DNA of 64,000 bases. It comes from a virus (lineage: Duplodnaviria > Caudoviricetes). The stretch lies in IMG/VR virus record IMGVR_UViG_3300033414_000001, positions 14,919 through 78,918 of that record. One strand, given 5' to 3'. Below are positions 1 through 64,000 of this stretch, piece by piece. Both the position numbers and the translations under genes were made by a program. Numbering within the stretch: the first letter of the stretch is position 1; every line of letters begins with the position of its first letter. A model generated the notes under the pieces. It was given only the letters and a program-made list of their open reading frames with translations. It was not told where the DNA came from and did not search any database.

Positions 1-1
1 G

Positions 2-202
2 GACTCCGGAGCGCGCTGCGCGATGTGCGGCGCCTCCAGACACCCCGATAATCGACTTCTGGAAGCCTATCTAGCACTTCTCGCGGCGGGCGAGCGCATC
101 GGCATCGCGGCTCGCGTCAGCCTCGCGCACGGCATCGCCGTCTTGACTGCCGAGCGGGACGTCGCGGTGTCGGAGTTGGCCGCAGCCAGGAGCGCCCGAT
201 GA
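2..202 (+). CDS. hypothetical protein, 5'-partial
   Basis: Open frame from the window edge (DSGARCAMCGASRHPDNRLL...AARSAR*). Its TGA overlaps the ATG at 199 (ATGA coupling). Confidence 0.5.
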   Translation, partial: DSGARCAMCGASRHPDNRLLEAYLALLAAGERIGIAARVSLAHGIAVLTAERDVAVSELAAARSAR

Positions 203-462
203 AATGCGCCGGCCCGAAGTGCAAGCGAGACGCGAAGCTCGGCAAGTTCTGCGGTGGACACTACCGGCAGCTCCGGAGGGCGGCGCAGAGGGGAGCGGAG
301 CGGCCGGAGAAGGAACTGAAACCTCTCCGGATCGGGAGAGGCGTGAAGCTCGCGGGCCTCACGGTGTCGGAGGCGTGCGCGAAGGCGCTGGCGGCGAGAG
401 GGCCGACGACGTACGAGGCGGCGAAGGGCGTGCTGGAGGCATGGGCGAGGAGGAAGACGTGA
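199..462 (+). CDS. small Cys/His (putative Zn-binding) basic protein
   Basis: C-x4-C...C-x2-H-Y motif; ATGA coupling at both ends. Confidence 0.65.
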   Translation: MKCAGPKCKRDAKLGKFCGGHYRQLRRAAQRGAERPEKELKPLRIGRGVKLAGLTVSEACAKALAARGPTTYEAAKGVLEAWARRKT

Positions 463-617
463 TGCGAATCCACAACGTGCGGCTCGGGCTGGCAACGAAT
501 AGTTCCAGCAGTCACTCAATCATTTTGGGGCGCGGGCTCAGCGACGTGACCCCGGAGTGCGGCCCGGAAGCGTATGGCTGGGACAACTTCGTCCTAGCCT
601 CCAAGGAAGCAAAGATG
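462..617 (+). pseudogene. 5' fragment of a TNSSS-motif phage protein, truncated by IS insertion
   Basis: MRIHNVRLGLATNSSSSHSIIL resembles the conserved phage N-terminal TNSSS(S/T)HS motif (often seen on radical-SAM-associated proteins). The frame runs into the IS terminal repeat at 618 and stops at 635. Confidence 0.6.
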
Positions 618-639
618 GGTAGTGGGTCAGTTTGAAAAT
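618..639 (+). repeat. IS terminal inverted repeat (left end)
   Basis: GGTAGTGGGTCAGTTTGAAAAT is recognised as the end sequence of IS1-like elements (reverse complement ...TTTCAAACTGACCCACTACC). No partner copy seen. Confidence 0.65.
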
Positions 640-694
640 CCCTGAGCCCCGGCCGCGCTAGCGCCGGGCGGTCCCGCCGTGCTACGCAAGGGCC

Positions 695-946
695 ATGCCT
701 AAGCGTTCAAGCAAGAAGAGACTACCAACCGACCCGAACCAACTGGCGGCGGCGATCGTCGCCCAGGCCACCGCCGAGCCGGTCACCCAGCCGACGGGCG
801 AGCCCGAGAAGAACCCCGCCGCCGTAGCCCTCGGCAAGTTGGGCGGGAAGAAGGGTGGACCGGCCCGCGCCAAGGCGCTCACCAAGAAGCGGCGCGCGGA
901 GATCGCGAAGAAGGCGGCGAAGGCGAGGTGGGGCGCCAAAACGTAG
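695..946 (+). CDS. small basic IS-passenger protein (KNPAAVALG..GG.KGG.ARA..L....R.EIA.KAA.ARW family)
   Basis: Clear match to this conserved small-protein motif, which is typically found next to IS1-like transposases. Confidence 0.85.
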   Translation: MPKRSSKKRLPTDPNQLAAAIVAQATAEPVTQPTGEPEKNPAAVALGKLGGKKGGPARAKALTKKRRAEIAKKAAKARWGAKT

Positions 947-1017
947 ACGTCACCTATGTTCAGGCACGCGCGGTCTGCGGACTTTCCGTAAAGCCGTACT
1001 GTTCGGCCCCCGCTAGG

Positions 1018-1067
1018 TTGACGAGTCTGCGGAGATTCGGTACTTAGTCTGCGTGACGACCGCAGAC
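1018..1067 (+). promoter_or_regulatory. sigma70-like promoter with operator repeats for a leaderless passenger gene
   Basis: TTGACG-17-TACTTA; the GTG at 1053 is 7 nt after the -10. GTCTGCG occurs at 973, 1025 and 1047, with an inverted copy at 1061-1067. Confidence 0.45.
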
Positions 1068-1466
1068 AGAGTTGCCAGGATCCGTTTTCTGGCTCGCCAT
1101 CTCGACGAATTGGAGGCCCAAGCCCAGGCCCTGGGCAACCAGATCACTGAGGCAGCCCAAGAGCTGGAAGCGCTCGCGGGGGCCTCTGTCCAGGCCCCTA
1201 AGCCATCCACTGCTGCGGGGGCCAGCGGGGAGTCTGGGCTTGCGCCAGGCACGGAGAGAGCGGAGCGGCAGAGCAAGGCTGCAACTGCCCTGGAAGCCAT
1301 TTCCAAGAACAACAAGCTCACCTACGCCGAGCTGTCTGTGTTGCTCTATGGAGACGACACAGATGACAACAAGAGCAAGGCGCGGAGCGTAATCTACTTC
1401 CTGACGAAGAAGGCCAATAAACTCCGCGGGGGGCCCGGAGCGTGGGAGATCACTAGAGATGGATAG
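1053..1466 (+). CDS. IS passenger: coiled coil plus putative winged-helix DNA-binding protein
   Basis: N-terminal heptads, an Ala/Pro linker and a C-terminal LTYAELSVLLYG...KARSVIYFL...GAWEIT wHTH-like pattern. Confidence 0.7.
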   Translation: MTTADRVARIRFLARHLDELEAQAQALGNQITEAAQELEALAGASVQAPKPSTAAGASGESGLAPGTERAERQSKAATALEAISKNNKLTYAELSVLLYGDDTDDNKSKARSVIYFLTKKANKLRGGPGAWEITRDG

Positions 1467-1469
1467 ACG

Positions 1470-1502
1470 AAGGGCCCCGGAGTCATGACCTCCGAGGCCC
1501 TT
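1470..1502. terminator. GC-rich hairpin after the passenger gene (terminator or processing site)
   Basis: AAGGGCC..CGGAG / CTCCG..GGCCCTT inverted repeat. Confidence 0.5.
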
Positions 1503-1512
1503 CAAGATAAGC

Positions 1513-1583
1513 GGGGCTAGCACGGTTGCCGGGACGGACTTTAGACACTGACCCGGGCGGTTCAACTCCGTCTAGTTCCACCA
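1513..1583 (+). ncRNA. 71-nt tRNA/tmRNA-TLD-like RNA
   Basis: Acceptor stem GGGGCTA/TAGTTCC followed by ACCA; T-arm GGCGG-TTCAACT-CCGTC; G3:U70 and A73. No canonical D-arm or anticodon stem. Confidence 0.55.
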
Positions 1584-1756
1584 GATTCGAGCGCCCAAAA
1601 GAGGACACCCGATCGCGCAACGATTCGGATCCTCTCACAATCTCGTGCGCGCCGTCAAGGTACGCGTGGCTGGGACGCGCCTTGGTGAGGAGGGTTCAGT
1701 GCGGAGTTCCGACCGCATACTAAGACGCTAGGGGCGCGAGATCGCCCCGCGATCAA

Positions 1757-1786
1757 CGGGCATCACGGGAGACCCCGTGATGCCCG
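1757..1786. repeat. perfect 13-bp inverted repeat
   Basis: CGGGCATCACGGG-AGAC-CCCGTGATGCCCG, just upstream of the transposase promoter. Confidence 0.8.
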
Positions 1787-1800
1787 AGTCTGCGCTGACT

Positions 1801-1833
1801 ATGCTTGACCGCTTAAGCATAAAGAGCGATACT
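1801..1833 (+). promoter_or_regulatory. leaderless transposase promoter
   Basis: TTGACC(1805)-17-GATACT(1828); ATG at 1840 is 7 nt downstream. An ATGCTT/AAGCAT inverted repeat overlaps the -35. Confidence 0.6.
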
Positions 1834-1839
1834 CCTGCC

Positions 1840-1941
1840 ATGAACAAGCTGACGAACGAGAAGCGGGTTGCGGTGGTGAAGGCGCTGGTGGAGGGGATGA
1901 GCATCCGCGCCACCGTCCGCATGACCGGCGTGGCGAAGAAC
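1840..1941 (+). pseudogene. IS1-like transposase N-terminal HTH stub (34 codons)
   Basis: MNKLTNEKRVAVVKALVEGMSIRATVRMTGVAKN, then an abrupt change to unrelated sequence; no DDE domain. Confidence 0.75.
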
Positions 1942-1992
1942 GATGGGTATGACGGAAGACATCCTGACTGCGTTCCAGGGGTTCGCCCGGCC

Positions 1993-2343
1993 ATGACCGA
2001 CGCGCAACTGGTCACAGTTCTCAGGCGGGGCGGGTTCGCGCCCCGGGGCGTGCGCGCTCTCATGGCCGCGAAGCGCGAGTTGGAGCAGGAGATAACGAGA
2101 TGCGCTGGGCGCGCCCACAATCGGGGCGAGCTCAGAGGACTGCGCTGGAGCGGGAGAGAGCTTCGTTGCGCAGGAGAACTGCTCACCCGCTACGCCATCC
2201 AGTACTCGCTGACTCAACTGTCCCCGCCCGAAGAGTTGGCCAAGAGGCTTGATGCCGGCGGCCACGCTCGGGCGGCCATGGTGTTGCGCCGGCTCGGGGA
2301 CGAAATGGGAGTCCCGGCTCTTCTGCTGGAGTCGACGAGATGA
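1993..2343 (+). CDS. hypothetical protein
   Basis: The ATG at 1993 overlaps the TGA of an orphan gene tail (MGMTEDILTAFQGFARP*). Coupled to the gene at 2340. Confidence 0.55.
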   Translation: MTDAQLVTVLRRGGFAPRGVRALMAAKRELEQEITRCAGRAHNRGELRGLRWSGRELRCAGELLTRYAIQYSLTQLSPPEELAKRLDAGGHARAAMVLRRLGDEMGVPALLLESTR

Positions 2344-2585
2344 CCGACGCGCTCCGCCGATACCTAGGCCAGGTCGCCCTGCTGGAGAACATCCGCCGGG
2401 CCCACTCGGGCGCAGAAAGCCCCGAGGAGGAGTCGCTGCTCGCCGAAATGGACGCCTCCTGGGATGAGCTGAACGCGACGGATCGAGGCGAGCTGCGCCG
2501 GTTCCGCTCAGACGAACATCTCGGTATCGATACCGACGTGTTGGCGTTTCCCGGCATACCGCCCCGCTGTCCGCCGATCGGATGA
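2340..2585 (+). CDS. hypothetical protein
   Basis: ORF track; ATGA coupling; helical acidic composition. Confidence 0.6.
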   Translation: MTDALRRYLGQVALLENIRRAHSGAESPEEESLLAEMDASWDELNATDRGELRRFRSDEHLGIDTDVLAFPGIPPRCPPIG

Positions 2586-2658
2586 CGGAGCTCTTTCGCG
2601 GCTAGGTGGCGCGTGACCGCGGGCCGTGGCACAGTATCGCCGCGGAGGCGCACGACGC

Positions 2659-4320
2659 ATGAGTTCAGGGACGATCGTTGAGCCGCAGGCGGCCCGGCAG
2701 GCAGCGATGACGGCCAGCGGCAAGTTCATCGACGGCATCGCCCGTCTCGGCCTATCTCCGCGACAGCAAGCGCTGAACGAGTTGTGGTCGTGGTACCGAT
2801 GCGTGCGCTACGACGCGCGAACAACCGACTGGGACGGGTCGAAGCATGTCGACGGCCTCGACGCGGAGGTCATTTCCCAGGCCGCGTTCATCCCCCCGGG
2901 CTTCTACGACGCGAGCGGCGGCCAGGTCCCGTTGAAGTTCCGGCGCCCCACCGCGCCGTACGCGCTGGGAAAGGTCATCCCGGATCGGTTCACTGGCTTG
3001 CTCTTCTCGGAGCGCCGCAGTCCGCGCATCAGCGTGGAGGGGGACGAGAAGACCCAGGACTACGTGAGCGCGATAGCCGAGGTCGGGCGTCTGTGGCCGA
3101 CCATGATCCAGGCCCGAACCTACGGCGGCGCGACCGGGACCGTGGCGCTCGGGTTCTCGTTCCACAAGGGTCGGCCGGTCTTCGAGGTTCATGACGCGCG
3201 TTGGTGCGTCCCGGACTTCAAGGATCGCTCCCAGCTCGTTCTTCGCTCGATCGAGAAGCGGTATCAGTACCCGGTCGAGCAGCGCAACATGATCACCGGG
3301 CGGTGGGAGGAGATCCCGCACTGGTATCGTCGCGTCATCGACGAGCAGCGCGATACGCTGTATTCGCCAATTCCGGTGCCTGACAACGGCGAAGAGCCGG
3401 ACTGGGAGGTACAGGAGGAGGCGCAACACGGATACGGGTTCTGCCCCGTGGTGTGGATTCAGAACCTCCCGGTGCAGGATTCAATCGACGGGGATCCGGA
3501 CTGTCACGGCATCTTCCCGATGATTGAGTCCATTGATGCGCTGATAGCGCAGGGTAACCGATCCACGATCTTCAACTGCGACCCCACGCTAGTAGTCAAC
3601 AGCGATGCTACAATGTCGGATGTTTCGAAGGGGTCCGGGCATGCTCTCAAGATCCCCGCCAACTCCGGCGCGAGGTACATGGAAATCTCCGGCACGGGGC
3701 CGAAGGCCGCCTTCGAGGCAGCCGACAAGCTCCGAGCCTACGCGCTGGAGGTGGCCCAATGCGTGCTCGACCATCCCGACTCCGTGCAGCGAACCGCGCA
3801 GGAGATCGAGCGCGTCTACTCCTCGATGCTCGCCAAGGCCGACATCCTCCGCGAGCAGTACGGTCAGAGAGGGGTGCTTCCGCTGCTCAACATGGTCGTG
3901 GAGGCAGTCCGAAAGCTCGGCACTCCCGTGGCGGCCGAGCCCCAGGGAGTTGTGGGCGCCGCGATCGTGCGTCGCGTCGTCGAGCTCCCGCCTCGCCTGA
4001 TTCCGCAGGCGGACGGGGAGCCGCCGAAGCTCGTGCCCAGAGAGCTTGGGCCGCGCGGCAGTACGCTCCAGCTCCAATGGGGGCCATACTTCGCGCCGTC
4101 CATCACGGATACGTCCAACTCGGTCACTGCGGCAGCAAAAGCGAAAGAGGCGGGGCTCATCGACCGGGAGCACGCCAGCCAGTTCGTCGCCTCCGACTTC
4201 CGGGTGGAGGACGTGGGGCACATGCTCGCCAAGATCGAGCAGGAGAAGCAGGACGAGCAGGCTAGGATCGAGCAAAGCCTGATGAGTGGCCTAGGCGGGC
4301 CGAGCGGGTTGGGCGCGTGA
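2659..4320 (+). CDS. portal protein
   Basis: ~553 aa, first large gene of the head block, GGAGG RBS. The mixed alpha/beta layout (CPVVWIQN...GDPDC) and C-terminal helices fit SPP1 gp6-like portals. Confidence 0.75.
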   Translation: MSSGTIVEPQAARQAAMTASGKFIDGIARLGLSPRQQALNELWSWYRCVRYDARTTDWDGSKHVDGLDAEVISQAAFIPPGFYDASGGQVPLKFRRPTAPYALGKVIPDRFTGLLFSERRSPRISVEGDEKTQDYVSAIAEVGRLWPTMIQARTYGGATGTVALGFSFHKGRPVFEVHDARWCVPDFKDRSQLVLRSIEKRYQYPVEQRNMITGRWEEIPHWYRRVIDEQRDTLYSPIPVPDNGEEPDWEVQEEAQHGYGFCPVVWIQNLPVQDSIDGDPDCHGIFPMIESIDALIAQGNRSTIFNCDPTLVVNSDATMSDVSKGSGHALKIPANSGARYMEISGTGPKAAFEAADKLRAYALEVAQCVLDHPDSVQRTAQEIERVYSSMLAKADILREQYGQRGVLPLLNMVVEAVRKLGTPVAAEPQGVVGAAIVRRVVELPPRLIPQADGEPPKLVPRELGPRGSTLQLQWGPYFAPSITDTSNSVTAAAKAKEAGLIDREHASQFVASDFRVEDVGHMLAKIEQEKQDEQARIEQSLMSGLGGPSGLGA

Positions 4321-4565
4321 GCCGAGCCTTTCCGGTCCCGTCAGTCGTCCGGTTCGTCATCGCCGCGCCGCCCATGTCGAGGGAATGGCTGCGCGAGAGC
4401 GAGGCATACGAGACGCACGGGTGGCTGACGCCGGTTCTGGTGGCGCGTTCGTATCACGCTGGCAGTTTGATGGTCTGGCGCGAAGAGCCGGCGGGGGAGA
4501 TCTGGCTCCGCCCCGTCGATTCGTGGCGTCAGTTGGCCGGCGACGCTGGGGTCGCCGAGAGCTGA
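4317..4565 (+). CDS. hypothetical protein
   Basis: GTGA overlap with the portal stop. Confidence 0.5.
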   Translation: MSRAFPVPSVVRFVIAAPPMSREWLRESEAYETHGWLTPVLVARSYHAGSLMVWREEPAGEIWLRPVDSWRQLAGDAGVAES

Positions 4566-4787
4566 ATGCCGCGCTGGAGCACCGCCGATGAGATCGAGGG
4601 CGCCTTCCCGTCCGTGACGCGAGATGTGCTCAATACCTGGAGGTCCGTGGGCATCGTTCACCCGCGACGCGAACCGGTGTACGGTAACGGGCGACTGGTA
4701 GGCGCGCTGGAGACGTACGACGCGTCGGAGATTGAGCAAGCGCTCGCGCATGAGTCGGCGCTACTGCTGACGGGAGATGACGAATGA
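4566..4787 (+). CDS. small protein, possibly MerR-like HTH
   Basis: WSTADEI...VTRDVLNTWRSVGIVHPRR...Y pattern. Confidence 0.5.
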   Translation: MPRWSTADEIEGAFPSVTRDVLNTWRSVGIVHPRREPVYGNGRLVGALETYDASEIEQALAHESALLLTGDDE

Positions 4788-6145
4788 CATGGATCTCTGG
4801 GCGATGCTGGTTGGTGGTTTTCACCGCGGCATCGATCTGTCTGGCGGTCCCAATTGCCTGGGCGCAAACCGCAAAAGTGCGCGCCTGCGACGCGACCGGG
4901 GCCAAGTGCGCGCTCGTACTGTCCAGAGATCCGGCCGCGGGAGAAAACGGGATCCTCGTTCGGCCGATCTCGCCCTACGATCAACTGTCGGCGGTAGGCA
5001 GACCGGTGACGGCAGAAGCGGAGCCGGTGGCGGCGCTCAGCTTCAACTACTCCATCAACCCGGCGCACGTTTCGTCGCTGATCGTCGACACCGGAGCAGT
5101 GACGCAGGCTTCGTCCATGGCGGTGCTGCAAACCGGCACCGGCGCGACCGGGTCTGCGCGTATTCGCTCGACGTCGGCCGCCCGCTACGTAGCGGGCACC
5201 GGAGTATACGCGAGCTTCAGCGCGCTTTTCACGGCAGGTGTCGCAAACAGCCGTCAGGAAATAGGGCTTGGCGACGAATCGGATGGGGTATTCTTTGGCT
5301 ATCAGGGCGCCACGTTCGGCGTGTTCTTGCGGTCCGGCGGGTCGGACACGTTCGTCGCTCAGTCGGCCTGGAATGGAGCCGACAAATTCGACGGAACCGG
5401 TCCCAGTGCGACAACGTTAGACAAAACCAAACTCAATCTATTCAAGGTCCAGTTCTCGTGGCACGGCGCAGGCACGATCCGTTACTACATATCGGACCCA
5501 ACGACCGGGCGATTCGCGCTGGTGCACCAGATCGTATATGAGAACACTGCCACCGTCCCGTCGTTCATGAATCCGACCCTGCCGCTGCACGCCAAGGTCG
5601 TGAACACCGGCAACGCAAGCAATGTGACGCTCAAAACGGCATCAATGGGCGCCTACGTGGAGGGGAACTCCGCGACCGGTCCAATCTTGATAGGGTGGCC
5701 TGGCGCGGACTATGGCATAACGACAGCGACCGGGACCGAAGCTGCGATCCTGACACTGAAAAACAAACCATCCAATGTTTTTGGTGGCATCAACGTCAAT
5801 CGAGTTCGAACGAAAATACTCCGCATTGGAATCGCGAACCCGAGTGGTGCAAAGGATATGCGATTCCTGGTGAAGCTCAATGCCACGCTGGGCGGGACGC
5901 CGAATTACGTCGACTCGGACACGACAACCAGCGTGATAGCCGTGGACAAATCAGGGACCACCGTCAGCGGGGGGCGTCTGCTTGGGGCGGTTCGTTTGGC
6001 GTCTGGAGCATCGGAGAATATCGACATGACGCCATACAACTTCACGCTCAACCCTGGCGACACCGCCACGTTCTCGGCGCAAAACGCAACAGACAACACG
6101 CCCCTCGACGCGGAACTGTCCGTATCGTGGCTGGAGATGTTCTAG
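4784..6145 (+). CDS. putative virion beta-sandwich (lectin/ConA-like) protein with N-terminal signal peptide
   Basis: RY.AG.G...QE.GLGD..DGVFFGY.G..FGV...Q..WN..DK.DGTGPS..LD.TK.N motif, known from phage structural proteins; hydrophobic leader ending AWA-Q. Confidence 0.6.
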   Translation: MTWISGRCWLVVFTAASICLAVPIAWAQTAKVRACDATGAKCALVLSRDPAAGENGILVRPISPYDQLSAVGRPVTAEAEPVAALSFNYSINPAHVSSLIVDTGAVTQASSMAVLQTGTGATGSARIRSTSAARYVAGTGVYASFSALFTAGVANSRQEIGLGDESDGVFFGYQGATFGVFLRSGGSDTFVAQSAWNGADKFDGTGPSATTLDKTKLNLFKVQFSWHGAGTIRYYISDPTTGRFALVHQIVYENTATVPSFMNPTLPLHAKVVNTGNASNVTLKTASMGAYVEGNSATGPILIGWPGADYGITTATGTEAAILTLKNKPSNVFGGINVNRVRTKILRIGIANPSGAKDMRFLVKLNATLGGTPNYVDSDTTTSVIAVDKSGTTVSGGRLLGAVRLASGASENIDMTPYNFTLNPGDTATFSAQNATDNTPLDAELSVSWLEMF

Positions 6146-6203
6146 GTTCGCGAATGGTAGTAGATTGCTGATGCCGAGAGATCAGGCAACACTGGGGGAC
6201 CAG

Positions 6204-7022
6204 ATGTGTACTCAGGCAATGCTTCGTTGTTTCCGGACCGTCGCTCTCTTTGCTGGGCCGCTCATGGCGTTCCCGGCTGCGGCGCAGCTCTCCAAGGTGC
6301 GCGTGTGCGATTCCTCCGGCGCCAACTGCGCTCTGGTGGACGCCGGCGGGACTCTCAAGGCGGGCGGAGCCGTCACAGGCACCGTTACAGCAAACCAGGG
6401 GACCGCCGGCGCAGGCGCATGGCCGGTCGATGCGAGCGGTGCGACCGTGCCCGTGTCGCTTGATCGGGTGGGCGGCACTGCGGTGCTTACTGGAGGCGTC
6501 GCCGGAGCCGTGGGTATCGGCGGTCTCGCGGCGGATGGCGCCGCAGTGACAGGGAATCCGGTGCTGATCGGCGGAACCGCCATCGCCGATGGAGCGGTGA
6601 CCGCCACCACGGCGGGCAATGTATATAGACTGCCAGAGGACACCCAGCGACGGCTCCTCGTGCGTGATTATCACCCGAATTTCGCGAGTTGGAGTACCGG
6701 CGCCGCGGCCGTGACCGCGAACACTCAAATCGCCGGTCTGTCTGGGGCGGGATTGTCCTACTACATCACCGATCTGATGATCTCCAACGTCGGGGCTAGC
6801 GGATCGGCGACGACCGCCGCAATCGTGTCCAGTACGACAGCGGGGAATGCGTGCGCGACGGCGCCGGCAAGCGTGCTCCCCCCGGTCGCATTCCCACTCA
6901 ACGGAACCGTCATGGCCGCGCTCAAGACGCCGATCAAGGTCGCATCGAATAGCGCTCTCTGCTGCGTGATCGACGCCGCCGCCACGTTCACATGTCAACT
7001 GTCCGGCTTCGTTGCGCCGTAG
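6204..7022 (+). CDS. Ala/Gly/Thr-rich putative virion protein with signal peptide
   Basis: Leader ending AAA-Q; shares the KVR.CD..GA.CALV module with 4784-6145. Confidence 0.65.
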   Translation: MCTQAMLRCFRTVALFAGPLMAFPAAAQLSKVRVCDSSGANCALVDAGGTLKAGGAVTGTVTANQGTAGAGAWPVDASGATVPVSLDRVGGTAVLTGGVAGAVGIGGLAADGAAVTGNPVLIGGTAIADGAVTATTAGNVYRLPEDTQRRLLVRDYHPNFASWSTGAAAVTANTQIAGLSGAGLSYYITDLMISNVGASGSATTAAIVSSTTAGNACATAPASVLPPVAFPLNGTVMAALKTPIKVASNSALCCVIDAAATFTCQLSGFVAP

Positions 7023-7031
7023 AGGAACCGC

Positions 7032-7382
7032 ATGGCCGACTATCTGAGCACCGGCATCCTTGTCGATTACGCCGCCACGCCCACCCCGGCTGGGGTGAAG
7101 ACGCTTGTCCTGCCTCTGGCCCTTGACCCCGTAACTACCAGGGTCGTCAAGGTGATCCTGGAAAACCAGGACGCGGCGAACGGCGCCATCCTGACGGTGG
7201 CGCCAACCGAAGGGGGCCTGGAGAACAAGGATGAGACGCTGTCCGCCACGGTGGGGCCGCTGAGCGAGGGCTCGGTGATCTTCTCGGAGCCGCTGCCCCC
7301 GAGACTGAATGTCTACACGACCGCGGCGGCGGGCGCCCCGCCCGTACGCATCAGGGTCAGGGGCGTAAGAAGGACCGTGTAG
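7032..7382 (+). CDS. beta-rich hypothetical (possible head decoration) protein
   Basis: GAGG RBS; V.LENQD...I.VA pattern. Confidence 0.6.
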   Translation: MADYLSTGILVDYAATPTPAGVKTLVLPLALDPVTTRVVKVILENQDAANGAILTVAPTEGGLENKDETLSATVGPLSEGSVIFSEPLPPRLNVYTTAAAGAPPVRIRVRGVRRTV

Positions 7383-7386
7383 GTCT

Positions 7387-7866
7387 ATGGTGTTCGCCGT
7401 GGACTTCGACGGAACGGTGGTCTCGGATGCTCGCCCCTATGCGGACACCGAGACGCCTCTCGTCTTCATCCCTGGAGCCCGAGAAGCACTGCTCGCGCTC
7501 AGGAGGGCGGGCCACACCCTGCTGCTGTGGTCGGCTCGAAGCAGCCCGGCGCTCATCGACGATCCGGCCCTGAATCCGCTCGTGCGCGTCGGCGCAGTTC
7601 CGGAGAGTCGAGCTCGGTGGGAGGCGATGCGTCATGTTCACTTGGCGCGGTTGGCGCAGATGCTTGCGTTCGTAGAGCGAGAGCTGCCCGAGGTGTTCGA
7701 CGCGATCGACGATGGCCGAGGCGGCAAGCCGGTCGGTGTGGACTTCTTCCTCGATGACAAGGCGCTGCGACTGGGGCGAGGCACAGGCGGTTTCGGGTGG
7801 GGAGAGATCGCGGAGATGTACGGCGAGCCGGATCACGGGAAACCGGTCGGGAGACTGTCGGCATGA
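7387..7866 (+). CDS. HAD-superfamily hydrolase
   Basis: Motif I VDFDGT, motif II LWSAR, motif IV FLDDKA. Confidence 0.8.
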   Translation: MVFAVDFDGTVVSDARPYADTETPLVFIPGAREALLALRRAGHTLLLWSARSSPALIDDPALNPLVRVGAVPESRARWEAMRHVHLARLAQMLAFVERELPEVFDAIDDGRGGKPVGVDFFLDDKALRLGRGTGGFGWGEIAEMYGEPDHGKPVGRLSA

Positions 7867-8249
7867 GCACCATCCATCGAAAGAAATTCGCAGACGGGCG
7901 AGAGTCACCGCAGGAAATGCATCAGCGTGTGGCTTGGCACGGGAAGCGGTGCCTCGGTTGCGGGGGTCCGCCAGCCATCCAGATCCGCGTGCTCGCTCCG
8001 ATCGCCGAGTTGACAAGGCTGGCGCCGGGCGTCATGGCGGCGATCGCCGCCAGCAATTCGGATCACCCCGGCGCGGTCCCGTCCGTCCCAACCAAGTACG
8101 GTGCGATGATGGTGACGAGCGAGACCTGCTACTGTCGGCTCTGCGCCTCGGCGGCGGAGAGAGCGGCGGCGCGCGGGCCGAGCTGGACGATCGTGGAGAT
8201 CGATCGAGGTCCTGACCCAAAGCAGCGGGTAACGGTGGGCATGACTTAA
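7863..8249 (+). CDS. Zn-binding hypothetical protein
   Basis: CLGCGG and CYCRLC; ATGA coupling. Confidence 0.7.
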   Translation: MSTIHRKKFADGRESPQEMHQRVAWHGKRCLGCGGPPAIQIRVLAPIAELTRLAPGVMAAIAASNSDHPGAVPSVPTKYGAMMVTSETCYCRLCASAAERAAARGPSWTIVEIDRGPDPKQRVTVGMT

Positions 8250-8264
8250 CGGAAGGAGCACCCC

Positions 8265-10022
8265 ATGGCGCGCACTCGCGTCACCAATTGGTCCGCGTCG
8301 CCGGTCACGATCCCGGGGTACGGACTCTATCTGCCCCCCGGGTCCGCCGTGGTGCTGGACGGGGATGTCGCGACCGTTCGCTCGGCCATGGGGGGAGGGA
8401 CGCTTGCCGGGCTCCGAGTCGAGTCGTCCTATAGCTCCGACGCCCCGACTCCGTTCCTGGCCCCTCAGGACTCCAGTCCTGCCGCCAAGACGACGGGGGC
8501 GCTGCGCATCATTTTCGTGAACCCCTCCAGCGGGTCCGACTCCAGCGATGGCTCTGAAAACTTCCCCCTTCTTCGGCTGTCGGAGGCCTTGCGGAGGATC
8601 CCGAGCAACGTTGGGCTTGATCGGTACGTGGTGTGCGTGATTGGCGCGTTCACGCCGTCGGCCGGCGTTGGCCTGGTCCCGCCCATCGTAACGCTTCCGG
8701 CGGCGCTACCGGAGTTCTCGGGGGCTCAGGAGTCTACCCCGAAATGGAGCGACGTGGCTGCGGCGTTGGGTGTGCCCATGTACAGTGATGACGTTCTCGG
8801 TCCGCTGCCGCCGGTCGTCATTGCTGCGCGACCGCGCGTAATCGCAAGCGTGAATAGCGCGCTCGGGGCGTGGGCGGCGGGGACGGTCAAATTCCACGCC
8901 GCGTACAGCAACGACGTGGCGGAACTCGCCCCCGATCAGTGGAGACAGATGGGGGTGTGCAAGCTGCAAACCTTCACGGCTTCGGTCGCGGCGGTCGCGG
9001 CCCCCCTCTACCCGATCCTGAACGATCGCCCCGAGCTCATCGACACGGCCGTGATGATCGCGGGGCGCACGACCCCGAATGCGATCGGGGCTGTCTTCGG
9101 CGCGCACAAGACAGACGCGGGGGCGACGTGGAAGCTCCATGCCTGCGTCGCGTCCGCAGTGACGATGCTTGGAGACGTCAGCGGCGGGGAAGTGCTACAG
9201 GCGCCCGTGGGTGCAGCGGAGATCTTTGACGTGTTGGAGCCCGGCGCCGTTCTGACCTCTGCCGCCAGCGCGTCTATCCCGTCCGGATACGGGTTCTACG
9301 GTATCTACTTCACGCCAGACACGATTCCTCCCACGCAGAGAGGGAACGGGGACTTCGTCCTTTGCTACGTGAATCGCATGGACGTACGAGACGGCGGCAT
9401 TGCGCGCTTCTTCGGCAGCGTCGTCGGCAGCCTGTTTGCGTCGAAGGGGACACTCTGGTGCGTGTCGTCCTGGGTGCACGACATCTCCGGCGACTCGGGC
9501 GGAAACTTCCGCTTCAAGGTTGCTGAGGGGTCGAGCGTCAACATGACGACGTGCTTCGTCGACTTTGACTTCTACACGTCGAACGAGGAATCCTCCTCGT
9601 CGCCGATTGACGCAAAGCAGTGCAGTTTGGGCACGGCCTGGCTCGTCGGAATCGCTACGCCCGGCAGGATCACGCTCAATCGATGCGACGTGAACGATGT
9701 CTGGTCGTTCACGCCGGGCTCAGTCATCTCGCTTCTGGGGTGCGGCACGCATTCGTTCGTGGCCATTCGGAACGGGGTGTCGGTCCACATTCTCCACGAC
9801 CCAGTCATCGGAGAGCTGCCGAGCGAGGTGCGGATCAACGGCACCTACGCGCTCGGCGCCGCCGACGCAGTGAAGGTGTTCACTCGCGCACAACTCATCA
9901 CCGCGCTCGGGCTCGGCGCCTCGGCGAACTACGCCAACGACAACGGCGTGGTGGTAAGCGTTTACGAAGTCGGCAACGAGAGTACGCTCGCCACGGTGGG
10001 CGAACGCACCAACATTGTGTAG
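8265..10022 (+). CDS. fibre/spike-like protein with probable beta-helix
   Basis: IFVNPSSGSDSSDGSENFPLLRLSEAL is a typical pectin-lyase-fold (DUF1565-like) start motif; the C-terminus is repetitive and beta-rich; strong RBS. Confidence 0.6.
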   Translation: MARTRVTNWSASPVTIPGYGLYLPPGSAVVLDGDVATVRSAMGGGTLAGLRVESSYSSDAPTPFLAPQDSSPAAKTTGALRIIFVNPSSGSDSSDGSENFPLLRLSEALRRIPSNVGLDRYVVCVIGAFTPSAGVGLVPPIVTLPAALPEFSGAQESTPKWSDVAAALGVPMYSDDVLGPLPPVVIAARPRVIASVNSALGAWAAGTVKFHAAYSNDVAELAPDQWRQMGVCKLQTFTASVAAVAAPLYPILNDRPELIDTAVMIAGRTTPNAIGAVFGAHKTDAGATWKLHACVASAVTMLGDVSGGEVLQAPVGAAEIFDVLEPGAVLTSAASASIPSGYGFYGIYFTPDTIPPTQRGNGDFVLCYVNRMDVRDGGIARFFGSVVGSLFASKGTLWCVSSWVHDISGDSGGNFRFKVAEGSSVNMTTCFVDFDFYTSNEESSSSPIDAKQCSLGTAWLVGIATPGRITLNRCDVNDVWSFTPGSVISLLGCGTHSFVAIRNGVSVHILHDPVIGELPSEVRINGTYALGAADAVKVFTRAQLITALGLGASANYANDNGVVVSVYEVGNESTLATVGERTNIV

Positions 10023-10038
10023 GCAAGGGGAGGATCTC

Positions 10039-10491
10039 GTGGGAGAGGCCGCCGCTAGATACATCAAGGCTCGCAATCGAGCGGGCAAAGCGGAGCAGCG
10101 CAAAAAGCGCTCCCCGGAGGACCGGCGCGCACTGGAGACGATGCGTCGCGAGGCGGATAAGCGTGGCGCAGAGCTGGAGAATGACGGCGAAGGTGGCCTC
10201 CCGGCGACGCTCGTCCTGGACGTGATGCGTCGGGACAAGTACACGTGCAAGCGATGCAACGGGAAGCGCGAGAAGCCGATCACCGTCCACCACAAGGGCG
10301 GCATCGTCGAATCGGAATGGCTCGACAAGAAGGGCCACAAGAGCGTGGCCAACAATCTCGTAGTGCTATGCACCGATTGCCACGACGACGTGCACAGTGA
10401 GGCGCGCGAGGAAGGCGTCGACTCCAGCCAGAGGACGCCGAGCGCCGACAAGGGCGATCCGAAGCATGACCCGGACGCACGAAAGGAATGA
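10039..10491 (+). CDS. HNH endonuclease
   Basis: RRDKYTCKRC...VHHK...NNLVVLCTDCHDDVH. Confidence 0.85.
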   Translation: MGEAAARYIKARNRAGKAEQRKKRSPEDRRALETMRREADKRGAELENDGEGGLPATLVLDVMRRDKYTCKRCNGKREKPITVHHKGGIVESEWLDKKGHKSVANNLVVLCTDCHDDVHSEAREEGVDSSQRTPSADKGDPKHDPDARKE

Positions 10492-10495
10492 GATC

Positions 10496-10948
10496 ATGGC
10501 CGACCCGAAGAAGCTGCGCGCGCTGCTCGACACGCAGGCCTATGCGTATCCCGGAACGGGAACCGACTACATGCGTGCCGTGCACGACATGACGAAGCAC
10601 GACGATCCCGCCGAGCCGCTCCCGTCCGACGACATGAGCGAGGAGGGACAGATTGCACGGAAGGTCGGCGCCGGGTACATGGAGATCCGGGAGGATGCCG
10701 GCGGGTTCTCCTGTGGCGCGTGCCGCTATGCGGCGCCCGGCCCGAGCGAAGAAGAGGCCAGCTGCATGCACGCGCAGATCCGCGCGCAGGTGAGCGCGAT
10801 GCACGGGTGCTGCAATCTCTTCTGGCCCCTGGAGGGCCCGGTGGTCTTCCCGGATGGCGCGATGCCACCCGAAGAGCGCGAGCCCGACTTCGAGGAGGAG
10901 GAAGAAGAAGAGGGAAGCGAGCAGGCGGAGGGCGCAGGAGAAGGGTGA
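10496..10948 (+). CDS. Cys-rich (HiPIP-like motif) acidic-tailed protein
   Basis: CGACRY...CMH...HGCCNLFWP; poly-Glu tail. Confidence 0.6.
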   Translation: MADPKKLRALLDTQAYAYPGTGTDYMRAVHDMTKHDDPAEPLPSDDMSEEGQIARKVGAGYMEIREDAGGFSCGACRYAAPGPSEEEASCMHAQIRAQVSAMHGCCNLFWPLEGPVVFPDGAMPPEEREPDFEEEEEEEGSEQAEGAGEG

Positions 10949-10949
10949 C

Positions 10950-11900
10950 ATGGCCCGTCGCAAGAGCTTGACCCCGCTCTACGAGGTCGTTGCCGAGCAT
11001 CGCAGACGGCTCGATCGCGTGGCGGAGCGACGAGCACTCCCGAGGCTCAAACGGCTGTACGACGAGGCGCACGCATCAATTGCGGACGCGTTGCGCCGAA
11101 GACTGAGAGCTGGCTTGGGCGACACTTTCACCGCGCAGCAGCAACGCGTGATGCTAGCGCAGCTCCGGATCGGGCAGGCTCGACTGGCAGGGATGTTGGC
11201 GGGCGAACTGTCCGATGCGACCGTGGAAGCGCAACTAGACACCGTCCGGTCGCTTGCCAAGGGGATTGCGAACCTGGAGCGCCACTTCACGGGCGCCGAA
11301 GTGAGTCTCCCAATCGAGGAGGCCTGGAAGCTGCGAGAGCTTGTGACCGCGCGCCGCCCCGAGCTCGACCTGATGCATCAGCGAAGCATGGCGCGTTGGG
11401 GGGCCCGGCTCTTCGCCGACGTGCACGAGCAGACTTCGCTTGCCCTCGTGACCGACGCAACAACGGAACAGGCCATCGAGATGATTCCGAAGACAGCCGC
11501 GGCTGAGTGGTGGCAGGGCGAGAGGATCGTCAGGACCGAGACCGCGTGGGCCACGAATTCCGCTGCGGCAGACGGAATCCGGGAAGCCGTCAAAACGCTT
11601 CCGGATCTGCGGAAGCGGTGGACGGAGCACGTCGACGATGAGACCGGGACGCCGTTCGACGATCGCGTGAGCCCCGACTCGCTCGTGATGCATGGCCAGG
11701 TGGCCGGCGAAGACGGGTTGTTCTGGTTCCCGTCGAATGCGCCGGGCATGGACGCTAGGGAGATTGAACGCATGCAGGAGAGGAGTCCCTGGGAGGAGCC
11801 GCCCAACCGCCCCAACGATCGAGCCTCCATCCAGCCCTGGCGGCCGGGGTGGGGGATCCCCGCGTGGGAACTGCGAGACGGAATGCGGGTGCAATTGTGA
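10950..11900 (+). CDS. head morphogenesis protein (SPP1 gp7 / MuF-like)
   Basis: RIVRTET...N, KRW, HGQV and PPNRPNDRA (a variant of HPNCRC). Confidence 0.8.
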   Translation: MARRKSLTPLYEVVAEHRRRLDRVAERRALPRLKRLYDEAHASIADALRRRLRAGLGDTFTAQQQRVMLAQLRIGQARLAGMLAGELSDATVEAQLDTVRSLAKGIANLERHFTGAEVSLPIEEAWKLRELVTARRPELDLMHQRSMARWGARLFADVHEQTSLALVTDATTEQAIEMIPKTAAAEWWQGERIVRTETAWATNSAAADGIREAVKTLPDLRKRWTEHVDDETGTPFDDRVSPDSLVMHGQVAGEDGLFWFPSNAPGMDAREIERMQERSPWEEPPNRPNDRASIQPWRPGWGIPAWELRDGMRVQL

Positions 11901-12124
11901 GTGCGTGCGCTAGGGTATTGCCCCCTCCGCCGCTCCGACCGCTCGCGTCCCCCGAGAGCGTGCCGACAGCAACGATCCCGTGGGATGTCGCATTCGTCGC
12001 CGCCAACCGGGAGCTGGACTGTCCGGAGTACGCTCGATGCCTGGACTACGCTGCGGCGCTATGCTGGCGCAGCTTCACGTGTACGCGATGCCAGTTGCGG
12101 CCTCGCGCCCCAACGAAAGGATGA
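11897..12124 (+). CDS. small Cys-rich protein
   Basis: C-x5-C...C...C-x2-C; GTGA coupling. Confidence 0.6.
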   Translation: MSACARVLPPPPLRPLASPESVPTATIPWDVAFVAANRELDCPEYARCLDYAAALCWRSFTCTRCQLRPRAPTKG

Positions 12125-12128
12125 CCCG

Positions 12129-12578
12129 ATGCCGCAGATCCCCGCAAAGAAGCTGAAGGCTCTCGCAGATCGCTACGGCCCGAAGAAGAAGCGCGACGAC
12201 GAAGAAGAGAGGGAGGCTGGCGAAGAGAAAGCAGACCGGCAGGAGGATGCCGGGGAGATCGACCCCGCCATCGTCTCGGAGGAGGGGGAGAAGATCAACG
12301 ACGGCAAGCAGGATGGCCAGCTCCGGAAGTTGATGCGCGACTTCGATCCCGAGGACAACCCGCCGGAATGGGTCCAGGACGAGGCGAAATGGGAGAAGGC
12401 CAAGGAGGCGGTGGACCCCGAGGGCGACGGAGGCGAGAAGTACGACGAGCCCTGGGCGGTTGTCGCGCACGTCTACAAGCGCATGGGCGGGAAGATCAAG
12501 GGCGGCGGAAACCCCGGGGGCGCTGGCGGCGGCGGCAGGCAATCGTTCGGCGGCAAGAGGGCCGGGGAGCGCGGTTGA
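12129..12578 (+). CDS. acidic protein with ChaB-like domain
   Basis: DEAKWEKAKEAV...Y..PWAVVAHVYKRMGG. Confidence 0.6.
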   Translation: MPQIPAKKLKALADRYGPKKKRDDEEEREAGEEKADRQEDAGEIDPAIVSEEGEKINDGKQDGQLRKLMRDFDPEDNPPEWVQDEAKWEKAKEAVDPEGDGGEKYDEPWAVVAHVYKRMGGKIKGGGNPGGAGGGGRQSFGGKRAGERG

Positions 12579-12581
12579 TTG

Positions 12582-12610
12582 TTGCGCGGCCCATGTCGCC
12601 CGTGTAGCGT
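12582..12610 (+). promoter_or_regulatory. putative sigma70-like promoter
   Basis: TTGCGC-17-TAGCGT, upstream of the small-gene cluster. Confidence 0.35.
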
Positions 12611-12621
12611 AAGCCGTAGCC

Positions 12622-12870
12622 ATGGGCGACAACCGTTCCAATCGATCGCTACTCCACTTCGGGCTCTGGGGGCCATCTGCCGAGCCGGAAATGCTGCGCC
12701 CGGGCGTTGCCTATCGGGAGGCAGATCTCCCGGGCAACGCGTATCGCTATGCAATCCCGCCGGAGCACCCGGAACGGACGGCAATGGGCGATCTCGGGTT
12801 TGCCGGCCTGGCGCCGCCCCGGAGCCTGTCGTTCGGCGGGCTGCCGTTTTCCAACCTGAGGAAGTACTAG
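12622..12870 (+). CDS. small Pro-rich hypothetical protein
   Basis: ORF track; ends LPFSNLRKY. Confidence 0.6.
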   Translation: MGDNRSNRSLLHFGLWGPSAEPEMLRPGVAYREADLPGNAYRYAIPPEHPERTAMGDLGFAGLAPPRSLSFGGLPFSNLRKY

Positions 12871-12878
12871 GGGCTCCC

Positions 12879-13103
12879 ATGTTCAAGGCGACTCCAGGGA
12901 CCGGTCCTCGCTCTCTTCGCCAGCGCGCGGAGGAGATGATCAACCCGTCGAACGTGACGGCGGTCTCGTCCTACTGTCCTCAATGCGGACATCCGCTCCA
13001 GGCGGACATTCCGCATGGCCACGGCGGTCAATCCGTGGCGCTTCCCCGGAGCGTCCCGCTCCCGACGAAGTCGACTCCGCCCTTCGTGCTCGGAGGTAAG
13101 TGA
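12879..13103 (+). CDS. small Zn-ribbon protein
   Basis: CPQCGH; ends TPPFVLGGK. Confidence 0.65.
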   Translation: MFKATPGTGPRSLRQRAEEMINPSNVTAVSSYCPQCGHPLQADIPHGHGGQSVALPRSVPLPTKSTPPFVLGGK

Positions 13104-13105
13104 TC

Positions 13106-13273
13106 GTGCCCGACATGCCGAATTGGCGAGAGTTCGAGAAGGCCGGCGCAGAGTCGCAGCGGGATGTGACCCGGGTCTACGACGACCGGTATGGGCATCC
13201 CTCCGACAAGATCGGGGAGACCAAGGAAAAGGCTCCCCCTGTCGTGAACCCTCACCCGCTCGCGCTGGAGTAA
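13106..13273 (+). CDS. 55-aa hypothetical protein (not in ORF track)
   Basis: GGAGGT RBS, GTG start; MPDMPNWREFEKAG...PPVVNPHPLALE. Confidence 0.6.
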   Translation: MPDMPNWREFEKAGAESQRDVTRVYDDRYGHPSDKIGETKEKAPPVVNPHPLALE

Positions 13274-13300
13274 CGCGAGGAAAGGCATCAGGAGACCCGG

Positions 13301-13513
13301 ATGAGCAATCCAAATTCGGAAAACTCGGTCGACGTGGGCCAGGGCAGGACGCACGTCGACGCGACGCAGAAGTACGATCAGCAGCACGGAACCGCTGCGG
13401 ACGTGTCGCACACGATCCCAACCGAAGACCGGCTGCCGACCGTCTGCTTCCCGCTGGCCTCGGAGGCCGCTCCGTTCGTGCTCGGCCCGCTCGCACCCGG
13501 GAAGCGAGAGTAA
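13301..13513 (+). CDS. small hypothetical protein
   Basis: AGGAG RBS; ends AAPFVLGPLAPGKRE. Confidence 0.65.
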   Translation: MSNPNSENSVDVGQGRTHVDATQKYDQQHGTAADVSHTIPTEDRLPTVCFPLASEAAPFVLGPLAPGKRE

Positions 13514-13516
13514 CGC

Positions 13517-13900
13517 ATGGGCGACTCCTTCTCGCTCCAGGGCAGCTACACCGTAGCTCCGCTCTCGCCTCCGTCGAGCGCGGACTTCGATGTGCTGGCC
13601 CAGATCGACGAGAAGCTGACGCTCGACGGGAAGCAGGCAGGTAGCCTCGATCTCACGGTGGACACGCCCGTCGTTGTGCCGTTCGGCGGCGTCGCGAACG
13701 CACACGTCGTCATCCTCAAGACGACGGTGGGCACGAAGGTGAAGGCCACCATCACCACCTCGGACGGAGCAGCTCAAGTCATCCCGTTCGAATCGCTGCT
13801 GATTCTGCTGAATTTCACCACCCCGGTCACCGCGATCTCGCTGACGCGATCGCCAGCCGTACTGAGCACCGTGAAGGTGCTGCTCGCCGAGAAGGCGTGA
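13517..13900 (+). CDS. beta-rich putative head decoration protein
   Basis: Position before the scaffold and capsid genes; all-beta composition. Confidence 0.6.
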   Translation: MGDSFSLQGSYTVAPLSPPSSADFDVLAQIDEKLTLDGKQAGSLDLTVDTPVVVPFGGVANAHVVILKTTVGTKVKATITTSDGAAQVIPFESLLILLNFTTPVTAISLTRSPAVLSTVKVLLAEKA

Positions 13901-13913
13901 GGAGAAGACCCCG

Positions 13914-14390
13914 ATGCCCACCACGACCAAGCCAAGCACTCTTGCCGCAGAGCTCGATCGCGCGTCACCTGGAGACGTGTCCGACGCGCTGCGCATGGTC
14001 GGTCTCGGTCGACTGCTTGACCCCGTCAAGGTCACGGTCGCCGGCCTGACGGCCGCCGCCGCGGTCGATGTCACGGCGATCCCCCGCGCCCTCGTCACCA
14101 TCAATCAGGGGCTCAAGGGCCTGGCGGCCGGGGAAGCTCTGCCGGCGATCCTGGCTGTCACGGCTCTCCGCGTGACGGCCGTGGGCGCTGGCGCCCTGGG
14201 CCCCCGCGTCGCGACCGATGTCGGCGGCACCCCCGGCGCGCCCGGAGCGACGGGCCCCGGCATCGCCACCATCTCCGACGACGGAAAAACTCTCACCTTC
14301 GAGGGGACCATCACCGGCTTCGTGCTGGAGTACATCCCTCGATCGAAGGTCGACTTCGCCACGGCGTTCGCGCCGGACCCGAAGCCGTAG
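13914..14390 (+). CDS. putative head decoration/auxiliary capsid protein
   Basis: AGGAG RBS; Ala/Gly/Thr-rich; position in the head block. Confidence 0.6.
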   Translation: MPTTTKPSTLAAELDRASPGDVSDALRMVGLGRLLDPVKVTVAGLTAAAAVDVTAIPRALVTINQGLKGLAAGEALPAILAVTALRVTAVGAGALGPRVATDVGGTPGAPGATGPGIATISDDGKTLTFEGTITGFVLEYIPRSKVDFATAFAPDPKP

Positions 14391-14525
14391 TTGCGAAAGG
14401 ACTGTCCCATCGTACCGGGGAGCGCTCCGCAAGGCGCAATCCGGGAATAACCAAAGCGGACCCCTTGCCGTGCACGCGCACGGCGGCGGTGAACCAGCCG
14501 GGAAGATCTGGGCGAGGAGAACGCA
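14391..14525 (+). promoter_or_regulatory. structured 5' leader of the scaffold gene
   Basis: GCAA-tetraloop hairpin at 14422-14437; GCCGTGC/GCACGGC stem at 14467-14484. Confidence 0.4.
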
Positions 14526-15431
14526 ATGGCAGAAGAGACCGCACCAGCAGCAGGAGGAGCCGCAGAAGCAGCAGCGGCGCAACGTGCCGGCGCGCAGGAC
14601 AATGGCGACGGGACGGTGACGCTCGCAAACGGAAAGGTGCAGGTCCTTTCCAGCGAGGCGTACAAGCGCATCAAGGAAGGAGCCAGAGCGCAGGGGCGCA
14701 AGGCGGCCCAGGCGGAGCTGGATGAGATCGCCAAGAGGTACGGGTTCGACTCAGCGGCCATAGCGCTGGCGTCGCTTCAAGCCAACGGCAACGGCAATGC
14801 TGCGCGGAACGTGCCAAGCAACGGCACCCAACGCCGAGACGATCGCCATCGCGAGGAGCGCCGAGACGATCGAGGCACTCGAAGCGGCGACGGAGAGCGA
14901 CGGGAAGCGGCGCCGGAGGCCCCTCGGCCGCCACGGCAAGGCGCCGACCGGAAATCGTGGGAGAGGTTCGAGCGTGCGCAGAAGCAATTCGAACGGGACC
15001 GCGACGCGTACCGGGAGCGTCTCAATCGAGCAACGGGCCGCTCGCGGGATCTACAGCGACAGCTCGACGCCCGCGAAGCCGAGATGGCTCTCCGCGAGAA
15101 CTTCGCCAAGGCGGGGGTGCAGGATCTCGACTACGTCGTCCACACGTTCAGTCGAGAGTTCAGCGGCAAGACCGAGGAGGAGCTCAAGGCGTTCGACGAG
15201 GCGAAGTGGATTGCCGATCTTCGCGCCAAGAAGCCGTACCTGTTCGGCGAGGTCGTCATCCCGGCCAACACCGGGGTGAACGGAGCGACTCCGCCTGCTC
15301 CGCAGCCCGGAGACGTGACTCGAACGATCGCCGCAGGCGAGCAGGTCGACGCGAGAAAGATGTCGTCGCAGCAGTTCGCACAGCACCTCAGAAGCAGAGG
15401 GATGAACCCGGACTCGATCCGAGTGGGGTAG
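14526..15431 (+). CDS. capsid scaffold protein
   Basis: Charged coiled coil, ...KPYLFG motif, directly upstream of the capsid gene. Confidence 0.8.
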   Translation: MAEETAPAAGGAAEAAAAQRAGAQDNGDGTVTLANGKVQVLSSEAYKRIKEGARAQGRKAAQAELDEIAKRYGFDSAAIALASLQANGNGNAARNVPSNGTQRRDDRHREERRDDRGTRSGDGERREAAPEAPRPPRQGADRKSWERFERAQKQFERDRDAYRERLNRATGRSRDLQRQLDAREAEMALRENFAKAGVQDLDYVVHTFSREFSGKTEEELKAFDEAKWIADLRAKKPYLFGEVVIPANTGVNGATPPAPQPGDVTRTIAAGEQVDARKMSSQQFAQHLRSRGMNPDSIRVG

Positions 15432-15512
15432 GACGGAATCCATTCGTCTCCTGCGATCGATCGATAGCCACATAGCCTCGCGCTGACGAGGCGATTTCAC
15501 AGGAGACCAGCG

Positions 15513-16907
15513 ATGGCCGATTTCAGTACCATTCTGCAAACGCCCCAGATCCGGGCGATCGTCCAGGAAAACATCCTGGAGCGCATGTTCCACGACGCGC
15601 TGTTCCCGAGACTGCTGTTCCGGGGCGAGGCGACGCCGGTCCTGTTCCCTGGCCACGTGGGCGACTCGATGGTCTTCACGGGACGGGGGCTCATCAAGCC
15701 GAAGACCGGCCCGCTGGTTCCCGGCACCGATCCGGTGCCCAGCGACTACCAGCGCGAGCAGTGGACGGCGACGATGCAGCTCTACGCCGACTCGATCGAC
15801 ACGAACATTCTCACGTCGATCTCTGCGATCGTCGACCTGTTCCTGGCCAATGCGGCGCAGATGGGACTGTCGGCCGGGCAGTCGCTCAACCGCGTGATCC
15901 GAAACCGCCTGTATGCCGCTGGCCTCAGCGGCAACACCGTGACCACCACGGCAAACGCGGGTCCTGCGTCGACTGCTCTGCCCGTGGCGCGCCTCAACGG
16001 GTTCACCAAGGCGCGCAACCCGAACCTGGCGGGTGGCTCCCCGGTGCAGTTTGCACCCGTGAGCAGCGCGAACCCGCTCGCAATCACGGTCGGGGCTGCA
16101 ACGGCCGCCGTGGTCATCGGGTTCACTCCTGCCGCGCCCGGCGATGAGGTCGGCCCAGGCACGCTGACGCTCCAGGCCGGCATCACCTGGGCCAATCGAG
16201 ATCGCGTCGTGGCTGCGGACGCCAGCGCGATCCAGCGCGTGGGCGGTGGCGCCACCATCGACGCGCTCACGACCGCGAACATCCTGACGTTCGCCGACAT
16301 CCGGTCGGTCGTGTCCAGGTTCCGGCAGAACAATGTCGACCCTCAGCCGGACAAGCGCTACCACCTGCACCTGTCGCCGAATGCCGAGGCCGAACTGTCG
16401 GCCGATGTCGAGTTCCGGCAGCTCAACACCGCCCTGCCGGACTACTACATGTACCGGGATTTCGCGATCGGCGAGATCCTGGGGTGTCTCATCTACCGCA
16501 ACTCCGAGTGCCCGATCGCGGACACCGTGAGCGGCGGCCCGACGGCATCCTACGATCCGCAGGATGCGTTCGCTGGCGAGCTGTTCGTGGGCGGCGTCCC
16601 GACCGGCGCGCCGGTCTACCACACGCTGCTCGTGGGTCAGGGCGCGATCTACGAGTACTACCAGGATCTCGATGCCCTGGTGACTGAGGCCGGCATCACC
16701 GGGCGAATCGGCCAGGCGAAGGTCACCAACAACGGCGTCGAGATCAACGTCGATCGGGTCCAGCTTGTTCTGCGCTCGCCGCTCGATCGGCTCCAGCACC
16801 TGGTCCCGGTGAGCTATCAGTTCGTCGGTGACTGGCCCACGCGCACCGACGCTACCACCGGCAGCGCCGCTCGGTTCAAGCGGATCGGCGTCATCGAGCA
16901 CGCCTAG
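15513..16907 (+). CDS. major capsid protein
   Basis: 464 aa after the scaffold, strong AGGAG RBS; HK97-like order of elements (E-loop EQWTATMQLYADS, YHLHLSP...L, GEILGC). Confidence 0.85.
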   Translation: MADFSTILQTPQIRAIVQENILERMFHDALFPRLLFRGEATPVLFPGHVGDSMVFTGRGLIKPKTGPLVPGTDPVPSDYQREQWTATMQLYADSIDTNILTSISAIVDLFLANAAQMGLSAGQSLNRVIRNRLYAAGLSGNTVTTTANAGPASTALPVARLNGFTKARNPNLAGGSPVQFAPVSSANPLAITVGAATAAVVIGFTPAAPGDEVGPGTLTLQAGITWANRDRVVAADASAIQRVGGGATIDALTTANILTFADIRSVVSRFRQNNVDPQPDKRYHLHLSPNAEAELSADVEFRQLNTALPDYYMYRDFAIGEILGCLIYRNSECPIADTVSGGPTASYDPQDAFAGELFVGGVPTGAPVYHTLLVGQGAIYEYYQDLDALVTEAGITGRIGQAKVTNNGVEINVDRVQLVLRSPLDRLQHLVPVSYQFVGDWPTRTDATTGSAARFKRIGVIEHA

Positions 16908-17420
16908 CCCGACGATGCGGTCGTGGCTGCACAGACTTGGGGAAACGTCGATCGGCAGATCGGCGTTTCCCCTCCCCGCGCCCGCCTCGTGCGGGCTCAC
17001 CGGAGATCTTCGGATCTCCATTCCAGGGACGCACGATCGACAGATCGTTTCCGGTCTGGCTGACACCGTGACCGGGCATCCCACCGACCCCTGCCTATCT
17101 CGCGATGGGCGTGTCAGGGGGTCGGCTCATGTCGGAGCTGACGGGATCTTGCGGTCCCGATGCGCTCCGCTTACCGGCGAGCAACCCACGGCTCTTGCCG
17201 TTGAACCGCTCGCCATCAATGGTGGCCTCGCCTCGCGGCAGCATTGCGCTGCCATTCACGGCGATGACATCCCGGACGGCTTGGTTCTTCGGACCCATCG
17301 CGCCATCCACGTAGGGCTCGTCGCATCGGAAGCATGCACACCCCACGGCGGGGGCTTCCGCCGGTTAACGTGCGCGCATCTCGCGACGAGCCCTGCCACC
17401 GCTTTCTGACTCACTACGAA
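16908..17420 (+). ncRNA. large structured ncRNA candidate (~510 nt)
   Basis: No coupled ORF. Many helices, two C(UUCG)G and two GNRA tetraloops, an 11-bp long-range stem (17314-24/17383-93) and a closing stem (17221-26/17395-400). Confidence 0.6.
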
Positions 17421-17428
17421 GGAGCGTC

Positions 17429-17746
17429 ATGGCCGGACCAGTCTCCCCGCAGCAGTCAGCCCAGAAGAAGCGCGATCCGCTGGCGGCGGCAATCGTCTCG
17501 CAGCCCGGGCAGCAGGAGCTTGCTCCTCCGACGCCGGTCAGGGCCGCGGAACCGGATCTGATCCCGCCCGCTCCGCCGGCCTGCCTGCCCGAAGAGAGGC
17601 GGTTCCGGGTCCGGTCCTCCAAGATCGTCAACGTCGGCGGCTCCATGACGACACTCGCCGCGGGTTCCATCGTCAGCGCCAGAACCCATGACCTGGCAGC
17701 CCTCAGGACCCATGGAGTCGAGCTGGAACCCGAGCAGAGCAACTAG
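17429..17746 (+). CDS. small head-associated protein
   Basis: AAGGAG RBS; Pro-rich N-terminus plus a small beta domain; typical post-capsid position. Confidence 0.7.
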   Translation: MAGPVSPQQSAQKKRDPLAAAIVSQPGQQELAPPTPVRAAEPDLIPPAPPACLPEERRFRVRSSKIVNVGGSMTTLAAGSIVSARTHDLAALRTHGVELEPEQSN

Positions 17747-17760
17747 CGCCGTGAACCCGA

Positions 17761-18171
17761 ATGGCCCTCAACGACAGCGAAAGGGAGCGAACCAGATACC
17801 ACCTCGGGTATCTGTCTGTCGGGACGGCCGCTGCCCTTTCGTTCGGTGAGCCGCGCCCGATCCAGACCCTGTTCCTGGTGGACCTGGCGATGGATCGCCT
17901 GCTGGTCGCGTCGGAGGACCGAGTCAGGCGCATCCTTGGGGTGATGGACGGGATTGAAGAAAAGCTCATTGCCGCCCAAGACCGACTCGCCGCCGACAAG
18001 CTCGACGAGCTTGTTCTCCGGAAGACGGAGCCAGAGGAGCTGGAGACGGAGTATGTGCGCTGGGGAGGACGGCTTGCTGACATCCTGGGGGCGCCGTTCT
18101 ACCACTACAGCACCCGCTACAAGGGCCGATCAGGCGGAGTCTTTGCCGGCTCCATACCGGTGAGGAACTAG
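17761..18171 (+). CDS. head-tail adaptor
   Basis: ERERTRYHLGY; helical; neck position. Confidence 0.65.
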   Translation: MALNDSERERTRYHLGYLSVGTAAALSFGEPRPIQTLFLVDLAMDRLLVASEDRVRRILGVMDGIEEKLIAAQDRLAADKLDELVLRKTEPEELETEYVRWGGRLADILGAPFYHYSTRYKGRSGGVFAGSIPVRN

Positions 18172-18174
18172 CCC

Positions 18175-18711
18175 GTGGCCTCGCCGCACAGATTCACAAA
18201 CCTGTCGGGGGTCGATCTATCCAACACGCTGGCACGCAGGCTCGTACCGGTCGCCGATGCCCTCCGCGATCTGCGCACCACGTTCGGGATGCGTCCGTAC
18301 GAGGTCCACATCATCCGCACCGCGTGGAGCGGCGGGGAGCGCGGCGTCGGCGAGGAGTACGTCACCTCGGATCTCGTCATCCTTCCAACTCCTCGGATCG
18401 TCGATCTGTCGACGTTGTCTGCCATCGCTCAGCCGGTGGGCCTGGATGAGGTCGGCCTCGTAATGCTGGATGAGATCAGCGGGCGCTACACCGATGACCA
18501 GCTTCGCGGGCATCGCGACGACGGCTCGCCGCCGTCCCCTGAGGAGAACATTTTCTACGAGGTCGTCTTCCCGCTACCGGACGGGAGAGAAGGGACCGCC
18601 CCGCGACGGCGCTTCTTCCCTGCGTCCGCCCCCTACTACACTGCCGGGAAGTTCGAGTGGGTGATCCGTTTGGAGCGCGCGCGCCCCGACCGGCAGGCTG
18701 GGGGCTTCTGA
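18175..18711 (+). CDS. head-closure/stopper protein
   Basis: Beta-rich; synteny. Confidence 0.6.
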   Translation: MASPHRFTNLSGVDLSNTLARRLVPVADALRDLRTTFGMRPYEVHIIRTAWSGGERGVGEEYVTSDLVILPTPRIVDLSTLSAIAQPVGLDEVGLVMLDEISGRYTDDQLRGHRDDGSPPSPEENIFYEVVFPLPDGREGTAPRRRFFPASAPYYTAGKFEWVIRLERARPDRQAGGF

Positions 18712-19220
18712 TGGCGGACCTACACTTCAAGCTCGCGGACTACGGGCCCTATCTCCGGAAGCTCGCGAAAAGCGAGATCCCCGCGGCCATGGATCGGGCC
18801 ATGCTCTCGGCGGCGCTGCGATGCGTCCCCATCATGCAGACGCGCACGCGTCGCGCCCCAGCGTCGAATCCGTCAGGAATCAGCGTGGGCGGCGCGTTCA
18901 ACTACGGTGACTATTTGCGTGCGTGGAAGGCGGTCCCGATTCCCCGCGGGGCTCGACTGCTGAACGACAGACGATACGCCTCGGTCATCGAAGAAGGGCG
19001 TCGGCCTGGCGCCACGCGTCCCCCGATCCTTGCGCTGACGCACTGGGCGCAGCGGCGGTTGGGTGTTTCGGCGGAGGACGCGAAGAAGATCGCCTTCGCC
19101 GTCGCAAACAGCATCAAGAGCCGCGGACTGCTGCCTCGCCGAGTGCTGGGAAGCGCGATGCCGGAGCTATGGGCGGCGGCGAACGCGGAGATCGTGCGCG
19201 AGCTCCGGAGGGTACTCTGA
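18711..19220 (+). CDS. tail completion protein (HK97 gp10 / Mu gpG-like)
   Basis: G.Y.RAW...N...YA.VIEEGRRPG...PP..AL..W..RR motif. Confidence 0.75.
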   Translation: MADLHFKLADYGPYLRKLAKSEIPAAMDRAMLSAALRCVPIMQTRTRRAPASNPSGISVGGAFNYGDYLRAWKAVPIPRGARLLNDRRYASVIEEGRRPGATRPPILALTHWAQRRLGVSAEDAKKIAFAVANSIKSRGLLPRRVLGSAMPELWAAANAEIVRELRRVL

Positions 19221-19930
19221 TGCCGACGCCCCTCATCCCGAAGCCGCTGGGGAAGACCCGCCCGATCTTGCAATCCGCGGATCCGGAGCATCTCACGCTC
19301 CATCAAGAGACGGACGCGCGCACGGCCATCTGTCGTGGACTCAAGGAGTACGTCGAGCAGTTGAGCTTCCAATCCAACGGCGGTCGGCTGCTCCGCTTCG
19401 CGGCCGTCTACGACACCTGGGCTGAACCGGAAGATCAGGCGCAGTTCCCGGCCGCCGCAGTGGAGGGCATCGGAGAGGGGAGCTACGACGCTTCGCGCTT
19501 CACGCCTGGAGCAATCGCTACCGATGTGCCGGGGCAGGCCCTGGTTCTGCTGTCCGAGTTCACGATGGATGTCAGGCTCGACGTGTGGGCCACCGACAGC
19601 AAGGAGCGGATGTTCCTGATGGCGATGCTTGAACGCGCCCTGGCTCCATCCAACGACACGTACAGCTTCGCCCTGGAGCTGCCGCACTACTTCAACGCGC
19701 GCGCCATATACTCGTTGTCCAAGGGATCGTACGACGACAGCGATCTCAACGCGATCAGGAAGTATCGGCGCGCCTACCCTGTGCTCCAGGCAACGCTCCC
19801 GGTCATGCGCCCTGCGTCCGTTCCGACTCTGCGGCCGGGGCAGCCTCAGGTATCGCTGGAGGTCGTGGAGCCCCCGGCCGTTCTGGATCCCACGCTGGGC
19901 CAGGTGTTCTTCGGAATGGTGGATCCATGA
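19220..19930 (+). CDS. tail terminator/sheath stabiliser
   Basis: Synteny before the sheath gene; alpha/beta pattern (RLDVWA...ER). Confidence 0.6.
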   Translation: MPTPLIPKPLGKTRPILQSADPEHLTLHQETDARTAICRGLKEYVEQLSFQSNGGRLLRFAAVYDTWAEPEDQAQFPAAAVEGIGEGSYDASRFTPGAIATDVPGQALVLLSEFTMDVRLDVWATDSKERMFLMAMLERALAPSNDTYSFALELPHYFNARAIYSLSKGSYDDSDLNAIRKYRRAYPVLQATLPVMRPASVPTLRPGQPQVSLEVVEPPAVLDPTLGQVFFGMVDP

Positions 19931-20817
19931 GCCGGTTCTTCGCGCGCCCACCCACTGCGAATGAGGTGCGTCGACTGGAGGGAGGCGCCGCGTCCGAGCA
20001 CGCAATGGCAAGCGCCAACCCCCCGCCGATGGACGCGGCCGGACGCCCGTTCATCCCCTCGCCTCCTCCCGCCGCGGCGATTTCCGCCCTCATGGACGAG
20101 TTCCGACTTACGACAGTGAGTGCGGCTCACCCGGGCACAATAGGGATCGGCAACGATCCGGATCTGGTTACCGGCTTCCTGTATATCGAGGGAACCGGGC
20201 TGTCGACGGCTGCGCGAGTCGACGTGTTCCCGGTCAGTCCGGGAGATCCGAACGCTCCAGAAACGATCAACGTCCCGTTTCTTGTAGTTGGAGATTCCGA
20301 ACTGAGGATTCAGGGCATCGGAATCACGACTACCCACGGCCCTCCCCCAATCACGATCCCGAGCGGTGCATACCGGGTACGGGTCACCCTGGCCGACTCG
20401 ACCGTGCTCGTTTCCGGCGCGACGTGGAACTTCAACCTCACCGATATCGCAATCACGCGGCTTCACCTGCTCGGGGATACGCCGCATGAGCTTGACGTGA
20501 CCCCGTCTACTCCCGGAACGCTGCACTTGGCTGCGGGATCGGGAGATCTGAGGATCTACGGAGCTTTGCTCGGGACCGGGCTCATCGTGTCTGTTGACTT
20601 CATTCCGGTTACGCCAGGAGATCCGAATTCCCCACTGCTGCTGGGTGTTCCGCTTTCGATCGATCTCGCGAACTATACACTCCTGGTTACCTGGGCCGAT
20701 GCGGTGGCGGCGCGCAATCTGGCGGGAGGCAACAGCTCGTGCCTCTACTACGTCCAGGTCAACTCCAGCTACAGCACCGTGGACTCCTCGACGTGGGGCG
20801 TCGTCAATATTCAATGA
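19927..20817 (+). CDS. Ig/IPT-like repeat protein
   Basis: Two internal repeats of L.I.G.GL....VD..PV.PGDPN.P. Confidence 0.55.
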   Translation: MSRFFARPPTANEVRRLEGGAASEHAMASANPPPMDAAGRPFIPSPPPAAAISALMDEFRLTTVSAAHPGTIGIGNDPDLVTGFLYIEGTGLSTAARVDVFPVSPGDPNAPETINVPFLVVGDSELRIQGIGITTTHGPPPITIPSGAYRVRVTLADSTVLVSGATWNFNLTDIAITRLHLLGDTPHELDVTPSTPGTLHLAAGSGDLRIYGALLGTGLIVSVDFIPVTPGDPNSPLLLGVPLSIDLANYTLLVTWADAVAARNLAGGNSSCLYYVQVNSSYSTVDSSTWGVVNIQ

Positions 20818-20829
20818 ATTGAGGACCAA

Positions 20830-22812
20830 ATGAGCGGATTCATTCGTCGATTCGGATTCTTCCCTGGCGTAGAGGTAATCACGCAGATCGAAGGCGCCGT
20901 AGTCATCGACCAGCCGCCCCCCAGCGCAATCCAGGGCGTCGGCACTGGAGTTGTCGGCATCGTGGGCGAATTCTCTGACATGACGTTCGCCGTGCAGGTC
21001 GACGGATCCGGTAATGTCTCCAGCAAGCCGCAGCCCGTCGAAATCCTGTCCGCCAAGGACCTGACCGACAAGCTCGGCGGCTGGGACGAGACCATCGGGG
21101 AGTTCGGAGTTTCGGGCGGGAACGGGTTCGCAGCGCTTCGAAACAAGCGCTTCTCGCGACTCGTTGCCGTGCCCGTGAACCTGGCATCGAGTAAGGGGAT
21201 CCGCGTTTTCCGTCAGCTTCCCACCAACGCGTCGGCAACCAGCGCGACCCCGATCGTGCCGATGCAGGCGGGCTCAGTCGTGGCTGGGCGCGAATTCAAG
21301 TCTGGAGCAAATCGAGTCCGGGTCGCGGCGCGCGTCGACTTCACGTCCGATCTCCACTACGACTCGGGGATCGATGGCGCCGTGACAGCAGCAGGCGCGC
21401 CGGCCGCGACGCAAAGCTTCTCCAGCGCGGGCGGCGACTTCGTCAACAAGGGCGTCCGCGCGGGCGATCTGCTCGTTCTCGGAGTCATCGGCGGAGCGCT
21501 GGGGCTGGGCTCGAATGCGGCGACGTACCGGGTCAACGCGGTGACGAGTGCCACCGCTCTCGTTCTGGAGAAGCTCGACGGCTCGTCCTTCGACTGGGTC
21601 ACCACGGTGGCGATGCCGTGGCGATTGCATGCGGGCGTGGCCGGCGATTCGGCCAGCCCCGGGTTCGCCATCACGGCGGCGGGAGGAGCGACGATTCCAG
21701 CTCGACCTCTCGATATCACGGTGGTGGGCTCCACGGCCCTCATCCCGTCAGTGGTGCCTGCTGCGCCTACCGCGACATCCTGGGATCCGCTGTCCGGGCT
21801 CGGAGCCGTTACCAGCCCCGGCACGCCGGCCGGCGATCTCGTCTACACCGCGGCGGTGCAGGCGCCGAATGCCGTCTCCAGCGCGTCCTTCGATGCGCTG
21901 TACCAGGCCTGCCTTCAGGCGCTCTTGGCCGACGCCTACCCAGCGAGAGACGTGGTTATCGCATGGTGCGCTCGCACTAGCGCGACGATCCGGTCGCTGC
22001 TCAAGACGCATGCCTTGACCGCCTCCGAGCAGTCTGGACGCGTCGCGGTCGTGTCGCCAGAGATCAGCCAGTTCACCGAATCCACGGTGGTGGGCGACGC
22101 CAGCCCGGGAGTCGGAGCGACTCGCGACGAGCGCGTATTCTACGAGTGGCCCGGAGCTCTCAACTTCGTCCCGGAGGCCGTCGGGTTCCTCGTGAAGACG
22201 GCGCTGGGGGGCACGACGGCAGACGGCATGCTGGACGACCGATGCGATGGATGGCTGGCCTCCGTGCTCTCCAATCTGCCGCCCGAGCAGAACCCGGGGC
22301 AAAGCGGAGAGCCGATCGCCACCGTGATGTCGCCCATCCAGGGCTTCCAACGTGGCGTCGGGCCGTTCGCGCTTGCCGACTACATCCTGTTCAAGCAGCG
22401 CGGGATCGCCGCGCTTCGCCTGGATCAGGACGCGGGACCGATCTTCCAGAGCGGCATCACGTCCTCGCTGACCTCTGGTCAAAAGAACATCTCGCGACGA
22501 CGGATGGCCGACTTCATTCAGGATTCCCTGGCGCGAGGGATGAACAAGTTCGCGAAGAAGCTGATGACCCCGGCCCTCAAGGACGACGTGGTAGTGGAGG
22601 TGCAGTCCTTCCTGGAGGGTCTGCTGTCCCCGAACAATCCGCCGGCTCAGCGAATCGGCGCCTTCTCTCTCGACTCGAAGAGCGGGAATACGCCGGATCT
22701 GGAAGCGCGAGGGATCTTCGTGGTGATTTCGCGCGTTCGGACGCTGGCCAGCGCCGACGACATTGTGGCTCAAACCGAGATCGGAGAGAACGTCAACGTC
22801 ACGGTTGCGTAG
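20830..22812 (+). CDS. tail sheath protein
   Basis: FFPGVEV...IE N-terminus; C-terminal GI..LR....G.....G...RRMADFI...FL..L. Confidence 0.9.
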   Translation: MSGFIRRFGFFPGVEVITQIEGAVVIDQPPPSAIQGVGTGVVGIVGEFSDMTFAVQVDGSGNVSSKPQPVEILSAKDLTDKLGGWDETIGEFGVSGGNGFAALRNKRFSRLVAVPVNLASSKGIRVFRQLPTNASATSATPIVPMQAGSVVAGREFKSGANRVRVAARVDFTSDLHYDSGIDGAVTAAGAPAATQSFSSAGGDFVNKGVRAGDLLVLGVIGGALGLGSNAATYRVNAVTSATALVLEKLDGSSFDWVTTVAMPWRLHAGVAGDSASPGFAITAAGGATIPARPLDITVVGSTALIPSVVPAAPTATSWDPLSGLGAVTSPGTPAGDLVYTAAVQAPNAVSSASFDALYQACLQALLADAYPARDVVIAWCARTSATIRSLLKTHALTASEQSGRVAVVSPEISQFTESTVVGDASPGVGATRDERVFYEWPGALNFVPEAVGFLVKTALGGTTADGMLDDRCDGWLASVLSNLPPEQNPGQSGEPIATVMSPIQGFQRGVGPFALADYILFKQRGIAALRLDQDAGPIFQSGITSSLTSGQKNISRRRMADFIQDSLARGMNKFAKKLMTPALKDDVVVEVQSFLEGLLSPNNPPAQRIGAFSLDSKSGNTPDLEARGIFVVISRVRTLASADDIVAQTEIGENVNVTVA

Positions 22813-22866
22813 TTAGGGCAAGCGGCGTAGCATCTGCCCGTCGCCGCACCGTGTCCGCCGCACGGA

Positions 22867-22905
22867 ATAGGGCGGGTCGTTCTCTCCAGAGACGACCCGC
22901 CCTAT
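22867..22905 (+). terminator. hairpin between sheath and tube genes
   Basis: 14-bp perfect IR ATAGGGCGGGTCGT/ACGACCCGCCCTAT followed by CTGTTTT. Confidence 0.6.
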
Positions 22906-22929
22906 CTGTTTTCGAAAAGGACGAAAGTC

Positions 22930-23364
22930 ATGGCACAGAGGATCAAAGGTCAGGAAGTATCACTGTCCGTCATCATCGACGGAAGAGCTCTTGAGGCGGC
23001 GGCCGACTTCAGGAGCTTCGAGGTCGCCCCGAAGCTGGATAAGAAGGAAGAGGGGTACCTCGGCGAAACCACGAATCGGTACGACGAGATCTTCAACGGT
23101 GTCCGAGGGCGGGCCGAACTGCATTTCGAGAGTCAGGAGATCTTCACGCTCATGCAGGCGGTGATCGATCGGGCTACTCGGAGGACGCCGGGGGTGCAGG
23201 TCAACATCAAGGCGACGCTGCAATTCCCCAACGGGCAACGTCTCCGCGTCGCGCTCCGGGACGTGGTCTTCGGGGAGATGCCCATCAACTTCGGCAGCCG
23301 CGCGGATTACGGCGCCATGACGCTCGATTTCGAGTGCTCGAACATCGCCGTCATCACGGCATAG
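22930..23364 (+). CDS. tail tube protein
   Basis: 144 aa, beta-rich, directly after the sheath gene. Confidence 0.8.
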   Translation: MAQRIKGQEVSLSVIIDGRALEAAADFRSFEVAPKLDKKEEGYLGETTNRYDEIFNGVRGRAELHFESQEIFTLMQAVIDRATRRTPGVQVNIKATLQFPNGQRLRVALRDVVFGEMPINFGSRADYGAMTLDFECSNIAVITA

Positions 23365-23374
23365 GAGAAACAGC

Positions 23375-23746
23375 ATGGGAGCATTGGAGACTCATCTCGA
23401 CGCGCAGAAGCGGGCGCGAGCCATCTACGCGTACGTCGTCCCTGAGAGCATCCCGGGCGAAATCAAGACGGTGGAGTTGACGGAACTGACGGCCGAGGAG
23501 GAACTGCAGGCCATCAGGCGAGCCAACGACAACGCCATGAAGGCCGGGTATGAGGCGCTGAAGCAGGCGCTCGTCTCGGTCAACGGGAACAGGGTGACGG
23601 TCGCGGACGGCTCGGCCGATCTCGCGTTCGACTCCATGCACCCGAAGCTGCGCAATCTGCTGATGGCTGAGTACGCCGATCTGACTCATCCGTCAGAGGA
23701 GAACATGAAGGATTTTCGCGGGAGCCGCACCGTCAAGGTCGGGTGA
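23375..23746 (+). CDS. tail assembly chaperone
   Basis: V.L.ELT..EEL.A pattern; lies between the tube and tape measure genes. Confidence 0.75.
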   Translation: MGALETHLDAQKRARAIYAYVVPESIPGEIKTVELTELTAEEELQAIRRANDNAMKAGYEALKQALVSVNGNRVTVADGSADLAFDSMHPKLRNLLMAEYADLTHPSEENMKDFRGSRTVKVG

Positions 23747-23952
23747 CGTTCGCGGCGTTCCTGCTCGCACGCAGCAAGTCGGATCGCGAGCGGGACATCT
23801 GGCGTCTCGTCGCCTTCCTTGGGAGGTACGCCCATCAGCCGGCTGACGCAATTCTGCAACGCCCGCTGAGCGAACTGCGCAGACTGGCGGACGCTACCGG
23901 TACGCTACTGGAAGAAGAGGGCGAAGCGATGGCGAGAGCGAGCTCGACTTGA
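23743..23952 (+). CDS. tail assembly chaperone, second ORF
   Basis: Lies in the -1 frame overlapping the previous stop; RLVAFLGRY.HQP...L..PLSEL. Confidence 0.65.
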   Translation: MTFAAFLLARSKSDRERDIWRLVAFLGRYAHQPADAILQRPLSELRRLADATGTLLEEEGEAMARASST

Positions 23953-23960
23953 GGTGATGC

Positions 23961-25661
23961 GTGGCGCATGAGGTCCAGGCAGACTTCAAGGTCAACGCGG
24001 CCCCCGGGCTCGCCGCGATCGAGCGCCTATCTGCCGGGTTCGATCGCATCTCGCGAACGGTGGGGACGCTGGCCGCGGTTGGTGGTTCGCTTGCCGGCGC
24101 CTTCTCGTTGCAGAAGATCGTCGAGACCACGAAAGAGCACTACGGTGCGGTGAAGCGCCTCTCGCAACTCACCGGGCTCTCGACTGAGAAGGCGGACGGG
24201 CTGACCGAGGCGTTCGGGAAGGTGGGAATCGGAATCGGAGAGGCAGAGCAAATCCTGCTTGGGATGAGCCGACGCGCCAGCATGATGGATCTGAGCATGC
24301 AGGGCGTGATGCGCAGCGGAGGCGGGACGAAGGCGTTGTTCCGAGCGCTGGGCGTAGACATCCGGAAGGGCCCAGAGGAGGCCCTGATTCGACTCTCTGC
24401 ACTCTATCGCGCAGGCAAGGTCGACGTGACGCAGCTCGGGGCCGCATTCGGGGTCCCGCGAACGGCCGCGCTCGACTTCGCGAATCTGCTCCGTCGCGGC
24501 CCGGAATATCTAAAAGAAACGATCGCGGAAGCCAAGAAGTTCGGCATTCGAGAAGATCAGATGAAGGCGTTCAGCCGGATGAAGCTGGCGGGCGCGGAAG
24601 CCGCCGAGGCGTTCGAGCAGATGCAGGTGGTGATCGGCGGGGAGTTGCTGCCGATCCTCGCCGAACTGATGGAATCCGCCACCGCGAAAATCAAGGAATG
24701 GATGCCTCATGTCAGGGCATTCGGCGCCTTCCTGAGAGACAATCTGTCGGCTGCCTTGCGCACCGTCGTCACCATCGGCAAGGCGATGATCGCCAATTAC
24801 GCTATCATGAAGGCGACGGCGGCGCTCCAGTTGAAAGCGGTGGGGGCCGCACCCGGAGCGCCAGGGGGGTTCGGGGTCTCCGGCCTTCTGGGGCATCTCA
24901 AGAAATTCGCACTGGGTGGAGCAGCTCCAGGCTATGGGGCTATCGCACGCACCGGAAACGTGCTGGGTAGAGTGCCCGGCCTTGCCGGCACGTTTGGCGG
25001 TTTCGCAGGCATGGGGAACGTCACCATGCTGTTGCGAGTGTTTTCGGCGGTGGGCAGGCTGACGCTCATCGGCGCAGCAGCGATGATCGCCTGGAAGGCC
25101 TTCGGAGCTATCCGGGACAACGCGCTCGGCGTGCGAGATCGGCTACTGGAATTCTGGAATCGTCTCAAGGGACACTTCGCGGTCATCGCCAAACTGTTCG
25201 CTCCAGTTGGGAAGCTGTTCGGTAAGGACGGCGCGGTGGGGAAGTTCTTCACCGTGATCGTGGTGGGCGCAATCGATGCCCTGATGATGGCCGTGGATGG
25301 CCTGATGCAGTTCATCGAGATGATGGTCATCTTCTGGAAGAGGGTGATTGACGAGCCAAGCCGATTACTGCACCCAATCGACACGCTCGGCGACGCGGCG
25401 ATCGAAGCTGCGAAAATGCATCGAGATGCGATGAAGGCGCAGGAGTCGGAGCGTCTAGCGACGCGCGCCACGGATCTCAAGACGCCCGCAGAGCGCGGGG
25501 GAACAAGTTTCAATTTCCCAAACGCTCGCTTCGACATCGTACAGAAATTCGAAGAGGGGTACGATCCCGACAGGATTGCGGTCGCCTTTGCGAACGACAT
25601 CGCGGCCCTAGGCGAAAGAAGACTCCAGTCCGGATTCAGCCCGCTGTACGCCGTTCGGTGA
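23961..25661 (+). CDS. tape measure protein
   Basis: 566 aa, Ala/Gly-rich helical with hydrophobic segments; synteny. Confidence 0.85.
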   Translation: MAHEVQADFKVNAAPGLAAIERLSAGFDRISRTVGTLAAVGGSLAGAFSLQKIVETTKEHYGAVKRLSQLTGLSTEKADGLTEAFGKVGIGIGEAEQILLGMSRRASMMDLSMQGVMRSGGGTKALFRALGVDIRKGPEEALIRLSALYRAGKVDVTQLGAAFGVPRTAALDFANLLRRGPEYLKETIAEAKKFGIREDQMKAFSRMKLAGAEAAEAFEQMQVVIGGELLPILAELMESATAKIKEWMPHVRAFGAFLRDNLSAALRTVVTIGKAMIANYAIMKATAALQLKAVGAAPGAPGGFGVSGLLGHLKKFALGGAAPGYGAIARTGNVLGRVPGLAGTFGGFAGMGNVTMLLRVFSAVGRLTLIGAAAMIAWKAFGAIRDNALGVRDRLLEFWNRLKGHFAVIAKLFAPVGKLFGKDGAVGKFFTVIVVGAIDALMMAVDGLMQFIEMMVIFWKRVIDEPSRLLHPIDTLGDAAIEAAKMHRDAMKAQESERLATRATDLKTPAERGGTSFNFPNARFDIVQKFEEGYDPDRIAVAFANDIAALGERRLQSGFSPLYAVR

Positions 25662-25665
25662 TCGC

Positions 25666-26775
25666 GTGGCTCAGCTCTTCACTTCCGATCTGTCGCCGGC
25701 AAGCGGCTTCATCATTGAGGAGCTGTCCGGGAACAAGCGGACCATTCTGCTCACGGATCGCGCGCTCCCTTACCGGCCGCTATCTCTGTCCGGAACCATG
25801 CGCGTCCAGATCACACGCTACGCCGGGAACCCGGTGGCCACCTCGCAAGTTCTCGGCGCCCAAGAAGAGCCAACATCCATCACGGGCTTCTGGAAAGACC
25901 GCTTCCTCCAGGGCTCGACCTTCGCGCAGATCGACAATGTCCCTGTCGCCAACGTCCGCGAGCTGGTGACGATCGTCGACGACGTGCGACGCAAGGGGCA
26001 ACTCGTAGAGGTGCGCTGGGACGAGCAGACGAGACAAGGCCAACTGGTAAGGTTTGACCAGAAGTGGCACAACCCGCACGACGTGGAATGGGAGATCCAG
26101 TTCGAGTGGATTTCGCAAGGGGAAGCCAACCCGCCGCCCGCCGGAAATCTGCCAGACTTGTCGGACTTGGCGGCCGAACTGATCGCCGTTTCGCAGACGA
26201 CCGCCTCCGTAAGCCCGCCTTCACTACTGGATCGTGTAGCCCAATTCGCGGTCGACATGCAGGTACTTCAGGAGGCCATCATCGCCACCGCCGACGAGGC
26301 GCGGCAGGTGGTCATCAACACCGTGAATGCCGTGTCACCCCCGTTGACCGCCGCGAGTCGTACGCTGGCCGTCCTGGACACCGCGCGACGCGAGGCGCAA
26401 GGCCTCATGGACTTCGCGCAGCAAGACGTGAGCCGGAGCATTGTGCAACAGCCGGCAGCGGATGTGTCGTTCGGGAAAACGCTGGCCTGCTCGCTGTATC
26501 TGGCGCGTGCGCGGCAAGCAGCGAAGGCGACGCGCGCCACTGCGGTGAATCGAGGAGTCGATCTCCAGGCGACAACCGGGGCGCGGTCGTCTGTCATCAG
26601 CGTCCGAGTGCGCGACGGCGAGAATCTCCGCTCCATTTCCACGCGGGTCTACGGCAACCAGGACGGGTGGAGACGAATCGCGCAATTCAACGGGCTCGTT
26701 ACGTCTGACGTGCCGGCGGGGACGCTCGTCCTTGTCCCGCAGACATCGCCGGCCCAAGCGCAGGGGGCAGCCTGA
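25666..26775 (+). CDS. tail tube initiator/baseplate protein with C-terminal LysM
   Basis: VRVRDGENLRSISTRVYGNQDGWRRIAQFNGL. Confidence 0.8.
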   Translation: MAQLFTSDLSPASGFIIEELSGNKRTILLTDRALPYRPLSLSGTMRVQITRYAGNPVATSQVLGAQEEPTSITGFWKDRFLQGSTFAQIDNVPVANVRELVTIVDDVRRKGQLVEVRWDEQTRQGQLVRFDQKWHNPHDVEWEIQFEWISQGEANPPPAGNLPDLSDLAAELIAVSQTTASVSPPSLLDRVAQFAVDMQVLQEAIIATADEARQVVINTVNAVSPPLTAASRTLAVLDTARREAQGLMDFAQQDVSRSIVQQPAADVSFGKTLACSLYLARARQAAKATRATAVNRGVDLQATTGARSSVISVRVRDGENLRSISTRVYGNQDGWRRIAQFNGLVTSDVPAGTLVLVPQTSPAQAQGAA

Positions 26776-28655
26776 TGCCAGTCATCAATCCGGATCAGGC
26801 CCAGTTCTTCCCGTCTTGCGTGGTCAATCTGCGCGTGCGATTCGACGAGTCACTGAAGGTTTCGAATCGAGATCTGCCCGGCCCTCTCACGCTGGCGGAT
26901 CCGCTTGTCCAGCGCAGGGCCGCGTTCCCGTCACTCGATCAGGTCATGGCAGACGTGGGTCGCCCACTGGTGATGGGCGCACCGCAGGACGACATGTCGT
27001 ACATCCTCAACCGGCTGCCGAAGGAGGCGAGCGTCGATCTCTCCGGTTACCGGCAGGCCGGGAAGTGGAGTCTGACGTTCGACTATCGAGACTTCCCAAT
27101 CGACCCTCGCGCGGTGCGATCTATGGCCGTGGAGATCCACCTGGGGGCCGTGCCGCCGGCCGACTTCGCTGAAGGCATGGTGCGAATCGATCCGAGAGTG
27201 GGGAGACGATCCGTGCTCCAGACGCGCGTCAACGGAGTCATGCGCGAGGACACGCTGCTTGTCATGGGGACCGCCGACAGCATCCACAGCGAGTGGGCGA
27301 GCCAGGGATCCTGGGTGAAGATGGAGGGCCGAGATCTGCGCGGCATCTTCCTCGACGCCGCCGCGCGGCCGGATCTGCTCAGCAAGCTGGACCTGCGTCG
27401 ACCAATCGATCAGGTAGTGGAGCAGATCCTCAGCCAACACGCGTTCGGCGGTTCCGTGCGGGTCGTCGTGAACGAAGATGACTGGCCCGATCGAAAGGTG
27501 CCGAGCCCCGGGGAAGCCCAGGACATGACGCGCGTGAACATGGGGGCAGCCGGGAGTGCGCCCAACATGCGCCCGCAGGGGGACCCGCACAAGTTGTCGG
27601 TCTGGGACATCATCACGAGCTACTGCTATCTGGTCGGAGCGATCCCGTACTTCGTCGGGCAACGTCTCCGAGTTCGCCCAGCACGCTCACTGTACGACTA
27701 CCAGAAAAAGGCAGGATTCGACCCAGGCGTCCCGACTCCGTTCGCGGGAGGGAAGCAGCGCACCGTAGATACCGAGCAGGGGCCAAGGCGGATCAATCTT
27801 CGACAGATGGTCTTTGGTCGCAACATCGAAAGGCTGGAGTTCGAGCGCAAGCTCGCTGGGACCAAGGTTCCCGTCGTCGAGGTCGTGAGCCTAGACACAT
27901 CCAGCGAGACGCGGGGGCGCGGGAAGCTGCTCATCGTTCGTTACCCACCGCCGGACCCAAGCGACACGCCGTCCGTCGGAGAAATGCCGGCCTCCGAGCC
28001 GGTGCCCGCGAGCAACGAGGAGGCGGGCCAGTCGTCCGCCGGGGCCGCGAACACGAGCGTCGCCCCATCAGGCGGCGCAGTGGATCGGCAGGTCATCCGG
28101 ATCCCGGTGGCCGGCATCCGCTCCAAGGAGCGGCTCCGCCGCATCGCTCAGGACATCTACGAGGAAATCGGGCGAGGCGAAATGGGCGGGAAGATCCAGA
28201 CCAAGTCGCTCGCGAGCTTCGGCGGCGGGAACTCCGATCCCGACCTGTTGTTCCTGCGGCCCGGAGACCCGATCGAACTTCTCTTCGATGCGCGCTCCCT
28301 GCAATCGTCCCCGCCGCTTGCCAGCGACATCACGGACGTTGAGGCTCGTCTTCCCTTCGATGAGGCCGTTCGACAACTCACGGAGCGTCTAGGGGACGCG
28401 AACCTCGCTCGCGTCTTGGTCGCTACGTCTCGCGGGCAAGTGGACAAGCTCCAGAGCTTCTTTCGTGTCGCCAATGTTCACTTCGGGTTCTCTGCGGATT
28501 CCGGAGTAGATATCGCCTTCGACTTCCAGAACTACGTGGAATCCAGATACAACGTCACGAAGCAGGAGGAGAACAAGGCAGCGCCACGCACTACCGTGGT
28601 TCGCACCGTCGCATCCCGTCAGCCGGCCGCAGCGTCGTTCCTTCCGAGTCACTGA
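26775..28655 (+). CDS. baseplate hub protein (gpD/gp27-like)
   Basis: MEGRDLRGIFLD; size and synteny. Confidence 0.75.
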   Translation: MPVINPDQAQFFPSCVVNLRVRFDESLKVSNRDLPGPLTLADPLVQRRAAFPSLDQVMADVGRPLVMGAPQDDMSYILNRLPKEASVDLSGYRQAGKWSLTFDYRDFPIDPRAVRSMAVEIHLGAVPPADFAEGMVRIDPRVGRRSVLQTRVNGVMREDTLLVMGTADSIHSEWASQGSWVKMEGRDLRGIFLDAAARPDLLSKLDLRRPIDQVVEQILSQHAFGGSVRVVVNEDDWPDRKVPSPGEAQDMTRVNMGAAGSAPNMRPQGDPHKLSVWDIITSYCYLVGAIPYFVGQRLRVRPARSLYDYQKKAGFDPGVPTPFAGGKQRTVDTEQGPRRINLRQMVFGRNIERLEFERKLAGTKVPVVEVVSLDTSSETRGRGKLLIVRYPPPDPSDTPSVGEMPASEPVPASNEEAGQSSAGAANTSVAPSGGAVDRQVIRIPVAGIRSKERLRRIAQDIYEEIGRGEMGGKIQTKSLASFGGGNSDPDLLFLRPGDPIELLFDARSLQSSPPLASDITDVEARLPFDEAVRQLTERLGDANLARVLVATSRGQVDKLQSFFRVANVHFGFSADSGVDIAFDFQNYVESRYNVTKQEENKAAPRTTVVRTVASRQPAAASFLPSH

Positions 28656-28656
28656 G

Positions 28657-29280
28657 ATGCTATCCCGAACGCGAGTCTCCGGATCGATAGACGCGGCGCG
28701 ACTGGCCGCGCTGGTCTCTCGTCCCGGAATCGACCCGAGGATCTGGGCCAGCATCGGCATCGTGACCGCCGTACTCGTGGAGACGGAAGGCGTGTTCGCC
28801 GACGTAACTCTGGTCCCCTCGCAACTGGAGACGACCGCGCGCGTGGCGTCCATCTACGCTGGCCCCGGGTTCGGTCTCTACGTTCCAGTAGAGATCGACG
28901 ATGAGGTCCAGGTGACGTGCCCGAGCGGTGATCCTGCCGAGGGGCTCGTCATCCTGCCGCGCCTCTGGTCGAGGTCCGATTCCGTCCCGCCCGCGGCCGT
29001 GGCGCATCAGGCTGACCTAGTTCTGGTTGTCAGGGATGGCCGCAATCTGCGCATCGACGTATCAGGAGGCGGAACGGTCCAGTTCAACGGAGACTCGGAT
29101 GCGCTGGCGCTGGCGTCGAAGGTCAGGGCCAATCTCGATCGATTGCAGCAGAGCTTCGACGCCCACACCCATCCGTTTGTGGCGCAGGCAGGGCCAAACG
29201 CGCTGATCACGGCGGTTACGGCGACGCCGGTGGGCGCGCTGCCCGGCACCGGGTCGACGATCGTCAAGGCGGGAGCGTAG
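28657..29280 (+). CDS. baseplate central spike (gpV/gp45-like)
   Basis: OB-fold N-terminus (GPGFG...P...DDEV.V) and C-terminal HTH(P) metal-binding tip. Confidence 0.8.
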   Translation: MLSRTRVSGSIDAARLAALVSRPGIDPRIWASIGIVTAVLVETEGVFADVTLVPSQLETTARVASIYAGPGFGLYVPVEIDDEVQVTCPSGDPAEGLVILPRLWSRSDSVPPAAVAHQADLVLVVRDGRNLRIDVSGGGTVQFNGDSDALALASKVRANLDRLQQSFDAHTHPFVAQAGPNALITAVTATPVGALPGTGSTIVKAGA

Positions 29281-29283
29281 ACG

Positions 29284-30042
29284 ATGCCCATTTCCTTCGC
29301 GTCCGCTGCGCCCCTCGACGCCAAGACGACCCGAGTCATCCTGACCGGAGCTCCGCTTGCGCTCTCGAAGGCGCAGAGCGGCGACGCGCTCAATCCGGAA
29401 ACATGGGCAGTGACCTCAGTTGGGCCGCTCCAGCCTGGCGCGGCGTTGCACGTGCTTGCCGCGACGCTTTCGGGCGCGGCCCAGGTGGACGTGAGCACAT
29501 CCGAGGATCTGCTACCGTACCCCAGCATACTGCGCATCGCGGCCCCGACTTTGCGCGATTCGACTGGAGCTGTCATCGTCGCTCCCACATCCAGTGACTT
29601 CCCGGGGCTGGCTCCCTCCGGCGCTCGCCCGTCCGCGACGAACCCGCAGGCTGGTCCGGTCGATCTCCGGAATCTTCAAGCTCCGTCCGACAGCTACGGC
29701 GGCACGCTGGTGATGACGCCGGCCGGCGACTACGCGATCGAGTCAGGTTCCTCGCTCGTCAAGAAGCTCATGCTGCGGCGTCTGCTCACCGACCCGGGCG
29801 GCTTCTTCCACCTGCCGAACTACGGCGTGGGATTGCGCGAAAAGCGCCTGTATACAGCGTCGCGGCTGGTCCAGGTCAAGAAGGAGGTCGAGCGCCAGAT
29901 GCTGTTGGAGCCGGAGGTCGAGGCGGTGTCGGCAACCGTAACCCTGGATCCGAACGGCATTCTCACCATTCAGTTGCGCGCTCGACTCCGCTCGTCAGGC
30001 GTGCCGCTTGAAGCGACCGCGCGAGTGCCGCTGATGCTGTAG
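29284..30042 (+). CDS. baseplate wedge (gp25/gpW-like C-terminus)
   Basis: RRLLT.PG...HLP.YGVGL...Q...EPEV. Confidence 0.8.
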   Translation: MPISFASAAPLDAKTTRVILTGAPLALSKAQSGDALNPETWAVTSVGPLQPGAALHVLAATLSGAAQVDVSTSEDLLPYPSILRIAAPTLRDSTGAVIVAPTSSDFPGLAPSGARPSATNPQAGPVDLRNLQAPSDSYGGTLVMTPAGDYAIESGSSLVKKLMLRRLLTDPGGFFHLPNYGVGLREKRLYTASRLVQVKKEVERQMLLEPEVEAVSATVTLDPNGILTIQLRARLRSSGVPLEATARVPLML

Positions 30043-30052
30043 GAGCCCGCCA

Positions 30053-31189
30053 ATGCCAGATCTGCCGTCATTCCAGGACCTGTTTCGCGCCGCTCGCGAC
30101 GAGGCAATGTCGCGCAACCCGCTGCTGACTCTGGATGCCATCCAGCGCGACGGGTCCGACGCCAACGTGCTTGTAGCGTCGGCCGCTGGCATGGGCGACG
30201 AGGTGATGGCGCAGCTCGCGCAGTCGCTTGCGAGCCTATTCCTGGACTCGGCTGCCGGCGACGATCTGGATCGGCTGGTGTTCGATCGTTACGGCCTTGT
30301 TCGCAAGGCGGCAAGCCCGGCCGTTGTCACGATTCGCTTCACGACTACCGCCCCAACGCCAGGCCCATTCACGATCGCGCAGGGAACGTTGCTGCAAACC
30401 GCGTCTGGCGTGCAGTTCATCACCACGAGCCCCAGCACGGTATTCCCTGGCGGCGGGACCGGGCCGGTTGATCTTGCGGCGCGATCGACGCTGGCCGGCT
30501 CATCGCAGCAAACGCAGATCGGGACCATCACCAGTATCGTTTCGGTCGTCCCAGGATCGCCATCCGATCTTCGGGCGACGAACCCGCTGGCATCCGCTGG
30601 CGCCGGAGACGCGGAGAGCGATGACTCACTGCGGGATCGAGCGCGCCGCTTCTTCTCGACGGTGCGCCGCGGCACGGCGTCCGCGCTGATCGCGGGTGCG
30701 CTGGCAACCCCGGGCGTCGTCCGTGCGTCCGTGTTCGAGTCCGTCGGTTCCGTGGAGCTCGTGATCGCGGACGCGTACACCGACACGCTGGCGCAACTCG
30801 CGACGGTTCCGCCGAGCTATCAGACGCAGGCAGTGGCATTGTCGACGGCGGTGGACGCGACGCTGGTGGACTATCGGGCAGCCGGGATCCGCGTCACCGT
30901 GACGGTGGCGCAGGTTGTGATGCAGCCGATCCAGATCCTTCTGACGTTTTTCGCCGGGGCCGACGTGGTGACGGTGGCCAAGGCCGCGCGAGACGCAATG
31001 GTGGCGTATACCAACGGCCTTGCTCCCGGGCAGCCCTGGGTGGTCGCTGACGCCATCGCTGCCCTTCGCTCGGTCGGAGGTCTCGTGGTCTCCGGCTCTG
31101 ACGTGCTTTCGCCGGTTGGAGACGTGTCGCCGACTGGGCTTCAGGTGATTCGGACAAGCCCCAACCTGGTGGTGGCGGCGACTCCATGA
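30053..31189 (+). CDS. baseplate J-like protein
   Basis: A.G.DLDRL...YGL.R; G.D.ESD..LR.R. Confidence 0.9.
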   Translation: MPDLPSFQDLFRAARDEAMSRNPLLTLDAIQRDGSDANVLVASAAGMGDEVMAQLAQSLASLFLDSAAGDDLDRLVFDRYGLVRKAASPAVVTIRFTTTAPTPGPFTIAQGTLLQTASGVQFITTSPSTVFPGGGTGPVDLAARSTLAGSSQQTQIGTITSIVSVVPGSPSDLRATNPLASAGAGDAESDDSLRDRARRFFSTVRRGTASALIAGALATPGVVRASVFESVGSVELVIADAYTDTLAQLATVPPSYQTQAVALSTAVDATLVDYRAAGIRVTVTVAQVVMQPIQILLTFFAGADVVTVAKAARDAMVAYTNGLAPGQPWVVADAIAALRSVGGLVVSGSDVLSPVGDVSPTGLQVIRTSPNLVVAATP

Positions 31190-32370
31190 TCGGCTACGAG
31201 GAGACCAACAAGCCGGCGGTGGACGCGGAGCGGCAACTCCAAGCGCACTATCTCTCCGTGTTGGACAGGCTCCTGCCTCGGGCCTATCTCGACTCACTCA
31301 AGAGCCCCGGCCCCGGTTACGAGCAGCTCCAGGGATTTGCCAAGCTATGCGAGCGACTATCCCTTGCTGTGGCCCACTACAAGGTGGGCGGCATCATCGG
31401 AACGTCGGCAGGCCCGCAACGATCTCGCTGCCATGTGGCTCTGTCGAGATCGGCTCCCGGGACGCTGGCGGTGACCGTCAAGGCTGGGTCGATCGTCCGA
31501 GCATCCAAGGGCAATCGGGATTTCGTTCTGCTAGGGGACGTGGTCTTCGCGGCGCTCGACGTGGGCCCACACAACGTCATCGTCGAGGCGGTTGCGGCCG
31601 GGTACGAGTGGAACATCCCGGGGCCCGTGACGCTGCCGGGCGGCGTCGTGTTGCCCGGGGAGATCGACACGGCGTTCAGCGTCATCCAGGACCCGCCATA
31701 CACGGACGCATCGATCGTGGTCGCCCAAGTCGACGACGCGACCGGTGGGCAGGACGCCGTGCTGGACGAGCACGCCATCGACCGCGGGCTGCGTCGATCC
31801 GGGGGCGAGACGGACCCGGCGCTCCAATTGCGCATCACAACGCTTCCCGACACGGTGAGCCCGGGGGCGTTCAATCGGTTGCTGCACGCACTGCTCGACC
31901 CTTTGGGAGCCACGTTCGAACTCATCGAGGTGTGGGACCAAAGGTTCCAGACCTGCTGGAATGGCCCGAACACCGTCTTCCCAGCGCCAAGCACGTACGC
32001 GCCCAATCTGTTTGCCTACAACGATCCGCGACCGCCGCCGGCCGCTCCGACGCCGTTCAGCTTCTACGGTCGCTGGATGAGCGGAATTGTCGGCGTGATC
32101 GTGGTCGTCCCGGTGATCGGTGTCCTGGATCTGGGAATGGCGTACAACGACACAGCAGCGACTCCGGCGGGCTTCAAGACTGGGCCACTGCTCAATGGGT
32201 TGCGAGCTTACGGGGCCTGGAATGTTCCGGCCTCATTCGCGGCTGGAGCTCAAGGCGCCTACAACGGCTTCGACGTGGGCGTCGCGTCGCTGTACAAGAG
32301 CATCTACGATAGCCTGCAAGCCATCAAGGCGGCCGGCGTTCCGGTAACTGTCGAACTTGCGGGGCAATAG
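31186..32370 (+). CDS. second baseplate wedge protein (J-like/gpI-like)
   Basis: LD....DRGL.R..GETD..L..RI motif. Confidence 0.7.
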   Translation: MIGYEETNKPAVDAERQLQAHYLSVLDRLLPRAYLDSLKSPGPGYEQLQGFAKLCERLSLAVAHYKVGGIIGTSAGPQRSRCHVALSRSAPGTLAVTVKAGSIVRASKGNRDFVLLGDVVFAALDVGPHNVIVEAVAAGYEWNIPGPVTLPGGVVLPGEIDTAFSVIQDPPYTDASIVVAQVDDATGGQDAVLDEHAIDRGLRRSGGETDPALQLRITTLPDTVSPGAFNRLLHALLDPLGATFELIEVWDQRFQTCWNGPNTVFPAPSTYAPNLFAYNDPRPPPAAPTPFSFYGRWMSGIVGVIVVVPVIGVLDLGMAYNDTAATPAGFKTGPLLNGLRAYGAWNVPASFAAGAQGAYNGFDVGVASLYKSIYDSLQAIKAAGVPVTVELAGQ

Positions 32371-32378
32371 GAGCAATC

Positions 32379-33776
32379 ATGGCGAACCAGGCATTTGATC
32401 GCGAAATCATCCACCCGCTGGAGCGCCCGCTCGCGGACGACATCGACCAAGCGCAAAGCCAGATCGATCGCTCCCTGCGAGATCTGCTCCGTCGCCTGTT
32501 CTCCGACGCGGCCGGGACGATCTACAGCGGCTTCGTCGCGAATGGTCTCCTGGTGGCGCCATCCTCGCCGGCAGCAATGAGCGTGGTCGTTACCGCTGGG
32601 CTCGGGTTCCAGGACCTGCCGGCCGACGTGCCGTCAAGCATTGGCGGAGTCGTTGGCCTGGACGATCTCAGCCCGTACAAGCCGCTGGTTCTCTCGGCCG
32701 ACCAGACCATCGCGATCGACGCCTCCCCCGCCCCCGGCCAGAATCGGATCGACATCATCGAGGTGAAGACCGACCGACGCGCAGAGAATCCGAGCACGCG
32801 CGACATCCTGAACCCCGGAACCGGGCTGTTTGTTCCCGGCTCGGTCAACAAGACGCTCGCCTTCGACTTGCTCGGCCGCAACGCCAGAGTCGTCAGCCCA
32901 GCCAACAGCACGACCGGCATCGGATACAAGGTCGGCGTGGCGGCCGTTGCCGGTTCCGAGGTCGCCCCGGCGACGACCGCGGGCTACCTCAAGCTCTGCG
33001 AGATCCACGTGATCGGCGGAGTGACAACGATCACCGCGGGTGCGCTCACGGATTTTCGATCCAGCCTCTCCGCCATCACGTCAGCTCTGGCAAGCCTGCT
33101 GGCTACCGCACACACGTGGTCGGCGCTCCAGACGTTTTCGGCCGGCATCAAGGCATCGAACACCACGGCGGCGCGAGCGATCGTGGCTCTTGCTGGAACC
33201 GCAACGGAACCCGCGCAGCCTGCCGGGACGGCGCTGGTGGGCGTCGGAGACGCGGCGGGCCCTGGCGTGTCTGGTGTCGGTGGCCCTACCGCAGGGCCGG
33301 GAGTGAGCGGGGTGGGTGGGGCGTCGAGCGGCCCCGGGATGAGCGGTGTGGGTGGGGCCCCGAACGGCGCCGGGTACACCGGCACCGGAACTGGCACCGG
33401 GCCGGGCGTCCTCGGAACCGGTGGAGCGGGGGGCGGTAACGGCCTAGAAGGCGTGGGCGTTGGCGCTGGCAGGGGAGTGACTGGAACGTCGGCGGGGGCC
33501 AATGCTGCGGTTGAAGGAACCGGAAGCGCCGTCGCCTCAAGTGCAGGAGTTGCAGGCACCGGAAAAATCGGCCTGCGAGGGGTCGGCGTAGACGGCACGG
33601 CGCAGGCACTTCGAGTGAGCGCGACATCCGGAACCCTGGGATCTCACATCTGGTTCGAAAACTCCGTTACCGATCCGTCGTCAGGAATTGGAGCCGGGTC
33701 CGCCGCCATGTACTTCGACGGTACGAATCTCAAGCTCAAGATCGGCGCCGTCGTATACACGATCACCATGGTGTGA
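32379..33776 (+). CDS. tail fibre protein
   Basis: Baseplate-docking N-terminus (RIDII.V); Gly-rich G-V-x-G repeats at ~33260-33600. Confidence 0.8.
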   Translation: MANQAFDREIIHPLERPLADDIDQAQSQIDRSLRDLLRRLFSDAAGTIYSGFVANGLLVAPSSPAAMSVVVTAGLGFQDLPADVPSSIGGVVGLDDLSPYKPLVLSADQTIAIDASPAPGQNRIDIIEVKTDRRAENPSTRDILNPGTGLFVPGSVNKTLAFDLLGRNARVVSPANSTTGIGYKVGVAAVAGSEVAPATTAGYLKLCEIHVIGGVTTITAGALTDFRSSLSAITSALASLLATAHTWSALQTFSAGIKASNTTAARAIVALAGTATEPAQPAGTALVGVGDAAGPGVSGVGGPTAGPGVSGVGGASSGPGMSGVGGAPNGAGYTGTGTGTGPGVLGTGGAGGGNGLEGVGVGAGRGVTGTSAGANAAVEGTGSAVASSAGVAGTGKIGLRGVGVDGTAQALRVSATSGTLGSHIWFENSVTDPSSGIGAGSAAMYFDGTNLKLKIGAVVYTITMV

Positions 33777-33786
33777 GGATCTAGCC

Positions 33787-34215
33787 GTGATCGTCTCGCT
33801 CACCGGAGTCCTGTGGGATCAGCCGACGCCTGCCGCTGGCGTGCCGGTCAACCCGCGCACAGCGCTCACCTTCCCGCTCGGCAACGATGTCGCGGTGAAT
33901 CTGCGCGTCGTGAAAGCCAGCGGGCCTCCAGTGACGGTCGATCTTTCCGCCCCTGGCGTCTCGCTGAAACTCACCGTGAAGCGCACTCCGCTTGACTCGA
34001 ACGAGATGCTGTCGATCTTGGCGACCGCCGGAGCGGGGCTCGGGAACTACGTCATCGTCATCCCTGCGGCGCTGCAACGCGCGCGGCAACTTGGCCCCGG
34101 ACGCTACTTCTACGACGTGCTGCTGACGCAGGTAGCTGGCGCGACCGTCACGCGCGATTCCGTGATCCCTGCTTCTCCGCTGATCGTAGAGCCCGGCATC
34201 GCCAACAACCCATGA
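33787..34215 (+). CDS. BppU-like Ig-fold fibre-associated protein
   Basis: L.LTVK...G.Y.YDV.L motif. Confidence 0.6.
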   Translation: MIVSLTGVLWDQPTPAAGVPVNPRTALTFPLGNDVAVNLRVVKASGPPVTVDLSAPGVSLKLTVKRTPLDSNEMLSILATAGAGLGNYVIVIPAALQRARQLGPGRYFYDVLLTQVAGATVTRDSVIPASPLIVEPGIANNP

Positions 34216-34225
34216 GGTCAACTCA

Positions 34226-34696
34226 ATGGACATGCCCGCCGACATCTCCGCTCACTTCTCCGCCGTCGAAGTGGTCACCACGGCTCAGCGCGATCTCGTT
34301 CCGGAGCAGATGCGCATCTGGAATGGCACGCTTGCGATCCGGACGAACGCGAAGCGCCACGCCATCCTCATGGAGAAGATTCGCAACGTGCTCGGAGTTC
34401 CGCTACACGTCAACTCCTGGTATCGTTGCCCGACGCTGAATGCGCGCGTGGGCGGCGTCACGAACAGTCGTCACATGCTGGCGCTGGCCACCGATTTCGT
34501 TCCGATCGGCATGACGCTCGACGATGCAATGCGACGGATCTCTTCTGCGGTACGTCGGGGCGAGTTGCCAGAGCTGGACAAAATCATCATCGAGTGTGGT
34601 GCCTGGATCCACGTACAGAGCGCGCTTGACGGAACGGGACCGAGGCTGCTGTGCCTCAAGTCGGAGGACGGAGAGCGCTTCGAGCGCTACGTCTAG
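34226..34696 (+). CDS. endolysin, peptidase M15A family
   Basis: SWYRCP.LN..VGG...SRHM..LA.D and WIHV Zn ligands. Confidence 0.9.
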   Translation: MDMPADISAHFSAVEVVTTAQRDLVPEQMRIWNGTLAIRTNAKRHAILMEKIRNVLGVPLHVNSWYRCPTLNARVGGVTNSRHMLALATDFVPIGMTLDDAMRRISSAVRRGELPELDKIIIECGAWIHVQSALDGTGPRLLCLKSEDGERFERYV

Positions 34697-34698
34697 AG

Positions 34699-35061
34699 AT
34701 GCCGTCGCGCGCACTCATTCTTCTGGGGAGCTTCGCTGTCGCGCTGGCCGCCGCGCACGCGGTCGCTGATCCCGGCGCCGCCGCACTCCCTGCGGTCGAT
34801 GCGCTTGGACCGCTCAAGGCGGTGGCGGCGTTCCTCCAGACCTTCGGGTCGCTCGGGTTTGCTGTCGTGGCCGGCTGGTGGGGTCTCAAGAAGGACAAGG
34901 AGACCAAGGATCTCACTGTACGTTACGAGGCTCAATCCCAGGCTACGTACAATCAGGCGGTGGGGTTGGTGAAGACCATGACGGAGGCGTTGGTGAAGAT
35001 GGAGGCCACCGTTTCGGCGCTCCGCGGCGTGATCGAATCCATGGAGCGAAGGCTGGAGTGA
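34699..35061 (+). CDS. holin-like membrane protein
   Basis: Signal/TM segment, a second TM ending WW..KK, then a coiled coil. Confidence 0.65.
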   Translation: MPSRALILLGSFAVALAAAHAVADPGAAALPAVDALGPLKAVAAFLQTFGSLGFAVVAGWWGLKKDKETKDLTVRYEAQSQATYNQAVGLVKTMTEALVKMEATVSALRGVIESMERRLE

Positions 35062-35068
35062 GACGGTC

Positions 35069-35416
35069 ATGAATCTCTCTCGCCATCGATCGCCGCATGT
35101 CAGTATCGGCGATCTCCTTGTGGAGCTGGGACTCATCACGCAGGAGCAGTTGATTCGGGCAATCGAGACGAAGTTGCGGTCGACGCCAGGGCAACTCATC
35201 GGGGAAGTCCTGATCGCACAGGGCGCCGTCACCCGATCTCAACTGGAACGCGCGCTGTCGCAGCAGAGACGAGATAGCCCACCAGTCGAGGAGCTCCATC
35301 GCAAGACGCGAGATCTGCTTGCGAAGGCGAGCGATAGCGCGGAAACTTTGCATCGGCAGATCGACAACCTCACGTTACGCATGCAACACATGGTTTCGGT
35401 ATCGGACAGGCAGTAG
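35069..35416 (+). CDS. MshEN (GSPII_N)-like domain protein with coiled coil
   Basis: Tandem motifs SIGDLLVELGLITQEQLIRAIETK and LIGEVLIAQGAVTRSQLERALSQQ. Confidence 0.8.
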   Translation: MNLSRHRSPHVSIGDLLVELGLITQEQLIRAIETKLRSTPGQLIGEVLIAQGAVTRSQLERALSQQRRDSPPVEELHRKTRDLLAKASDSAETLHRQIDNLTLRMQHMVSVSDRQ

Positions 35417-35438
35417 ACACACACAGGAGAAACAAACA

Positions 35439-36275
35439 GTGAAGACATTCTCGCTTCGCATTGGGCTCATCGCGGCAGGGCTGCTCGTCCTTCTCTTCGG
35501 CGCCGTGGCGCTGGCGCAGGCGACCGGCGCGCCGCCTGCGGACCCGCTCTCCCTCATCTCCATTCTCGTTTCCGCGGCCCAGGGTCATCAGTGGGGCATC
35601 GTCGCGGGGGTGGCGCTGTCCGGGCTGACGTACGTTCTGCGGGCATGGGTGATGCCCGGCTGGAAGTGGGCGCAGACCGATCGCGGAGGCGTTGCCCTGG
35701 CGCTCGCGGTTTCCGTCGCCGGCACCGTCTCCACGGCGCTTCTGTCCGGCACAACCTCCTGGTCCGTGCTCCTCGATGCGGTCGCGGCGTTGCTCCTGTC
35801 GTCCGGCGCCTATTCGGTCGTCAAGAAGACGGTGGCCCCGTCCGATGTCGCGAAGGGTCTTCTCGTGTTCGTCTTGCTGATCGGCGCCGACTCCGCTCGC
35901 GCTGACGGTCTCGTTGCGCCGGCCTTCGGCGGCTGCAGGGACACGACCTGCTACGGCCCTTCGGTCTCGCTGTCCGTGCTCGCGATCTCGCTCAAGGATG
36001 GCTCCGTGTCGACGCTCGCGCTCCCGGGCCTCGGTTACGGAGCGACCTGGCGAGCCGACAAGTGGTACCGGTACGGCGTCAGCTCGCACTTCTCGCTGCG
36101 GAGCACCTCGGACGGACAGCGCCCGCAGGTAGCGATCGTCGGCTCCTTTGCCGAGTACCTGCGCTTCGGGCTCGCCCAAGTGGTAGGAGGAGGCGGAACG
36201 ACTCGGGAGCGGACCTCGATCCTGGTGTCGTTCGGAGCCGACTTCGGCGGATCTCCCGCCGCTTCGAGTCCGTAA
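35439..36275 (+). CDS. holin-like multi-pass protein fused to a predicted beta-barrel domain
   Basis: AGGAG RBS with GTG start; signal peptide, ~4 TMs, a second signal-like segment (SARA-D) and an amphipathic beta-strand C-terminal half. Confidence 0.65.
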   Translation: MKTFSLRIGLIAAGLLVLLFGAVALAQATGAPPADPLSLISILVSAAQGHQWGIVAGVALSGLTYVLRAWVMPGWKWAQTDRGGVALALAVSVAGTVSTALLSGTTSWSVLLDAVAALLLSSGAYSVVKKTVAPSDVAKGLLVFVLLIGADSARADGLVAPAFGGCRDTTCYGPSVSLSVLAISLKDGSVSTLALPGLGYGATWRADKWYRYGVSSHFSLRSTSDGQRPQVAIVGSFAEYLRFGLAQVVGGGGTTRERTSILVSFGADFGGSPAASSP

Positions 36276-36279
36276 GCTC

Positions 36280-36660
36280 ATGATCGCTCTTCTCGTTGGT
36301 CTCGCCTTGGCTCTGGCCGCCAGCAGTATCGCGGCCGGGGTCCAGGCGGTCCGAGCGGCATCTCTCGCGGCAGACCTGAAATTGGCAACGGCCAGAGCCA
36401 ATGAACTGACGCAGGCCGTTTCCGATGCCGCAGAAGAGCGACTCGTTCTCGTGCATCGATACGAGGCCGCAGTCGCCGACCTCAAGCAAAGCGTTGTGGA
36501 GCTGGAGGGCCTGATCGATGCGCACGCTGATCCCGAGCTTGTTCGCGCTCGCCTGCGCGAGCTGCTGTCCGGTGAAGCCTCTTCCGGAGCCACGCCCAAT
36601 CCAGGAGTGCCTGGTGCCTCCTCCTCCGCCACGGCCGCTCATCCTCGGATCGGGGCCTGA
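36280..36660 (+). CDS. i-spanin (Rz-like)
   Basis: Single N-terminal TM plus coiled coil; overlapped by a lipoprotein gene. Confidence 0.75.
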   Translation: MIALLVGLALALAASSIAAGVQAVRAASLAADLKLATARANELTQAVSDAAEERLVLVHRYEAAVADLKQSVVELEGLIDAHADPELVRARLRELLSGEASSGATPNPGVPGASSSATAAHPRIGA

Positions 36661-36790
36661 CGCAGGGTGCCCAGCGCCATTCACCATCTGCTACAGCGCT
36701 TCCGAGTCCATCGCGCTCGCCAGATACATCGCGGCCATGCAGCGGTGGAGCTCGGAGGCGGCAGCGCGTTGCGGGGCGATCCCGAAATAG
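36518..36790 (+). CDS. o-spanin (Rz1-like) lipoprotein
   Basis: Lipobox-like LACAS-C, Pro-rich, overlapping the i-spanin in another frame. Confidence 0.75.
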   Translation: MRTLIPSLFALACASCCPVKPLPEPRPIQECLVPPPPPRPLILGSGPDAGCPAPFTICYSASESIALARYIAAMQRWSSEAAARCGAIPK

Positions 36791-36791
36791 G

Positions 36792-37190
36792 CTAGCGATT
36801 CGCCATTCGCAGCAGCTCCGCCGCCACAAGCGCCTTCTGCATCTCGGGATCGTGTTTCGCCTGACGCAAAATCGCAATCGCGTCGCTTCTGCCTCGGATA
36901 ACTTTCACCCACTCACGCACCCAGTGCGTGTTGCAGGCTCGTAGCACCATGACGCCTTCCGAGATGCAATCCCGGGCAGCTCGGGCCCCGATCAGCCTCC
37001 AGCCGCGCCGCCGGAAGTCGTTCGGATCTATCCGGTGGTATGGCCCACGCTTGAAGGGCATCCCGATGGGAGCATCGTGATAGGGGGGAGCATCATAGAG
37101 GGGAGCATTGCCGGAGAGTTGACCTTCGAAGATCGGACGACCGCACGCCGGGCAGATCGGCAAATGCGGAGGAATCGGAGTGGATCGCAC
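36792..37190 (-). CDS. hypothetical protein
   Basis: ORF track; CPAC; converges with the lysis cassette. Confidence 0.55.
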   Translation of the reverse strand: MRSTPIPPHLPICPACGRPIFEGQLSGNAPLYDAPPYHDAPIGMPFKRGPYHRIDPNDFRRRGWRLIGARAARDCISEGVMVLRACNTHWVREWVKVIRGRSDAIAILRQAKHDPEMQKALVAAELLRMANR

Positions 37191-37193
37191 GCG

Positions 37194-37667
37194 TCACCTG
37201 CCCGGCGCGGGAGTCGTCCCGCCGGAAGGCGGCTCCTCCACGCACTTCGCCGCGAGTCGCTCGTCCCGCCATAGCGGGTTCTCGTGCCCCGCGTCCCCGA
37301 TGACGATGTGACCGAATTCGTGGGCCAGAACCGCAGCGGGACACGCTCCGCCTATCTCGATGCTCATCCGGTAGTCGTCCTGACATCCGATCGAGCCCGG
37401 GTGGCCGCAGGCTCCTCGGAAGTCGATCGGTTCGACGCGCACGAGATAGCCGCGGATATCGTCCGGGGATCCACCGAACACCGCGACGCCGATGGCGATG
37501 GCGTGCCGCGAGTCGTCTCGCGACAGTTCTCCGCCATCCAGGACGAAACAGGCGCCGTACTCGACATAGGAGCATGTCGAGGGGTCGCCATCCCAAGCCG
37601 GAGAAACTCCGCAGCCAGCAAGAACCATCAGAAGCACCGTCGCGACAGGCGATAGTTGACGTCTCAC
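37194..37667 (-). CDS. lipoprotein zincin metallopeptidase
   Basis: Lipobox LAG-C; HEFGH-x7-H motif. Confidence 0.75.
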   Translation of the reverse strand: MRRQLSPVATVLLMVLAGCGVSPAWDGDPSTCSYVEYGACFVLDGGELSRDDSRHAIAIGVAVFGGSPDDIRGYLVRVEPIDFRGACGHPGSIGCQDDYRMSIEIGGACPAAVLAHEFGHIVIGDAGHENPLWRDERLAAKCVEEPPSGGTTPAPGR

Positions 37668-37908
37668 GTGATTCCCTCCGGGGATGCCAGCAGGCTCGCC
37701 GCTTCTCCTGCTAGTTGCTCCTCGTTGTGTTCCTGTTCGCCCAATCGGCCCTCTCGGGAAAGAGGCCTTGCACCATCAGATACCACCCTGGCCCTCGGCT
37801 GGCGGTGCTCAAAGAAGGGAATCGGGGGGGGGCGCGACAATCGCGAGCTGCGACGCGTCGCGTTCGTCCAACCATCGGATCTCGAATCGCATCCACAGAA
37901 GCGAAGGG

Positions 37909-38241
37909 TCACAGGGCATCGCCGGACCCAAAAGGCAGCCAACGTTGAGGCAAGAGCTTGCCGTCGCTCCAAGTCCACAGAGTCGCCTCCTCTCGGCTCC
38001 ATGCTCCACGGTCTACCCCGTCGCACCATCCCTCAAGGCGGTCATGACGCGGCTTGTCGATGTCCGTGTTGTGAGGGCCCAATTTGATCACGCTGCCGGG
38101 GCGCTCACTCGCAACGTTCCGCCCGCACAGAACGCATAGCCAGGTGGTAGTCTTGTATTCGACCACGTGCCTCAGGGTGCCGCCCGCGAGCAGAACGGCT
38201 GCGACTCTGGCGTCTCGCGTCTCCTGGTCTTCGCCGATCAT
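37909..38241 (-). CDS. small Zn-ribbon protein (paralogue of 38238-38513)
   Basis: DQETRDARVAAVLLAGG...CVLCG; ATGA coupling. Confidence 0.55.
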   Translation of the reverse strand: MIGEDQETRDARVAAVLLAGGTLRHVVEYKTTTWLCVLCGRNVASERPGSVIKLGPHNTDIDKPRHDRLEGWCDGVDRGAWSREEATLWTWSDGKLLPQRWLPFGSGDAL

Positions 38242-38513
38242 CGCGCGCCGCCGGTTGTTCCAGGAGACCCGGAGTCGGAGCCATCGCAATAGCACCATCC
38301 GGCAAGGTCGAACATCGAAGTCAGCACGGCTGGGTTGGCATTGCTGAGCCAGGCATTCTGGCTCCTGATAGTGGCTTCGGTGCCGCACCTCACGCACAGC
38401 GGCGACTCCCGGGTGCGCGCGTGAATCACAAACCCGCCTCCCAGGATCGTCGCTGCAACGACGGCGTCGCGTCGCTCCTGCTCGGTGTCGGTCGTGATGA
38501 GAGTCGCGTCCAC
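38238..38513 (-). CDS. small Zn-ribbon protein
   Basis: EQERRDAVVAATILGGG...CVRCG...CYC. Confidence 0.6.
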   Translation of the reverse strand: MDATLITTDTEQERRDAVVAATILGGGFVIHARTRESPLCVRCGTEATIRSQNAWLSNANPAVLTSMFDLAGWCYCDGSDSGSPGTTGGAR

Positions 38514-39782
38514 TCACTCCTCCATCTCAATGATCTCGCCCCAGTTCGCTGGATTCCGCCGATGCTCGCCGACCAGCAGCCAGATCGTTCGCATACCCAG
38601 CGGAGGATCGGCCGGGCACGCGCCGTCGCCGTCCGTCACAAACAGGAGAACCTGCGGGCGAGGCCTCATCTTCTGCGCTGCCGCGAAGGCTGGGCCGAAG
38701 TCGGTTCCCCCTCCTCCCTTGAGCAGCGGAAGAACCTCCTGCCAGGTCCTCACCTTGCGCATCTCATGCACGGCCGCGTCAGCGGCGGCGAAGGTGACGT
38801 GCGCGGAGGTCTTGGTGAGCACGCCCTTCACCTCGCGCAAGCCGATTGTCAGATCGTCCTTGCCCATGGATCCGCTCGTGTCGACGATCACCAAGACCTC
38901 CGGCTTCGGCGCCATGAGCGCCGGAAGAATGGGACGCCCGGGCCCACATCCTACTCCTCCCTGCCGACGCGAGGGTCGTCCGTATCGGTAGTCGACGGCG
39001 CCCTGGGCCCACTCGACGGAGCTGCGGACGATCTTCGAGAGCTTCGTCTGCCACGGGATTTTCGGCGGGTCGAGCTGCGTGTCGGCCCAGACCACCCAGC
39101 CGCCCGGGGTGGAGCCTCTGCCCTTGCTGGTCTCGGTCTTGACCGCTTCGGCGACGGTTCTGCGCACTCGCTCAAGCTCCGCTGGCGTGCGCCCTTTCCC
39201 GTCCGGATCCGGTTCGCCCGGGAGGGGGCATCCCGCGCCAGAACCGCACCAGCCCGGCCCTGGCCTGTTCGATCCCGCAAGCCCGGACGGCTTGAGGCGC
39301 TTCCTCAGTTCGGCGTAGTACCCCTCGGCGAGGTGCCCGTTTGGCATGCCTCCCGGGTCACCAACGACGGTGAACAGCGACGCCGGCAGAACCGGTGGAG
39401 CACGCGATCCGTCGACGCCCGTCTCAGGGAACCTCCATACGCCCTCCTGCGGGATGTCGTCGTTGATCTCGGCGTCGGCTGCGACGTTCCAAAGCCGCGC
39501 TTCGGTTTGCCCTGTTGCCCTGGCGACTTCCGCGCGGCCCGCGTGTCGGCGCAGCACGTGCCACGCCTCATGGAGCAGAACCGTTGCGCCCTGCCTAACG
39601 GTCCAGGGCCCGCGCAGATCCGGATCGTAAAACAGCCTCCCGTCCGCCGTGACTCCCATGGTCCCGAGCCCTGGGATTTCTCGGGGCACGAGCGCTAGAA
39701 GCACGGCCGTCATGCACGGAGCGTGTCGTCTTGCGTACAGACGGCACGCACTGAGCCACGCAGCGCCAGTCGAAAAGGACAT
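38514..39782 (-). CDS. DUF2201-type metallopeptidase plus VWA-like domain protein
   Basis: LLHEAWHV...WN.A.D.EIN; VIVDTSGSM MIDAS; GGGGTDF; TDG.G. Confidence 0.9.
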   Translation of the reverse strand: MSFSTGAAWLSACRLYARRHAPCMTAVLLALVPREIPGLGTMGVTADGRLFYDPDLRGPWTVRQGATVLLHEAWHVLRRHAGRAEVARATGQTEARLWNVAADAEINDDIPQEGVWRFPETGVDGSRAPPVLPASLFTVVGDPGGMPNGHLAEGYYAELRKRLKPSGLAGSNRPGPGWCGSGAGCPLPGEPDPDGKGRTPAELERVRRTVAEAVKTETSKGRGSTPGGWVVWADTQLDPPKIPWQTKLSKIVRSSVEWAQGAVDYRYGRPSRRQGGVGCGPGRPILPALMAPKPEVLVIVDTSGSMGKDDLTIGLREVKGVLTKTSAHVTFAAADAAVHEMRKVRTWQEVLPLLKGGGGTDFGPAFAAAQKMRPRPQVLLFVTDGDGACPADPPLGMRTIWLLVGEHRRNPANWGEIIEMEE

Positions 39783-39789
39783 GCGCGTC

Positions 39790-40947
39790 TCAGGCGTGGG
39801 CCATCTTCAAGGTGGGCGCCATCCTGGCGAGCACTGGTCTGGCCTCTCGGATCGTCTCCCCAAGTCCCGCCTTCACCAGCGCGACCGCGGCGGGCTCTAC
39901 GATATCGACGGCGCTCTGCGCGACGCCGCCCATGATGATCCACAGACGAATCGCTCGTCTGTCGCGCTGCTCGGCTTGCGGTGGGACGACCATCGCGGCG
40001 CATGCGCCGAGCACTGCTGCTGTGCGGTCCAGACGATCAGGGTCGTGCTCGAATGGCTCTCTCCCGTCCAGCACCGCGATCGGGTCCGGCAGCCTCGCGG
40101 CGGAGAGCCAGGTGGCGTACTGCTGAGCGGCAGGCGCCCCGACGAAACCAGCGAGTAGCTCATCCGTGTCGCTTTCGTCGAGCCGATGGATTGAGGCTCC
40201 AGCGAGCGCCCGCAATCCCAGTTCCCAAGATCGTGGAGATGGCCACGCGCGGCCACGCGCTGGGTTGCCTTCGGGTGGCTGTCGACACAGCAGATCCGGG
40301 AACGATCGCAGGAACGCCGTCACGCGTCCGGTCGCCACAGCCAAGGCTTCGGGCCATGCCACCATGACGCGGGCCTCTTCTGCGGCGGCGCTCAGGGGCG
40401 CGGCGTCTCCGGAGCCATTGCAGCCCGAGATCGCCCAGGCTCCCCATTCCTCGGCGCTCGGGGTGGGCCAGTCTAGATGCCCCATGCGATTCGCCTCGGC
40501 GGGGTCCATCTCGTAGACCCCGGGCGCGGTCTCGACCGGGTTCGCCGCCGCCACGACGCGCACGTGGCCGCCCAGATAGCTCGACCCGATCTGGAGCTCG
40601 TTCACCAGCCCCAGCAGCGGGGGCTGGATGGCCGGCGCAGCACGATTGATCTCGTCCACGAAAACGATGCCGCGGGCGCCGTCCCGAAAGTGCTCGACCC
40701 AGTCAGGCGGCGGATAGAGCAGCCGGGAGCCGTCCGCGGTCGGCATCGGCACGACACCGAATGCGCCCTCCCCGCGAGAGCCAGGGCTCAGCGTCTCGAC
40801 GTGGCCGAACCCAAACTCCTTGGCCGCGTGCTCGATGACCGTGGTCTTGCCGACCCCAGGCCCTCCCCACCAGCAGACCGGGAGACCCCAGCGACCGCGC
40901 CGGCCGGGAGTGAACCAGAGGACCCTGAGAACTCGCTTGATATCCAT
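39790..40947 (-). CDS. MoxR-type AAA+ ATPase
   Basis: Walker A GGPGVGKT, Walker B VFVDEINRA, VVAAANP, PSPRSW. Confidence 0.9.
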   Translation of the reverse strand: MDIKRVLRVLWFTPGRRGRWGLPVCWWGGPGVGKTTVIEHAAKEFGFGHVETLSPGSRGEGAFGVVPMPTADGSRLLYPPPDWVEHFRDGARGIVFVDEINRAAPAIQPPLLGLVNELQIGSSYLGGHVRVVAAANPVETAPGVYEMDPAEANRMGHLDWPTPSAEEWGAWAISGCNGSGDAAPLSAAAEEARVMVAWPEALAVATGRVTAFLRSFPDLLCRQPPEGNPARGRAWPSPRSWELGLRALAGASIHRLDESDTDELLAGFVGAPAAQQYATWLSAARLPDPIAVLDGREPFEHDPDRLDRTAAVLGACAAMVVPPQAEQRDRRAIRLWIIMGGVAQSAVDIVEPAAVALVKAGLGETIREARPVLARMAPTLKMAHA

Positions 40948-40992
40948 CGCCCTGTCGCCTCTCCTTGGCGCAAACGGATACGCCTGGTGCCA

Positions 40993-41021
40993 CTCATATG
41001 CTCTATAGGCCCACGAGTCAA
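40993..41021 (-). promoter_or_regulatory. leftward sigma70-like promoter
   Basis: TTGACT-17-TATGAG(TG); same -10 region as the promoter at 56010-56038. Confidence 0.6.
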
Positions 41022-41071
41022 TTGGCGCGCACTGGGCCTAGTAGGTGGACGAGGCGAGCTAGGCGACGTAT

Positions 41072-41329
41072 ATGGAGGCGATGACATCTCCGTCGCAGAC
41101 CGAGATCATGGCCTCAAAGGGATACATGCTCGCCGCCAAAGCGGCCAAAAGGATCGGCTACGCTCCATCGAGCATGTACAAGCTGATCGGGGCCGGGCAG
41201 GTGAGAGAGCTTCGGATCGGTCGCTTCCGGTACGTCCTGATCTCCAGCCTGGTGTCGTACCTAGGAGAGGAGGCCGCCGCCATCCTGGGGCTGACATCGG
41301 GAAGCGGCGAGCCTAGTGGTCAGGAATAA
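41072..41329 (+). CDS. excisionase-like HTH protein
   Basis: YMLAAKAAKRIGYAPSSMYKLIGAGQV...RIGRFRYV. Confidence 0.75.
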   Translation: MEAMTSPSQTEIMASKGYMLAAKAAKRIGYAPSSMYKLIGAGQVRELRIGRFRYVLISSLVSYLGEEAAAILGLTSGSGEPSGQE

Positions 41330-41729
41330 CGGCCGTTGAGTTGATTCGAACCATGAGATCGATGTTGCCGGGCGACGTTCCGGTCATCATCGCTGCGGCC
41401 TCGCGCGCCAGAAACGGCTCGATAGCCTGCCTCCACACGTGGGTCACGGGGCTCAGCAGTCTCATGGTGCTCCGGAGATGCGAGCACTCGACGAACACCG
41501 TGTCACCCCAGCATCCCATCAGGACAGGCACCACTAGGCCGTCGTTGGCTTGGGCTAGCAGACGATCCACCATCAGCAGGTGAGCATCCATCGCCGGGAT
41601 CCCGATACCTTTCCCTGATTTGCTGATCATCTGGCCTAGGCTGAGCCCATCCAAACCTTCGGCCGCCTCCCCGATAGGTACCCATGTCGCGAGCTTACGG
41701 GCGCAGCCGATGCACGCCGATTCCGTCAC
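41313..41729 (-). CDS. hypothetical protein
   Basis: ORF track; atypical codon usage; CIGC. Confidence 0.55.
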   Translation of the reverse strand: MTESACIGCARKLATWVPIGEAAEGLDGLSLGQMISKSGKGIGIPAMDAHLLMVDRLLAQANDGLVVPVLMGCWGDTVFVECSHLRSTMRLLSPVTHVWRQAIEPFLAREAAAMMTGTSPGNIDLMVRINSTAVIPDH

Positions 41730-41732
41730 TCG

Positions 41733-41927
41733 CTACTCCCGGGGCTGAACCTCGCCGCACTCGTTGCATCGCTCCATCGCCCCAATTGGAGCGCAGGGCC
41801 GGTCGCACCGGTAACACCATGCGACATGCGCGAGCAGGGCCAGGGGGCGCTCGACAGGGATCTCCGCCGTCTGGGACGGAACGGGAAGCGGAGGCATCTG
41901 TCGGCGGACGGAACGCATGGCGAGCAC
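41733..41927 (-). CDS. small Zn-ribbon protein
   Basis: CYRCD...CNECG; start uncertain. Confidence 0.45.
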   Translation of the reverse strand: MLAMRSVRRQMPPLPVPSQTAEIPVERPLALLAHVAWCYRCDRPCAPIGAMERCNECGEVQPRE

Positions 41928-42009
41928 GCGGACACACTAGCACACCGGGCGGATTGGTCAATTGCGGCGCGCATGTGCGCAGATTCAGCGGCGAGCCGAG
42001 CCGGCATGG

Positions 42010-42426
42010 CTACCCCCTGCCCCGACGCGAGGCGGAGCCGAGAGCGGCCTCCTGCATCCGGGCGTAGCACCGCGGCGCCTTGCCGGTCGGCGCCTCCTCT
42101 CGGTAGAGCGCCTCCAGCTCGCCCCAGACCTCCACCAGCGGCGCCCACCTCGGGTAGCGGAGAGCCACCTCTGGCATCCTGGATCGCCAGGCCGGGAATC
42201 GGTCCAGCAGACGGACGCATCGGCCGAGGTCGTCAGGATCGTGTGGCGTATCATACCACCCGTACGACCCGGGAAAGCCGGTCATCACCGACCAGATCGT
42301 GGCGCTGGAGACCCCCGTGTCGCCGCTGGCGAGCCATGCCTGCTCAGCGGAGATCCGACTTCGTTCGGCGCGGACCACCTCCTCCCGCTCTCCCAGGGTC
42401 ATCGGCCCAGAGGACGCGTCACGCAT
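42010..42426 (-). CDS. conserved phage protein
   Basis: WL.SGDTG.SS.TIW...P.DPDD.GRC..LL...P.W motif. Confidence 0.75.
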   Translation of the reverse strand: MRDASSGPMTLGEREEVVRAERSRISAEQAWLASGDTGVSSATIWSVMTGFPGSYGWYDTPHDPDDLGRCVRLLDRFPAWRSRMPEVALRYPRWAPLVEVWGELEALYREEAPTGKAPRCYARMQEAALGSASRRGRG

Positions 42427-42739
42427 GGCTACCTCCCGTCCCCCCGTGATCGTCCATTTGCCCGCACGTCGGGCGCTTAGGCTTCCGGGCCTTACTGATC
42501 CGCTCCTGGATGGCCTCGGCATCCCTCCGGCGCAAAGAGGCGCGCCAGAGGTGTTCGCCCCCCGCGGCCTCGATCTGCGCCGCCTCGGCGCGCAGATCGT
42601 CGCGCTCCGCCTCCATGGCCGAGATCCTCTCTTGCTGCGTCCCGAGCGCCTCCCACGCGGCTAGCCCCGCATCCTTCGCTCGCCGCAGATCGCGCATCAG
42701 TTGTGCGTACTCCAGCGCCTTCTCTCGTTCGGTCCCCAT
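42419..42739 (-). CDS. coiled-coil hypothetical protein
   Basis: Coupled start and stop; helical. Confidence 0.6.
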   Translation of the reverse strand: MGTEREKALEYAQLMRDLRRAKDAGLAAWEALGTQQERISAMEAERDDLRAEAAQIEAAGGEHLWRASLRRRDAEAIQERISKARKPKRPTCGQMDDHGGTGGSHA

Positions 42740-44001
42740 TACCCCTCCTCGGGCTTTCCGCCCTGAGTGAGCGCGGTGCGCGCGGCCTCTTGGGCTGCGT
42801 TCAGGCGCTCCAGCGCGACGCGGTGGGCGGCCTCGGCCTCGTTGATGGGCTTCATGTCGGCGGCGCACTGCTCGTCGATCCGCCGCTGCTCGTCTGGCGG
42901 AAGGGACGACATCAGCACGGCGTTTCGGGACATTCGCTGGGGAGCAGGGCCCCATTCCCGGGACTTCTTCGCTCGCACTCGCGCTGCGTTCTTGGCCTCC
43001 GCTCGCTCGACTCGCAGCGCGTCGGCCCATTCCCGCAGCGCCTCCCGGAGACGGTCACGCTCGGTCTCGGCTGCGGTGGCGCGATCCAGCAACGTCACAA
43101 CGCGGGCCCGCGCCTCCGGATACGGGAGCCCGACCTGTCCGGCTTCGTCGAGCGCCGCGACCAGAGGGTAGACGTGCTCGCTCCAGTTCACCTTCTGTGA
43201 TCCGATGATGCTATTCCGGATCGCGTTGATCTTGGCCAGCGCCGCCCCGGCCTTCTCGGCGCGCGCCTCCGCCTCGTCCAAGAGGTGGTGCGCGTGAACC
43301 AGATTGACCACCGTGCAGTGGCAGTGGTCGTACCAGGCCGCGCAGTCGCCGGGATCGTGATGCGGCGCGCCGACCAGGTAGGCGCGCCCCGCTATCTCCG
43401 TCTGCTCGGCCATGGCAGTGGCGCGCGCCTCGGCCTTTGTGCCGCGCTCCATCCACTCGGCGCCCTTGATCTCGGCGGCAACGCGGCGATCCTCCTCGGC
43501 GGCGAGCAGCTCGCGCTCCTTGGCGACCGCCGCAACGGCTTGGTCGCGGGCCGCGCGCACCCCGGCGGCGGCCGCCTCGGCCTTCTCGGCGCGGTCCTTC
43601 GCCGCCCTGGCCGAGGACCGGGTCAGGGAGAGCTGCTCTACGAGCTCCTCCACGTCGTCCAGGAGGGCCGGTATTGCGGCCGGCGCCTCTTCGATCAGCT
43701 TGGCATCGGGGTGGTCGAGCAGCCGGAACCAATCCTCGTGGTGCTCTCGGCCGGGGGCGAGCGCGGTCAACTCCTGCACGTGGGCCATGACGCCGATGCG
43801 GCCATCACGGACTGCGAATTGGGGCGCTGCTCCGCCCATTCCCCAGCGCACGAAACGCATCACCGTGAGATCGAATCGCGGGATGCCGCCGCACAGCTTC
43901 ACCTCCTTGGATTTGAGGCTGACCTCCCAGCGCCACGGGCCCTTGGTCGCCGCTTCAAGCAGCGCCCGCCACTTCGCCCTCTGCTCTGCTGTCGTATTCA
44001 C
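42739..44001 (-). CDS. Ead/Ea22-like mosaic phage protein
   Basis: AATKGPWRW...DA.LI..AP..IPALLD.VE; coiled coils. Confidence 0.75.
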   Translation of the reverse strand: MNTTAEQRAKWRALLEAATKGPWRWEVSLKSKEVKLCGGIPRFDLTVMRFVRWGMGGAAPQFAVRDGRIGVMAHVQELTALAPGREHHEDWFRLLDHPDAKLIEEAPAAIPALLDDVEELVEQLSLTRSSARAAKDRAEKAEAAAAGVRAARDQAVAAVAKERELLAAEEDRRVAAEIKGAEWMERGTKAEARATAMAEQTEIAGRAYLVGAPHHDPGDCAAWYDHCHCTVVNLVHAHHLLDEAEARAEKAGAALAKINAIRNSIIGSQKVNWSEHVYPLVAALDEAGQVGLPYPEARARVVTLLDRATAAETERDRLREALREWADALRVERAEAKNAARVRAKKSREWGPAPQRMSRNAVLMSSLPPDEQRRIDEQCAADMKPINEAEAAHRVALERLNAAQEAARTALTQGGKPEEG

Positions 44002-44558
44002 GGTGAGTCCTCCGCATCCTCGACTTCGGCGGCGCCTTCGCTACCCTGCTCAACCGCACTACTGAACGCCGCGTCGAAAAGCCGATGGATTGGCGTCGTG
44101 CCCTGCTCGTCCTCGTCGTTGAGCGCCCGAACCACGTCGCGCGCAAACGCAACGGCGTTGGTCACCTTCCAGCCATCGGTAGGGATGCACCCGAGGTCGA
44201 CTCCTGCCCGGTAAGCCTTCGGGATGTTCACGACGGGGAGACGGATAACGATGCTCCCCTGCTCGATGCTGGCCTCAGCGCTGCGCTTCTGCGTGCTCCG
44301 CGGGCCGCCCCTCCGCCCGTCGCCCGACGACGCAGCATCCAGGCGAGCGAGAGCGCGCGTCAGATTTCCGGTGGCCGGGTCGGCGTCGGTCTTGCGCGCC
44401 TCCCTCGCCACGGCCCGCAGGCCGTCCAGCTCGGCCTCGGCGATCCGGAGTATCTGGAGGTCCCCGGCCTTGCGCCGCGTCGGCAGGGGACGCTCGGCCA
44501 GATCTCGAAGATCGGACAGGAGGGCCGTCAGCACGGGCGCCTCCTTGCGCCGCCTCAT
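43998..44558 (-). CDS. hypothetical protein
   Basis: ATGA/GTGA coupling; TP.H..FD.AF..A.E.G motif. Confidence 0.6.
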   Translation of the reverse strand: MRRRKEAPVLTALLSDLRDLAERPLPTRRKAGDLQILRIAEAELDGLRAVAREARKTDADPATGNLTRALARLDAASSGDGRRGGPRSTQKRSAEASIEQGSIVIRLPVVNIPKAYRAGVDLGCIPTDGWKVTNAVAFARDVVRALNDEDEQGTTPIHRLFDAAFSSAVEQGSEGAAEVEDAEDSP

Positions 44559-45559
44559 CTCGCCTCCCCCGGCATCTCGCGGACGCGCAGATCCTCGGGC
44601 CACTCGGCGGGATCGCCACCCTTGCGGTCGCGCAGGCGCTGAGAGACCAGCGGCGCGGCCTCATCGGGGACGCGCAGCGAGTGCCCAGCGAGGCCGTTGG
44701 GCGGGTCCATCGCCGCCGCTCCGAGCTGCTTCACGAAGCACGGAACCTGAGCCTCTCGGCACTGGCGGACGATCGAGCGGATCCACGCCAGGTCGCACGG
44801 CCTCGCGCCGGGGCCGCTCTCTCCGCCGACGATGACCCAGCCGATCCCGGTCAGGTCGATTTCCCCGAGGTCTTCGAGCAGCGGCTCAAGGGACAAGAAT
44901 CGCAGCGCGGCCGGAGTCGCGCGCAGGTGGTCCAGCCTGGCAAGCGCGGCGCGGTTCTCGATGGAGGAGCCCAGCCAAACGTTCGGGAGCGGCCAGCCGA
45001 AACCGGACAGATCGTCGCCCTCGTCGACCTCCTCGGGCACGAGATCGCGAGCAAGCGCGGATTCTGCCTCGCCCACCGTCTGACAGGCGTACCAGTGAGC
45101 GTCCGGCTGCTGCGGCATCCCGTCCGCGACGTACTGCGCCTGGAGCGTCGCGACGAAGCGTGCCTGCCGCGCGAACCACGCGGCCATCCGCTCCGGGCGC
45201 TTGGTGAGCACCTGGAACGTGTGCTGCGGGCAAACGGCCATCACCCCGAAGACCGCGGAGATGAACTTGTCCGGAACCTCCGGATGGAAAAGGTCACTCA
45301 TCGAATTGACGAAGATCCGCCGCGGCTTCCGCCACCGCATCGGCAGATCGAGCGCCTCGGGAACCAGCCGCAGATCGCCGGTCCAGCGCGGGCCGTCCTT
45401 CGTCGGCCGCGTCAGGCCCTCGAAGGGCATTCCCTTGCCGGAGAAGCGGTGCGCCATGCGCTCGGCGTAGCAGCCGCCGCAGCCTAGCGAGACCCGGCTA
45501 CAGCCCCGCGTCACGGTCCAGGTGGCATCGGTCCATTGGATCTTGGTGCCGTCGCTCAT
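44555..45559 (-). CDS. phage Gp37/Gp68 (DUF5131) family protein
   Basis: TKIQWTDATW..TRGC..VS.GC..CYA; IFVNSMSDLFH; FLSLEPLL; WVIVGGESG. Confidence 0.92.
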   Translation of the reverse strand: MSDGTKIQWTDATWTVTRGCSRVSLGCGGCYAERMAHRFSGKGMPFEGLTRPTKDGPRWTGDLRLVPEALDLPMRWRKPRRIFVNSMSDLFHPEVPDKFISAVFGVMAVCPQHTFQVLTKRPERMAAWFARQARFVATLQAQYVADGMPQQPDAHWYACQTVGEAESALARDLVPEEVDEGDDLSGFGWPLPNVWLGSSIENRAALARLDHLRATPAALRFLSLEPLLEDLGEIDLTGIGWVIVGGESGPGARPCDLAWIRSIVRQCREAQVPCFVKQLGAAAMDPPNGLAGHSLRVPDEAAPLVSQRLRDRKGGDPAEWPEDLRVREMPGEAR

Positions 45560-45924
45560 GGGCGACCCCTACGCAGCGGCGCCAGCAGGTCGCGCAGCGC
45601 GGTCAGTGTCTCTATCGATGCCGAGTCCAATTTCGCGCGGTCCAGATTGCCTGCGGACGTCCAGACCTCGACAGCTAGCCGTCGCTTGGCAGTCAGGGCT
45701 TCGATCTCCGGCGTCCAGGGCTCCAGCCTAGCGTAGCCACACTCTCCGCCGCTAGAAAACAGCAGATGCGGGGCGCACCGCACACGCAGGCGTCCGCCGG
45801 CAGTGATCTTGCCCACCGCGGACTTGTCGTAGGTGATGTACGGTCCGTAGTCGGCGATCACCACCGCTACCTCGTCACCAACCTTGAGCGTCGCCACCCA
45901 TGCCTTCCGCTCTTCTGGCGTCAT
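45556..45924 (-). CDS. hypothetical protein
   Basis: W...LKVGDEV (SH3-like); coupled. Confidence 0.65.
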   Translation of the reverse strand: MTPEERKAWVATLKVGDEVAVVIADYGPYITYDKSAVGKITAGGRLRVRCAPHLLFSSGGECGYARLEPWTPEIEALTAKRRLAVEVWTSAGNLDRAKLDSASIETLTALRDLLAPLRRGRP

Positions 45925-46154
45925 GCTTCCCTCCGTGAATCTGCGGTCATCGCCACGTACTGCGCCCAGTGCTCGTCACACGCCCACGTCTCATGGGCGA
46001 CGACCTTCATCTGCGCGCCGGCCAGCGACGCGAAGTGGCTTCCCGCCAACCTCATCGTTGCCGGCGCTCGACAGGTGTACGGGGTCTTGCCGTCGAGGGC
46101 CCAATGGCAGGGATGCGGGCCGTCTCCTGCGTGACCGCAGCGGCAAGGGATCAT
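45921..46154 (-). CDS. small Cys/His protein
   Basis: CRCGH...HPCH...C...CDEH. Confidence 0.6.
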   Translation of the reverse strand: MIPCRCGHAGDGPHPCHWALDGKTPYTCRAPATMRLAGSHFASLAGAQMKVVAHETWACDEHWAQYVAMTADSRREA

Positions 46155-46399
46155 GCGCCACCCCGGTCGCGTCGGTCGCGGTGGTCGGGATGGGAGAACT
46201 CGTATTCGCGGCGCTCCCTTCGGAGCCACCCAGGGAGCCAGCCCGGATCGTCCATCTCGATCGCCGTCAGCATCGACCCCTCTAGCGTCTGGGGCCAGCA
46301 GACGCACTCCCACGACTCTCCGCTGACGATGAAATACCCGGACCCATTGCACTCGTCGCACGGACCCATTCTGCTCTCGAAGTCCTCTTGGGTTTCCAT
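46151..46399 (-). CDS. small Zn-finger protein
   Basis: CDECNGSG...C.C. Confidence 0.55.
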   Translation of the reverse strand: METQEDFESRMGPCDECNGSGYFIVSGESWECVCWPQTLEGSMLTAIEMDDPGWLPGWLRRERREYEFSHPDHRDRRDRGGA

Positions 46400-46464
46400 G
46401 TGTCGCTCCGACGCCCCGCCTCGCACAGCCCCCTGCGACTGCGCGAGGCGGGGATAGGGTTGGA

Positions 46465-46809
46465 CTACTGGAGCGCCCTGGCGATGGCCAGGAAGAGCGC
46501 GTCCTTCCGCTTCTGCTCCTCGGGCAGTTCGTCGTACGGCACGAAGCAGGGATGCTCCTTCTTCTCCGGGTCCTTGACCGGCCCGTACTTCCAGCCGGCG
46601 GCCTCCTTCTCGGCCAGCCACGAGTTGTGCGAATCGGCCGGCGTGGCGCCTGGATTGGCCCAGGCGTGCTCGACGCCGTGGATGGCGCTGTCGCGCTGCC
46701 AGACCGAAGCGGCCCCCCAAGGAGGCTGGGGCGTGTCGCCCAGCGTCTGACAGTACGCTCGGTTCGCCTCGTGACAGACCTTGGCTACCTCGATTGCGTG
46801 TGCGTACAT
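46465..46809 (-). CDS. RyR-domain phage protein
   Basis: CHEANRAYC...H.SW...K...GWKYGPVKD...KEHPCFVPYDELPEEQK.KD.LF. Confidence 0.9.
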   Translation of the reverse strand: MYAHAIEVAKVCHEANRAYCQTLGDTPQPPWGAASVWQRDSAIHGVEHAWANPGATPADSHNSWLAEKEAAGWKYGPVKDPEKKEHPCFVPYDELPEEQKRKDALFLAIARALQ

Positions 46810-46817
46810 GCTGGCTC

Positions 46818-47024
46818 CTACGAGAGCAGCGACACCGCCGAGATCGACAGCGCCTTCGCCAGCATCTCCAGCGTGTCGAGCGGAGGAGAGCGCTCCCCGC
46901 GCTCAAGCATGGAAATATACGAAACAGACAGCCCCGCCTTCTGCGCGAGCGCCTCCTGAGAGAGCTTCCGGCGGAGACGTTCGTTGCGGAAATTCGTCGC
47001 GAACTTGTCAGCGAGTGATGCCAT
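46818..47024 (-). CDS. XRE-family HTH regulator
   Basis: LSQEALAQKAGLSVSYISMLERGERSP.L.TL..LA.AL. Confidence 0.9.
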   Translation of the reverse strand: MASLADKFATNFRNERLRRKLSQEALAQKAGLSVSYISMLERGERSPPLDTLEMLAKALSISAVSLLS

Positions 47025-47063
47025 GGGTGTCCCTCCTGTTGCGTGGAACTTCGAGCCCCCGGA

Positions 47064-47092
47064 ACCGTATGCTATCTGTCCGCGTACGTCAA
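47064..47092 (-). promoter_or_regulatory. promoter of the XRE gene
   Basis: TTGACG-17-TACGGT. Confidence 0.5.
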
Positions 47093-47101
47093 GTGCGGTG
47101 A

Positions 47102-47281
47102 CTACGAGAACGGCGGCGCGTCTCTTGATTCGAGCGCGCGGATCGCCTCGTTGCCCACGCGCATCGGCGCAGCGATCGATTCGAGTTGAGAGCGCAGCAG
47201 CGAGCATTCGCAGCAGACGCCGGCCGCAGTCTCCATCGTGTCCAGCGGCACCTCGCAATCCGGGCAGCACTCGGTCGTCAT
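47102..47281 (-). CDS. 59-aa Zn-ribbon protein (not in ORF track)
   Basis: MTTECCPDCEVP...CCEC; ATGA coupling. Confidence 0.6.
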   Translation of the reverse strand: MTTECCPDCEVPLDTMETAAGVCCECSLLRSQLESIAAPMRVGNEAIRALESRDAPPFS

Positions 47282-47673
47282 GGCTCGACCCCCGCGGCGC
47301 GATAGACGCGCGTTTCGGCGTCATCGACCCAGCGCAGCAACCGCACAAGGTTGGACGACAGATCGTGCCCCACGGGCAGATCTCCGCGCAGGGCCAGCGC
47401 CACGCATCGGCCGCCCGCGGCGAACCACGGCTCGGCCTCCGCTCGGCATACCCTCGCGTAGCATCTGGCCAGTCCGCGCAGCACCTCGGCCCACGAGGCT
47501 CCGCTGACGTGAGTACCGATCCCTAGATGTGCGTACCCATGCAGGGAGCCGACACTGGCGTCGACATGGATCTCCCCGGTGGGGGCCTTCAGCGTGCGGG
47601 CCTGAACATTCGGCCCTCCGACGAAGCGAGCCGCAGCGAGCACCTGCTCTTGCGTTACGTCTCCCATGGTCAT
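47278..47673 (-). CDS. hypothetical protein
   Basis: MTMGDVTQEQVLAAARF...; coupled. Confidence 0.6.
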   Translation of the reverse strand: MTMGDVTQEQVLAAARFVGGPNVQARTLKAPTGEIHVDASVGSLHGYAHLGIGTHVSGASWAEVLRGLARCYARVCRAEAEPWFAAGGRCVALALRGDLPVGHDLSSNLVRLLRWVDDAETRVYRAAGVEP

Positions 47674-48020
47674 TCCTTCCCGTCCACGCCCGGAGCCCGA
47701 GCGCGCCACGGCACGCTGATGGCGACATAGATGGTGCCGGCGTGGTCCATGAAGCAGCGCGGATCCAGCGCGCCCATGTGGTTGCGCAGCAGAGTGATAT
47801 CGTGCCAGTCGCGCTTGCACTTATCGCACGCGTTGAGCATGCGTTCGCCATGCTCGCACACGGCAAACTCGTACGCCTTCGCCCGCGCCTCCGCCAACGC
47901 CGCGTGCATGATCGCGGACTTCTCGTCCGGATACACCGCCACATCCCAGTCAAGTCGATCGGAATGGTCCCCGGTTGAGGCTGCGACTACCCAAACCGTG
48001 GCCGGCGTTCGCTTGGTCAC
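47670..48020 (-). CDS. hypothetical protein
   Basis: VWVV...TG..SD...W.VAVY; coupled. Confidence 0.6.
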   Translation of the reverse strand: MTKRTPATVWVVAASTGDHSDRLDWDVAVYPDEKSAIMHAALAEARAKAYEFAVCEHGERMLNACDKCKRDWHDITLLRNHMGALDPRCFMDHAGTIYVAISVPWRARAPGVDGKE

Positions 48021-48278
48021 GCCCATGAGCATCTCTGTTGGTGCAGCTCGCAGATCGCCTCCGCCCACTTCTCCGCCGTGCGCACGTCACGCACCGGGAT
48101 CCCGATCCGCCCCGCCTCGGCGATCTCCGCCCTCATGCCGCCGGAATCCTCCGAACGCCACGGCGGAAGGGCGGCCCACAGCGCATCGCACGTGGCGAGC
48201 ATGCGCAGGCCGATCCGCACGCCGGCCGCGCGGCGCTTCGGCCAGCGGTGACGCCAGGTAGATGAGCGGGCGCTTCAT
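48017..48278 (-). pseudogene. nucleoside-deoxyribosyltransferase-like (DUF4406/DUF1937-type) gene with internal deletion and frameshift
   Basis: The N-terminus MKRPLIYLASPL and the C-terminal LATCDAL...W..S.G...E...A...GIPV lie in different frames and the middle is missing. Confidence 0.6.
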
Positions 48279-49033
48279 GGCTTGAGCGTCCAACCGCCCG
48301 GAGGAGGGCACCGCGCGGCCTCCACGGTAGTGAGATGGGCGTGGAGCGGAGCGCGGCAGACGCGCTCGCACGTGTGCGTGTGGGTCTCGCCTTCTCGTGG
48401 GCGCTCCAGGATAGGGCCGCCGCAATAGGCACAATCGCCAAGCTTGGCGGGCTCCTTCTCCCTGCGCTCTCTCTCGGCGAGCATGGCGGTGGCGCAGTCG
48501 TAGGCCGTCACCGGAACGTTGAGAGTCTGGAAGTTCGGATCCGCGCACAACCCTTGCATCGCCATCGCGGCGAGCTGATGCAGCGACGGAGGAGGCTCTG
48601 GGAGGCGGCGATCGGGATGCTCGGAACACCACCAGTCCTCGGCGTGGTGGCCTCCGCGCGCCCCTCGGCATTCCCCATCCGGCTTCTCGCCGGAGACTTG
48701 ATGCCGCTCGCGGACCCACCATGGACACGTCGAACATGTCGCGGGCACGCTCACGCCTTCACCCCTTTCCCGGATCGGATGCCTTTGAAGGATCTTTTCC
48801 TGCGCCTGATCTCTCGCGATGGCCTGCTCCAGGGTCTCGCCCGGGAGCATTCGGACGGGAGTTACCTCGGGGCACTGGGCAGCCAACGCCTCGACCCAGA
48901 GGACCGACTCGTCCGGCGCGTTACCGGTCCGCATCGCGTGCGCGATCTCGCGACATGCCGCCGTCCAGCCGGCCTTGACGCCGGCCGCAATGGCACCCTC
49001 AATCGCCTTCCGCTGCTTGGCTTCGTCGTTCAT
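48275..49033 (-). CDS. mosaic hypothetical protein
   Basis: C..CPWW...C...WWCSEH; A..AMQGL.A...AY..A.AML.ER module. Confidence 0.65.
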   Translation of the reverse strand: MNDEAKQRKAIEGAIAAGVKAGWTAACREIAHAMRTGNAPDESVLWVEALAAQCPEVTPVRMLPGETLEQAIARDQAQEKILQRHPIRERGEGVSVPATCSTCPWWVRERHQVSGEKPDGECRGARGGHHAEDWWCSEHPDRRLPEPPPSLHQLAAMAMQGLCADPNFQTLNVPVTAYDCATAMLAERERREKEPAKLGDCAYCGGPILERPREGETHTHTCERVCRAPLHAHLTTVEAARCPPPGGWTLKP

Positions 49034-49035
49034 GG

Positions 49036-50325
49036 TCAGCCGATCCCTTCCTCGATTGCGATCCCCGCCTCTCCCTCTCGAACAATCTCCAGCACGACCC
49101 GTGCGCCCGCTTCGGCGGCCATCTCGTGGATGATCGTCCGCGCCTGCCGATCGAGCAGTGAGGCGTTTCGGCATCCCACGATTTTCAGCTCGCCACCCCT
49201 GGACAGAGCCACGCCCATCGAGACCCGCAGGCGTTGCGCGTCGGACGCCTGCGAGAAAGGCTGCCCTTCGTAGACGATCCCGCCCTCCGGCGAGAACGAG
49301 AGCCCGGGGACCGGAAACGTGGCGCCCGCGAGCAGATCGGTGCGGGCCAGATCGATGCGCTCGATCTCGGCGGTGAGTCGCGCCTGCTCTGCCATGCGCT
49401 CGGACAGCTCGCGACCCACGCGGGCGCGCTCGCGATTGGCCCGGACGGCGGCGTTGGTCGCCTCGAGCTGGCGCATCTGCGCCGGGATCTCGCCGAGATC
49501 GGGATCGGAGAGCGCGGCGACCTCGGCCGCCAGATCCTTGCCCTCGGTCTCCAGCCTGTCGCGATTCTCGGCCAGTTGCTGCGCCCGCGCCCGCGCCTCG
49601 GTCAGCGCCACCTCCAGGGCTTCCGCCTCACGTGCAGCCTCTGCGGCGCTGGACTTGATCGACGCGTAGGCGGCGCGCTGGCGCGCCAACTCTGCCCGCC
49701 TGGACTCGTTCGCCGCCTTCGCCTCGCTCCGGCGCTGCTGCTCGGCCATCAGGTCGGCCGCGCTCACCTCGTCATCCGGCGCCTCTACGGCAGGCATGCC
49801 GGCGAGCTGGCCGGTGAGCCGCGTCACGTCTCGTCCCACCGCGGTGCGCGAATCGTAGGTGGCCTTGCGCGCGGCATCCAACGGCGCGAAGTCCAGACCC
49901 ACGATCTGCCGGAGCTGCTCGGCCTGCTCCTTTTCCGGGAGCAATAGAAACCCCACCGGATCGATGGAGGACGAATTCAGGAGAGCATCGAGCATCGCCT
50001 GCGGAGAATCGTAGCGAGCTCCATCCTTCGCCGTCACTTCCAGGCGCGTGCCCTTTGCCGTGATCCTGCGCTTCACGGTAAGCCCGGTATTCAGCTCGGC
50101 CACGATCTCGGCTGCGCTGGAACCGTCGCGAATCGGCTTCTCGGGGGCCGCCTTGCCGCCCCGGAACAGGAACTCGATGGCCCGGAGCACGCTCGACTTG
50201 CCGACCGCGTTGGGCCCGCACAGGCGCGTCACCGGGTCATCCCCGAAAGGAATCTCCAGCGCCTCGATCGCCATGAAGTCATCGATCTTGAGCCGCACCA
50301 GGCGGCACTTCTCGTGGTTGCCCAT
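49036..50325 (-). CDS. SMC/Rad50-like AAA ATPase
   Basis: Walker A GPNAVGKS, long coiled coil, degenerate signature (QAS.AQ). Confidence 0.85.
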   Translation of the reverse strand: MGNHEKCRLVRLKIDDFMAIEALEIPFGDDPVTRLCGPNAVGKSSVLRAIEFLFRGGKAAPEKPIRDGSSAAEIVAELNTGLTVKRRITAKGTRLEVTAKDGARYDSPQAMLDALLNSSSIDPVGFLLLPEKEQAEQLRQIVGLDFAPLDAARKATYDSRTAVGRDVTRLTGQLAGMPAVEAPDDEVSAADLMAEQQRRSEAKAANESRRAELARQRAAYASIKSSAAEAAREAEALEVALTEARARAQQLAENRDRLETEGKDLAAEVAALSDPDLGEIPAQMRQLEATNAAVRANRERARVGRELSERMAEQARLTAEIERIDLARTDLLAGATFPVPGLSFSPEGGIVYEGQPFSQASDAQRLRVSMGVALSRGGELKIVGCRNASLLDRQARTIIHEMAAEAGARVVLEIVREGEAGIAIEEGIG

Positions 50326-50327
50326 GG

Positions 50328-51248
50328 TCAGCCCTCCTGCCCGGGTTCGCGGTCCATTGCTGCCGGATCGGAGCCCGGCTCCAGCGTGCGATCTTCCTGC
50401 GGAGCGTCCTGGGTCTGGCCGGCCGCTGCCTTGATGCGGTCCTTGAGGGCGGGCCGATCGGCGGCCGAAGGCGTCACGTCGATCGCCGCTTCCGCCCGAT
50501 CGTGCTCGTCTTCGTCGGCTAGGGCGGCTCGCGCATCGGAGATCTCGGGCGTCTTGGGGAGCAGGTTGTACAGGCGCCGAAGGGCTGTCTTCTTGGCCAT
50601 TGCCTCCCAGTCGTCGTTCCATGGGCCGCCGCCATCCCGGGCACTCTTGGAACGTGCCTTGATGGCGTTGATTTCGTCGAGAGGCAGGTAGGCCGCCTGC
50701 GCCTCCCCGTTGCGCAGCTTGACGATGGCGTATGCGCCCTTGATGACGCCCCGCTCTCCTTCTGCGCGCTGGTGGCGCAAATGCACCAGCGTGGCGCCGG
50801 AGGCGTCAATCCAGTATTCCCAAACGTCTACTTCACGGCGCACGTCAGCGTGTACCGCCAGCACCTCACCCGAGCGACGGGCGATGTCGATGAGGCCGCG
50901 GTAGTCGGTGATGCCCACCAGGTCCGTGGTGCCAGCTTTCTTGTTTCGGAACGGGACGAGCCACCGGCCGCCCTCCACCCCGGGTTCCAAGCCGAGCCGG
51001 GCGCAGGTCATCAACTCCGAGACCACGGAGAGCTGGGAGCACTCCCGGATTGCCGGGACGCGCGACACCATCACCAGCGCCAGCTTCACCAACCGCTCTG
51101 GCGTCAGGTACCTGGTGGCCACCTCTCGGAAGCTCGGAAGCTTCTCCTGGATCGTCTGCTCCAGCGTCTTCGTCGGCACGGTCGGCCGGGCCTGCGGCTT
51201 CTGAATCGAGGCGGGCTTCCCGGTCGACTTCTCGTCGCCCATATTCAC
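50328..51248 (-). CDS. recT: RecT-family recombinase
   Basis: LTPERL...C...S....L.TCA.LGLEP...WLVPF...YRGLIDIARRSG...W..MAKKT.LRRL...LP. Confidence 0.92.
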   Translation of the reverse strand: MNMGDEKSTGKPASIQKPQARPTVPTKTLEQTIQEKLPSFREVATRYLTPERLVKLALVMVSRVPAIRECSQLSVVSELMTCARLGLEPGVEGGRWLVPFRNKKAGTTDLVGITDYRGLIDIARRSGEVLAVHADVRREVDVWEYWIDASGATLVHLRHQRAEGERGVIKGAYAIVKLRNGEAQAAYLPLDEINAIKARSKSARDGGGPWNDDWEAMAKKTALRRLYNLLPKTPEISDARAALADEDEHDRAEAAIDVTPSAADRPALKDRIKAAAGQTQDAPQEDRTLEPGSDPAAMDREPGQEG

Positions 51249-52144
51249 TTCTCCTTGGCAAGCCGGAGCACTCGGCTCGGCTCGCGCGTCACGGTGTAGG
51301 TGGATCCTGCCTGGAGTCGATAGGTACACAGCCCGTCAACGCCGTCCGCCTCACCGATGGCGGCGCGGAGTTGATTGCCGATGAGATCCTCCGCCTCCTT
51401 GGCTACCTTCGTCGCGGCCTTGGCGGCGCGAAGGCTCGCGACCAACTCGCGCAATTCCGGCGTGGCCGGGATGGGCGGCGCGACGGCGGCCGGGTAGCGC
51501 TTTCGTAGGTACTCGGAGTAGGCGCCCGTTCCGTCGACCGGGCACGGCAACCCCTGGACGACGTGGTCGCCCCACCACTTTTCGGCGAATTGGACGAGAT
51601 CGCCGCCCATCTCCCGATCGCGCGTGAGCGGGTACTCGCGCGGATCGTTGCCGCCGATGAGCACAACCACGGTGCAGGCGTCGAGCCCCGCCACTTCCAT
51701 CTGCGTCTGCGCCTGGACCACGAAGGTCTCGGGGAGCGCGGCGCCCTCCTGGCCCGACTCGCCGAAGCTGCCGACATTCCAGGCCGACGTGTTCTTGCAC
51801 TCCAGCAGGCGAATCCAGTCGGCACGCTCGTAGCGGCCGGCCGGCACCACGACGCGGTCAGGCGACGCGAACAGGATCTTGCTGGACGGGTGCGGAATCT
51901 TCGGCGGCGTGAAGATCTCGACGCCCTCGGCCGCGTGATCCTCCAACCACCCTTGAGCGATGGCTGCCTCCAGGAGGGTCCCGCAACGAGTGAAGCGATT
52001 GCCCTCGAACGGTGGCAGAATCCCCCGCTTCACGTCAGCGAGTTCCTGCGCCGCCTGAAACCGCGACAAGCCAAGGGCGATCGGCACCTCTGAGGCGCCG
52101 AGACCCTTTCGGCGCTCGGCTTGCTGCTCGGGCGTGAAGCTCAC
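51245..52144 (-). CDS. YqaJ-like (lambda-exonuclease family) nuclease
   Basis: RRKGLGASE...G..LE..I...ASPDR...LLECK...Q.Q.QM.V. Confidence 0.9.
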   Translation of the reverse strand: MSFTPEQQAERRKGLGASEVPIALGLSRFQAAQELADVKRGILPPFEGNRFTRCGTLLEAAIAQGWLEDHAAEGVEIFTPPKIPHPSSKILFASPDRVVVPAGRYERADWIRLLECKNTSAWNVGSFGESGQEGAALPETFVVQAQTQMEVAGLDACTVVVLIGGNDPREYPLTRDREMGGDLVQFAEKWWGDHVVQGLPCPVDGTGAYSEYLRKRYPAAVAPPIPATPELRELVASLRAAKAATKVAKEAEDLIGNQLRAAIGEADGVDGLCTYRLQAGSTYTVTREPSRVLRLAKEK

Positions 52145-52440
52145 AGTTCCTCCAGGTAGTCGAGCGCCTGCGATCTTGCGGCGCACGCGCTCATGTCGTT
52201 GCTCGGGGCGATGAGATGGCGAACCAGAGACCGCACCAGCAGCCGCGCCCGCTCGATCTCGGACCGGAGCATGATTTCCATCGCGTCCCCGCCTCCGAGG
52301 CTTTCGTAGGCCACGGGAATCATGTCTTCGAGACGTGTGCCTCTCAGGCGGTCCACGCCGCACTCTGCCAACGCCTCGATGGCGTCCCTCAGCTCATGTT
52401 CCGAGGGGTCTCGATCTACGTTCGCGGGAAGCATCTTCAT
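52141..52440 (-). CDS. hypothetical protein
   Basis: ORF track; coupled. Confidence 0.65.
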   Translation of the reverse strand: MKMLPANVDRDPSEHELRDAIEALAECGVDRLRGTRLEDMIPVAYESLGGGDAMEIMLRSEIERARLLVRSLVRHLIAPSNDMSACAARSQALDYLEEL

Positions 52441-53051
52441 GGCTGGCCCTCCGTAGAGAAATCACCCGCCCCGGTCGCTCGCCCGCAGCCTGACGACTGC
52501 GGAACCGGGACGGGCACCCCGGGAGGATTCCCAGGGAGTTGACAGCGCGCGTGCTCTTCGGCGGCTTGACGAGCGGCCTCTTCGGTGGCGGCATACCCAA
52601 AGTGCGATTGCGCTCGGTCGCTGCGGCCGTGCTCTTCCGCCCACCAGAAGTAGGCATCCCCGCCGCCGCAAGCGGCCAGGGCAACCCCATAGACGACTCC
52701 ACTCTGGGAAATGCCCGCCACGGACTGCCCGACGCGGGGCAGCGACCACCGGATCTCGGGCTCCTCGCACTTCGGGCACCGCCCGCCCGTCGTCGTCGGT
52801 ACAAGAGCCTCCTTGATCGCGGCGAGCGCCTCGTGGGCCTTCGCCGCCGCCTCGCACACGTCAGGCGCGTAGCCGGCGCAGGCGGGCTTGCACTGGCAAT
52901 CGTGCGGCGTCGAACACCCCTCCGCGATGCCGGAGTCGTGCGGGTGGTCGACCTCGCGGCAATCGGTATCGCCACACACCTGCACGCAGCCGCACGTGAG
53001 CGACTCGATGGCTTCGCGGGCCAGCAGCAGGGCTCGAAGGGCGTCACTCAT
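52437..53051 (-). CDS. Cys-rich hypothetical protein
   Basis: MSDALRALL...; ATGA coupling. Confidence 0.55.
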   Translation of the reverse strand: MSDALRALLLAREAIESLTCGCVQVCGDTDCREVDHPHDSGIAEGCSTPHDCQCKPACAGYAPDVCEAAAKAHEALAAIKEALVPTTTGGRCPKCEEPEIRWSLPRVGQSVAGISQSGVVYGVALAACGGGDAYFWWAEEHGRSDRAQSHFGYAATEEAARQAAEEHARCQLPGNPPGVPVPVPQSSGCGRATGAGDFSTEGQP

Positions 53052-53551
53052 GGCTTCACCGCGACGCCGCTTGGCGAATACTCCACCCATTCCAGTTCGC
53101 TGCCGCAGACCTCGTGACGTTCCTGGAAGGTCACCTGGTCCCACGCAAGAGCATCCTTGCACTCCGGGCACCACCAAACGCCGGACCGAACGCCGGTCAT
53201 CGTCGGCGGGGGCAAAAGGCCCTTCCCGGGAGGAGAGGCACCCCCTTCCGTGTCCGCTGGCGCCTCGCTCCGCCAGACCTGGCCCTTCCGGTCCGGTGGC
53301 GCCACGGACCGAGCGATCCCGGGGTGCGGAGGGAACGTGCCGCGCAGGGCGCGCGCCTCGCGCCAGAGCTCCGCCGCGCCTTCCTCGGTCCGTCGCAAAT
53401 TCTCACGCAGGCGCGCGGCGTCGGACTCGTAGCGCTCCACCAGTTCGGGCGCCAACCAGCGTGCAAGACGGACACGGCGCCACATGGTGCGCTCTGCCAG
53501 GCGGGAGCGGAGCATCAAGTAGCGGCGACGGATGCGGTCACGGATGGTCAC
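53048..53551 (-). CDS. hypothetical protein with C-terminal Zn ribbon
   Basis: WWCPEC...RHEVCGS. Confidence 0.6.
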   Translation of the reverse strand: MTIRDRIRRRYLMLRSRLAERTMWRRVRLARWLAPELVERYESDAARLRENLRRTEEGAAELWREARALRGTFPPHPGIARSVAPPDRKGQVWRSEAPADTEGGASPPGKGLLPPPTMTGVRSGVWWCPECKDALAWDQVTFQERHEVCGSELEWVEYSPSGVAVKP

Positions 53552-54539
53552 TTGTCGTCTCCTTGGCGGTGGCCTTGGCAATCGCGGCGAAACATCGGGC
53601 CTCAATGTGGCCTCGCTTCTGTGCGCACCACTCTGCCCATGCGCGCGCCCGTCGTCCGTCCTCGTCGTTGCCCATGTACACTTCCAATGGCTGTGACTTG
53701 CCGGGGCGGAGCATTCCGGTGTCCCGGTAGAAGTCGTCCGCGAGTCGCTCGAAGGTGTCGTTGGCGTCCTCGCCCGGCAGCCGCATCGTCCAGCCCGTCA
53801 GCTCGCGCAGCGCCGCCAGCAGCTCCGGTGCAGCTTCCCGGACGGGGTCCGGAGGCTGGCCGGAAAGGGTTCGGATGCGTGCCGCGAGTGAGCGAGCGGT
53901 GGACGCCGCGCCGGCCAGCGCCCCGGATGCCGCAGCGTGCTCCACCGGGAGCGCCGGAGGCGTGGCCGCGCAGGCGTCGCAGACGCGCGCAGCCTCTTCA
54001 AGACCTTCGCGTCGGCCGGCGGCGCGGGAGGCGTCCCGCTCGTCAGCCAACATCTTCACGGCGTGCGCCAGATCGATACAGGCCGCGTCGCCGATCTCGG
54101 GGCCCGCGGCTACGAGCGCCCGGAACGTCGCGTTCGTGACTCCGCGAAGGTTCTCCTCCCTGCCGGCGCCCTTGCGGATCTCTTCGGCCCTTCTGCTGGC
54201 AGCCTTGAGCCGTCGCGCGGCCTCCTCCACGATGTCAGCGTGGTCAGCGTCACCCGGGCAGTTCGGCATCGCCGCCCGTAGCCGATCCATGATCCCGGAG
54301 ACCTGCTCCGTCCATCGACGGCACGTGTCGAGCACCTCGGCGGACGTGTACACCGATTCGGCGTCCAGGCGGGAGAGCAACTCGGCCGCAAAGGCGCGCG
54401 AGTGACCAAGGCCGGAGCGAGCTGCGACGCCAGCCCCCGGATAGTGAGCCTCCGCATCCTCCGCGGCGACACGCATGGTCTCCGCGTGTTCCGCCCATCG
54501 CGTCGCCATCTCCCGCAGGTCTGCGATCAGGTCAGCCAT
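53538..54539 (-). CDS. mosaic phage protein
   Basis: GLEEAARVCD and AAPELLAAL modules. Confidence 0.65.
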   Translation of the reverse strand: MADLIADLREMATRWAEHAETMRVAAEDAEAHYPGAGVAARSGLGHSRAFAAELLSRLDAESVYTSAEVLDTCRRWTEQVSGIMDRLRAAMPNCPGDADHADIVEEAARRLKAASRRAEEIRKGAGREENLRGVTNATFRALVAAGPEIGDAACIDLAHAVKMLADERDASRAAGRREGLEEAARVCDACAATPPALPVEHAAASGALAGAASTARSLAARIRTLSGQPPDPVREAAPELLAALRELTGWTMRLPGEDANDTFERLADDFYRDTGMLRPGKSQPLEVYMGNDEDGRRARAWAEWCAQKRGHIEARCFAAIAKATAKETTSDHP

Positions 54540-54828
54540 TGTCGACTCCCTGTCCCGGCGTCGCATTCGTCGGCTCGATGCGCTTGTGCCCGGCAATGTC
54601 GAATTGCCACATCGCATCTGCCGGGGAGGCGCCAATTCCCACGACTCCGTCATGGGGGTTGTCCCCGTACAGAGCCACCCACCTGTCTCCGTCAAGAGAC
54701 AGCTTGGGCCTGTAGATGACGGACGGGAGGTCGTACCCGCTTATCACGGCTTCCAGTTGGCGTCTTACCAGCTCCGCCGCGTCTTGCACCGCTTGTCCTG
54801 CTAGATACGCCGCTCTGTCCGCGCTCAT
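54532..54828 (-). CDS. conserved phage protein
   Basis: PSV.YRP.L..DGD.W.ALYG.N...GV.G.G.SP..AM..FD motif. Confidence 0.75.
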   Translation of the reverse strand: MSADRAAYLAGQAVQDAAELVRRQLEAVISGYDLPSVIYRPKLSLDGDRWVALYGDNPHDGVVGIGASPADAMWQFDIAGHKRIEPTNATPGQGVDNG

Positions 54829-55289
54829 GCGCCGCCCCCCTCTGGTGTCGAATCCCGCTCCGCGAGGCGCCGGCATTCTCCGGCCGCGGCCTCGTAGACG
54901 TTCCGTGCCGCCGTGAGCATCCGCGCGCCCGACTTGGTGCCCCGCTCCAGCACCTCTCGATGGTCGAGCGCCGCCAGCGCGCACGGCATGCACAGCAGGT
55001 CGATCCCGCCCTGGCGCGATGGCAACTCGCAGGCGTCACCGGGATCGAGCGAGGCGCCGCACTCGGGGTTGGCGCACTCGACCGGCCCCCGCGGGGACGA
55101 GAACGCGATCCCGCTCCCAGGTTCTCCGGCCCGGGGCGGCGGGGCCAGGTCCGGACGCCTGACGGCGCTGGCCAGATCCAGGACGTACCGGCGCTCCCCC
55201 GGGCTGAGTCGGCCCGCCTCGGCCACCAGATCGACGTCTAGGCCCGTTCGGCGAGCGGCCTCCCGGAAGCGCTCGGATAGTCCGCTCAT
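54825..55289 (-). CDS. Zn-binding hypothetical protein
   Basis: CANPEC...C...CMPC. Confidence 0.6.
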   Translation of the reverse strand: MSGLSERFREAARRTGLDVDLVAEAGRLSPGERRYVLDLASAVRRPDLAPPPRAGEPGSGIAFSSPRGPVECANPECGASLDPGDACELPSRQGGIDLLCMPCALAALDHREVLERGTKSGARMLTAARNVYEAAAGECRRLAERDSTPEGGGA

Positions 55290-55651
55290 CGGCTGCCCTC
55301 CTCGTCGTCCGGCCCGAGCGCTGCGCGAGCGTCGGCCAGACATTCCGCCACCGTGGAGCGCTGGAGATCGTAGGTGTTTCGAGCCATCAGCGAGTCGAGC
55401 CGGCCGGGGCCGTCCCATGCCACGTCGATGAATACTCCGGCCGCTTCCAGTCCGCACGCGGCCTTCCGCAGTTCCTCGCGCAGCCGCTCCACTTCGGCGC
55501 GCAGGACGATCGCGCAGCATCCGACAGCATCCTCCGCGTACACGCCGCGCGGGAGGTCCGCGCCAGCCAGGCCGCCTACCCCGGCCGCCCGCAGGTACTC
55601 CAGGGCAACGCACGTTTCCTCTGCGGTGGGGGCCCGATCGAACTGGTCCAT
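55286..55651 (-). CDS. hypothetical protein
   Basis: ORF track; coupled. Confidence 0.6.
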   Translation of the reverse strand: MDQFDRAPTAEETCVALEYLRAAGVGGLAGADLPRGVYAEDAVGCCAIVLRAEVERLREELRKAACGLEAAGVFIDVAWDGPGRLDSLMARNTYDLQRSTVAECLADARAALGPDDEEGSR

Positions 55652-55653
55652 GG

Positions 55654-55980
55654 CTAGCGGCCCTCCGCCTGCGCGATCGCGGAGGTCGCCTTGCTGGTTC
55701 CGACATAGCCAGTGATGTCAGCACCATCGGAGATCGCCCGCTCAACATCGGCTACAATCTCGCGCAGCGCCTGAAGCAACCGCGGGGAGGCGGCGTAGAG
55801 GCGCGCGTCGGCCCGAGATCGAGAGTCGCTGGCCGGCCCGCAAAGGGCGGTCGCGTCTCCTCGCGCGTCTACCACCGCAACGTGCTCCGTGCCGGCCCGG
55901 AACAATTCCGCCTGCTTCGGCGCGAGCGTTACCACCATCGCCTCCAGCGGCCCCGGCGTATGCTCTTTTCGTGACTCCAT
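55654..55980 (-). CDS. HTPGP-family phage early protein
   Basis: KEHTPGP...ADARL.AASP.LL.AL. Confidence 0.7.
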   Translation of the reverse strand: MESRKEHTPGPLEAMVVTLAPKQAELFRAGTEHVAVVDARGDATALCGPASDSRSRADARLYAASPRLLQALREIVADVERAISDGADITGYVGTSKATSAIAQAEGR

Positions 55981-56009
55981 CGTGCTCCCCCCCCCAATCG
56001 TTGTCAGCA

Positions 56010-56078
56010 CTCATAGCGCGGTTGCATTCGGATGTCAACTCGTCGCGGTTGACTACCGCACGACACATGCGATAGGGT
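56010..56078. promoter_or_regulatory. back-to-back divergent promoters (early switch)
   Basis: Leftward TTGACA-17-TATGAG (56038-56010); rightward TTGACT-18-TAGGGT (56049-56078); the two -35s form a GTCAAC/GTTGAC inverted repeat. Confidence 0.6.
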
Positions 56079-56086
56079 GCAGCCCA

Positions 56087-56347
56087 ATGGCACGGAGAAC
56101 GACTCGCCCTACTACTCCTCTCGGACGACAGATCGCGGCCCAGTGCAAGGCGCTGAAGATGACCCCGTCGCAAGTCGCGCGTCGCTGCGGGGTGACGCGG
56201 CAGGCGATCAGTCAGGCACGCAAGCGTGGGCGCTGCTCTGACGCACTACTGAGCGATCTGTCTCGCGTCCTAGAGATAGATCTGAGGGCGCGACTTCGTA
56301 TCCCGAAGCGGGTCGCGGTCAGGCCCAAGCCCTGGAGCTCCAGATGA
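56087..56347 (+). CDS. Cro-like HTH regulator
   Basis: MTPSQVARRCGVTRQAISQ; first gene of the rightward operon, probably leaderless. Confidence 0.75.
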   Translation: MARRTTRPTTPLGRQIAAQCKALKMTPSQVARRCGVTRQAISQARKRGRCSDALLSDLSRVLEIDLRARLRIPKRVAVRPKPWSSR

Positions 56348-56353
56348 TGGTGC

Positions 56354-56370
56354 TCGTGTACGAGACGATC
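56354..56370. promoter_or_regulatory. 17-bp repeated operator-like site, copy 1
   Basis: TCGTGTACGAGACGATC, identical to 59665-59681. Confidence 0.65.
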
Positions 56371-56416
56371 ACTCGTACCTTTTGCGTCTGTCGACCGGCG
56401 CGATGGAGGCATCCGA

Positions 56417-57127
56417 ATGAGTGAGCCCGGTATTCACCACGAGTTACCCAAGGGGACGCCAGCGGATGGCGGGCACCCGAAAGTCGACGCCGCGCGGGCA
56501 AACGCGGCCACGCCGGGAGGAAGCGACCCGGCATCTCGGGACGGCGGAGGCGTCGCCGCGGTAACGATCTCCGCGGGGGTGGACGTCGCCGGGCGCCGCC
56601 TGCTGGAGGAGATCGGGCGCGCCGAGATCCCGCCGCCCGTGCGGCTGCTGCGGACCGGCGCGCCCGCGGGCGGCGTGGACAAGAGCGGGTTGGCGTTCGC
56701 GCCGCCGCAGCACCCGACCCGTGACGATCGACGCGCCGAGCGCAACGAGCGGATGGCGACGTTGCGACGCCTGGTGATCGCCCGAGCTCGCGGGCGGTGC
56801 GAATTCGACTGCGGCACAGGCGAACCGACGCAGGCCCACCATGTGCTCGGCGGCGCTGACCGGCGCGCCCTGGAGAGCGAGTACACGCTCGCCGGGATCT
56901 GCGAGGAGTGCCACGGCCGGTGCAACGAGTCGCCCGCCTGGGCGCGCGAGAAGGCGATCGCGTGGGCGAGATTCCGGATGGAGATGGCCGCCCTCGTGGT
57001 GCCGCTCGTCCCGGCCGAAGCGCGGAACCGAGACGGGTTCGCCGCGACATTGGAACGCCTGGAGGCTCGCGCCGCACTGGCCGCGGCCCAGACGCCCAGG
57101 CCCACGGGAGCGTACGATGGACGGTGA
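56417..57127 (+). CDS. HNH endonuclease with low-complexity N-terminus
   Basis: RARGRCE..C...AHH...L..ICEECH. Confidence 0.75.
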   Translation: MSEPGIHHELPKGTPADGGHPKVDAARANAATPGGSDPASRDGGGVAAVTISAGVDVAGRRLLEEIGRAEIPPPVRLLRTGAPAGGVDKSGLAFAPPQHPTRDDRRAERNERMATLRRLVIARARGRCEFDCGTGEPTQAHHVLGGADRRALESEYTLAGICEECHGRCNESPAWAREKAIAWARFRMEMAALVVPLVPAEARNRDGFAATLERLEARAALAAAQTPRPTGAYDGR

Positions 57128-57668
57128 CGAGCGCGTGGACCTGACGGACGAATCCGGCGCCGTCGTGCTCAGCCTGGAGGTGGCGCGCCGGTTGCGCCAC
57201 TTCGCCGCCAGCAGGGCCAAGTGCGACCACAAGCGCACCCGCATAGATCCCGACGAAGCTGAGATGGCGTGCCTGGATTGCGGAGTGCGTCTCAACCCGA
57301 CGGAATGGATCATCCGTCTCGCGGAGCACTGGAAGCATTATCGGTCTCTAATAGACAACGCCCGCGAGGAGGCGCGCAGGCTGGAGACGAAGCGGAGGGT
57401 GAAGTGCGATTGCGGCAAGATGATCGCCTTGCACGGCTTGAGCGCGGACGAGCGGCGAGTGCGTGAGACACGAGAACGCCGGCTATCGGACGCCCTGGAG
57501 CAAATCCGGCTTCTCGTTCCGGCCTCCGCCGCTACGTACGCGGCGGAAATTGCTCGGAAGGCACTGGCGGCGCGCGATCCATCGCCTGCTCCGTACGGTC
57601 AACTCACGCTGGTCAAATCGGAGTCGGACCCTGGACCCACCGTCAACAACCAGCCGAGGGACGCATGA
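57117..57668 (+). CDS. Zn-binding phage protein
   Basis: C.H.....D.....ACLDCG..LNP...I.RLA; KCDCG. Confidence 0.7.
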   Translation: MDGDERVDLTDESGAVVLSLEVARRLRHFAASRAKCDHKRTRIDPDEAEMACLDCGVRLNPTEWIIRLAEHWKHYRSLIDNAREEARRLETKRRVKCDCGKMIALHGLSADERRVRETRERRLSDALEQIRLLVPASAATYAAEIARKALAARDPSPAPYGQLTLVKSESDPGPTVNNQPRDA

Positions 57669-57841
57669 CCCTGCCGAACGGCTACGTCGACTCCGCCCAG
57701 GAGAGCGATGGCGTGTGGTGCGTCACGCTGCGGAGGCGCACCGGGAAACACGTGTGGTGCTTCGGCAAGACGATCGACGGGGCCATGGCTGAGGCGATCC
57801 GGGTGGCAGGGGCGGCGCGCTCCGCGGAGGGCCGCTCGTGA
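57665..57841 (+). CDS. 58-aa hypothetical protein (not in ORF track)
   Basis: MTLPNGYVDS...WCFGKTIDGAMAEA; coupled at both ends. Confidence 0.55.
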   Translation: MTLPNGYVDSAQESDGVWCVTLRRRTGKHVWCFGKTIDGAMAEAIRVAGAARSAEGRS

Positions 57842-57948
57842 TCCGCGGCTCGGTGGTGGACAACTTCGCGGGCGGTGGCGGGGCGTCGCTCGAGGGCGAC
57901 GCGCGGGCGGTGCTGGCGACGTTTCCGGCGGAGAGGGGTGCCGCATGA
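57838..57948 (+). pseudogene. internally deleted C5-cytosine methyltransferase remnant (36 aa)
   Basis: VVDNFAGGGGAS is motif I of phage Dcm-like MTases, joined directly to a C-terminal-like tail. Confidence 0.7.
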
Positions 57949-58656
57949 AGCATGAACGCCCCCGCGCCGTGCCGCGCCGGGTTCGCGAGCGCGACCCGAA
58001 CTCGGAGACCAACTCGCGCCGGAAGCGGCGATTCGGCGACCCGAAGGACACTGGGCTTCCCGGGCGCGGAGCCGGAGCGTCGTCCCTCCTCGCCGCGCCC
58101 CGTCCGCCGGTGATCTGCTTTCTCTACCCGGATCTGGTCGACGCCAGCGAGCTCGCGACACCGGCGGCGGTATTCGGCCAGTACCCGCGGCGCCTGATTT
58201 CGCAGCTCCTGCCCCTGCTCCGGTGCGAGCGGCGCGACATCCTGCATGTTTGCTCGGGCTCGCTGCCCCGCGGCGAGGGGATCCGCGTCGACCTCCGGCC
58301 TGAGGCGCGCCCGGACATCCTCGCGGACGGGCGCCACCTGCCGTTCGCCGACGGTTCAGTCGCGGCCGTGCTGATTGACCCTCCGTACACTGAGCACTAC
58401 GCGCGCGACTTGTACGGTGTCGACTACCCGCGGCCGTCGCACCTGCTGCGCGAAGCCGCGCGCGTCGTCCGTCCCTGCGGGCGCATCGGCTTCGTCCACT
58501 ACCTCGTCCCCAATCCCCCCCCCCAATTGCAGGGTGGTGCAGGTGTTCGGGCTGTCCACCGGGTTCGGGTTCCCGATGCGCGCGGTGACGATCTTCGAGC
58601 GAGAGCAGGCCGGGTTGGCGCTCCCTCCGCTCCTCAACGTCGGAGGTGCGCGGTGA
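57945..58656 (+). pseudogene. amino-type (DPPY) DNA methyltransferase, frameshifted at a C10 tract (58515-58524)
   Basis: LHVCSG, VLIDPPY, LLREAARVV. The conserved-looking C-terminus (GLSTGFG..MRAVTIFERE) continues in the other frame and would be restored with C9. Confidence 0.75.
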
Positions 58657-59042
58657 GCGACCGCACGGCGTCCCTCAAGGAGGTGCGCAGGGCGGCTCGG
58701 GCGGAGGCGTCCGATCCGGAGCTCCCGGCGCTGCTCGCGGAGGCCGAGGAGCTCCGCCCGCACACGCGAGCCGGCTGCGTCGACGGCCCGCGGCCGTGCC
58801 CCTGGCTCTCCTGCCGGTACCACCTCGGGATCAACGCGACGTCGGCGGGTGGGCTCCAGGTGCGCGACCCGGAGACGCTGCGGGAGAGCTGCGCGCTCGA
58901 CGTCGCCGATCGGGACGGCGTCACCCTGGAGGAGGTGGGCGGAATCATGGGGGTTACTCGCGAACGCATCCGCCAAATCGAAAGGGCGGCACTGCGCAGG
59001 CTCAATTCCGCGCTGCTCACCGAGACGCCGAGGGCCGAATGA
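58653..59042 (+). CDS. sigma70 region-4 HTH protein, myxobacterial type
   Basis: RP.TR..C..GPRPCP..SCRYHL...SCALDVA...G.TLEEVG.IM..TRERIRQIE. Confidence 0.85.
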   Translation: MSDRTASLKEVRRAARAEASDPELPALLAEAEELRPHTRAGCVDGPRPCPWLSCRYHLGINATSAGGLQVRDPETLRESCALDVADRDGVTLEEVGGIMGVTRERIRQIERAALRRLNSALLTETPRAE

Positions 59043-59605
59043 CCAGCTCGCTCGAAGCCCTCGCCCTGCGCCGCGCCTCCGAGGAGCGACCGGAACTGCT
59101 GTTGATCCCGGACCTGGACGAGGGAATCCCGGACGACAGAACCACGCTCCGCGGCTACGAGCTGGCCAAGCTGGCGCGCAGGCTGACGGGGCTGCGAGCT
59201 CGCGGGAGGGCCTGCTACCGCTGCGCGGTGGTGTTCGAGGTGGGCCAATCGCGGTGCCCTGTCCATGGCGAAACTCGGCCGCCGGCGATGGCCCGCGGGA
59301 GGCTCCGCGTTCTGCCATCCGTCTCCAGGCGCGAAACTGCGGCTCTGCGACGCGAGGCGATAGGCAGGGTGCTGGTGCGCCTCAGGGCGTCCCGTGGCTG
59401 GTCGCAGGAGGAGGCGGCAGACCACGGGAGAGTCCACCCCAACTCGCTGAGAGGCTGGGAGCTGGGGCGAGTTGAGCCCAGGGCCGTGACGCTCCATCGG
59501 CTGCTACTGGAGTGGGGCGAGGACGACACGGCGTTCTGGGATGCATGGGCGGCAGAGATAGACTCCAGTATGGCCGACGGTCGGGCGCGGACGGTGTCGG
59601 CATGA
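59039..59605 (+). CDS. Zn-ribbon plus XRE HTH protein
   Basis: CYRC...CPVHG; GWSQEEAA...VHPNSLRGWELG. Confidence 0.8.
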   Translation: MTSSLEALALRRASEERPELLLIPDLDEGIPDDRTTLRGYELAKLARRLTGLRARGRACYRCAVVFEVGQSRCPVHGETRPPAMARGRLRVLPSVSRRETAALRREAIGRVLVRLRASRGWSQEEAADHGRVHPNSLRGWELGRVEPRAVTLHRLLLEWGEDDTAFWDAWAAEIDSSMADGRARTVSA

Positions 59606-59623
59606 CTACCACACGCACCCGAC

Positions 59624-59681
59624 TTGACGGTCCACGCCCCGCGCTAATAGCATTGGACGCATGATCGTGTACGAGACGATC
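59624..59681 (+). promoter_or_regulatory. promoter plus operator copy 2 before the replication genes
   Basis: TTGACG-18-TAGCAT; palindromic GATCGT-N7-ACGATC at 59663-59681. Confidence 0.6.
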
Positions 59682-59788
59682 GGTAATTTCACTGTACCCG
59701 GCGGGTTTCTCCCGCTGGAGCGGCCGATGGCCGACAGACGCGCGAGCTCGTACCTCTTGCGTCTGTCGGCCGCCGCGATCTGGGGCTC

Positions 59789-60082
59789 GTGATGGCGTTC
59801 GCTCAGCGCGTAGGAGCCCTGTGGCGCTGCGATGGGTGCGGGATTGTCGCCGCCTGGGGCCAGGAGTGGCGGACTTTCGGATCGCACGCCGAGTACGATG
59901 AGGGCATAATCCGGTGGGTGTCATGCTCGGAAGCATGCGCCGACAAGATCCCGCCCCGACTGCGCGATCTGCCGAGCGGCCCTCAGGATCTCAGTACGCC
60001 CGGAATGCGCTCCCGGCTGCGGGAGAGCATCGAACGCCTGCGGCTTGAGGCTGAACTTGATCGGCTGCGGGAGCCATCCTGA
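59789..60082 (+). CDS. Zn-binding hypothetical protein
   Basis: CDGCG...CSEAC; coupled to the rep gene. Confidence 0.6.
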   Translation: MMAFAQRVGALWRCDGCGIVAAWGQEWRTFGSHAEYDEGIIRWVSCSEACADKIPPRLRDLPSGPQDLSTPGMRSRLRESIERLRLEAELDRLREPS

Positions 60083-61464
60083 TGGCCAGACAACGCACCC
60101 TCAAGCCGGGGTTTTTCACCAACGAGGACCTCGGCGCCTGCTCTCCGCTCGCGCGCCTCTTGTTCGCCGGCATGTGGTGTTGGGCGGATCGCCTAGGGCG
60201 AACCTTGGATCGCCCTAGGCGTTTGAAGGCCGAGATCCTCCCCTACGACGCCGCCGATGGAGAGGCTTTGGTGTCGGAATTGGCCCGCGCAGGGATGATC
60301 CGGCGCTATTCGGTGGGCGAAACGGCCATCATCCAGATCGTCAAGTTCTTGGAGCACCAGGACCCCCATCCAAGGGAAACCCCAAGCATTCTGCCGAACG
60401 AGGCTGGTGAATTCCCATCCCAAGGTCAGCCTAAGGCCAACCCTAGGGGCGCCAAGGTACCGCCAAGGTCACCTAGTCCTTCTAGGCCTTCTGGATCCGA
60501 GGAAGAAGAAGCCTGCTCGGAGCTGGCAGAAGCGCCAGCGTCCGAGCCCGACGAAGCACCGAGCCGAGAGGAGAGCCATGGAGCAGGAGCTGAAATACGG
60601 CATCGACGAGAAAACATCGAAGCAACTCGCGGAGGCATTCAAGCACCACCCCCCGTTCGGCGACCAGTCGGGGCGCTACATGCTGATCCGGGAGGGGGCG
60701 GCGAGGCTGGCGCGGACAATCTGCGGCCTCGCGCCGGCAAGCCGGGAACGGTCTCTCGCCCTGACGAACCTGGAGCAGGCGGTGATGTGGGCCAACTCCG
60801 CGATCGCTCGGAACGAGACCCAGGAGAACCCAGAGACCACGTAGCCCAGCCTGATCCGTGCGAGGATTCTCAGGGCAGCACAGCGGCGCCCGTCACCCCG
60901 ACTCACGTCGAGGAGGACTCCGATGCCCCTAGCGCCGGTGACGAACCGGCCGAATCTCCCGCCCAGGCCTCGCCCGAGGCCTCATCGCCGCGTGCGGGCG
61001 CGGCGCCCACCAGCGCCAGGGGAGCGGAGTCGCCCACGCTCGACCCCCCGCGAGCGAGCACCGCTCCACTGGCGCATTCTCCTCCGGCGCTGGAACTCGT
61101 TGCGCCTAGCCGCGCCAAGGCCAAGCCGAAACCCGAGCCCCCCGACCCACGCAAGGCCGCGCTCCGGGAAATCTGGGAGGCTGAATTCCTGACCGCCATC
61201 GGCGGCGCGTACCGGTGGCTAGGGGCGAAGGATGCGTGCGCGATCCGGTCCCTCGTTGCCGTGGACCCGGCCGAGTTTCGGGCGCGCGCCAGGAAGGCCC
61301 TCCGCATCGTCGGCTACGGCCGATGCACTACCGTCGCCCAGCTCAACATGCGCTGGAACGATCTCGCCGGACCGGGCGGCCCAGGCCCACCCACGAAGCC
61401 GCGCGTCATCGCCGCTCCATCGAACTTCAAAGACCCCGCCGTTCGTAACTATAAGTTCACATGA
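60082..61464 (+). CDS. phage replication initiator
   Basis: MAR.R.LKP.FF.NEDL..CS..ARLLF.G.W..AD..GR..D.P..LKAEI.PYD N-domain, long linker, C-terminal helical domain; followed by a DnaC-like gene. Confidence 0.85.
   Translation: MARQRTLKPGFFTNEDLGACSPLARLLFAGMWCWADRLGRTLDRPRRLKAEILPYDAADGEALVSELARAGMIRRYSVGETAIIQIVKFLEHQDPHPRETPSILPNEAGEFPSQGQPKANPRGAKVPPRSPSPSRPSGSEEEEACSELAEAPASEPDEAPSREESHGAGAEIRHRRENIEATRGGIQAPPPVRRPVGALHADPGGGGEAGADNLRPRAGKPGTVSRPDEPGAGGDVGQLRDRSERDPGEPRDHVAQPDPCEDSQGSTAAPVTPTHVEEDSDAPSAGDEPAESPAQASPEASSPRAGAAPTSARGAESPTLDPPRASTAPLAHSPPALELVAPSRAKAKPKPEPPDPRKAALREIWEAEFLTAIGGAYRWLGAKDACAIRSLVAVDPAEFRARARKALRIVGYGRCTTVAQLNMRWNDLAGPGGPGPPTKPRVIAAPSNFKDPAVRNYKFT
60190..60486. 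repeat. replication origin candidate: phased CCWWGG-like iterons and a 12-bp inverted repeat
   Basis: IR CGCCTAGGGCGA/TCGCCCTAGGCG at 60190-60221; CCAAGG/CCTAGG-like units at 60420, 60430, 60442, 60452, 60463, 60472 and 60481. Confidence 0.6.
60578..60844 (+). CDS. Acb2/Tad1-like cyclic-nucleotide sponge, nested in the +1 frame of rep
   Basis: GAGGAG RBS; F.HHPP..DQ..RY..IR.....LA..I....P.SRERSLALTNLEQAVMWAN.AIAR. Confidence 0.75.
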   Translation: MEQELKYGIDEKTSKQLAEAFKHHPPFGDQSGRYMLIREGAARLARTICGLAPASRERSLALTNLEQAVMWANSAIARNETQENPETT

Positions 61465-62135
61465 ACCCTCGAATTGCCGAAATCATCGAACGCTGCAAGG
61501 CCACCGCCGACTCGCCCGAGTTCAAGGCGAACGCTGCGAAGCTGGCCGAACTGGATCGCGAGATCGAAGCGTATGGGCGCGACTCCCGGCGGCGACATGC
61601 CGGCATCCCTGCGGAGCACGTCCCGCATCTCAGCGATCCGCGGGAGACGGTAGCCATGGAGTCGGCGCGATCCTGGGTGGAGTCGCAGCGCCGGAGCGGG
61701 CCACCGTTCCACCTCGCGCCGCAGCCGTTCTTGATCCTGGGGGGAGATCTCGGCGTAGGGAAGAGCCACGCAGCGGCCTGGTGCGTGGATCAGCTCGGCG
61801 GTCTGTTCATCCCGATGGCCGACGTGGCGGCGCGCAAATTCGAGGGCGAATTCGAGAGCGAGTTGATTCGGGCGCGCTGCCTGGCGCTCGACGACTTCGG
61901 GACGGAGCCGCTCGACGCGGGCGGGTGGCAGGAGGCGCACCTGGAGAGGGTGTTGCGCGGGCGCTACTCGGAGCAGCGGCCTACGCTCATCACGACGAAC
62001 GTGTGGGCGGAGGAGCTCAAGGAGCGCATCGGGCCGCGCGTCTGGGATCGCGTGATGGCTGGCGGGCCGGAATCGCTGGTGCTGTGCGAGGGAGAGAACC
62101 TTCGGCGCCATTGGGCGGAGACGGATCATGGGTAG
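61461..62135 (+). CDS. DnaC/IstB-like helicase loader ATPase
   Basis: Walker A GDLGVGKS, Walker B LALDDFG, R.....PT.ITTN, G.RV.DR. Confidence 0.9.
   Translation: MNPRIAEIIERCKATADSPEFKANAAKLAELDREIEAYGRDSRRRHAGIPAEHVPHLSDPRETVAMESARSWVESQRRSGPPFHLAPQPFLILGGDLGVGKSHAAAWCVDQLGGLFIPMADVAARKFEGEFESELIRARCLALDDFGTEPLDAGGWQEAHLERVLRGRYSEQRPTLITTNVWAEELKERIGPRVWDRVMAGGPESLVLCEGENLRRHWAETDHG
61536..61659 (+). repeat. direct repeat copy 1 (at least 124 bp)
   Basis: Identical to 63877-64000. Confidence 0.95.
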
Positions 62136-62490
62136 ATCACCGAAAGGAATCAGGGCGATGATCATTCACGGGGCGAAGCTGGGGCGATGCGCTCGCTGCG
62201 GTGCGAAGCTGGAGTCGGGCCGGCTGCACATGTGCGATTCCCTGCACCGCAAATTACGGTGGGCGAGATGTCTCCCGTATCTGGCGCTCGCCATGACGGT
62301 AGCGTTTGCCTACAGCGTAGGGGTGGAGCTGAACGTTCCGCTTCTGGTGGCTGCGGGGATCGGGCTCGTGACGTTCGAGCTGATCCCCGCCATCAAGATG
62401 CGACCCGGCCGAAGGCTCGCGGCGATGGGTGTCGGTGCGGCAGCATGGATCGCGTGCATGGCGTGGGTGGCGGGCAGGTGGGCGCGATGA
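62128..62490 (+). CDS. Zn-ribbon plus membrane protein
   Basis: CARCG...HMC, then ~3 TM segments. Confidence 0.65.
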   Translation: MGRSPKGIRAMIIHGAKLGRCARCGAKLESGRLHMCDSLHRKLRWARCLPYLALAMTVAFAYSVGVELNVPLLVAAGIGLVTFELIPAIKMRPGRRLAAMGVGAAAWIACMAWVAGRWAR

Positions 62491-62515
62491 AGAGGCGTTC
62501 CAGGGAGAGGATGGT

Positions 62516-62764
62516 ATGACGCGCTTCGCAGCGGCGGTGCTTGCATTCCTGGGCGTGTTCATGCTGGGAGTCGGGATCGGGTTCGACGCTGGCCGGAAAC
62601 AGCGCGAGGACGCGCCAGCGCCAGAACGGGTAGAGCAGGCCCGCGTCATTCAGGTCGAGTTCACCGGATGTCTCATATGGCTGGAGCGCGCCGACAAGGA
62701 GCCGATGCGACCGGTGGTGTTCCGGGTGCCGCTGGAGATGGCGCGCCAGCAAAAGGATCGGTGA
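62516..62764 (+). CDS. small membrane-anchored protein
   Basis: N-terminal TM; coupled. Confidence 0.55.
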   Translation: MTRFAAAVLAFLGVFMLGVGIGFDAGRKQREDAPAPERVEQARVIQVEFTGCLIWLERADKEPMRPVVFRVPLEMARQQKDR

Positions 62765-62985
62765 TGGCGAAGAGGCCTTGCAGCACGCTCCGGTGGTACG
62801 TGGAGCAAATGGATCCGTCGCCCTACTTCCCCCATCAGGTCGCGGACGCACAGCAGATCCGCGCCGAGTTGCGCGCGCTGCTGCGGCTCTACTCCGCCAG
62901 CGATGTCCCGCAGACGGGCCGCGCGGATCGGGTCGAGAAGGCCCGCGCCAGCGTGGCGCGCGTCAGCAAGAAAGCGAGGCGGTGA
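62764..62985 (+). CDS. hypothetical protein
   Basis: TGATG coupling. Confidence 0.55.
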   Translation: MAKRPCSTLRWYVEQMDPSPYFPHQVADAQQIRAELRALLRLYSASDVPQTGRADRVEKARASVARVSKKARR

Positions 62986-63257
62986 TGTTACCCGGGGATA
63001 GCCTCCTGGCGGCAACGGTAAGTAATAGTGGCGACCGACTGTTTCTGCTGTGGAGCGTACGGGAAGATCTGGATCTGCTTATCTATGGCGACAGCGTGCT
63101 ATCGGATGGCGTGCTGGATGTGGAGCGAGAGATCCGGTGGTGCAACGAGCGCGGGCGCCCCGTCGCGCGGACCACCGCGCTCGAAGAACTCGCGGAGACT
63201 CGACCCGAGCTTGCGGGCGCAGCGCGCGAGCAAGCCGAAACGCTGGAGGACTCGTGA
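62985..63257 (+). CDS. hypothetical protein
   Basis: TGATG coupling. Confidence 0.5.
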   Translation: MLPGDSLLAATVSNSGDRLFLLWSVREDLDLLIYGDSVLSDGVLDVEREIRWCNERGRPVARTTALEELAETRPELAGAAREQAETLEDS

Positions 63258-63439
63258 TGTGGTGTCGATCGACGAAGCAACGAAGGGCGGCGGTGCGGCG
63301 ACGCGAAGAGCAGTGGCGCAGCACTCCGGAATACCAGGAGGAGGCAGATCAAGACCTCCGGAGACGGCTGCGGTCGGCCCAGGAACACGTGGTGGCGATC
63401 GGGTGGGTGTTGGATGATTTGGGGCCGATATGGCCGTGA
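63257..63439 (+). CDS. hypothetical protein
   Basis: TGATG coupling; 60 aa. Confidence 0.5.
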   Translation: MWCRSTKQRRAAVRRREEQWRSTPEYQEEADQDLRRRLRSAQEHVVAIGWVLDDLGPIWP

Positions 63440-64000
63440 ACCATTCGGAAACTCCGAAGAGTTGCGCCGGCCCCGTTCTCTTCGTCGTCCCCGTCGCTCC
63501 AGTCGGCGTGAACGCATCGTACGTGCGTCGCTCGATGACCGGTGGTGGCCCGGGCCTGCGAAAGACCGACGCAGCGAAGGCCTACCGGGACGCGATCATG
63601 ATGGCTGGCTACGCCGCGATGCGCGGGCGGCGCCCGTTTGATGGCCCGGTCGCCGTGAGCCTGCTGTTCGTATTCCCATCGAGACGCTCGGATCTCGATG
63701 GGCCGATCAAGAGCACGCTCGACGCGCTTCAGTCGGCGACCAGGGCGCGTTATCGCGGCGCCGGAGTCATAATCAACGACAACCAGGTCGAGGAGCTCCA
63801 GGTGCGCCGAATCATCGATCCCGAGAAACCCCGCGTCGAGATCGAAGTGATTGATACGAGATCGTTAGCGGAATTGGCGAAGCTGGCCGAACTGGATCGC
63901 GAGATCGAAGCGTATGGGCGCGACTCCCGGCGGCGACATGCCGGCATCCCTGCGGAGCACGTCCCGCATCTCAGCGATCCGCGGGAGACGGTAGCCATGG
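63436..64000 (+). CDS. rusA: RusA-family Holliday junction resolvase (no stop in window; runs into the duplicated segment)
   Basis: PV..N..Y...K.Y...GPVAV.L.F.FP..R.DLDG.IK..LDAL...I.NDNQV..L.V.R..D...PRVEIEV. Confidence 0.85.
   Translation, partial: MNHSETPKSCAGPVLFVVPVAPVGVNASYVRRSMTGGGPGLRKTDAAKAYRDAIMMAGYAAMRGRRPFDGPVAVSLLFVFPSRRSDLDGPIKSTLDALQSATRARYRGAGVIINDNQVEELQVRRIIDPEKPRVEIEVIDTRSLAELAKLAELDREIEAYGRDSRRRHAGIPAEHVPHLSDPRETVAM
63877..64000 (+). repeat. direct repeat copy 2 (truncated by window edge)
   Basis: Identical to 61536-61659. Confidence 0.95.

What the first reader, a model, noticed from the sequence alone, without database searches (positions are those of the whole stretch)
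60578..60844. Acb2/Tad1-like anti-defence sponge gene fully nested out of frame inside the replication initiator
Seen: an 88-aa ORF with its own GAGGAG RBS lies in the +1 frame within the low-complexity linker of the 460-aa rep ORF, which stays open across it. The rep-frame translation of this stretch looks like off-frame filler, while the nested frame reads FKHHPPFGDQSGRYMLIR...LA..I...PASRERSLALTNLEQAVMWANSAIAR. Established: this matches the small helical-hairpin family grouped with Acb2/Tad1, whose C-terminal helix is SRE..A.T..E.A.MW.N. Those proteins sequester CBASS/Thoeris signalling nucleotides. Inference: the phage inserted an immune-signal sponge into an essential gene just downstream of the origin iterons. 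This would couple its expression to replication, protect it from loss, and hide it from gene callers that forbid overlaps.
Basis: partly seen in the sequence, partly recalled or inferred. Interest (0 to 1): 0.85.

Follow-up and report, generated by a model that had tools for sequence, protein, structure and literature searches.

The report
Acb2-type sponge gene nested inside rep
An uncultured phage carries a complete gene of the Acb2/Tad1 family (proteins that soak up bacterial immune alarm nucleotides) in a shifted reading frame inside the floppy linker of its replication initiator gene, where two annotation pipelines missed it.

Summary
ORF 60578-60844 (+, 88 aa, GAGGAG box 4 nt before the ATG) lies in the +1 frame inside the 460-aa rep ORF 60082-61464, which has no stop across it.

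The nested product is a clear member of Pfam PF24729 Acb2_Tad1_hairpin (63.7 bits, cut-off 27). It keeps all 14 invariant residues of its subfamily. These include the Arg/Thr pair that binds cyclic trinucleotides in both Acb2 and Tad1.

Third-position GC marks the nested frame as the coding one over this stretch (0.88-0.90, against 0.4-0.6 in the rep frame).

Rep is still one gene. Its N- and C-domains occur together in 292-302-aa relatives. The C-domain has no start codon of its own. The overlap falls in a roughly 230-residue linker predicted to be disordered.

None of 160 rep relatives carries acb2, and none of 85 other acb2 loci is nested. This is a lineage-specific insertion, not overprinting.

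An independent assembly gives the identical Rep. Neither pipeline called the nested gene.

Caveats:
- It is a singleton with no expression data.
- An open rep frame needs no special selection (14% of synonymous resamplings; 4 of 12 GC-rich natural homologues).
- The adaptive story (coupling to replication, protection from loss) is untested.
- One short metagenome contig diverges exactly at the GAGGAG box. This is unexplained.

The parts
60082..61464 (+). Replication initiator (rep) ORF, 460 aa, a single open frame
   Evidence: the N-terminal 160 residues hit the replication-initiation families phrog_16167 (E 1e-37), phrog_12556 and phrog_1408. The protein is present as called in the public protein collection. 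An identical protein is encoded by an independent Logan assembly. It is the only rep of this type in the genome.
60082..60411 (+). Rep N-terminal DNA-binding-type domain (residues 1-110)
   Evidence: 53-70% identical to 35 homologues, with 28 invariant columns. AF2 pLDDT is about 90 with alpha/beta elements. Rep-frame GC3 is 0.7-0.8.
60412..61131 (+). Rep linker (residues about 111-350), predicted disordered; it contains the nested gene
   Evidence: AF2 pLDDT is 41-52 with no secondary structure. Composition is low-complexity. Nothing in the relatives aligns to residues about 163-300. Median rep length in 164 relatives is 291 aa against 460 here.
60568..60573 (+). GAGGAG Shine-Dalgarno-like box of the nested gene; it reads Glu-Glu in the rep frame
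   Evidence: 60568 is also the exact point where metagenome contig L249 stops matching the phage.
60578..60844 (+). Nested acb2-type gene, 88 aa, in the +1 frame relative to rep
   Evidence: PF24729 at 63.7 bits, E 1.9e-17. All 14 invariant columns of a 47-sequence subfamily alignment are kept. GC3 is 0.88. AF2 pLDDT is 89 with three helices, including a long hairpin. BFVD top hits are Acb2/Tad1 hairpin proteins. R56/T63 align with CbTad1 R90/T97.
61132..61374 (+). Rep C-terminal four-helix domain (residues about 351-431), in the same frame as the N-domain
   Evidence: 41-43% identical to the C-termini of the single-chain Reps P0002 and P0003 (E 4e-19 and 4e-18), and 64% identical to P0157. 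AF2 pLDDT is 80-94. Rep-frame GC3 is 0.82-0.90. There is no in-frame ATG, GTG or TTG between 60845 and 61260.
61461..62135 (+). DnaC-like helicase loader; its start overlaps the rep stop (ATGA)
   Evidence: phrog_50 at E 3e-21. Relatives L002 and L003 have the same rep-dnaC order.
60190..60492 (.). Cluster of CC[AT][AT]GG motifs inside rep, upstream of the nested gene; a possible origin
   Evidence: Eight motifs lie in about 280 nt, against a genome-wide rate of 1 per 759 nt. A 17-nt stretch, GTCCTTCTAGGCCTTCT, is identical in the rep linker of the distant relative L002.

Best explanation
A ready-made gene of the Acb2/Tad1-hairpin sponge family was inserted, probably by illegitimate or modular recombination, into the long disordered linker of the phage's only replication initiator gene. 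The inserted DNA is a multiple of three bases and has no stop in the rep frame. Rep is therefore still made as one 460-aa chain, and its linker now includes 89 residues of 'off-frame' Gly/Arg/Pro-rich filler.

The sponge gene would be translated separately from its own GAGGAG-ATG start on the same early/replication mRNA. Its product is most likely a small helical protomer that assembles into a hexamer and sequesters host immune signalling nucleotides. The conserved Arg56/Thr63 pair points to a cyclic-trinucleotide pocket. The ligand of any second pocket is unknown.

Shown here: the anatomy, the family membership, the intactness of both genes, the absence of the block from relatives, and the missed annotation. 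Inferred: translation of both products, hexamer formation, ligand binding, and any selective benefit of the nesting.
For: - Family and intactness.
- R56/T63 match the cA3-binding and hexamer residues R90/T97 of CbTad1 (alignment; roles in PMC10680739). They also match the R/T pair of Acb2 (PMC10312549; weak hhalign to JBD67 Acb2).
- The coding signal switches to the nested frame over 60590-60830.
- Rep is one gene. The N- and C-domains are joined in relatives. The C-domain has no start of its own. The linker is predicted disordered.
- It is an insertion, not overprinting. The family is widespread as stand-alone genes. Rep relatives lack it and are about 170 aa shorter.
- The linker is a recombination joint. 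The same C-domain sits behind an unrelated N-domain in P0157, and the N-domain is paired with other C-termini.
- The assembly is corroborated. An identical 460-aa Rep with the same neighbours is encoded on a 43-kb Logan contig. A JGI contig is 100% identical over 1,049 nt covering acb2 through dnaC.
Against: - It is a single lineage. There are no close relatives, so selection on either frame cannot be measured.
- There are no transcript, ribosome or protein data.
- The open rep frame is compatible with chance, so nothing shows that the arrangement is old or maintained.
- Contig L249 has an unrelated 38 nt immediately left of the GAGGAG box. A variant with another left junction may therefore exist, or that contig end is chimeric.
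- Matches to solved Acb2 and Tad1 structures are no better than to generic helical hairpins.
- The CDN-pocket residues of PaMx33 Acb2 (Y11, K26) could not be mapped with confidence.
Confidence: 0.7

Rival explanations
1. Recent neutral passenger. The acb2 cassette landed in the tolerant rep linker by accident. Rep survives because the insert happened to be in phase and stop-free. The nested gene is poorly expressed or not expressed, and will decay. There is no dual-coding selection.
For: The rep frame is open by chance in 14% of resamplings and in 4 of 12 GC-rich natural homologues. The arrangement is a singleton among 85 other acb2 loci and 160 rep loci. The SD-like box is simply a Glu-Glu codon pair of an acidic linker.
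Against: All 14 invariant and the nearly invariant subfamily residues are intact. Start, stop and SD are present at the position where homologues start. GC3 and codon use match the phage. The family is a known anti-defence gene that a phage would benefit from expressing.
Confidence: 0.17
2. Assembly artefact or chimera. The acb2 block was joined into rep by the assembler and does not exist in any one phage genome.
For: The source is a metagenome-derived contig. Short contig L249 shows a different sequence left of 60568. A 120-bp exact repeat lies 700 nt downstream and at the contig ends.
Against: Two assemblies by different pipelines encode the identical 460-aa protein across both junctions. 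The block keeps rep in phase and stop-free, and matches the phage's GC3. A chimera would need two precise joins inside one gene.
Confidence: 0.06
3. Rep is a disrupted pseudogene, or is made as separate N and C pieces, and the long open frame is a GC-rich accident.
For: Long chance ORFs abound in this 66% GC genome. In relative L109 the rep frame runs on by chance over the next gene.
Against: The N- and C-domains are in the same frame with no stop for 460 codons. The C-domain is conserved (E 4e-18 and 4e-19) and has no start codon of its own. This is the only rep in a complete circular genome. Rep-frame GC3 returns to 0.82-0.90 in the C-domain.
Confidence: 0.04
4. Ribosomal frameshifting in the linker makes a RepN-Acb2 fusion, rather than a free Acb2.
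For: The +1 frame is open for 92 codons upstream of the ATG (stop-to-stop 181 codons).
Against: No slippery site or stimulatory structure was found; the fold of 60520-60640 has z = -0.76. The upstream +1 frame reads as Arg/Lys-rich junk. Homologues start where the ATG lies.
Confidence: 0.03

Closest known systems
Acb2 (anti-CBASS 2; PaMx33/JBD67/T4 Vs.4; Acb2 homolog 43, PDB 9PTQ)
   Same: Small size (88 aa). Predicted all-helical protomer with two long antiparallel helices. Same Pfam family. The best solved relative by profile is Acb2 homolog 43 (E 6.8e-5). The Arg...Thr pair, 7 residues apart on the last helix, is kept.
   Different: Only about 20-30% identical to characterised members. The Y11/K26 dinucleotide-pocket residues could not be mapped. 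The ligand is unknown, and family members differ (cGAMP, cA3, 3'cADPR; PMC12393519). Known acb2 genes are stand-alone (for example between head genes in JBD67), not nested.
Tad1 (Thoeris anti-defence 1; CbTad1 7UAV, CmTad1 8KBB)
   Same: The C-terminal helix motif SRE..ALT..E.A.MW.N is nearly identical. It contains the R90/T97 cyclic-trinucleotide and hexamer residues.
   Different: Tad1 is 123-138 aa with an added N-terminal part that forms the gcADPR pocket. The window protein lacks that part, and only the last helix aligns.
Internal (nested) overlapping genes of phages, e.g. phiX174 E in D, lambda Rz1 in Rz
   Same: One complete gene lies out of frame on the same strand inside another, and each has its own start.
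   Different: Those cases are attributed to overprinting, where a new frame is born inside an old gene (PMC8227390), and the inner gene is lineage-restricted. Here the inner gene is an old, widespread family that was inserted. The 'new' reading is the outer gene's frame across it. The lambda and phiX examples are from my own knowledge.
Lambda O-type initiators with the origin inside the gene's linker region
   Same: A two-domain initiator with a flexible middle part whose DNA carries a second function. Here there is a motif cluster at 60190-60492, followed by the nested gene.
   Different: The second function in lambda is a DNA site (iterons), not a second protein. The lambda comparison is from my own knowledge, and the origin here is not demonstrated.

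Membership tests
Pfam PF24729 Acb2_Tad1_hairpin | Score above the curated gathering threshold over the full hairpin model | tested here: met
   63.7 bits against a cut-off of 27, E 1.9e-17, model positions 1-58 of 58. All 120 listed homologues (of 360 found) carry PF24729.
Acb2/Tad1 sponges | Two long antiparallel helices (hairpin) in a small protomer | tested here: met
   The AF2 model has pLDDT 89 with helices 31-51 and 56-80 plus a short helix 11-20. Twenty of the top 23 BFVD fold hits are Acb2/Tad1 hairpin proteins at probability 1.00. This is a prediction, not a solved structure.
Acb2/Tad1 sponges | Arg and Thr 7 residues apart on the last helix; these bind cyclic-trinucleotide phosphates and support the hexamer | tested here: met
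   R56 and T63 are invariant in the 47-sequence subfamily. They align with the SSRENACALT motif of CbTad1. The roles of R90/T97 and R67/T74 come from PMC10680739 and PMC10312549.
Acb2 (PaMx33 type) | Tyr11/Lys26 cyclic-dinucleotide pocket | tested here: inconclusive
   The N-terminal parts do not align (hhalign to JBD67 Acb2 covers only the last helix, E 0.23). Y7 and K22 have the same 15-residue spacing, but K22 is not conserved in the subfamily.
Acb2/Tad1 sponges | Hexamer assembly and measurable binding of an immune signal | not testable with these tools
   No multimer modelling or biochemistry was available.
Acb2/Tad1 sponges | Fold similarity to solved Acb2 or Tad1 structures above background | tested here: inconclusive
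   Vs.4 (7uq2) scores Z 5.3 and Tad1 Z 4.4-4.7, among many unrelated helical hairpins at Z 5-6.
Phage replication initiator (phrog_16167 type) | Conserved N-domain plus C-domain in one polypeptide, followed by a helicase-loader gene | tested here: met
Overprinted (de novo) overlapping gene | The inner gene is restricted to the lineage that has the overlap | tested here: not met
   The inner gene has hundreds of stand-alone homologues in unrelated phages. The outer gene's relatives lack the segment.

The most novel reading that the evidence does not exclude
Both products are made and functional, and the arrangement is a stable dual-coding architecture that arose by a route not described in the overlapping-gene literature I could search. 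In this route a complete, horizontally acquired anti-defence gene is dropped into the disordered linker of an essential gene, which then reads through it in another frame. If so, disordered linkers of essential phage genes, especially in GC-rich phages where off-frames are often open, could hold anti-defence genes that are invisible to standard gene callers.
Probability: 0.4. Interest if true: 0.72.

Novelty: new variant of a known kind. Interest (0 to 1): 0.6.

Why it matters
Anti-defence genes are catalogued almost entirely from called genes. This is an unmistakable member of a well-studied sponge family, yet it is absent from a 15-billion-protein collection because it lies inside another gene.

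It also shows a second way to make a nested gene pair: insertion into a tolerant linker followed by read-through, rather than overprinting. In that case the structured, conserved protein is the inner gene and the disordered 'new' reading belongs to the outer one.

It suggests a cheap screen: six-frame HMM scans for anti-defence families inside long linkers of GC-rich phage genes. In the samples examined here, however, it is a single case.

Tried and rejected
- Foldseek and VIA-align against the PDB. Acb2 and Tad1 chains appear but do not stand above unrelated hairpins, so this neither supports nor refutes membership.
- PADLOC and NCBIfam: no hit for the nested product.
- Blastn of the region against the phage collection: no match.
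- Close relatives of rep or dnaC in IMG/VR: none.
- Other nested cases. L012, L047 and L061 have alternative frames open over acb2, but these are chance extensions of neighbouring genes or Arg-rich junk. Many homologues have long antisense ORFs, which I take as shadow frames.
- Long rep relatives (L089, L176, L182, L135) show no frame switch or nested family member.
- Flanks of the insert (60380-60577 and 60845-61150) have no similarity to anything next to acb2 homologues or in rep relatives, so the right border of the insert is undefined.
- No promoter- or terminator-like site lies inside rep. There is no notable RNA structure at the nested start.
- The 38 nt at the end of L249 match nothing in the phage, in rep upstream, or in IMG/VR.
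- Supplementary sequences of the sponge survey paper are not held, so I could not check whether this subfamily was assayed.

Full report
**Source.** The window is the last 64 kb of a 78,918-bp IMG/VR virus record. The record is 66% GC, has a 127-bp terminal overlap and is rated complete.

**The observation.** The sequence is as described.
- An ATG at 60578 is preceded by GAGGAG at 60568-60573, with a 4-nt spacer. It opens an 88-codon frame that ends at TAG 60842-60844.
- This frame lies one base to the right of the frame of a 460-codon ORF, 60082-61464, which has no stop anywhere.
- Over 60590-60830, GC content by codon position is 0.88-0.90 at the third position of the nested frame. The rep frame's third position falls from about 0.8 to 0.38-0.62, then recovers to 0.82-0.90 in the last 350 nt of rep. 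On composition, the nested frame is the coding frame there.

**What the nested gene is.**
- It matches Pfam PF24729 (Acb2/Tad1 hairpin domain) over the whole model: 63.7 bits against a gathering score of 27, E 1.9e-17. It also matches phrog_1454 at E 4e-22.
- A search of 5.8 billion protein clusters gave 360 relatives. All those listed carry PF24729, and the best is 62% identical.
- In an alignment with 46 of them, the window protein keeps all 14 invariant columns and the nearly invariant ones.
- A profile of that alignment finds the solved Acb2 homolog 43 (9PTQ, E 6.8e-5) and several Tad1 chains (E 5e-3), and nothing else of note.
- AlphaFold2 gives a confident three-helix model, pLDDT 89, with helices at 11-20, 31-51 and 56-80.
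- Against predicted viral structures, 20 of the top 23 hits are annotated Acb2/Tad1 hairpin proteins at probability 1.00.
- Against solved structures, Acb2 (Vs.4, Z 5.3) and Tad1 (Z 4.4-4.7) are no better than unrelated hairpins. That test is uninformative for a protein of this kind.
- R56 and T63, both invariant in the subfamily, align with SSRENACALT of CbTad1. There R90 and T97 hold the phosphates of cA3 and support the hexamer (PMC10680739). The equivalent R67/T74 do the same in PaMx33 Acb2 (PMC10312549). A weak hhalign match to JBD67 Acb2 puts R82/T89 at the same columns.
- The N-terminal dinucleotide pocket (Y11/K26) could not be mapped.
- Ligand range varies within the family, including members that bind 3'cADPR instead of CBASS signals (PMC12393519). 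The target signal here is therefore open.

**Rep is still one gene.**
- The first 160 residues hit replication-initiator PHROGs, with phrog_16167 at E 1e-37.
- Thirty-five homologues are 253-394 aa long. Across 164 relatives from IMG/VR and GTDB genomes the median length is 291 aa, and the window's 460 aa is the second longest.
- Two relatives, P0002 (302 aa) and P0003 (292 aa), carry both the N-domain and a C-domain that is 41-43% identical to window residues about 345-435 (E 4e-19 and 4e-18). They are followed, as here, by a DnaC-like gene.
- In the window the two domains are in the same frame. No ATG, GTG or TTG occurs in that frame between the acb2 stop and 61261, which is already inside the C-domain. 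The C-domain can therefore only be made by reading through the overlap.
- AlphaFold2 on the whole protein gives two confident domains, at residues about 20-110 and 350-430 (pLDDT 80-96). They are joined by 230 residues at pLDDT 41-52 with no secondary structure.
- The overlap is residues 166-254. It is Gly/Arg/Pro/Ala/Glu/Asp-rich with a hydrophobic fraction of 0.12, like the linker on either side.

**Insertion, not overprinting.**
- The closest acb2 homologues are ordinary stand-alone small genes in other contexts.
- Of 85 other acb2 loci, 80 of them from IMG/VR, none lies inside a real longer same-strand gene. The few spanning frames are chance extensions in GC-rich DNA.
- Of 160 loci holding rep relatives, none has an acb2 hit in any frame within 3 kb.
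- The genome has one rep and one acb2.
- The rep linker is a natural joint. The same C-domain (64% identity) sits behind an unrelated N-domain in P0157, and the N-domain is found with several other C-termini.
- The reviews of viral overlapping genes that I could search describe overprinting as the origin and do not mention insertion.

**How surprising is the open rep frame?** Not very.
- I re-drew the acb2 codons synonymously from the phage's own usage. The rep frame stayed open in 13.7% of 20,000 trials, with a mean of 1.8 stops.
- Among natural stand-alone homologues with GC of 0.60 or more, the same frame is open in 4 of 12.
- The other same-strand frame of the window's acb2 has three stops.
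- With the 1-in-3 phase requirement, a few per cent of random insertions of such a cassette would leave rep intact. Since rep is presumably essential, only those would be seen.
- The arrangement needs no special adaptation. Nothing here shows that nesting itself is selected.

**Reliability of the sequence.**
- The identical 460-aa protein is encoded, with the same upstream neighbours, on a 43,226-bp contig of an independent Logan assembly of SRR10143150. That contig ends just inside dnaC, near the start of a 120-bp repeat.
- In both gene sets only the 460-aa gene is called.
- By exact look-up, the 88-aa product and the 145-aa GTG-extended product are absent from the 15-billion-protein collection.

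**An unexplained variant.**
- A 1,087-bp JGI contig (L249) is 100% identical to window 60568-61616. Its first 38 nt match nothing in the phage, in rep upstream or in IMG/VR.
- The break falls on the first base of the GAGGAG box, which is also a rep codon boundary.
- In one frame the foreign 38 nt end in a TGA that overlaps the box, as at an ordinary gene junction.
- In the rep frame they read as a Ser/Pro-rich stretch like rep linkers, but with a TGA at contig bases 6-8.
- This is either a chimeric contig end or a second genome in which another sequence abuts the cassette. If the latter, 60568 is the left border of the mobile block.
- The right border is undefined, because the 300 nt after acb2 resemble nothing.

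**Mechanism.**
- No promoter- or terminator-like site lies inside rep. One promoter-like site lies at 59624-59653, upstream of the small ORFs that precede rep. The nested gene would therefore ride on the rep-dnaC transcript and start at its own SD-ATG. The region shows no unusual structure (z = -0.76).
- The SD is a Glu-Glu codon pair of the acidic linker.
- I consider translation of both products likely but unproven.

**Verdict.** This is a real and well-supported nested gene pair, and a new member of the Acb2/Tad1 family in an unusual position. The origin route appears undescribed. It is a singleton without expression data.

Noticed in passing
window 61540-61659 and 63881-64000 (= contig bases 8-127): A 120-bp exact direct repeat. 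One copy lies inside the N-terminal part of the DnaC-like gene. The other forms the C-terminal end of the RusA-like ORF that runs across the contig ends. The flanks differ on both sides. The Logan contig and L249 both stop near or inside this repeat.
   Followed up: partly
window 60190-60492; L002 rep linker: Eight CC[AT][AT]GG motifs lie in about 280 nt of rep, against a genome rate of 1 per 759 nt. They include tandem GCCAAGGT 11 nt apart. A 17-nt stretch, GTCCTTCTAGGCCTTCT, is identical in the rep linker of L002, whose Rep is only 57% identical. This may be an origin inside the rep gene. Part of the signal could come from the conserved peptide PKAN..AKVPPR.
   Followed up: partly
L249 bases 1-38 (JGI contig Ga0102851_10678382): The contig is 100% identical to window 60568-61616, but its first 38 nt are unrelated. 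The break falls exactly at the first base of the acb2 GAGGAG box.
   Followed up: partly
L251 (protein P0157, 276 aa): The Rep C-domain of this phage (64% identity) occurs behind a completely different N-terminal domain. Rep domains are therefore shuffled at the linker.
   Followed up: partly
L109 bases 759-1328: In this rep relative the rep frame has no stop for about 190 codons past its C-domain. It overlaps a well-formed 190-aa ORF in another frame. This is either a chance read-through or a lost stop.
   Followed up: no
L009, L043, L083, L087 and others, around bases 2100-3200: Many stand-alone acb2 homologues, even at 47-58% GC, are spanned by antisense open frames of 200-316 codons. These are probably shadow frames. 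I did not examine them.
   Followed up: no
window 60923-61192: An 89-codon ATG ORF in the same +1 frame, preceded by GAGGAGG, lies in the linker after acb2. Its Arg/Pro-rich product looks like off-frame junk.
   Followed up: no
window 59624-59653: The only sigma-70-like promoter match in 59000-62300 (TTGACG, 18-nt spacer, TAGCAT). It lies in the gap before the small ORFs that precede rep.
   Followed up: no
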